64,000 nt of DNA from the NCBI RefSeq assembly GCF_009914755.1, contig NC_060934.1. One strand, 5' to 3'. The position numbers and the translations under genes are program-made. Source of the stretch: the human T2T-CHM13v2.0 reference genome, Homo sapiens. Numbering within the stretch: position 1 is the stretch's first letter; every line of letters begins with the position of its first letter. The notes under the pieces are model-generated. The model searched no databases, was not told the DNA's origin, and worked only from the letters and a program-made list of their open reading frames with translations. Below, piece after piece: positions 1 to 64,000 of this stretch.

Positions 1-866
1 AATTTAAAGTGACCTTTCATTTAGAAGTTAGAAAATTAGAGGTAGATACTTTGGAATTCTTATTGTCTCTAAGACCATCTCCCTAACCCTGCCAAAAGGC
101 AGGGATACTAGCAATCTAGAAAAAAATATGCATGGAGAGGCTTAGGACCTGCATCATCAAGCACTGCCAGTGGTTCTCAGCAGTACTCATTGGTTGCATG
201 TCAGACCAAGGAGATGTGAAATATATATTTTAGAGATAACCTAAAATCTGTTCTAAAGAACTCCAATGACATTCAACATACCTACTCAAGCAAGAGGGAA
301 AGAAATAATATTGTACACAACCCTAGATTTATCCAGTATGTCTCCCATGTGTATTGAGAGTCAGCTTGTATATCTGGGAAGATGAGAGGGGACAATCTGA
401 TATCACTCATTTACTAGAGGAGAAAACTTAAAGTCTAAAAGATTCAATGGCTTATACAGGTCCTTCTGAAAATGAACAATTTCCATTTAGAGACTGTTCT
501 TCTGCAAAGGTATCTGATCCATTGACACTAGGAAGGAGAGCTGATGCCACCCAGATTATTTCTTCTGGTGTTAATTAATATAATGACTTTCCAGTTAGTA
601 AGTTTTTGCTGCTTTAGAACTTGATCAAACAATTATACTGACAAAACTGTTTCAAACCTATAAAGCTGCTGACATATATACCATGCAAATTCCATTAATG
701 GGAGACCCCTGGATGTCCAGCTTGAAATACCTGGCTATCTACCACCATGAAAAAATTCTGAGTTATGTATAAATAAGTTGATTTATTCATTCACATTATA
801 TTCTCTACCCCACTTCCTCTCTCCCTTCACCTACCTCCTTCATTCCTCCAACCCAATGGTATACAG

Positions 867-1049
867 CAGGAGTTGGCAAACATTTTCTGTAAAGGGTCAG
901 ATGGTAAATAGTTTGGCCTTTGTGGCTCTGCCTTTGTAGCACAAAAGTAGCCACAGACAATCCATAAATGAATGGGTGTGGCTATATTCCAATAAAACTT
1001 CATTTACAAAAACAGATCCAGCTTGCAGAGCTATAGTTTGCCAACCCTG
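867..1049. mobile_element. MER58A-like hAT-Charlie relic
   Basis: Termini CAGGAGTTGGCAAAC...GTTTGCCAACCCTG; internal ttccaataaaacttcatttacaaaaacag. Confidence 0.75.
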
Positions 1050-1057
1050 GTTTGAAG

Positions 1058-1235
1058 CAGCAATTTTCAAACTTTAGCCTGAATCACAATCACATACAGG
1101 CTTGTTAAAATACAGACCTCCGGGCCTCATCCTTAAGTGTCTGATTCAATAGCCCTGTCATGGGGCCTGAGATTTTAATAAGCTCCCAAGCAATGCTGAT
1201 GCTGCTGGTCCAGGGACCACACTTTGAGAACCACT
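1058..1235. mobile_element. MER5A-like hAT-Charlie relic
   Basis: Ends gatgctgctggtccagggaccacactttgagaaccact. Confidence 0.75.
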
Positions 1236-1362
1236 AGTACAGAACAATGGTCTATACTCCTTTCAGCGGAAGGTTAAAATGTAACCAACAATCAAGAATG
1301 TAGAAACTACATGCTGCAAACTTGACTGCTAATTTAATAGAATATTTCATATGAAGACTTAC

Positions 1363-1419
1363 TGTTAAGTGCCATAATATTATCTGTTCCTGGATGATGG
1401 AAATTTATCCCCATGCGTC
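1363..1419 (-). CDS. CPEB3: CPEB3 exon 4 (57 nt; GRMGINFHHPGTDNIMALN)
   Basis: Acceptor ttattttttAG|GACGCATG and donor AACA|GTAAGT. Phase 1 matches the end of exon 3 and the translation matches CPEB3. Confidence 0.93.
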
Positions 1420-2039
1420 CTAAAAAATAAAATAATTTTAAGCAAAAAGAATGTTTAATGTAATCATTTCAAACACATCTTAAAATATAAACATTACAAA
1501 AATCTAAAACAGATTAATCTATAACAATGCTATCAAAGGCCAAAGCAGTTACAACAGTTTTAAAAATTAAGTCATAAAACATACACATGAAAAGTCTTAA
1601 AGCCAAAGTTTCAACAACAAATAAATAAAAAAAAACAAAAAAAGAAGCTTCTGTTATAATAGTCTGAAATTTAACACATCTCCTGCATTCCAATTTAAAC
1701 ATGCCAACTCCTTGGATTAAACATTTTATTTAAACAACCATTTATACTGTCCTTCCATTCAAGCAGCAAAAAAAAAAAAAAAAAAAAAATAGATTCAAAC
1801 AAGTATATAAATTTGAAGCTTAGAGAGAATAAAAAGAGAGGTTTCATAGTGGCTCAAAAATGCAATATAATAATCAGAATGGCAACCAGAAGGAAGACGG
1901 TAAAATTCATAAAAGAGACAGAATGGGGGAAAATGATTGGCCTAAAAATCTAGGGTTCTGGTGGCTCTCCCTAACACTAACTAGTGATATGACCTTGAAT
2001 ATAATGCTAATCTCCACATGTTCATCCTTAAGTCTATAA

Positions 2040-2241
2040 CAGGAGTTGCAAACGTCTGCTGACACAGCTGGCTTCCTGTTTTTGTATGCCTCTGAGTTAA
2101 GCATCATTTTTACATTTAGAAAGGCTTGTAAACACAACCAAACCAAAAATAAAACAAAGAACAATATGTGACAGAGACCATGTGGCCCGTAAAGCCTAAA
2201 ATATTTACTCTTTAGCACTTCACAAAGTTTGCCAACCCCTG
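2040..2241. mobile_element. MER58B/C-like hAT relic
   Basis: gacagagaccatgtggcccgtaaagcctaaaatatttact...gtttgccaacccctg. Confidence 0.65.
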
Positions 2242-2942
2242 GTCTATAAGATGTTAAGTCAGAAACAGATGCTTCAACTAATGGCCCCTAGGGGCAAGAA
2301 TGGAAGATGCAGACATTTTTGTTATGTTTTCTTCATTAATTATTTGGGACAAGGAGGTAGATGTACCAAAAGGAAAATTTGAGAGAGTCTTATATGAAAA
2401 AAAAAAAATGTACTTAGAAAGCTTTCTTGACCAAATTCCTTCAACAAAATAGTTATTGAAACAATGCTTTTGTGTAAAGCTAATATCTATAAACTTGGCT
2501 CTGCAAGGTTTTAATGTTCAATTATGTCAAGGGTTATCATGAAATTCTCAAAAAATGTTAATCTTATTTCACTACCATTGTTTAAATAAATGTCAACAGT
2601 ATTTTGCAGAGAAAGTATACAGAAAAAGCTGGAGATAAGGTTAAAATGATTGATTTTTACAACATACACAGTTTTATATTACATAATTGCAAAAGAGTCA
2701 GTGATCATTTGATGGTAAACTCCGTTACAGGGGACTGGAGGCAAATAGCATTATTAAGTTCTTTTTGCCCAAAAGGAAAGCATCACAGTAGACAAAGCAG
2801 GGCATTTGCCTTAAATAAAAAGGGAGAATCATGAATTCCTAAGCAAATGAAGTTTTTGCCTAGACAGGACCATCCTGATTTCTTATTGCTCCCCAGGCTA
2901 CGATAATTTGTAAAAGGTCATTTCATATTAAGAGGTAGGGAA

Positions 2943-3283
<341 letters not shown>

Positions 3284-4721
3284 TTATATTGGTGTGTATG
3301 TATGTATTGAATGAGAAAATCTTAAATACATCCATAAATAAGAAAATCCACTAGAATTTGATGGATTCTGATAAAACTGTTCTAACTTTATCATGAAGCA
3401 TTATAGAGCTTTCAATGAAAATTTTTAGTTTTTATCGTTTCAAACCTTATTAGGAAAAAAATGTTTCATCTCTCTCTGGTTTTGCAGAGACAATTTTGCT
3501 AGCATTTGTAATATAGTAAAATTATTTTCTTAGATTAGATCATGTTTTCTATTAAAAAGCCATATGAGTAAAATCTAAAAGAACCATCTATTTTTTATAG
3601 ATTTCATAAACGTTTTCATATTTACTAGAAGCTAATTATTAGGAATTTCAAAAACTACCCCATTGTTAAAAGATACATGTACTGTATCTATATATAATTG
3701 TTCTACGTGCCTTACGTTTTTTCAGTTCCTAAGTCATTTTAGAGTCCCTGAAAATTATAGTTGGCAACAAGTGTTATCTCCTACCACCACCTTGATCAGA
3801 ACCTATAATAGGAAAAACTGTCACCAGAACAAGGCTTTCACTCAGTAGGGAGAAAGTATATTCTCATTTCAACTAGCTATCTCAATGTTCTCACCATCGT
3901 TTTTGGATAATCAAGACCTTATTTGGATTCATTATCAAAAAATATTAATATCTATGAAAACTATATGTGATTTACTCTAAACCAGCTTTCATCCTTTTCT
4001 GGGGTATTCAAATATAACAATGATTAGCCAGTCACTGGAAAGTCTACCTAAAAGCCCATCAAGACTTCAAAATCACTGCCCATCAGAACTTAAGGAAATC
4101 GCATATATGGAGGATCTTTTCAAACTTTAACCAAGGAATATTTAGAGGAGGGTGTGCTATCTAAAAAGTTAGCAATATTCCCTAAATATTTCTAGAATAA
4201 TAATAAAGGGTTATCAAGGAAATCATGCAAACCCAAATTTAGCTGATCCTTATTTGACTTCTTTTCTTTCCTGTGTCTACCATTTACGGTAAAGAATTAT
4301 GTAGTTTACAACCACTATATCAAATAAAGTTTTTACATGTTCCTATAACTACTTAGTTTCCCAAATGTAAAGGGGTACCCTTTTTGTCCTCCAGAAGTTA
4401 AACATACCTACATGGATCCTTTTTGACCCTTTCCATAAGCTCCTAGAACTTTTCAGCTTGGAAAGATGAAACTGAAAGGAAGCTTGGTAGTTTTCAAATT
4501 ATTATTCTCTATCGTACGCTGATTACTTCCAACCTAAACTTTCTTATGATGCAGTAAAACAAGAGCCTTAGGCAGTGTTTTGCAGATTGAAAGTATCACT
4601 AATTGGTGAAAAGCAGAACACTTTTTACCTTTCTTGGTATTCTCTCTAATTCTTTGACCTCTTTGACTTCAGCAGGTCTCTGGATGAAAGTGAGCAACAA
4701 AAGATTTTATAAGAAACTCCA

Positions 4722-5065
<344 letters not shown>

Positions 5066-6473
5066 CTAAATATAATCTAATTTTTCCCCCAACTAATAAT
5101 GTAATTTTTTAAAGTAAAATCATTCACAGCATCTTTAAGCTGGTTTCTTTACCTCTTCCAAAAGTAATTTTTAGATTATAAAATGCAATATATTTTCATT
5201 GGAGAAAAATCACATAATGCAAAAAAATGGAGAAAACAAGCTCACCAAGGATAAGCACTGTTAACATTTTGATTTACAGTTTTCCACGTTAGGGAGTGTA
5301 TATGTGTAAAGGTTTCTTTTCTAAAATTGAAATTATTTCATAATTTTTTAACTTAATACATTGTATATCTTAAGTTTTACAGTTATTAAGGAATTTTGGA
5401 GGAAAATAAAATATATAACAGCAAAAGAAAAACTGATTCCAAATTCAGAAGAGGCCATTTCTTTTTTCTTCCTTTTGTCCAACAAATACTGCTGTTTAAT
5501 CAGCTGTGAAAATAGAATCAAGTGCGTGACATCTGATGATTTTTGTATAATGTAGTCTGGTGTTGCCAGCGTGACATTTCGTCACCTGTCCATGGTCTGC
5601 TATTTTTAAATTGTTCTTGTCAGCTAGCTATCTTTTAAGTATAGTGTAAAATGTAAGATTTCAAAAACTGGAAGGCATACTTGGTTTTACTAAGTTAAAT
5701 GATGCTGTGGAAATCTGAGACTGTGTCCCACTTTCCCCACTGCACAGGATCTGATAAATAGGGGTGAGAGGGGATGAAGGGAGAGGTTAGAGAATAGGGT
5801 TACATATGGTTATTCGTTCTGTTAAAATCACAGTCCCATAAGCTCAATTCACATTCATATTTAAAACACTAGTTATAAAAAAAAAACTATGTCTATCATG
5901 ATTCAAAGTTTCAGAATCCAACTAAACTCATGCTTTTATGAGTTCAAAATAAAAACTGAAATTTTCATTAATTCATAATTGATTACGAAAGTCATCTCTT
6001 TACTTCTACAATATGTTATGAGATAGGGAACAACTGCTGTACCTTCCTCTAATCACTCCCTTTGCTCGAAAAAGGCAAGTACTTCAGAAAGCTTCATGTA
6101 ACAGAATGTTAGTGCCATGTTTCAGAAAGACTTACCAGGTAAAATGCATATTCTACTGGGTTTTATTTCCCACTAACTTTCTCTATAAAGTTAGAGAGAC
6201 ATTGCTTTAGAAAAGTATCTTAAAAATGTAATACTGTGATATGTAAAAATATAGTAAACTGTTTTTTAAATCTGTTTTAAGGAAATGATAAAACTTTGAT
6301 ACTAAAATATTCTAAATATGTTCCAAATAACCAATAATCAAAACCTGTGAGCTTAGACCTGAGGTCAAATCCTAGTTTATTCACATACTAATAGCGGGTA
6401 ATTTTTGGCAAGTTGTTAAATATTTTGTGCCTCTGTTTCCTCATTTAATAAAGACTGTACTCGAGAACAATTA

Positions 6474-6827
<354 letters not shown>

Positions 6828-6835
6828 TCAGGTGA

Positions 6836-7131
<296 letters not shown>

Positions 7132-7565
7132 GCTAAAAACTCAGGTAATTTAAATGCTATGCTTAAAGGATGATTACGCAAATTAATGGGAGGGTACTTA
7201 TACAAATCACTCAGTTTCTACTTACTGTCTCTGCCCCCAAGAATGTACAAAACAAGAACCATCACTTCTTGCTGACTTAGAACCTGCCCCCTAACAGTTT
7301 GTGTAATCTGCTAACTTTCAAACAAGATAAACAGATATGGGCTATCAAGGGAAATAACACAAAAATAGAACTGAGCAATAATTCAAGCCACAGAAGTAAA
7401 TAAAGAGACAGTATATTTTTCTGGAACAAACAAGCAAATAAAATGTAATGAAGGCATATTTTTCTAAAATAAGAAGACCTCAAAATTCCGTAAGAGGGGA
7501 CAAATTTTGTGAAAGGCTCTACAATACTAAATTTAAATTGTGATGAATAAAGAAAAATGCCTCTA

Positions 7566-7624
7566 TAACACCAAAGGGGTGGCATTATCTCTTCCATTTT
7601 AACACCAAAGGGGTGGCATTATCT
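7566..7624. repeat. Perfect 25-bp direct repeat TAACACCAAAGGGGTGGCATTATCT x2
   Basis: Copies at 7566-7590 and 7600-7624. Confidence 0.9.
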
Positions 7625-8310
7625 GTTTTAAAGCACTATTACTGAAAGATAAGCTATTTTTCTCTAGACACTCTCAGCATACTTTCGAAAAGCAAAGCTT
7701 TCAATAACAGTTCTCAACTGACACCTGTTCTTTTCACTTTTCAAATCTCAGTTCCATGAATGGTGAGGGAAGAGAAAATTCAAATACATAAAAATGTTTT
7801 ACTAGGCACGAACCCCAGATAGTCAGCCAGGACTATTTTTCTGCTGTAAGAGGGAAATTGCATGGGATGAAGAAAAAGTAACTCCTCCCTGTTTTTGCCA
7901 AGATGCCTGCTATACTGGGCTTCCCCAGTTAGGGTATACGATCTTACTTCTCTGCTCAATGTGCTATAGTTGGTATTTCCTTACTATCCTTCTAGAGTTG
8001 GGAGAATATGATTAATCAAACCTGACCTGACGACCATGAGTTTTCAGAGTGGTTCCATAGGAGCTTAGTGAACCTGCATCATAGGTAGAAAGTCAAGGAA
8101 CAGCTATAAAGAAGACAATAGGGATGAATCTTTTTCGTTATCTCTTACCCCACCTCTCTCAACACGATTAATCCCCTTAATCCTCATAGTTATGAAGAGA
8201 GTTGCATTTTCCTTCAATCCACTAGAAATGAGAACAGAGAACAGTTGCTCCCTCCTACTACATCTGCCAACCCAAGGATTTCTGTACTTCGAAAAAGAAA
8301 TAAGAAACAG

Positions 8311-8617
8311 GGCCAGGGCCAGTGGCTCATGCCTATAATCTTAGCACTTTGGGAGACTGAGGTGGAAGGATTGCTTGAGCTCAGGAGTTCAAGACCAGCC
8401 TGGGCAACATGGTGAAACCTTGTCTCTACAGCAAATAGAAAAAATCAGCCAGGCATGGTGCCTGTGCCTCTAGTACCAGCTACTTAGGGAGCTGAGGCAG
8501 GAAGACTGCTTGAGCCTGGGAGGTCAAGGCTGCAGTGAGCCAAGATTGTGCCACTGCACTCCAGCCTGGGTGAAAGAGCAAGAACCTGTCTCAAAAAATA
8601 AATAAATAAATAAAATA
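8311..8617 (+). mobile_element. AluJ
   Basis: Full dimer, TSD aaataagaaacag. Confidence 0.9.
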
Positions 8618-8714
8618 AGAAACAGCTGTCATTAGAGTATTACCCTCTTCAAAAGCCTCCTTTCTCATCTCTGAGGCATTCTCTCAAACGAAAAGAAAAG
8701 TATATGTAAGACAT

Positions 8715-8749
<35 letters not shown>

Positions 8750-8834
8750 CAGGAGATTATTACCTTATTCCGTTACAGCCAAGCACGTAGTTTGGGATCT
8801 TTAAAAAGCAAAAAATAAATAAATAAATTAGTCC

Positions 8835-9147
<313 letters not shown>

Positions 9148-10093
9148 TCAAATTTTTGTTTAAATATGCATTCTGTGATCTGATTAATGCTATAGAAGAT
9201 ATTTTTCAGTGTGCTGTGAAGAAAGTTCAATTCAGCTTTTATTCTATATAATTTTTATCATGGGGGATGAAATAGAGAAACTTTTAAAATTTCCTACAAA
9301 TATCTTCAAGGCTGGTAAACTGAATACATGACCAAAAAACTATTAAAGCTTATTTACTTTACTAAAACAGAAGTCTCATTATCTCCTAAACTTCCTATTC
9401 TGTTATCTCCCATGCTAATCCTTTTTTCCCCTGAATCAAGAGGATAGTTGAATAAAGAGATTTTTTACTGAATACATTTCTAAGATAAAATATTATTGTG
9501 AACATATTTTTACCATGTTCTTCAAGTACATCTTAAAGTACTAGATATCCTATTTTATTATATATTTTTTACATCATTCAGATTTACAATTGGAAAACCA
9601 AAATAACCAAAAAATTATTTTCCTTTCTCCTTTAAGTGGCTTTGAAAATGGTAAGACGTTTATCCTTCAATAATCACTACTTATGAAAAATATAAAATTT
9701 TGACAACTTGCACCTGAAAAATTTCAACATTTAGCTGAAGTCTAGTTGGAAAGAAGTCAGTACTGTAAGGATACCATACTACTTCCAGCAAAAAATTGTG
9801 GATAACATTTGAGCAGTTTCTAGTGCCAGGGACTTTATTTGATCTTCGCACTCACTCTATGAAGTAGGGAATTTATTTTAACAATAAGAACACTGAGGCT
9901 TTGAAGAGGTTAATTTATCCAGATTAATAGGCAGCCAGAGGCAGAGACAGAATTCACACCCAGGTTTCACTGACTGCAAAGTCAGAAAGACTGAGTTGAA
10001 ATTTCATCTCCTATATGGAGAATATAAAATATCTGGAAGGATGTTAATAAAAATAATAACCTTTGTTACCTCTAGGTAGAGAGTCTCTAGTGA

Positions 10094-10225
10094 TTTTTTT
10101 TTTTTTTTTTTTTTTTTTTTGAGACAGAGTCTCTCGCTCTGTCGCCAGGCTGCAGTACAGTGGCGCAATCTCGGTCACTGCAACCTCCAACTCCCTGGTT
10201 CAAGCAATCACCACGCCCTGCCTCC
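10094..10225 (-). mobile_element. 5'-truncated Alu (right-arm 3' part, AluSc-type)
   Basis: Long poly-T plus about 100 nt of Alu, flanked by agtgattttttt on both sides. Confidence 0.8.
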
Positions 10226-10390
10226 AGTGATTTTTTTTTTTCTTTTTTACTTTCCTTTTCGTCCTTTTACATACTATTTGGATTTCTTATAATGAGTAAA
10301 AATGTATTTTTTTCTGAAAAACAAAGGAAATTAAGCTCTAGGAAAAAAAAACACCAAAACAAACAAACATACAAAAACCAGTTACTCTGG

Positions 10391-11081
<691 letters not shown>

Positions 11082-11508
11082 GGAGGAGGAAAAACCAGAT
11101 AGTAGAGGGAAGTGCTTCCGAACAGACTCATACAGAAGCCACATGGCAGGTCCTCTAGCCTACCATCCTTCTCTTAAAGCTCAATCCACCTAAATGTTTA
11201 TCTCTTTTGACCCAAAGACTCTCACTGTTAATTTACCTTAAGGAAAAGCTATGTGCAAGAACTCATCCATGGCAGCATTACCTAATAATGGAGGAAAAAC
11301 TGGAAACAACCTAAGAGTCTAAAGTCAAGGCCTAGCAATAAATTACAAAGATCTGATAGAAGCATGGATAATGCTTATCATATGAGAATTAGACGAATAA
11401 TACACCATCACAATCTTTATTTTTTAGTTACCTTTTTGTTCTTATAATTTTCTCCACTTTTTAAAGTCAAAAACTTTTTTTTAATATTTTCCTTAAAATG
11501 CAAGTATC

Positions 11509-11803
11509 AGCCGGGTGCGGTGGCACTCCCAGCACTTTGGGAGGCCGAGGTGGGCAGATCACTAGAGGTCAGGAGTCTGAGAACAGCCTGGCCAACATGA
11601 TGAAATCCCATCTCTATTAAAAATACAAAAACCAGCAGGGCGAGGTGGCGGGCACCTGTAATCCCAGCTACTTGGAAGGCTGAGGCAGAATAATCATTTG
11701 AACCTAGGAGGAGGAAGTTTCAGTGAGCCAAGATTGTGCCACTGCACTCCACTGTCTCAAAAAAATAAAAAATAAAAAAAATAAAAAATAAAAAAAAAAT
11801 AAA
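11509..11803 (+). mobile_element. AluS with small deletions
   Basis: Alu dimer with (A)nT tail. Confidence 0.85.
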
Positions 11804-12855
11804 CTCACTTTCCCCAAAAACCCCTTCTTTTCTTTATAACCTATTGACTACTTTCTTTTCACTGGAAAATGAGGAAAGCAGAAGAAAATCATGAGTGTGA
11901 CAAGAAAATGATGAAAGAGATTTCTGGTGTGGCTTGAGGAAATGAGCATCAGGTGTTCACAGTCATTCACACTATAATATGGGCCTAGAGAGAACCAGAG
12001 GGGATTGAATTTCTCACAATTTTGAAAGACATAATGGTTCATACAAGATGGGCATCCCCATGGCTACCTCTTCACAGTTTTCGGAAATTTAGATCTTAAC
12101 CCAAGTATAATGGATATTTCCATAGGTAATTTGCATTACAGTATTTTTAAATATCTTAAGGTATCTAAAAAGTCCTATAACCCATAAAAAGAACTATCTG
12201 TAATTATGAATTAAACACCAACATCTATCCTGAATTTACACAGGCTGTAAAAACAGGAAGTCCTAATATTGCTAACTTTGAGACTTTCTGCCTTATATTT
12301 AACCCAAAACATTTATGTACTTTAAGATATTTTTCTTGTGATTTGGCCTCAGAGACTGCAAAGGGTCACTAGCTGCCCCTAAGCCTGTGTGGTGATACTT
12401 CCTATACTAGGAAGGGGATTATGCTGTAATAAAATAGAAGTCCTTTATATGCAGTTTTCTGAAGCAATTTTTGAAGACTGCTTTACTAACTCTCACAGCT
12501 CCTTGCAGTATATATACATGGACTTAAATGAATTATCCCGGTTCAGCTGAGGATTCCAAATGCACAAAGCCCAGAAAACCTGGCTGCTGGTCTCACGCTA
12601 TTAACTCATAATGTGACTAACCTCAGCTACCCAATTCATGCTCCTGCCAGACATGACTGATAACAATCCACCTTGATTATTATAGGTAGCTGAACCCAGG
12701 TTAAAAAAAATCAACTTTAAATACATTCCACAATGCTTTACAGAAGCAAAACAAAAACAAGCAAACAAAAAACAAACCAGAAAAATCAAAATTATTAAAA
12801 AGCTGATTTTTGCTTAAAACACCAAGCAAGAAATGGACATATGAATATTCCTAAC

Positions 12856-13015
12856 CTGCAAAATGATTCCTCCACATTATATCAGCGAAACTCATTGGTG
12901 GGCCACTGGGAGGGTAGTGTTTACCTTTCAGAGGTTCATGATCAGTCCTTATCATATCCATTAAGGAGTTCTCCAACGAGTGCAAGTTAAAAGTATCATA
13001 GGGCCTACTCCGGTC
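12856..13015 (-). CDS. CPEB3: CPEB3 exon 3 (160 nt; DRSRPYDTFNLHSLENSLMDMIRTDHEPLKGKHYPPSGPPMSFADIMWRNHFAG)
   Basis: Acceptor ttgtttttattcttAG|GACCGG and donor TTGCAG|GTTAGG. Continues the exon-2 frame without stops. Internal alternative donor AAAG|GTAAAC after 12925. Confidence 0.95.
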
Positions 13016-13146
13016 CTAAGAATAAAAACAAAAACAAGACAATACATAAAATTACTTCATAAAATTAACACCATATCATTTGCTTCCTGCTGTGGATTGA
13101 TGACATGAATGAAAGTTACAGAGAGCCCCAACAGCATACAGTCCTT

Positions 13147-13292
13147 CTTTTTATTTGTTTATTTATTTATTTACTTTGTAGAGATGGGGTCTCGCTATGT
13201 TTCCCAGGCTGGTCTCGAATGTCTAGGCTCAAGCAATCCTCTTGCCTTGGCCTACCAAAGTGCTGGGATTACAGACGTGAGCTACCGCGCTG
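13147..13292 (-). mobile_element. FLAM/AluJ monomer
   Basis: (TTTA)n then gtagagatggggtctcgctatg...gggattacag. Confidence 0.8.
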
Positions 13293-13310
13293 ATCCTGCT
13301 CTTTTCATTA

Positions 13311-13619
<309 letters not shown>

Positions 13620-13842
13620 TTAAGTTTAATACAAGTCTCCATAATTAATTAAATTGCATCATTTTCCCTAATACTCTATAATGCAATGTAATTGCAGAGT
13701 GACTTTCTCGCAAAGGAACTAAAATAGTAAATTTAAAAGGACGAGTCAAGTTAATTGGTTTTGCTCTCTACCCTCCACCCAATAACCTTATTGTCAAACG
13801 AACAGAGATGTTCCCCCCACCCCACCCCAGAGAAAGACCACA

Positions 13843-14474
13843 ATTTTTTTTTTTGAGACAAGGTCTTGCTTTGTTGCCGAGGTTGAAGTACAGTGGTGCA
13901 ATCATGGCTCACTTCAGTCCCGACCTCCTGAGCTCAAGCAATCCTCCCACCTCAGCCTCCCTAGTAGCTAGGACACTTGCCACCATGCCCAGCTAATTAA
14001 AAAAAATTTTTTTTTAAGAGATGGGGTCTCACTATGTTGCCCAGGCTGGTCTGGAATTCCTGAGTGCAAACGATAAAGACCACAGTTAAGAACTCAAACG
14101 GAATCATTTTCCTGAAAAACCAAAGGGTGACTATAATTTCAATGAAAATGTATTGGATATCTTTAACATTTCTTTTTTTTTTTTCTTTTTTTTAAGACAG
14201 AGTCTGGCTCTGTTGCCCAGGCTGGAGTGCAGTGGCGCAATCTTGGCTCACTGCAAGCTCCGCCTCCTGGGTTCACGCCATTCTCCTGCCTCAGCCTTCC
14301 GAGTAGCTAGGACTACAGGCACCCGCCACCATGCCCAGCTAATTTTTTGTATTTTTAGTAGAAATGGGGTTTCACCGTGTTAGACAGGATGATCTTGATC
14401 TCCTGACCTCGTGATCCACCGGCCTCGGCCTCCCAAAGTACAGGGATTACAGGCGTGAGACACTGCGCCCGGCC
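13843..14474 (-). mobile_element. Partial AluJ (13843-14072) and AluY-type (14170-14474)
   Basis: Reverse Alus; second has the AluY diagnostic gcaagctccgcc/ttcacgccatt and TSD ctttaacatttct. Confidence 0.88.
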
Positions 14475-14538
14475 TACCTTTAACATTTCTGACCAGTAAG
14501 TTACATATATTGGATACACTTTTTAAAAATAAAAATGT

Positions 14539-14840
<302 letters not shown>

Positions 14841-15138
14841 CTAAGTTGTATTCATGAAGATAATGGCAAAAAGGAAAAAAAATTTTTAATGTGTCCAAAG
14901 TACGAAAATTACCTTTTGAAAAGCACTGACACGAAGAAACCTTAACCCAAAGGAGTATTTTCAAGATGTTAGATTCAAAAACATTTTGAAACTAGAACTC
15001 TAACACAAACTAAGTAAAGAAAAAAGTATTATTTCACCACATTTCACTCAAGCCTTCAGGAAACTATCACCTACAAACTCTTCTTAGTACTCTGAGCCTC
15101 AAGGGAAACACAGCTCATGTTCTAAGTTAATACTAAAG

Positions 15139-15557
<419 letters not shown>

Positions 15558-16867
15558 TCAAACTACAGTGATGAGAGATTATTTTCAGGGTCTTGAGCAG
15601 TCTTTTCCAGCCTTGCACTTGATCATTTATCCTCTTCTATGGACAACACTCACCCATTACCTATCTCTCCCCTTGGATAGGAAAGAGACATGGAATATTT
15701 TCTTTGGTTGTCTACTTTGGTCTCTATACAATCTAAGAAGGTTTTTTCTTTTAAAGTCTTCCTGCAGATCATTTGTTTTGTTTTGGTTCAAGTTATTAGT
15801 GGAAACTCTAAGGAGTAAAGCTGAATTTCCAGAAATGCAGGCTTATCTGTACCCATAAGAGGTGTCTATCATATACTTTGTCCAAAGAAAAAGCCAGAGG
15901 TAAAGAAGTATGCTGATGAGGAGGCAAAATGATAACCTATTTCTGGCACTAACAATCCCAAAATGAATTATCTAGGAGCCCTCTATCACATCCACACTTC
16001 TAATTAGAACTCTGAAGACATGAGAGTGTTTCAGAATAGACTGACATGGTAAGGGAACTATAAGAAAACGCTATTTGAAGGCATTCAAGAATCTTTCCAG
16101 ACAGGACAGTTTATTTTTTCATTTAATTATTGATAATCCCTCAAGGTAGATAACAATATACCCATTTTACACATGAAGAAGGCAAGGTTCAGAGAAGATT
16201 CAAGAGCCCTCAATGCCAAAACCTAAGGAGTATAAAAATCTGGCCAAAGAAATTATTTAAATCCATGGTTACTTCTATAGAAAAACAGCACTGTAACTAA
16301 CTGCACATTACAATGTTTTAATGTAACAGTCAGTTCCTATCACAAATGGATATCTGACATTAGATGACTACCTGTCAGGAAAATAAAACAGGATTTTGGG
16401 AGGAGGGATTCATGTAACTAAATTGAAATGGTTCCCAAACCTGTCAGACTGTCAAAAATCACATGTAGAGCCGATTAAAACATAGATTCCTGGGTTCCAG
16501 CTCAAACCTACTTAATCATAATTTAAAACAAAATAAATTCTGTAACTGGCTAGAGCCACTAAATTGGATGATTCAAGTTAAGCCTTTACACCCATGATTC
16601 TGTTCAGTAAAATTAGACAGTAAAGTGAGGGCAGGGACTAGTGTGAGCAGCAGGCAATAAACAAGCCTGGCTACCTTGCAGAGGGTCAGTTTTGCAGTCT
16701 TCTGATTTACTGAGTATTAGAGAAACAGTTGGTGGCCTAGTTTTTAAAAGCACAGATTTTAAAATCAAAATCCAATTTTCAAATTTTGGCTCTCCCACTT
16801 ACTGGCATGTCACTTTGAACATGCTTCTAAGCCTTGGTTATCTTCATCTATAAAATGGGATAATTTT

Positions 16868-17324
<457 letters not shown>

Positions 17325-42716: not shown

Positions 42717-43945
42717 TTCTAAACCTTTTTAATGTCAGTATTATTGTAATTATGTGACTTAAATATATGCAAACCAATGAAATGAATGCCAAAAAATTAT
42801 TTGATGAAAAGCAATTTGAATTTGCTAGATTTGAATTTAGAAAAAGCTAGATACAACAGCAATCAGGTTTCATTTATTCAAAACGTTATCAAAGTTCAGC
42901 AGGAATTCTCTCAGCTCTGAAGAGGGAAAAAGAGAAATTTTAAGAGATGTCTATGTTTTAAAATCTTAAAACTTTGCATTGGGTGCCATGTTGTTGGGTG
43001 CCATGTAGCAGTGCTTTTACTCTGTATCTGTAATTCTTAACCATTTTTAAGTTATGGACCCCTTTGAAAATTTAATGAATGTTACAGCTCACTTCTCTCC
43101 CTGGAAATACAAATGGAGACATAAAATGCAGTTCTGATGGCTCCTGTACCCTTTTACCCACCTCTGCCTCAAAGCTCATCAACCTATGACTCTACACACC
43201 CCAAGCTGCAAAGCATTTCATCACCTTTATACCCATTTAGAAAACTATGCCTTGTATTAGAACAGCAGAACTAAATTCCATAAGGTCTAATTTCAACTTT
43301 GCTAAGACCTTATTAATGATATCTCAGACTGGCTAATATAATAACATGCACTGATTTATCAGTGATTTTATTCAACTTAAATAAAAGGATGGCAGGTTTC
43401 ATTTCTTTTATTGCGTATAATCCTCCCACATGATTAATTGGTTAGGAATTCCTTACTGTCCTTTGCAAAGCCAGGCTATAACCCACAAACAACATGACTA
43501 ATCAACTAATACATCCTCTAATTCTCAGGGTACAATTTAGGAAAATCAGGCTAGAGTCAGAAAAAGCTCTTGACTTAGAATGGTAGTTGTTCCTTCTCTA
43601 AGATGTAGTGTTCTAATAAGTAGTCCACAAAGTAATCTATCCTAATAAGGTTTTCCTTTCCACACATTAGGAATCACACAAAAGCATGGGTGGGTAAGAA
43701 ATGTCAAATCACTTGTTCAAATATACCCAACACATGGCTTTCCTTTCTAAAATTCCTCCACTCTAAAACCCACCTGATTTACGAGTCATGAAAATTCTAA
43801 TCTGCCACTATTAACCATTTCCACCTCTAAATGATTTTCCCCAGCTGCCTAAACCAAAAACCTGGCAGTCATTCTAGACTCCTCCTTCTCTTTTATTTCC
43901 TACATGCAAGTAATCACCAAGTCCTTCCAGGTGAGCTCCTAATTA

Positions 43946-44578
43946 TTTCTTTTTTTTTTTTTTTTTTTTTTTTTTTGAGACAGAGTCTCGCTGTCACGCA
44001 GGCTGGAGTGCAATGGCACAATCTCGGATCACCGCAACCTCCGCCTTCTGGGTTCAAGCTATTCTCCTGCCTCAGCCCCTCAAGCAGCTGGGATTACAGG
44101 CACCTGTCACCACGCCTGGTTAATTTTTGTAATTTTTTTTTTTTTTTTTGAGTCAGAGTCTCACTCTCTCGCCCAGGCTGGAGTGCAATGATGTGATCTC
44201 GGCTCACTGCAACCTCCAACTCCCGGATTCAAGCAATTCTCCTGCCTCAGCCTCCTGAGTAGCTGGGATTACAGGCGCCTGCTACCACACCCGGCTAATT
44301 TTTGTATTTTTAGTAGAGACGGGGTTTCACCATGTTGGCTAGGTTGGTCTCTTTGGCCAGGTTGGTCTCCAACTCCTGACCTTGTGATCCATCCACCTTG
44401 GCCTCCCAAAGTGCTGGGATTACAGGTGTAAACCACCATGCCTAGCCTAATTTTGTATTTTTAGTAGAGATGGGGTTTCACCATGTTGGCCAAGCTGGTC
44501 TCAAATTCCTGACCTCAAGTGTTCCACCCACCACAGCCTCCCAAAGTGCTGGGATTACAGGCGTGAGCCACCGTGCCC
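43946..44578 (-). mobile_element. Nested Alus: full Alu (~44132-44447) inserted in the linker of another Alu
   Basis: Right arm, complete Alu, left arm in that order. Confidence 0.85.
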
Positions 44579-44968
44579 CTGATTGTTGCTTAAATCTGTC
44601 CCTTCCTTTTAATCACTTTAGGTTCTCCCACGTTAACTGGTTTCCCGAGTTTGGTTCCTGACAAAGATATCCTAGAGTAATCATTCTAAAACAAAAATGT
44701 GATCACTTCACTCACCAACTTAAAAAAGCCTTACAATAGCTATGTTTCTCAGCTTAAAAATCCTTCAATGTTCCTCACTTGAGAAAGCTGAAGACACAGA
44801 ATGCTAGAATACTCTTGGTGATCTGGTGGCACTTATCTACTTCTCCAGCCTCATCTCTCTCTTGCCTAACCCCTACCCTAAATCTCTTGCTCTCTCAGCA
44901 CACCATGTTGTTTCTTGCCTGTACACAACCTAGTCCCTCTGCTGAAAAAAAAACAACAACAACAACCC

Positions 44969-45273
<305 letters not shown>

Positions 45274-45337
45274 TTAAAAATATATATATTTTATATATTT
45301 AATAATTTACATATTATATATAAATTTAAAAAAATGA

Positions 45338-45655
<318 letters not shown>

Positions 45656-45772
45656 TCCTACCCCATTTTCTGATCTGCCTGTCAAACTCTGCCCACTCAC
45701 CTCTAAATAAAGTATTATGATGCCCAACGATGTTCATGACAGCATCATGTTCAATATTCGAAAACTGAAAAC

Positions 45773-46518
<746 letters not shown>

Positions 46519-47966
46519 TTATCTGTGTTTTTTCCCTCTCAAGTTTTAAATAGTTAACAGGTATTACTTTCAAAATCGGAAAAACTCCGAAAATATCTTA
46601 AACTATTGAAGACTTTCCTAGAGGCTTCCCAACCACACACAAATTTAATCATTCCTTTGTCTGATTCAAGTACAAACTCTTCTTTGTTGCACACAACACA
46701 CTCTTGTTTTAGACCTTATCATTCTATATTTTAATACATGTTTGTCAAGGAGTTGTCCTAAAACGGGAAATGTATGGTTCAACTTTAATTCCTATCAGCC
46801 TTACACCTGGTAGAAACCAGCTAAACGTTTTAATTACTCACACTGGTAGCTACATGTAAATGACCAATAAATGCCTAATCAGTCATTTGTAAATGTAGAT
46901 CATAAACACACTCAAAAAATATTTACCATGTGCCCAAAATATCCCTGGTACTATCACAGCCCCTGGAGACACTTCAGTGAAAAGGTCCTTGCCCTTGTGG
47001 AGCCTACATTCTACTGTGGAAGAACAAAACAAAATAAACCAGCTCATTACAGAGAGTGATGAATACTGTAAGACAATGTAGCATAAGAGGAATTAGGGAA
47101 GATGTGGGGAAAGAACAGAACATCAAAGGCATATTGAGGGAGGGGCAAGAGAGAGGGCTGACCTGGGCAGAGTGGGGGCTCAGGGAGGAGACCTGCAGGA
47201 GGGGCCAGGAGCTGGGAGAAGGGGCCTGTGGGGGTGGGGGCCTGGAAGGAGGGGAAGGGATGGAGGGAACAGGGAGGGGGGAGCGAACCCAGATGTCCGC
47301 CCCCTCCCCCTTCAGAACTGCAGCGCCTCCTGACTGAGCCCCAATTTTGTCAAAATCTGTATATGGTATATGCACAGAAAGGAAGCATAAATAATACTTT
47401 GTTCATCTGAAAAGCAAGGTTGTTGCACAGTATGGGCACTTTGTCCTATTTTTATAAAATGAAAACTAATAGGCCCCTCCTCTAGAGTGCTGTGTGTTTG
47501 TGAGATTCCAAAACAAAAGGTCAGGGAGACTGCACTCCCCTCTTGGTTACCTCTGTGGTCTGAGGTAGGGAGAGCGGAGGAGAGTTCTTACTACCAGTTA
47601 GGTAATATTCTCTGAGTCTCAAATAGGATAATAATCCCTAATTCACAAGAACGTGTAAGGATTACATAAAATTATTTATGTGGAAAGTATGATGCCAGTG
47701 CTGGCATTCTGGTCCCCTATATTTGTGTTAGTAGTATCTATTTAGAGGAGGACATCAAAATAATACAACACCCAAAAGCTGGAGCACATGGATTATGATT
47801 TTGAACACAGGTGCCAAAAGAAACTTAACAATGTAAATCCCATCCCTTTGATCAGGGAATTCCTTAATAGCTATATGGGTAACAAAAATACTACCTAATG
47901 CCAACCTTCTTAACTGTTTATCTGACCTCAGGATTCTACTACTGGTTACAACATCTTTATTTACTT

Positions 47967-48570
47967 ATTTTATTTTTTTCTTTTTTTTTTTTTGAGACGG
48001 AGTCTCCCTGTCGCCCAGGCTGGAGTGCAGTGGCGCGATCTCGGCTCACTGCAGGCTCCGCCCCCCGGGGTTCACGCCATTCTCCTGCCTCAGCCTCCCG
48101 AGTAGCTGGGACTACAGGTGCCCGCTACCTCGCCCGGCTAATTTTTTGTATTTTTAGTAGAGACGGGGTTTCACTGTGTTAGCCAGGATGGTCTCGATCT
48201 CCTGACCTCGTGATCCACCCGCCTTGGCCTCCCAAAGTGCTGGGATTACAGGCGTGAGCCACCGCGCCCGGCCTATTTTTTTCTTTTTTGAGATGAAATC
48301 TCACTCTGTCGCCCAGGCTGGATACAGTGGGGCAATCTTAGCTCACTGCAACCTCCACCTCCCGGATTCAAGCTATTCTCCTGCCTTAGCCTCTGAGTAG
48401 CTGGGACTACAGACGTGCACCACCACACCTGGCTAATTTTTTGTATTTTTAGTAGAGACAGGCTCTCACCATGTTTGCCAGCCTGGTCTCAAACTCCTGA
48501 CCTCAGGTGATCTGCCCATCTTGGCCTCCCAAAGTGCTGAGATTACATGCGTGAGCCACTGCACCCAGCC
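47967..48570 (-). mobile_element. Young AluY (AluYe5/Yf5-like, 47967-48274) inserted into the tail of an AluS (48275-48570)
   Basis: CpG-rich; gcaggctccgccccccggggttcacgccatt and ctacctcgcccggc variants. Confidence 0.85.
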
Positions 48571-49042
48571 TATAATTGCTTTAAATAATGATGTGGCAAA
48601 GAGTTGAACAGTCTACCCACAAAATCAAATGCAAACACAGAAACAGATTTATAACAAATGATCCAAACATTATCTCTCAGCCTTTCCTCCATAAACTCAT
48701 AAACTTTACTGGTTTTCACTATTTTTAATTCTCTGCTTATCTAGGTTATATTTCTCTGGTCCAAAAAAGGAAAATAAATTTTCCATTCCAGATTGCAAAA
48801 GAGAGGTGCTTCTAGATACATTTACCTCTCGTCTCCTTTAGTTGCTGCTTATCTGAAACCTAAGAACTACGACTCCTGGAGTTTGAGTAGGGGGTTCGAT
48901 TGTCAGATCACTAAGATGTTTCCTCTGAAATATTCCCTCCCATCCTTAATCAGCCCTCAAAAACCCTACCGCATCTTTAAGGTAGAAAATTATTTGCCTT
49001 TTATATCTCTGCTTTCTAATCTCACATGCCTGGAATTAATGA

Positions 49043-49715
<673 letters not shown>

Positions 49716-50145
49716 CTTCTCCTTAATATTTCTAAGTGTTATTGTCAAAATTATCCTGACTCTCATTCTAGTCAGTTCTATTGTTAATAACTCGACATGA
49801 CAAGTCAGAAACAAACCAAATCACCATTAACAAGATAAATTAACTCCAAAAGAATGAGTTGATCAATGATGAAGCGATAAAGAAAAATCTAACTCTTAAG
49901 ATATAAGCTAGTGTTCCCATTTATTGGCTGTCATAAACCTTTTATGTCAAAGCAAGAACTCTGCTTACTTCTTGGCATACCAAATCTACACATATGAAGT
50001 CACAGGCCAGAACTATGGGGTGTCCATAAAGTCTGGGAAACATATATTTTATATTTTTACAAATTGAAGATGTCCTTTATAATATTATGTACATACACCT
50101 GTGTTTCCATATTCTACAGATATCTTGTATAGAAATACTAGAACG

Positions 50146-50475
<330 letters not shown>

Positions 50476-51977
50476 TTAAATATACCACATGTAAAGATAA
50501 AGGACAAAATTATAACTTGGTTTAAATGTTCATTCATTCATTTAATGAATACCTACTAAGTGTCAGGCACTTCCAGGCACTGATTTATTTCATGGCATTG
50601 ACCATTTAATTAGTTGCACTGAGTTACTGCAGACAGGGAGTTACTTGTTTTTGATCTTGACCTTGAAATGAGTTTGAATGCTTGAGGAATAAAGCTATTT
50701 GGCCACACAATAGTCCTATGCATACATAATCAGTACACAATGTTTCCTTCCCTTTGTGTGTATTAATTCTATGATCACTTCAAATAATATAAAGGCTGTT
50801 TTGTGCCCATTTCTGTTTCTCTCCTCTGAGGCCTGCCAACAAGCATTTATATAATAATATTTATTATTTCTGAGAATTATATAATAGTGCTTCTTAGGAG
50901 AGAAAAGTAGGCTTTATTCCAAGATGCTAAGTTACTGTAGTACTTTAATTCACTAGTACTTTCCTATTTCAAGTTCACAAAATGCAAATATTGGAATGGT
51001 TTCACATTAAGAAGTTTAAATGCCCAGCACCACAAAGAACACTAAAGGGTGTGAAAACTAAATGTAGCAGAACTGAAGTATAATAGGTGAAATGCAGCAT
51101 TTGAACCCTCACAGGAGCAGCTACCCACAAGGTATAAGGACCAGCTGTAGAAAATTCCTTGTGAAGCTGGTTTCTACTGCAAGTACAGCAACCTTCCCAG
51201 GAAAGCCTCCTATAAGTTATGGCTATATTACCTCAACTCTCAAGATCAAAACTTGAGGCTCCATCCTGAATTCTAACTCTGACAACCACACTGGCCCCTA
51301 AAGAGGGTCAGGCATGGCCTACAGGGAAATGGTGGTAAGGAGATTCAAATTAGACCTTTGATATCTCCAGAACCAACAAAATCAACCCAACCCTTATAGC
51401 AGTCAGAAAATTAAGAGTTTAAGCATTTCTCCCATCACCAATTAAAATGTTCATGGATCCAGGAAAACCCTTACACTTACATTGGTGAGTCAGCCATAAG
51501 CACAAGCAGATAGTCACACATCTCCACCATTAGTGTGACATGTCTATATATACTCCCTAGTCTTCGGACCACCATGACTAGCTTTCTAGAATAGGCAGTC
51601 ACCCTAATATACAAAGTGCCTTTTGATGTTCTTCCATGCCTCCTTCTAGCCCCCTCCACTACATGCCATCAGCTAGTGTTTAACTTTGGACTACTGAATA
51701 TCAACAATATTTCCTCTTTTAAACTCTAATTCTGACTACAATTACAGAAGTTAGGCAAACATCCAAAAGCCACAACAGTATTCCTCTAACAGTATATAAT
51801 TTTCAGAACACTTTGTACACATTCTCTCACAAACCAAACCCTGAAGCTAGGCTCCCTCTCCCCTCCCACCTCCTCCTTTTCCCTTCTGTCCACTCTCTCT
51901 CTCCCACTCCATCCCTCCATTTTCGCAGACTGAGAAAAAGAATCACTGGATAAGTGACTTGACCTCATCACTAGTGA

Positions 51978-52733
<756 letters not shown>

Positions 52734-52824
52734 GCAACAAAGCATAATCTTTTGATACCTGCAGATCAAAACACTATAAAAAATCAACTTAGCAATGAAA
52801 ACCAGTTCCAACTGGATGGCATTA

Positions 52825-55873
<3,049 letters not shown>

Positions 55874-55899
55874 CTATGGTCACCATTACAGTAAGAATA

Positions 55900-56220
55900 A
55901 TCATAACCCTACGTTTATGGGATACTTTACTATGGGCCAGGCACTGTGCTACGCACTTTATATTTAGTTTCACATTTTAACTCATACAAGGCCAAAAACT
56001 AATATTATTCCCATTTTACAGGTGAAGAAATTGAGAACCAGCACGTTTATATAATTTGTTTATGATTACAAAGCCAATAACTTGCAAAGTGGAGACTTAA
56101 ATCCAGGCAATCTGCTGTCAAAGCTTGCTTATGACAGAAATTATCAACCTGAACCTGGGTACGTCACCTCACATGTTGGGACTTTGATTTTATCCTCTGT
56201 AAAATGAGCATAGTAGTCTA
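55900..56220. mobile_element. MIR fragments
   Basis: gccaggcactgtgct...cccattttacaggtgaagaaattgag; tcctctgtaaaatgag. Confidence 0.7.
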
Positions 56221-56318
56221 GAATAGGTGCTCTCAAAAGTCCCTCCTAAACTTTTCTTGACAGCAATGCTATTTAAACCCAAATTTACAACATAAAGAAA
56301 ATAGCTCTAGTCCTTTTA

Positions 56319-56406
56319 TTAAATTGATGCATAAGTAATTTGTGGGTTTTGCCATTACTTTTTTGCCATAATGGTAAAACCCACAATTACTTATGCACCA
56401 AACTAA
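56319..56406. mobile_element. MADE1-type Tc1/mariner MITE (palindromic)
   Basis: Arms tgcataagtaatttgtgggttttgccatta / taatggtaaaacccacaattacttatgca; TA flanks at 56317 and 56407. Confidence 0.85.
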
Positions 56407-56830
56407 TACATATCTAGGCTTCCTTGACTTGTAGAAATATAGAAAGATTCACACATATAATTCCCCCCAGTGGAGTGCCTCTCTGTTCTTGAGCTCTGTT
56501 GCTGAGAGGTACATCACCAAGATGCATTAGCCTAATAGAAAACTTCACTAAGTCCCTCTGAATGGAGTCCAAAGAGAATCTTACTTAAAATGAATTCTAC
56601 CTGACAGCACCTGCACTACATGGACGTTAAGGACACATACAACAAAATTAGCTAGAACTGTAGGACCTGAGTTCAGTCACTCTACCTCTCAGGATCTCAG
56701 TCTCCCTATTTATAGAAATGAAGTGACTTTTAGATAAAAGTAATCCCTAAGAAAGCAGCCACCAAAACCCAGAGAAACCAATAAACTTTATTAGAATAAA
56801 GAAGTATTATAGTTTGTAAAACAACATTCA

Positions 56831-57203
<373 letters not shown>

Positions 57204-59725
57204 CTATTGTGTTGGCAGAAACTGGCAAAAAAGAAGCAGTGCAGGGTAGAATGGGTTTCTTTAAAAGTTTTAACATACATTAGAGTAGATCACTGCAGAA
57301 AGACTCTTTTATTAATAGCTCAAAAATCTGTTAAATAAAAAATAAAGTTGCTATTCTATAAAATAAACTCTGATTTAAATAAAATCACATTTGCCAGAAT
57401 AAATATTTTGAAAAAATCATCGAAACCACTTAAGATATTTTCTTCCTTTTTTAGAAAAATTATTTCAATAAATGCACATACACAAAATTCTGCACACAAG
57501 ACTCAGGTGTTCTTTGTTTCTAACACAAACTTGGTACGGTTATCAACAGAAATCAAGTCTAATATCCCAGCCAAAGCACAACCAACTTCCTCCTCTGATC
57601 CTAAAATTGCTCCAAAACCCTAAGCTCTGTTTTATGAAAAAGAAATGAGACATAATGTATATGTAATTCTTCCCAAGGCCAAATAAATAATGCTCAATTT
57701 TCAATCAAATCTGTCCTCCTACAAATCTTTTGGCCATTTTTGCCTATCCAATAGCATCACCAGGGATGGAAAGATGAGACTATACTGAATCCAGTCCATT
57801 TGGCTCTTATTAGCATCATTGGTGAATGGTTTGCTGTGTAACAACTGGCAATCCCTATACTCCTCGTCAATATCAGGTTTGACGAAACTATGTGGATTTA
57901 ATCTCTCCCTAATCCCCATGCCAGGAGATAATTCACCAATAGCTAGTTGTATTCAGAGTCAACTCCCAGAAAAAGATAACAAGATCTGTCTATATTATCA
58001 GCTCCCAAAACTCCCTATAAGATTTTAGGTTATCCTCTAAGACTGAACTCAGGTACGGAGCATGAGAATAAAGAGAGGGAATGTTAGAAAAAGAGGGCCT
58101 TTCCTACCAAATGCAGCCTCCCTGCTCTACCCCCTCCAAAAATAAGCACATAAATTCCAGAAAGCAAATTCCTCCTTTTCTCTATGAAATGAATCCCACC
58201 TTGCAACATCTCATTTTATTAAAATAAACAAACTTTAGAATGGGAAAAAAATATAACTTAATATTGAAATCGTCCATTCCTGAAGGATCCTTGTGAAAAT
58301 TCCTTGTGAAGATCCTCTCTCATCAAAGTTAAAAATCATTACTCTAGCCTAGAGAGTCATGTCCTTCTCAATAACCTCATCTCTTCCTTCATGAATGGGA
58401 GCCACTCCAAACATCTGTAATGTAAAGAGATGAAGACTGCATCTGCACCTGACACTATACCTCTCTCAAACTGTCAGCTCTACCAAGCACTCCTCAAAGG
58501 ATTTCTGCTTCATTTCCTTGACCATCCAAATTGGGTCTTGTTGGAGGCCTTCCCCTCTCCCCTTTTTCTTTAACTGAGCCTAGAAGCTTACAGCCAAATC
58601 AACTTCTAAGTGAAGGATAAGTGTTTGCCTGGGAGCAAAAGCCGCCTGTGAACACACACCCGCACTACGCCTTTCCAACCCAAGATGCCCAGGACACTGC
58701 CAATTGCTATGGCTGTGGACTAGATCAGAAAGCAAGAACAGAAATAAGGACACTCTTCATTTCAACCTTTTTGTCTGGGGCACATCCTGAGTTTTTCATT
58801 GGCATTTAACACCAAGACACAGGACTCATTTTTCATTAAAGTTGCAAGACTTTCACTTTGCCCAGTTTCAAATGATGTAATTGATCTGTATTTTCTTAAC
58901 CCAACTGATGAAGGACACTGCAGCTTTAAATATTTCAGTGCTAGCTAGCAAATAGACTCCATTGCAATATGGCTCTGAAGGTCACGTCCTATTGTCTCTT
59001 ACCTCCGAAAAAAAAAAAAAAATCCTTCTTCTAGGTAACATGGAGAGGGTTGCCCTTAGAATTTCCACTCTTCCACCTCCTTCCCTTACACAGTAGTGAG
59101 TGTTTATTAGGATCTCACACTCATAATTTTCCCAGCAGGGGCAATATGCTGATTGTTATTAATGATTCTAGCACCTTAGCGAGACATAAACACATGTGTT
59201 CACATTAGTTTAACTGAGCATACGCAACCGTCTGAAATAGCACCACTCAAGGGTTGTTAACCTCTTTAAGAGTAAAGTCAGGGTGGTTTGGGTGTGGACC
59301 GCTTGCAGGCGGCACCCTGAGCTCAGGATTGCATAACCTGAAATGTGTAGCTACTCAAAATGATAGGAATCTCAGCCTACTCATCCTGGGACTATGCCGG
59401 CACCTTGCCACACACTTGCAGCTTTACTTGTCAAAGGAAGTCAAAATAAGAGGTACAAACACCATGAAGGAGAAAATAAACTAAAAGAAAAAGGCTTCTT
59501 CTACCCTGAAGGGACGAATACGATTCCTCCAGTAATCACAATGTTCTCCCAACCTCATCCTCTGATAATGGAACAGCCCTAAAGAACTGGAGGCTTCGGA
59601 AGGGGAAAGAGGAGCTGGACATTGCTGCCCTTTTTAAATATAAGCGGGTGGATGATTAAAAGTCAGAGAAGTGGCAAAAGGAGCGGGGCAGAGGGAAGGA
59701 GTGTGTAGGTGCAGCAGAGTATTAC

Positions 59726-60730
59726 CTGAAATGGCAACAGATTGTTACCATTATCGGTCCGGAAAGCGTTATCCTCCATCCAGGACTTGGAAGTGAGAGG
59801 GGCCGCGCGAGGGAACTTGGGCGGCGCGATCACGTTGCTGGAGAAGGGCTTTTTGAGCGGCGAGATGGGGTTGAGCGGGGAAGGCACCCCGACACCCACA
59901 CCCACGCCCACACCGACCGCCCGGCGAGGGTCCCGGCCCGCCTGCAGGCCGCCCCAGGGGTTGGACGGTGCGCTCCAGGCTGCATTCACGCTTTGGTGCG
60001 TGTTCCAGCTGGACGAGGCCGACGAGGCGGCGGCTGCGGCAGCAGCGGCTGCAACCGCCGAAGACGAGGACGGCTTGCTGGTCATGATGGGCTGGTGGCC
60101 GTACGCCGCGGCGGCGCTCCTCTGCGCGTAGGGCGCCTGGCTGGGGCTGGCGGGTGAGCGGCGCTGCTGCGGGGGCTGCGCCTGTGGTGGCTGCGCTGGC
60201 TGTGCCGGCTGCGGCGCGGGCGCAGGCGGCGGCGGCTGCTGGTGGTGCTGGGTCTGCGCCAGGCCGATCTGCGGGGAGAAAGTGCCTCCGAAGACTGGGT
60301 TGACATGGTGCGGGAAGTTCTGGAAGAGCATGGTCCCGTTGACTGGGGTGATCCCCTGGAAGAAGCTGTCCTCTACCGCGTTGGTGGTGCCCGTGGACCA
60401 GGTGCTGCCGAAGGACGGCGACAGCGACGCGCCCGGTGCCGCGGGCTCCTGAGGCGGCGGCGGCTGCTGAGGGGGCTGATGGAAACTCAAGCCTGGCAGG
60501 AGCGGTGATTCCATCTGCATCTTGTCCGGGCCGTTGGGGGCCGGGGGGGCAGCGGCTGGGCTGAGGGCCGGCACTGCGCTGTTTTCCTCCGGCTTGGGGG
60601 TCTCTGAGGAGAGGGGCGTGGACGGGGCTTCGGATACGCTGGACTCAGGTTGGGGCTGCTGCTGCTGCCGCTGCTGCTGCTGGGGCTGGGGCTGGGTTTT
60701 GCTTTTGTCCATCAGTAAATCATCCTGCAT
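59726..60730 (-). CDS. CPEB3: CPEB3 first coding exon (exon 2), codons 1-335; Q/P/A-rich low-complexity (prion-like) N-terminal region
   Basis: Translation MQDDLLMDKSKTQPQPQQQQ...SWMEDNAFRTDNGNNLLPFQ recognised as CPEB3. Acceptor tctctcttttttcccgtttcAG|CTGCGCAAACC-ATG (exon starts 60741, 11 nt of 5'UTR). Donor CAG|GTAATA after 59726. 1005 coding nt, phase 0. Confidence 0.97.
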
Positions 60731-60850
60731 GGTTTGCGCAGCTGAAACGGGAAAAAAGAGAGACGCGTTATTGTCAATGTGATCATGAATGTCCCTCGCT
60801 GAAGCGGGCGGGTGTTTCACTTGCGAAAATCCATCGCCACCGCTACTAGC
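59740..60850. promoter_or_regulatory. CpG island over CPEB3 exon 2
   Basis: Very high GC and CpG density against the AT-rich, CpG-poor introns. Confidence 0.75.
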
Positions 60851-63800
60851 CAATTGCAATGCAAATCCATAATCTCCCATTTAGAAGAACAGGTCAGGCT
60901 GTTGGGTGGGGAATAGGGAAGGTGTCGAGCAAGGTCTCTAAAAATACTGTGAGAGCGTCTTCAACCTTTCAGATGTCTTGGTTCCTTTTCTGTATTAGTG
61001 AGAGATGTGCTTATAAGACAGAAAAGACAGCAATTTCGCCACGTCTCTTTTCCCTTCACCGGAACTCAGAGCGTTCGCCCTGCAATGAGAAACTGATTCT
61101 GGTTCCTGTTTTTTCCCAAGCACCACCCTCCCCCACTTATTTGCATACGTCAATAAATACTGCTGCGTCCTTCAGCAAGGTTAAAAAGACACCGCACACA
61201 CGACCCTTTCTTCTCCCTTCCCCAGCTCGAACACTTTTTAAAAAAACAAAACAAAAAAACCAGTATTAGCCCTCTTGATTAGCAAACTGCCTTCTTGCGT
61301 TGGTAATTGTTTCATTTAGCTGCAGCGAACCACGAGGGAGGAATCCTTGGCATTTGTTAGAAGGACTCAGCTGCACAATCATTCTCTGGCCTCCCAGTAG
61401 CTGCAGCTACTCCATTTTGTTAGGAGACAGTTAATTTAAAAAAAAACGTTTTTAAAGAAGTAAAAACCTACTGAAACGTTTGGAAGTGCTTGCTTCTTGT
61501 TACTCTAAGGATTATGGTTTTTCTGCTTATTCCCCAATTTTCTTGTCTCCAATTCTGCCGCACAAGAGATTTCTTGGCATCGCAGTGCTTCAGGTCTCAA
61601 CAGGAGCCTAAGAATTTCTCTGCAGAGTGGAGAAATGCTTCTGGTTGGATTTAAGGTCAGAGAGTGCGCGCGAGCGAGCGAGCGCCTGTGAGATAGGGTG
61701 GGGGTGGGGCTTTAAAAAAAACCCTCAGAGATTTAAGTAGACAGTCAAGATAATTCTGGGGTTGTCAGATTTTCAATTTTGAATCCTCCTGCTGCTGTCT
61801 TGGTCACAAGACTTTGGCAAATTTAGAATCCATTCTCTTATCACTAGTATTAGCAGCGAAACACTATGGTTTGAAGACCCTGAATTACCATATGCTAGCA
61901 AAAGTGTTAAAAATAGAGGAGTACAAAGTCTCAAATTTTCATACATTGTAATTATAGTGCATTGCCATCACTGCTTCATTTAGCCATATAAGGAGTGTAT
62001 GGTATTTTCCATCTCACAGAGAAGGGCTATATTCACCTCTACCATACAGCCTGTTTTCTTATTCAAGGATGAAAATTACTAATCACTCAAAACCCGGAGA
62101 CTGCCATACATGTAGTTAGCTTGTCCTTAGAACATGTTAATTGCTTTAAATATATAAATATTACAGTGCTGAGACCCTAAAAACAAATATTTTGAAATGT
62201 TAAAGGGGCATATGACCAAACATATAATTATTTTTAGATGATGATTCAGTACAATTGCAACAAAGTTATTAATAAATTTAATGCAGTTACTTAATTAACC
62301 CAGATACTTGGAGAGGAATCTTTCTCAGGACACTTGTGAAAAGGCATTCAGATACACACAGAAGCTCTGCCTCTAGACATCCTCATGATAATAATTATTG
62401 TTAAAATCAACATATCAGAAAATGAAAATATTAACTATTATGCAAAATATATCAGACAAATGGGATTAAAAGTAGTTCTATTATTTTATTAGAGACTATC
62501 ATTAAAATGGTTCATTAGTATCTTTTATTTCAAAGTTTCATACACAAAATAGTGGTGGGCTAAAGGAAATGCTTCGCAGCCACCTTGCTCTCCCTTCTAT
62601 TCCTCATTCCCCTGCCTTTCCTCCCTTCAACCCCCCCAGGGAAAAAAACCCAACTCAATATAATATACAACACAGATTGCCGGCTACTACCAATAAAATC
62701 TATTTAAGATTGCTTTTATGTTCCTCAGTTCCCTTGGTCTAAAACAATGGCTTTGATCAGTATTGCAAAATACAATACAAAGAGGCAAATGAAGCTTTGA
62801 TTTAGACAGCACAAAGTTCTATTGCTGCCACAGAAGATGGTCACAGAAAGAGACATTTTCATACTTGGTTTAAACGGTGCTGCAGTAAACCATTATAATC
62901 TGAGATTTGAGTCACTTCCAGTGAGCTAGAATTGTCTTTATAATAGCCATATCATCATGGCTGAAATAGGCATTTGATTATAATTTTAATATCACTCTGC
63001 TTTTCCGGTTGCTTGTATCAATGCTTGCTGTTAATGCCTTCAGTTTAAACTACATGCTCTTCATGGAAAAATTAATGCTGTACCTCAGCAAAAAAGCCAA
63101 AAAGTAAGCTGGACTCAGAACATTTTATAGTAGCTGTAATCAATGTTAACATATTCATTGAATTTTAAAAATTTTATACCAGGAACACCCATTTCTCTTC
63201 TCAACACTCCTTAAAAATATAAATTTTGCTTTCTGCATAAATTCACTCTGTCAAGGTCAAGACCCACCTTTAATAAATAAGACCTTTTCAAACAAAAGGT
63301 AAGCAATAGATTAACATAAAATTTGCAAAGGTAGTATTCAACGTCTCTCAGCAACTGCCTGTATAGTTTGTTTTGTGTTCTTGGGGTTGTTTTTTGTTTT
63401 TTTGGGTTTTTTGTTTTTGTTTTTGTTTTTGCTTATTTACAGCAAAGTGAGAAATAGATACCTCCTTCCCCTCCCCCACCACACACAATAGATATTCTTT
63501 TACATGCAATAACCCAATTTCAAGTAACAAAATCTTAGTAGCAGTTACCTTTGAGTGTCCAGTTTTTAAGAATCGATAAAATTTAAAAGTATACAGTATT
63601 TATTTTCTTCTTTCAGGTTGATTATGTGACCGCTCTGGCAAAAGCACTTTGACAACTGTAAGATGAGAGGGCATGCGCACACAGGGAACTGTGGGGGCTG
63701 AAGTCCTTCACAAGGTACTCGATCTGACTTCAGCACGTTCAGCCGGGAAAGGAGGAAGTCTCACAAATACAGATTCTGAGGGGAAAAGGTTGTGTCCTGA

Positions 63801-64000
63801 TTACATTATATCCTCCTAACCAATCTAAATCACGAGTTGTTGAAATAAAAGGGAAAAAAATAAACTGGTTTGTCAACTTGCCATAGGAAGCCAGGATAAA
63901 GGGAAACTGAATTGTAGTATTCAGAATAAATAAACCAAGCAGAGCTACCTTAAATGGTTAGAATGGTAATGACTGGGTAGCTAGCAATAGGAATCCTACT

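What the first reader, a model, noticed from the sequence alone, without database searches (positions are those of the whole stretch)
60731..60898. Hidden 50-aa in-frame N-terminal extension of CPEB3 that starts like CPEB4 (MGDYGF)
Seen: an ATG at 60880 (context taaATGG) opens 50 stop-free codons, MGDYGFALQLASSGGDGFSQVKHPPASARDIHDHIDNNASLFFPVSAAQT, running in frame into MQDDLL and through the usual exon 2 acceptor. A pyrimidine-rich acceptor ccttccctattccccacccaacAG|C lies only 18 nt upstream of this ATG (exon start 60898). From recall, CPEB4 begins MGDYGFGVLVQS and later reads ...NNN...AWLFPAPATHNIQDEIL, similar to DNNASLFFPVSAAQTMQDDLL here. Inference: the ancestral CPEB2/3/4 N-terminus survives in nominal intron 1, and 3' splice-site choice (60898 vs 60741) could switch between a long and a short N-terminus just ahead of the prion-like domain. 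A 50-codon open frame alone is weak evidence; the paralog similarity carries the claim.
Basis: partly seen in the sequence, partly recalled or inferred. Interest (0 to 1): 0.8.

Follow-up and report, generated by a model that had tools for sequence, protein, structure and literature searches.

The report
Ancestral start codon hidden in CPEB3
Just upstream of the accepted start of the human gene CPEB3 lies an intact, deeply conserved 50-codon stretch that is the original beginning of this protein family, so human CPEB3 may also be made in a longer form that has not been annotated or studied.

Summary
On the minus strand a TAA (60883-60881) is followed by ATG 60880 and 50 open codons running in frame into the annotated CPEB3 start at 60730.

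It is not a chance frame. It is the ancestral N-terminus of the CPEB2/3/4 subfamily.
- Human CPEB4 starts MGDYGF and human CPEB2's long frame starts MRDFGF. Both starts directly follow a TAA, and both proteins carry the MQDDLL-type motif internally.
- The same extension heads CPEB3 models of 19 mammals, lungfish, coelacanth and 20 teleosts.
- It is as conserved as the next 50 accepted codons, and mammals show no indels.

No human-named model and no paper carrying the peptide was found.

Whether humans translate it was not testable here. A simpler route exists: RefSeq's alternative first exon 60966-61123 gives a 243-nt leader with no AUG, and its 224-nt intron, which holds the hidden ATG, has a non-consensus donor (AAG|GTTGAA). 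Retaining that intron would yield the long form.

Verdict: a real, ancient coding segment, absent from the human annotation given here, with human use unproven. Interest is moderate.

The parts
60881..60883 (-). In-frame TAA directly before the hidden ATG. The same TAA-ATG arrangement occurs in human CPEB4 and CPEB2.
60878..60880 (-). Ancestral start codon (context TTCTAAATGG: T at -3, G at +4). The -3 and +4 bases match the accepted CPEB4 start.
60731..60880 (-). The 50-codon in-frame N-terminal extension, MGDYGFALQLASSGG...NNASLFFPVSAAQT.
60728..60730 (-). Annotated CPEB3 start codon (MQDDLL; context CAAACCATGC). It corresponds to an internal Met in CPEB2 and an internal Ile in CPEB4.
   Evidence: hub annotation
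59726..60741 (-). Annotated exon 2 (first coding exon) of NM_014912.5. Its 3' splice site lies inside the ancestral reading frame.
   Evidence: hub annotation
60742..60765 (-). AG and pyrimidine tract of the annotated acceptor (20 of 22 Y). This stretch also encodes SLFFPVS of the extension, so it is dual-use sequence.
60742..60965 (-). 224-nt intron between the alternative first exon and exon 2. It contains the hidden ATG and 46 full codons of the extension. The donor AAG|GTTGAA departs from consensus at +3 to +6.
   Evidence: hub annotation
60966..61123 (-). Alternative first exon of other RefSeq transcripts. No AG precedes 61123, so it is read as a transcription start. The 243 nt from 61123 down to 60881 hold no ATG. 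The exon is conserved to fish at the translated level.
   Evidence: hub annotation
60899..60922 (-).
   Evidence: sequence only; use not shown
60786..60872 (-). Span holding three out-of-frame (+1) ATGs at 60870, 60834 and 60786. Two are in strong context. On an unspliced leader they would compete with both in-frame starts.

Best explanation
The 150 nt at 60731-60880 (minus strand) are the original first 50 codons of CPEB3, including the family's ancestral start codon. In the common ancestor of CPEB2, CPEB3 and CPEB4 the first exon carried leader, ATG (M-G/R-D-Y/F-G-F) and the disordered N-terminal domain as one piece. CPEB4 and CPEB2 still look like this.

In the CPEB3 lineage a 3' splice site sits inside that exon, within one codon of the same place in ray-finned fish and human. 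Transcripts from upstream promoters therefore skip the ancestral ATG and start at the next in-frame Met (MQDDLL), which is the annotated human protein.

I infer that the long form is still made in mammals as a minor proteoform. It would arise when the segment is not spliced out. The most likely source is transcripts starting at the annotated proximal first exon (TSS 61123) that retain the 224-nt intron 60965-60742. Splicing into the AG at 60899 is a less likely source. The product would be CPEB3 with 50 extra residues, comparatively rich in aromatic residues and histidine, placed directly before the Q-rich prion-like region.

Shown: the frame, its homology, its conservation, and the AUG-free leader.
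Inferred: transcription through the segment, translation from 60880 in human, and any effect on condensation.
For: 1. Frame and start are exactly as described.

2. Paralogues in the same genome.
- Human CPEB4 exon 1 opens MGDYGFGVLVQ directly after a TAA and reaches IQDEIL 69 residues later.
- The human CPEB2 long frame opens MRDFGFGVLQT directly after a TAA and reaches QQTMQDELLLG 92 residues later.
- DNA around the starts is still alignable: CPEB3/CPEB4 23 of 28, E 0.006; CPEB4/CPEB2 27 of 30, E 1.4e-6.
- Global alignment of the extension: 0 of 5000 shuffles reach the score against CPEB4, and 12 of 5000 against CPEB2.
- HMMER alignments of CPEB4 to the CPEB3 locus run 12 codons into the extension (window 60766; query residue 39).

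3. Orthologues.
- 55 protein models (36 distinct segments) start with this extension.
- Of these, 54 models from 41 species carry it whole: 19 mammals, lungfish, coelacanth and 20 teleosts.
- The remaining model (Rhinolophus) keeps only its first residues.
- Shark proteins named CPEB4b are intermediate: a CPEB4-like start and a CPEB3-like ...SAAQTMQDDLL junction.

4. It evolves like the adjacent accepted coding sequence. Identity to human, extension versus the next 50 codons: pig 46/50 vs 44/50, cow 39/50 vs 43/50, lungfish 32/50 vs 27/50, electric eel 27/50 vs 23/50. There were no gap columns in any of 13 mammalian representatives. The ends are conserved and the middle varies in length in fish (50-63 residues).

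5. A route to translation exists in the annotation.
- Exon 60966-61123 has no preceding AG, so it is a first exon.
- The 243-nt leader down to 60881 has no ATG; only 348 of 20000 shuffles have none.
- The intron donor is AAG|GTTGAA.
- The -3 and +4 bases at 60880 match those of the accepted CPEB4 start.
Against: - No transcript, ribosome-profiling or peptide data could be consulted, so human use is not shown.
- The 22 human RefSeq transcripts listed by the hub have no exon over 60742-60898. No human-named or great-ape-named model was among the 31 clusters that match the extension alone (25, 6). Cluster members cannot be listed.
- The one window-identical hit (P0122) is a raw frame read through the exon-2 donor, not an isoform model.
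- Predicted isoforms in other species may be propagated by protein homology and are not independent proof of expression.
- The ATG has T at -3. Three +1-frame ATGs follow it, two in strong context.
- Outside the first 11 residues the similarity to CPEB4 and CPEB2 is not significant pairwise. It is weak by profile: 7.6-15.5 bits for the eight that were printed, against a best of 15.1 bits among 9000 decoys.
- Some lineages seem to have lost or broken it. Pangolin and pika models start in the +1 frame. A Rhinolophus model skips most of it. The snake and newt models have other starts. The caecilian and bilby models start at MQDDLL.
- The neighbouring non-coding leader exon is also conserved to fish, so deep conservation here is not by itself proof of coding constraint. 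Part of the segment doubles as the pyrimidine tract of the main acceptor.
- No CPEB3 retrocopy exists in this genome that could record such an mRNA.
Confidence: 0.55

Rival explanations
1. Untranslated relic. The segment is the ancestral N-terminus, but mammals no longer translate it. It stays intact because it overlaps constrained non-coding functions: the pyrimidine tract and branch region of the main exon-2 acceptor, splicing-control elements of the 224-nt intron, and promoter-proximal or leader elements of the alternative first exon.
For: - No human model carries it (hub annotation).
- Its last ~25 nt are the acceptor tract.
- The adjacent non-coding exon 60966-61123 is itself conserved from fish to human.
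- RefSeq marks silencer elements at 60968-61197 (hub).
- Models hint at frame disruption in pangolin, pika and one bat.
- The ATG has T at -3, and out-of-frame ATGs follow it.
Against: - The best-conserved part is the first 15 codons, 95-150 nt from the acceptor. That is the very motif shared as protein with CPEB4 and CPEB2.
- All 19 mammalian species with a model keep exactly 50 codons, with no stop or indel. This holds even for cow, with 11 replacements.
- Replacement levels equal those of the adjacent accepted coding sequence.
- The leader from the annotated proximal start has no AUG.
Confidence: 0.35
2. The long form is made by alternative 3' splice-site choice: upstream exons join the AG at 60899 (exon start 60898) instead of the AG at 60742.
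For: An AG with an 18 of 22 pyrimidine tract lies 18 nt before the ATG. Several upstream exons with good donors exist, for example TCA|GTAGGT at 61472.
Against: - No annotated human exon starts at 60898 (hub).
- No protein model can show it, because a TAA precedes the ATG.
- From the nearest exon the intron would be only 67 nt (60965-60899).
- The stronger acceptor at 60742 (20 of 22 Y) lies downstream.
- Retention of the 224-nt intron needs no extra site.
Confidence: 0.15
3. Chance open frame with a coincidental MGDYGF.
For: A 50-codon open frame alone is common: 1530 of 20000 shuffles.
Against: The start motif is identical to that of the paralogue. It sits at the first ATG after a stop and is collinear with the MQDDLL-type motif. 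It is conserved from teleosts to human.
Confidence: 0.01

Closest known systems
N-terminus of human CPEB4 (first exon, L002 1501 onward)
   Same: The start motif MGDYGF comes directly after a TAA, with the same -3 and +4 bases. A variable disordered stretch follows, then a hydrophobic L-F-P patch, then the IQDEIL/MQDDLL motif. All of this lies on one exon with the rest of the N-terminal domain.
   Different: In CPEB4 this is the only start: the equivalent of CPEB3's annotated Met is Ile. The CPEB4 segment is 69 residues rather than 50, and the middle is not significantly similar. No internal acceptor use is known to me for CPEB4 (recalled, not tested).
Long open frame of human CPEB2 (L015 2455 onward, MRDFGF...)
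   Same: The same start motif type after a TAA, and the same internal ...QQTMQDELL junction. At that junction 17 of 18 nt are identical to CPEB3. A short form is used in practice: one paper defines the CPEB2 N-terminal domain as residues 1-311 of a short isoform (passage).
   Different: The CPEB2 segment is 92 residues and rich in Pro, Ser and Ala. Pairwise similarity to the CPEB3 extension is weak: local not significant, global reached by 12 of 5000 shuffles.
Predicted and annotated CPEB3 isoforms of other vertebrates (NCBI 'isoform X' models, UniProt/Ensembl entries)
   Same: The same 50 residues, at 78-100% identity in 19 mammals. The homologous N-terminus occurs in lungfish, coelacanth and 20 teleosts.
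   Different: These are automatic models of other species. No human-named entry was seen, and no experimental paper with the peptide was found.
Alternative N-terminal proteoforms made by alternative promoter use or intron retention (general kind)
   Same: Two in-frame starts on one exon. The upstream start is removed by splicing in the main transcripts. There is an AUG-free leader from a proximal start site.
   Different: Here the upstream start is the older one, and the 'intron' is former coding sequence. Use in human is not shown.

Membership tests
CPEB2/3/4-type N-terminus | Start motif M-[GR]-D-[YF]-G-F at the first ATG after an in-frame stop | tested here: met
   CPEB3 has TAA then MGDYGF. 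CPEB4 has TAA then MGDYGF. CPEB2 has TAA then MRDFGF. M1, D3 and F6 are invariant in a 15-sequence alignment.
CPEB2/3/4-type N-terminus | Collinear and in frame with the [MI]QD[DE][LI]L motif 50-92 residues downstream, on the same stretch of genomic DNA | tested here: met
   The distance is 50 residues in CPEB3, 69 in CPEB4 and 92 in CPEB2. HMMER alignments cross from the accepted exon into the extension.
CPEB2/3/4-type N-terminus | Significant sequence similarity along the whole segment, not only at the ends | tested here: inconclusive
   Without the first 11 residues the pairwise scores are not significant. A profile of 35 CPEB3 segments scores the eight printed CPEB4-type N-termini at 7.6-15.5 bits, against a best decoy of 15.1 bits. 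Shark intermediates bridge the two families by eye.
CPEB2/3/4-type N-terminus | Present in mature mRNA and translated | not testable with these tools
   No RNA-seq, ribosome-profiling or proteomic data were available. No papers with the peptide were found.
Alternative N-terminal proteoform through a retained intron or proximal promoter | An annotated transcription start from which the upstream ATG is the first AUG | tested here: met
   Exon 60966-61123 has no AG before it. There is no ATG in the 243 nt down to 60881; 348 of 20000 shuffles have none.
Alternative N-terminal proteoform through a retained intron or proximal promoter | Retention keeps the frame open into the main coding sequence | tested here: met
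   There is no stop between 60880 and 60730.
Alternative N-terminal proteoform through a retained intron or proximal promoter | Intron actually retained in a fraction of mature transcripts | not testable with these tools
   There are only indirect hints: a short intron (224 nt) and a non-consensus donor AAG|GTTGAA. The consensus used for comparison is recalled.
Pfam-defined protein domain | Match to any Pfam-A family over the extension or the N-terminal exon | tested here: not met
   0 families at E <= 1 for the 385-residue CPEB3 segment and for the CPEB4 first exon.

The most novel reading that the evidence does not exclude
Mammalian CPEB3, the prion-like translational regulator studied in memory, exists in two N-terminal forms. 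One is the studied short form. The other is an unstudied long form carrying the aromatic N-terminal motif it shares with CPEB2 and CPEB4. The choice would be set by a proximal promoter plus retention or removal of a 224-nt 'intron' that is former coding sequence. This arrangement is conserved since bony fish. The extra 50 residues would change condensation or aggregation of the adjacent Q-rich domain.
Probability: 0.3. Interest if true: 0.75.

Novelty: new member of a known kind. Interest (0 to 1): 0.5.

Why it matters
- The passages I read define the CPEB3 N-terminal domain from the database entry's residue 1: residues 1-452 of a mouse UniProt entry. By recall, not by any search, that entry starts at MQDDLL.
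- If a long form exists, 50 residues with 5 Phe/Tyr and 3 His sit directly before the Q-rich region. The first 100 accepted residues hold only 1 Phe and 1 His.
- In CPEB4 the first ~50 residues are not among those that stay visible by NMR in multimers. [quoted passage not shown]
- Two comparative papers report that CPEB3 forms foci least efficiently of the four CPEBs and destabilises mRNA most weakly (passages). I could not see which start their CPEB3 constructs use, so any link to the missing N-terminus is speculation.
- For annotation, this is a concrete candidate N-terminal extension in a well-studied human gene, with peptides and junctions that can be looked for directly.

Tried and rejected
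- One search was my slip: I translated from the wrong first base. It did show the +1 frame, which was later useful for reading the pangolin and pika models.
- Own-genome search with the 77-residue peptide found only the locus itself.
- Own-genome search with the 385-residue segment found CPEB3, CPEB4, CPEB2 and one weak hit (E 0.06) on contig 8. No CPEB3 retrocopy exists that could have recorded a long mRNA.
- A first fetch of the CPEB2 region missed the start. A second fetch found it.
- The profile search of CPEB3 extension segments against paralogue N-termini gave only weak scores. I do not claim whole-length similarity.
- Similarity between the CPEB4 leader and the CPEB3 exon 60966-61123 was not significant (26 of 34, E 0.27). 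I rejected it as evidence.
- Pfam: no family.
- The bacterial-type promoter and terminator scan is irrelevant to a human locus and gave nothing usable.
- The octamer ATGCAAAT near the proximal start is at chance frequency in the window: 7 found, 4.9 expected. It is not used as evidence.
- N-myristoylation of Gly2 was considered and set aside. Position 2 is Arg in human CPEB2 and in the Acomys CPEB3 model. The motif rules are recalled.
- Literature searches (listings and abstract starts only unless stated):
  - 'MGDYGF' gave one CPEB4 preprint.
  - 'GDYGFALQ' gave none.
  - CPEB3 with 'N-terminal extension' gave 8 papers, none relevant.
  - CPEB3 with 'alternative promoter' and 'isoform' gave 5 papers, none relevant.
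  - 'CPEB3 promoter' gave 3 papers, not read.
  - CPEB2 with 'longer', 'N-terminal' and 'start codon' matched 11 papers, 9 listed, none on the CPEB2 start.
- Supplementary tables of ribosome-profiling or N-terminomics papers were not searched and may bear on the claim.
Full report
**What is there**

On the minus strand the sequence reads TAA (60883-60881), then ATG (60880-60878), then 49 further stop-free codons. These run in frame into the annotated CPEB3 start codon at 60730. The stop-to-stop frame 59663..60880 begins with that Met.

The annotated exon-2 acceptor (exon start 60741) lies inside this frame. Its pyrimidine tract (20 of 22 Y) encodes SLFFPVS. The proposed upstream AG at 60900-60899, with 18 of 22 Y before it, is also present, 18 nt before the ATG. 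Openness alone is weak evidence: 1530 of 20000 shuffles of the 150 nt have no in-frame stop.

**Paralogues in the same genome**

The window's own assembly could be searched.
- Human CPEB4 exon 1 (L002) has a stop-to-stop frame whose first codon is the Met of MGDYGFGVLVQS. The frame reaches ...SAWLFPAPATHNIQDEIL 69 residues later.
- Human CPEB2 (L015) has a 607-codon frame whose first codon is the Met of MRDFGFGVLQT. It reaches ...SPFLAHQQTMQDELLLG 92 residues later.

All three genes therefore share one plan. A TAA comes directly before the ATG, then the start motif, then a variable disordered stretch, then a short hydrophobic patch, then the MQDDLL-type motif. CPEB3's annotated start Met is internal in CPEB2 (Met) and in CPEB4 (Ile).

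The DNA around the starts is still alignable:
- CPEB3/CPEB4: 23 of 28, E 0.006.
- CPEB4/CPEB2: 27 of 30, E 1.4e-6.
- CPEB3/CPEB2 at the QTMQDE junction: 17 of 18, E 0.007.

Protein comparisons gave a mixed picture.
- The global alignment score of the 50 residues was reached by 0 of 5000 shuffles against CPEB4 and by 12 of 5000 against CPEB2.
- Without the first 11 residues the pairwise scores are not significant.
- A profile of 35 CPEB3 segments scored eight of the nine paralogue N-termini tested at 7.6-15.5 bits, against a best of 15.1 bits among 9000 decoys. The score for human CPEB2 fell below the rows I printed.

The homology therefore rests on the start motif, the collinearity and the orthologue series. 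It does not rest on whole-length similarity.

**Orthologues**

The protein database holds vertebrate models. With the 385-residue query (extension plus exon 2), 488 proteins passed E <= 0.001 among 8000 scored candidates, and 120 were listed.

Across models (36 distinct segments) begin with the extension. Of these, 54 models from 41 species carry it whole:
- 19 mammalian species: gibbon, six Old World monkeys, marmoset, four bats, pig, warthog, cat, lynx, two cattle, and the rodent Acomys.
- Lungfish and coelacanth.
- 20 teleost species.

The remaining model, from the bat Rhinolophus, keeps only the first residues.

Scoring the 50 residues alone gave 25 clusters among proteins of 675 residues or more (24 mammalian plus lungfish, of 34 candidates). 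It gave 6 clusters among proteins of 211-674 residues (of 10 candidates). None carries a human or great-ape name. Cluster members cannot be listed, so a hidden member cannot be excluded. The one window-identical hit (P0122) is a raw frame read through the exon-2 donor, not an isoform model.

Shark proteins named CPEB4b combine a CPEB4-like start with the CPEB3-like junction ...SAAQTMQDDLL.

**Does it evolve like coding sequence?**

Only proteins were available, so dN/dS could not be computed. Identity to human in the extension matches that in the next 50 accepted codons:

| Species | Extension | Next 50 codons |
|---|---|---|
| macaque | 50/50 | 48/50 |
| marmoset | 49/50 | 45/50 |
| pig | 46/50 | 44/50 |
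| cow | 39/50 | 43/50 |
| Acomys | 42/50 | 41/50 |
| lungfish | 32/50 | 27/50 |
| electric eel | 27/50 | 23/50 |

None of the 13 mammalian representatives has a gap column in the extension. The first 15 residues and the last 12 are the conserved parts. In fish the middle varies in sequence and length, 50-63 residues in all. This pattern is usual for disordered protein regions.

Three caveats apply.
- Models exist only where the frame is open, so the sample is biased.
- The last ~25 nt double as the main acceptor's pyrimidine tract.
- The adjacent non-coding exon 60966-61123 is also conserved to fish at the translated level (blenny model P0078: 14 of 27, E 6.5e-4).

Some models hint at loss.
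- The pangolin (P0058) and pika (P0034) models start in the human +1 frame and then join the main frame.
- The Rhinolophus model (P0042) skips most of the segment.
- The snake and newt models have other starts.
- The caecilian and bilby models start at MQDDLL.

**The internal splice site is old**

Models that splice an upstream exon into the site just before A-Q-T-MQDDLL occur in mammals. They also occur in sturgeon, milkfish, fugu and others (for example MKIHIWLQNTSY-x-AQQTMQDDLL). The junction codon is within one codon of the human position. Two kinds of N-terminus therefore seem to be an old feature of CPEB3. One is contiguous from the ancestral ATG. The other is spliced in from upstream exons.

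**How the long form could be made in human**

RefSeq lists an exon 60966-61123 in other CPEB3 transcripts (hub).
- No AG precedes 61123, so I read it as a first exon.
- Its donor is AAG|GTTGAA. This departs from the recalled consensus at +3 to +6.
- The intron down to 60742 is 224 nt. It contains the hidden ATG.
- From 61123 to 60881 there is no ATG in 243 nt; only 348 of 20000 shuffles have none.

On an unspliced transcript from this start, 60880 is therefore the first AUG. Its context (T at -3, G at +4) has the same -3 and +4 bases as the accepted CPEB4 start.

Against efficient use, three +1-frame ATGs follow at 60870, 60834 and 60786. Two of them are in strong context.

No annotated exon or model supports it. 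From the nearest exon the intron would be only 67 nt.

**Literature**

- The string MGDYGF occurs in one held paper, a CPEB4 preprint (listing only). GDYGFALQ occurs in none.
- Searches pairing CPEB3 with 'N-terminal extension' (8 papers), with 'alternative promoter' plus 'isoform' (5 papers), or for 'CPEB3 promoter' (3 papers) showed nothing on this segment in titles or abstract starts.
- Passages of PMC11711090 define the CPEB3 N-terminal domain as residues 1-452 of a mouse UniProt entry and the CPEB2 domain as residues 1-311 of a short isoform. They also say that in CPEB4 multimers only residues about 50-150 stay visible by NMR.
- Passages of PMC9465852 and PMC9465963 say CPEB3 forms foci least efficiently and destabilises mRNA most weakly among the CPEBs.
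- I did not see which start codon those constructs use.

**Verdict**

The claim that this is the ancestral CPEB2/3/4 N-terminus, intact in a nominal human intron, is well supported (about 0.97). I judge protein-level constraint in mammals to be likely (about 0.7). Translation in human is about even odds (0.55). The specific splice-switch mechanism is untested, and intron retention from the proximal first exon is my preferred alternative.

It is a new (human) member of a known kind. The same extension is already predicted in many other species. Alternative N-termini made by promoter or splice choice are common.

Noticed in passing
window 24605-24682 (-): The mammalian CPEB3 ribozyme (Rfam RF00622) matches at 105 bits, full length 1-78. 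It lies in the intron between the exons at 59726-60741 and 12856-13015.
   Followed up: no
window 56848-56964 (+): A Metazoa_SRP match at 75 bits (gathering score 70). The 117 nt span model positions 1-299. It is probably a 7SL-derived repeat rather than an SRP RNA gene.
   Followed up: no
window 60966-61123 (-): The alternative first exon is conserved from fish to human at the translated level (Salarias model P0078: 14 of 27, E 6.5e-4; bat model P0065: E 9.7e-5). In some fish models it supplies an upstream in-frame Met. In human that frame has no ATG. It overlaps RefSeq 'silencer' elements.
   Followed up: partly
window 61139-61152 (-) and 60859-60866 (+): TGACGT, followed at once by the octamer ATGCAAAT, lies 16 nt upstream of the proximal start 61123. 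A second octamer in the opposite orientation lies inside codons G-F-A-L of the extension. The octamer count in the window is at chance level (7 found, 4.9 expected).
   Followed up: partly
window 63550-63674 (-): The N-terminus of a bank-vole CPEB3 model (P0062) maps to the upstream exon 63549-63659 (E 2.6e-8). The human frame there contains a stop, so that rodent-model extension is not open in human.
   Followed up: no
L015 2455-4278 (+), own genome contig 4: The human CPEB2 first exon has a 607-codon open frame starting MRDFGF directly after a TAA. This is far longer than the short CPEB2 N-terminal domain (residues 1-311) used in one paper I read. It parallels the CPEB3 case.
   Followed up: partly
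proteins P0058, P0034, P0042: The pangolin and pika CPEB3 models begin at ATGs of the human +1 frame inside the extension and then join the main frame. A Rhinolophus model joins residue 12 of the extension to the AAQT junction. These suggest frameshifts or small modelled introns in those species.
   Followed up: no
proteins P0113-P0116: Cartilaginous-fish proteins named CPEB4b have a CPEB4-like start and a CPEB3-like ...SAAQTMQDDLL junction. They score closer to the CPEB3 exon than the CPEB4 proteins do (E 1.8e-40 to 3.0e-33, against 1e-26). They may be misnamed CPEB3 orthologues or a further paralogue.
   Followed up: no
window 60600-60899 versus 59800-60699: GC content falls from 0.67-0.78 over most of the accepted coding exon to 0.47 over the extension and its upstream flank. 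This is a compositional break close to the annotated start.
   Followed up: no
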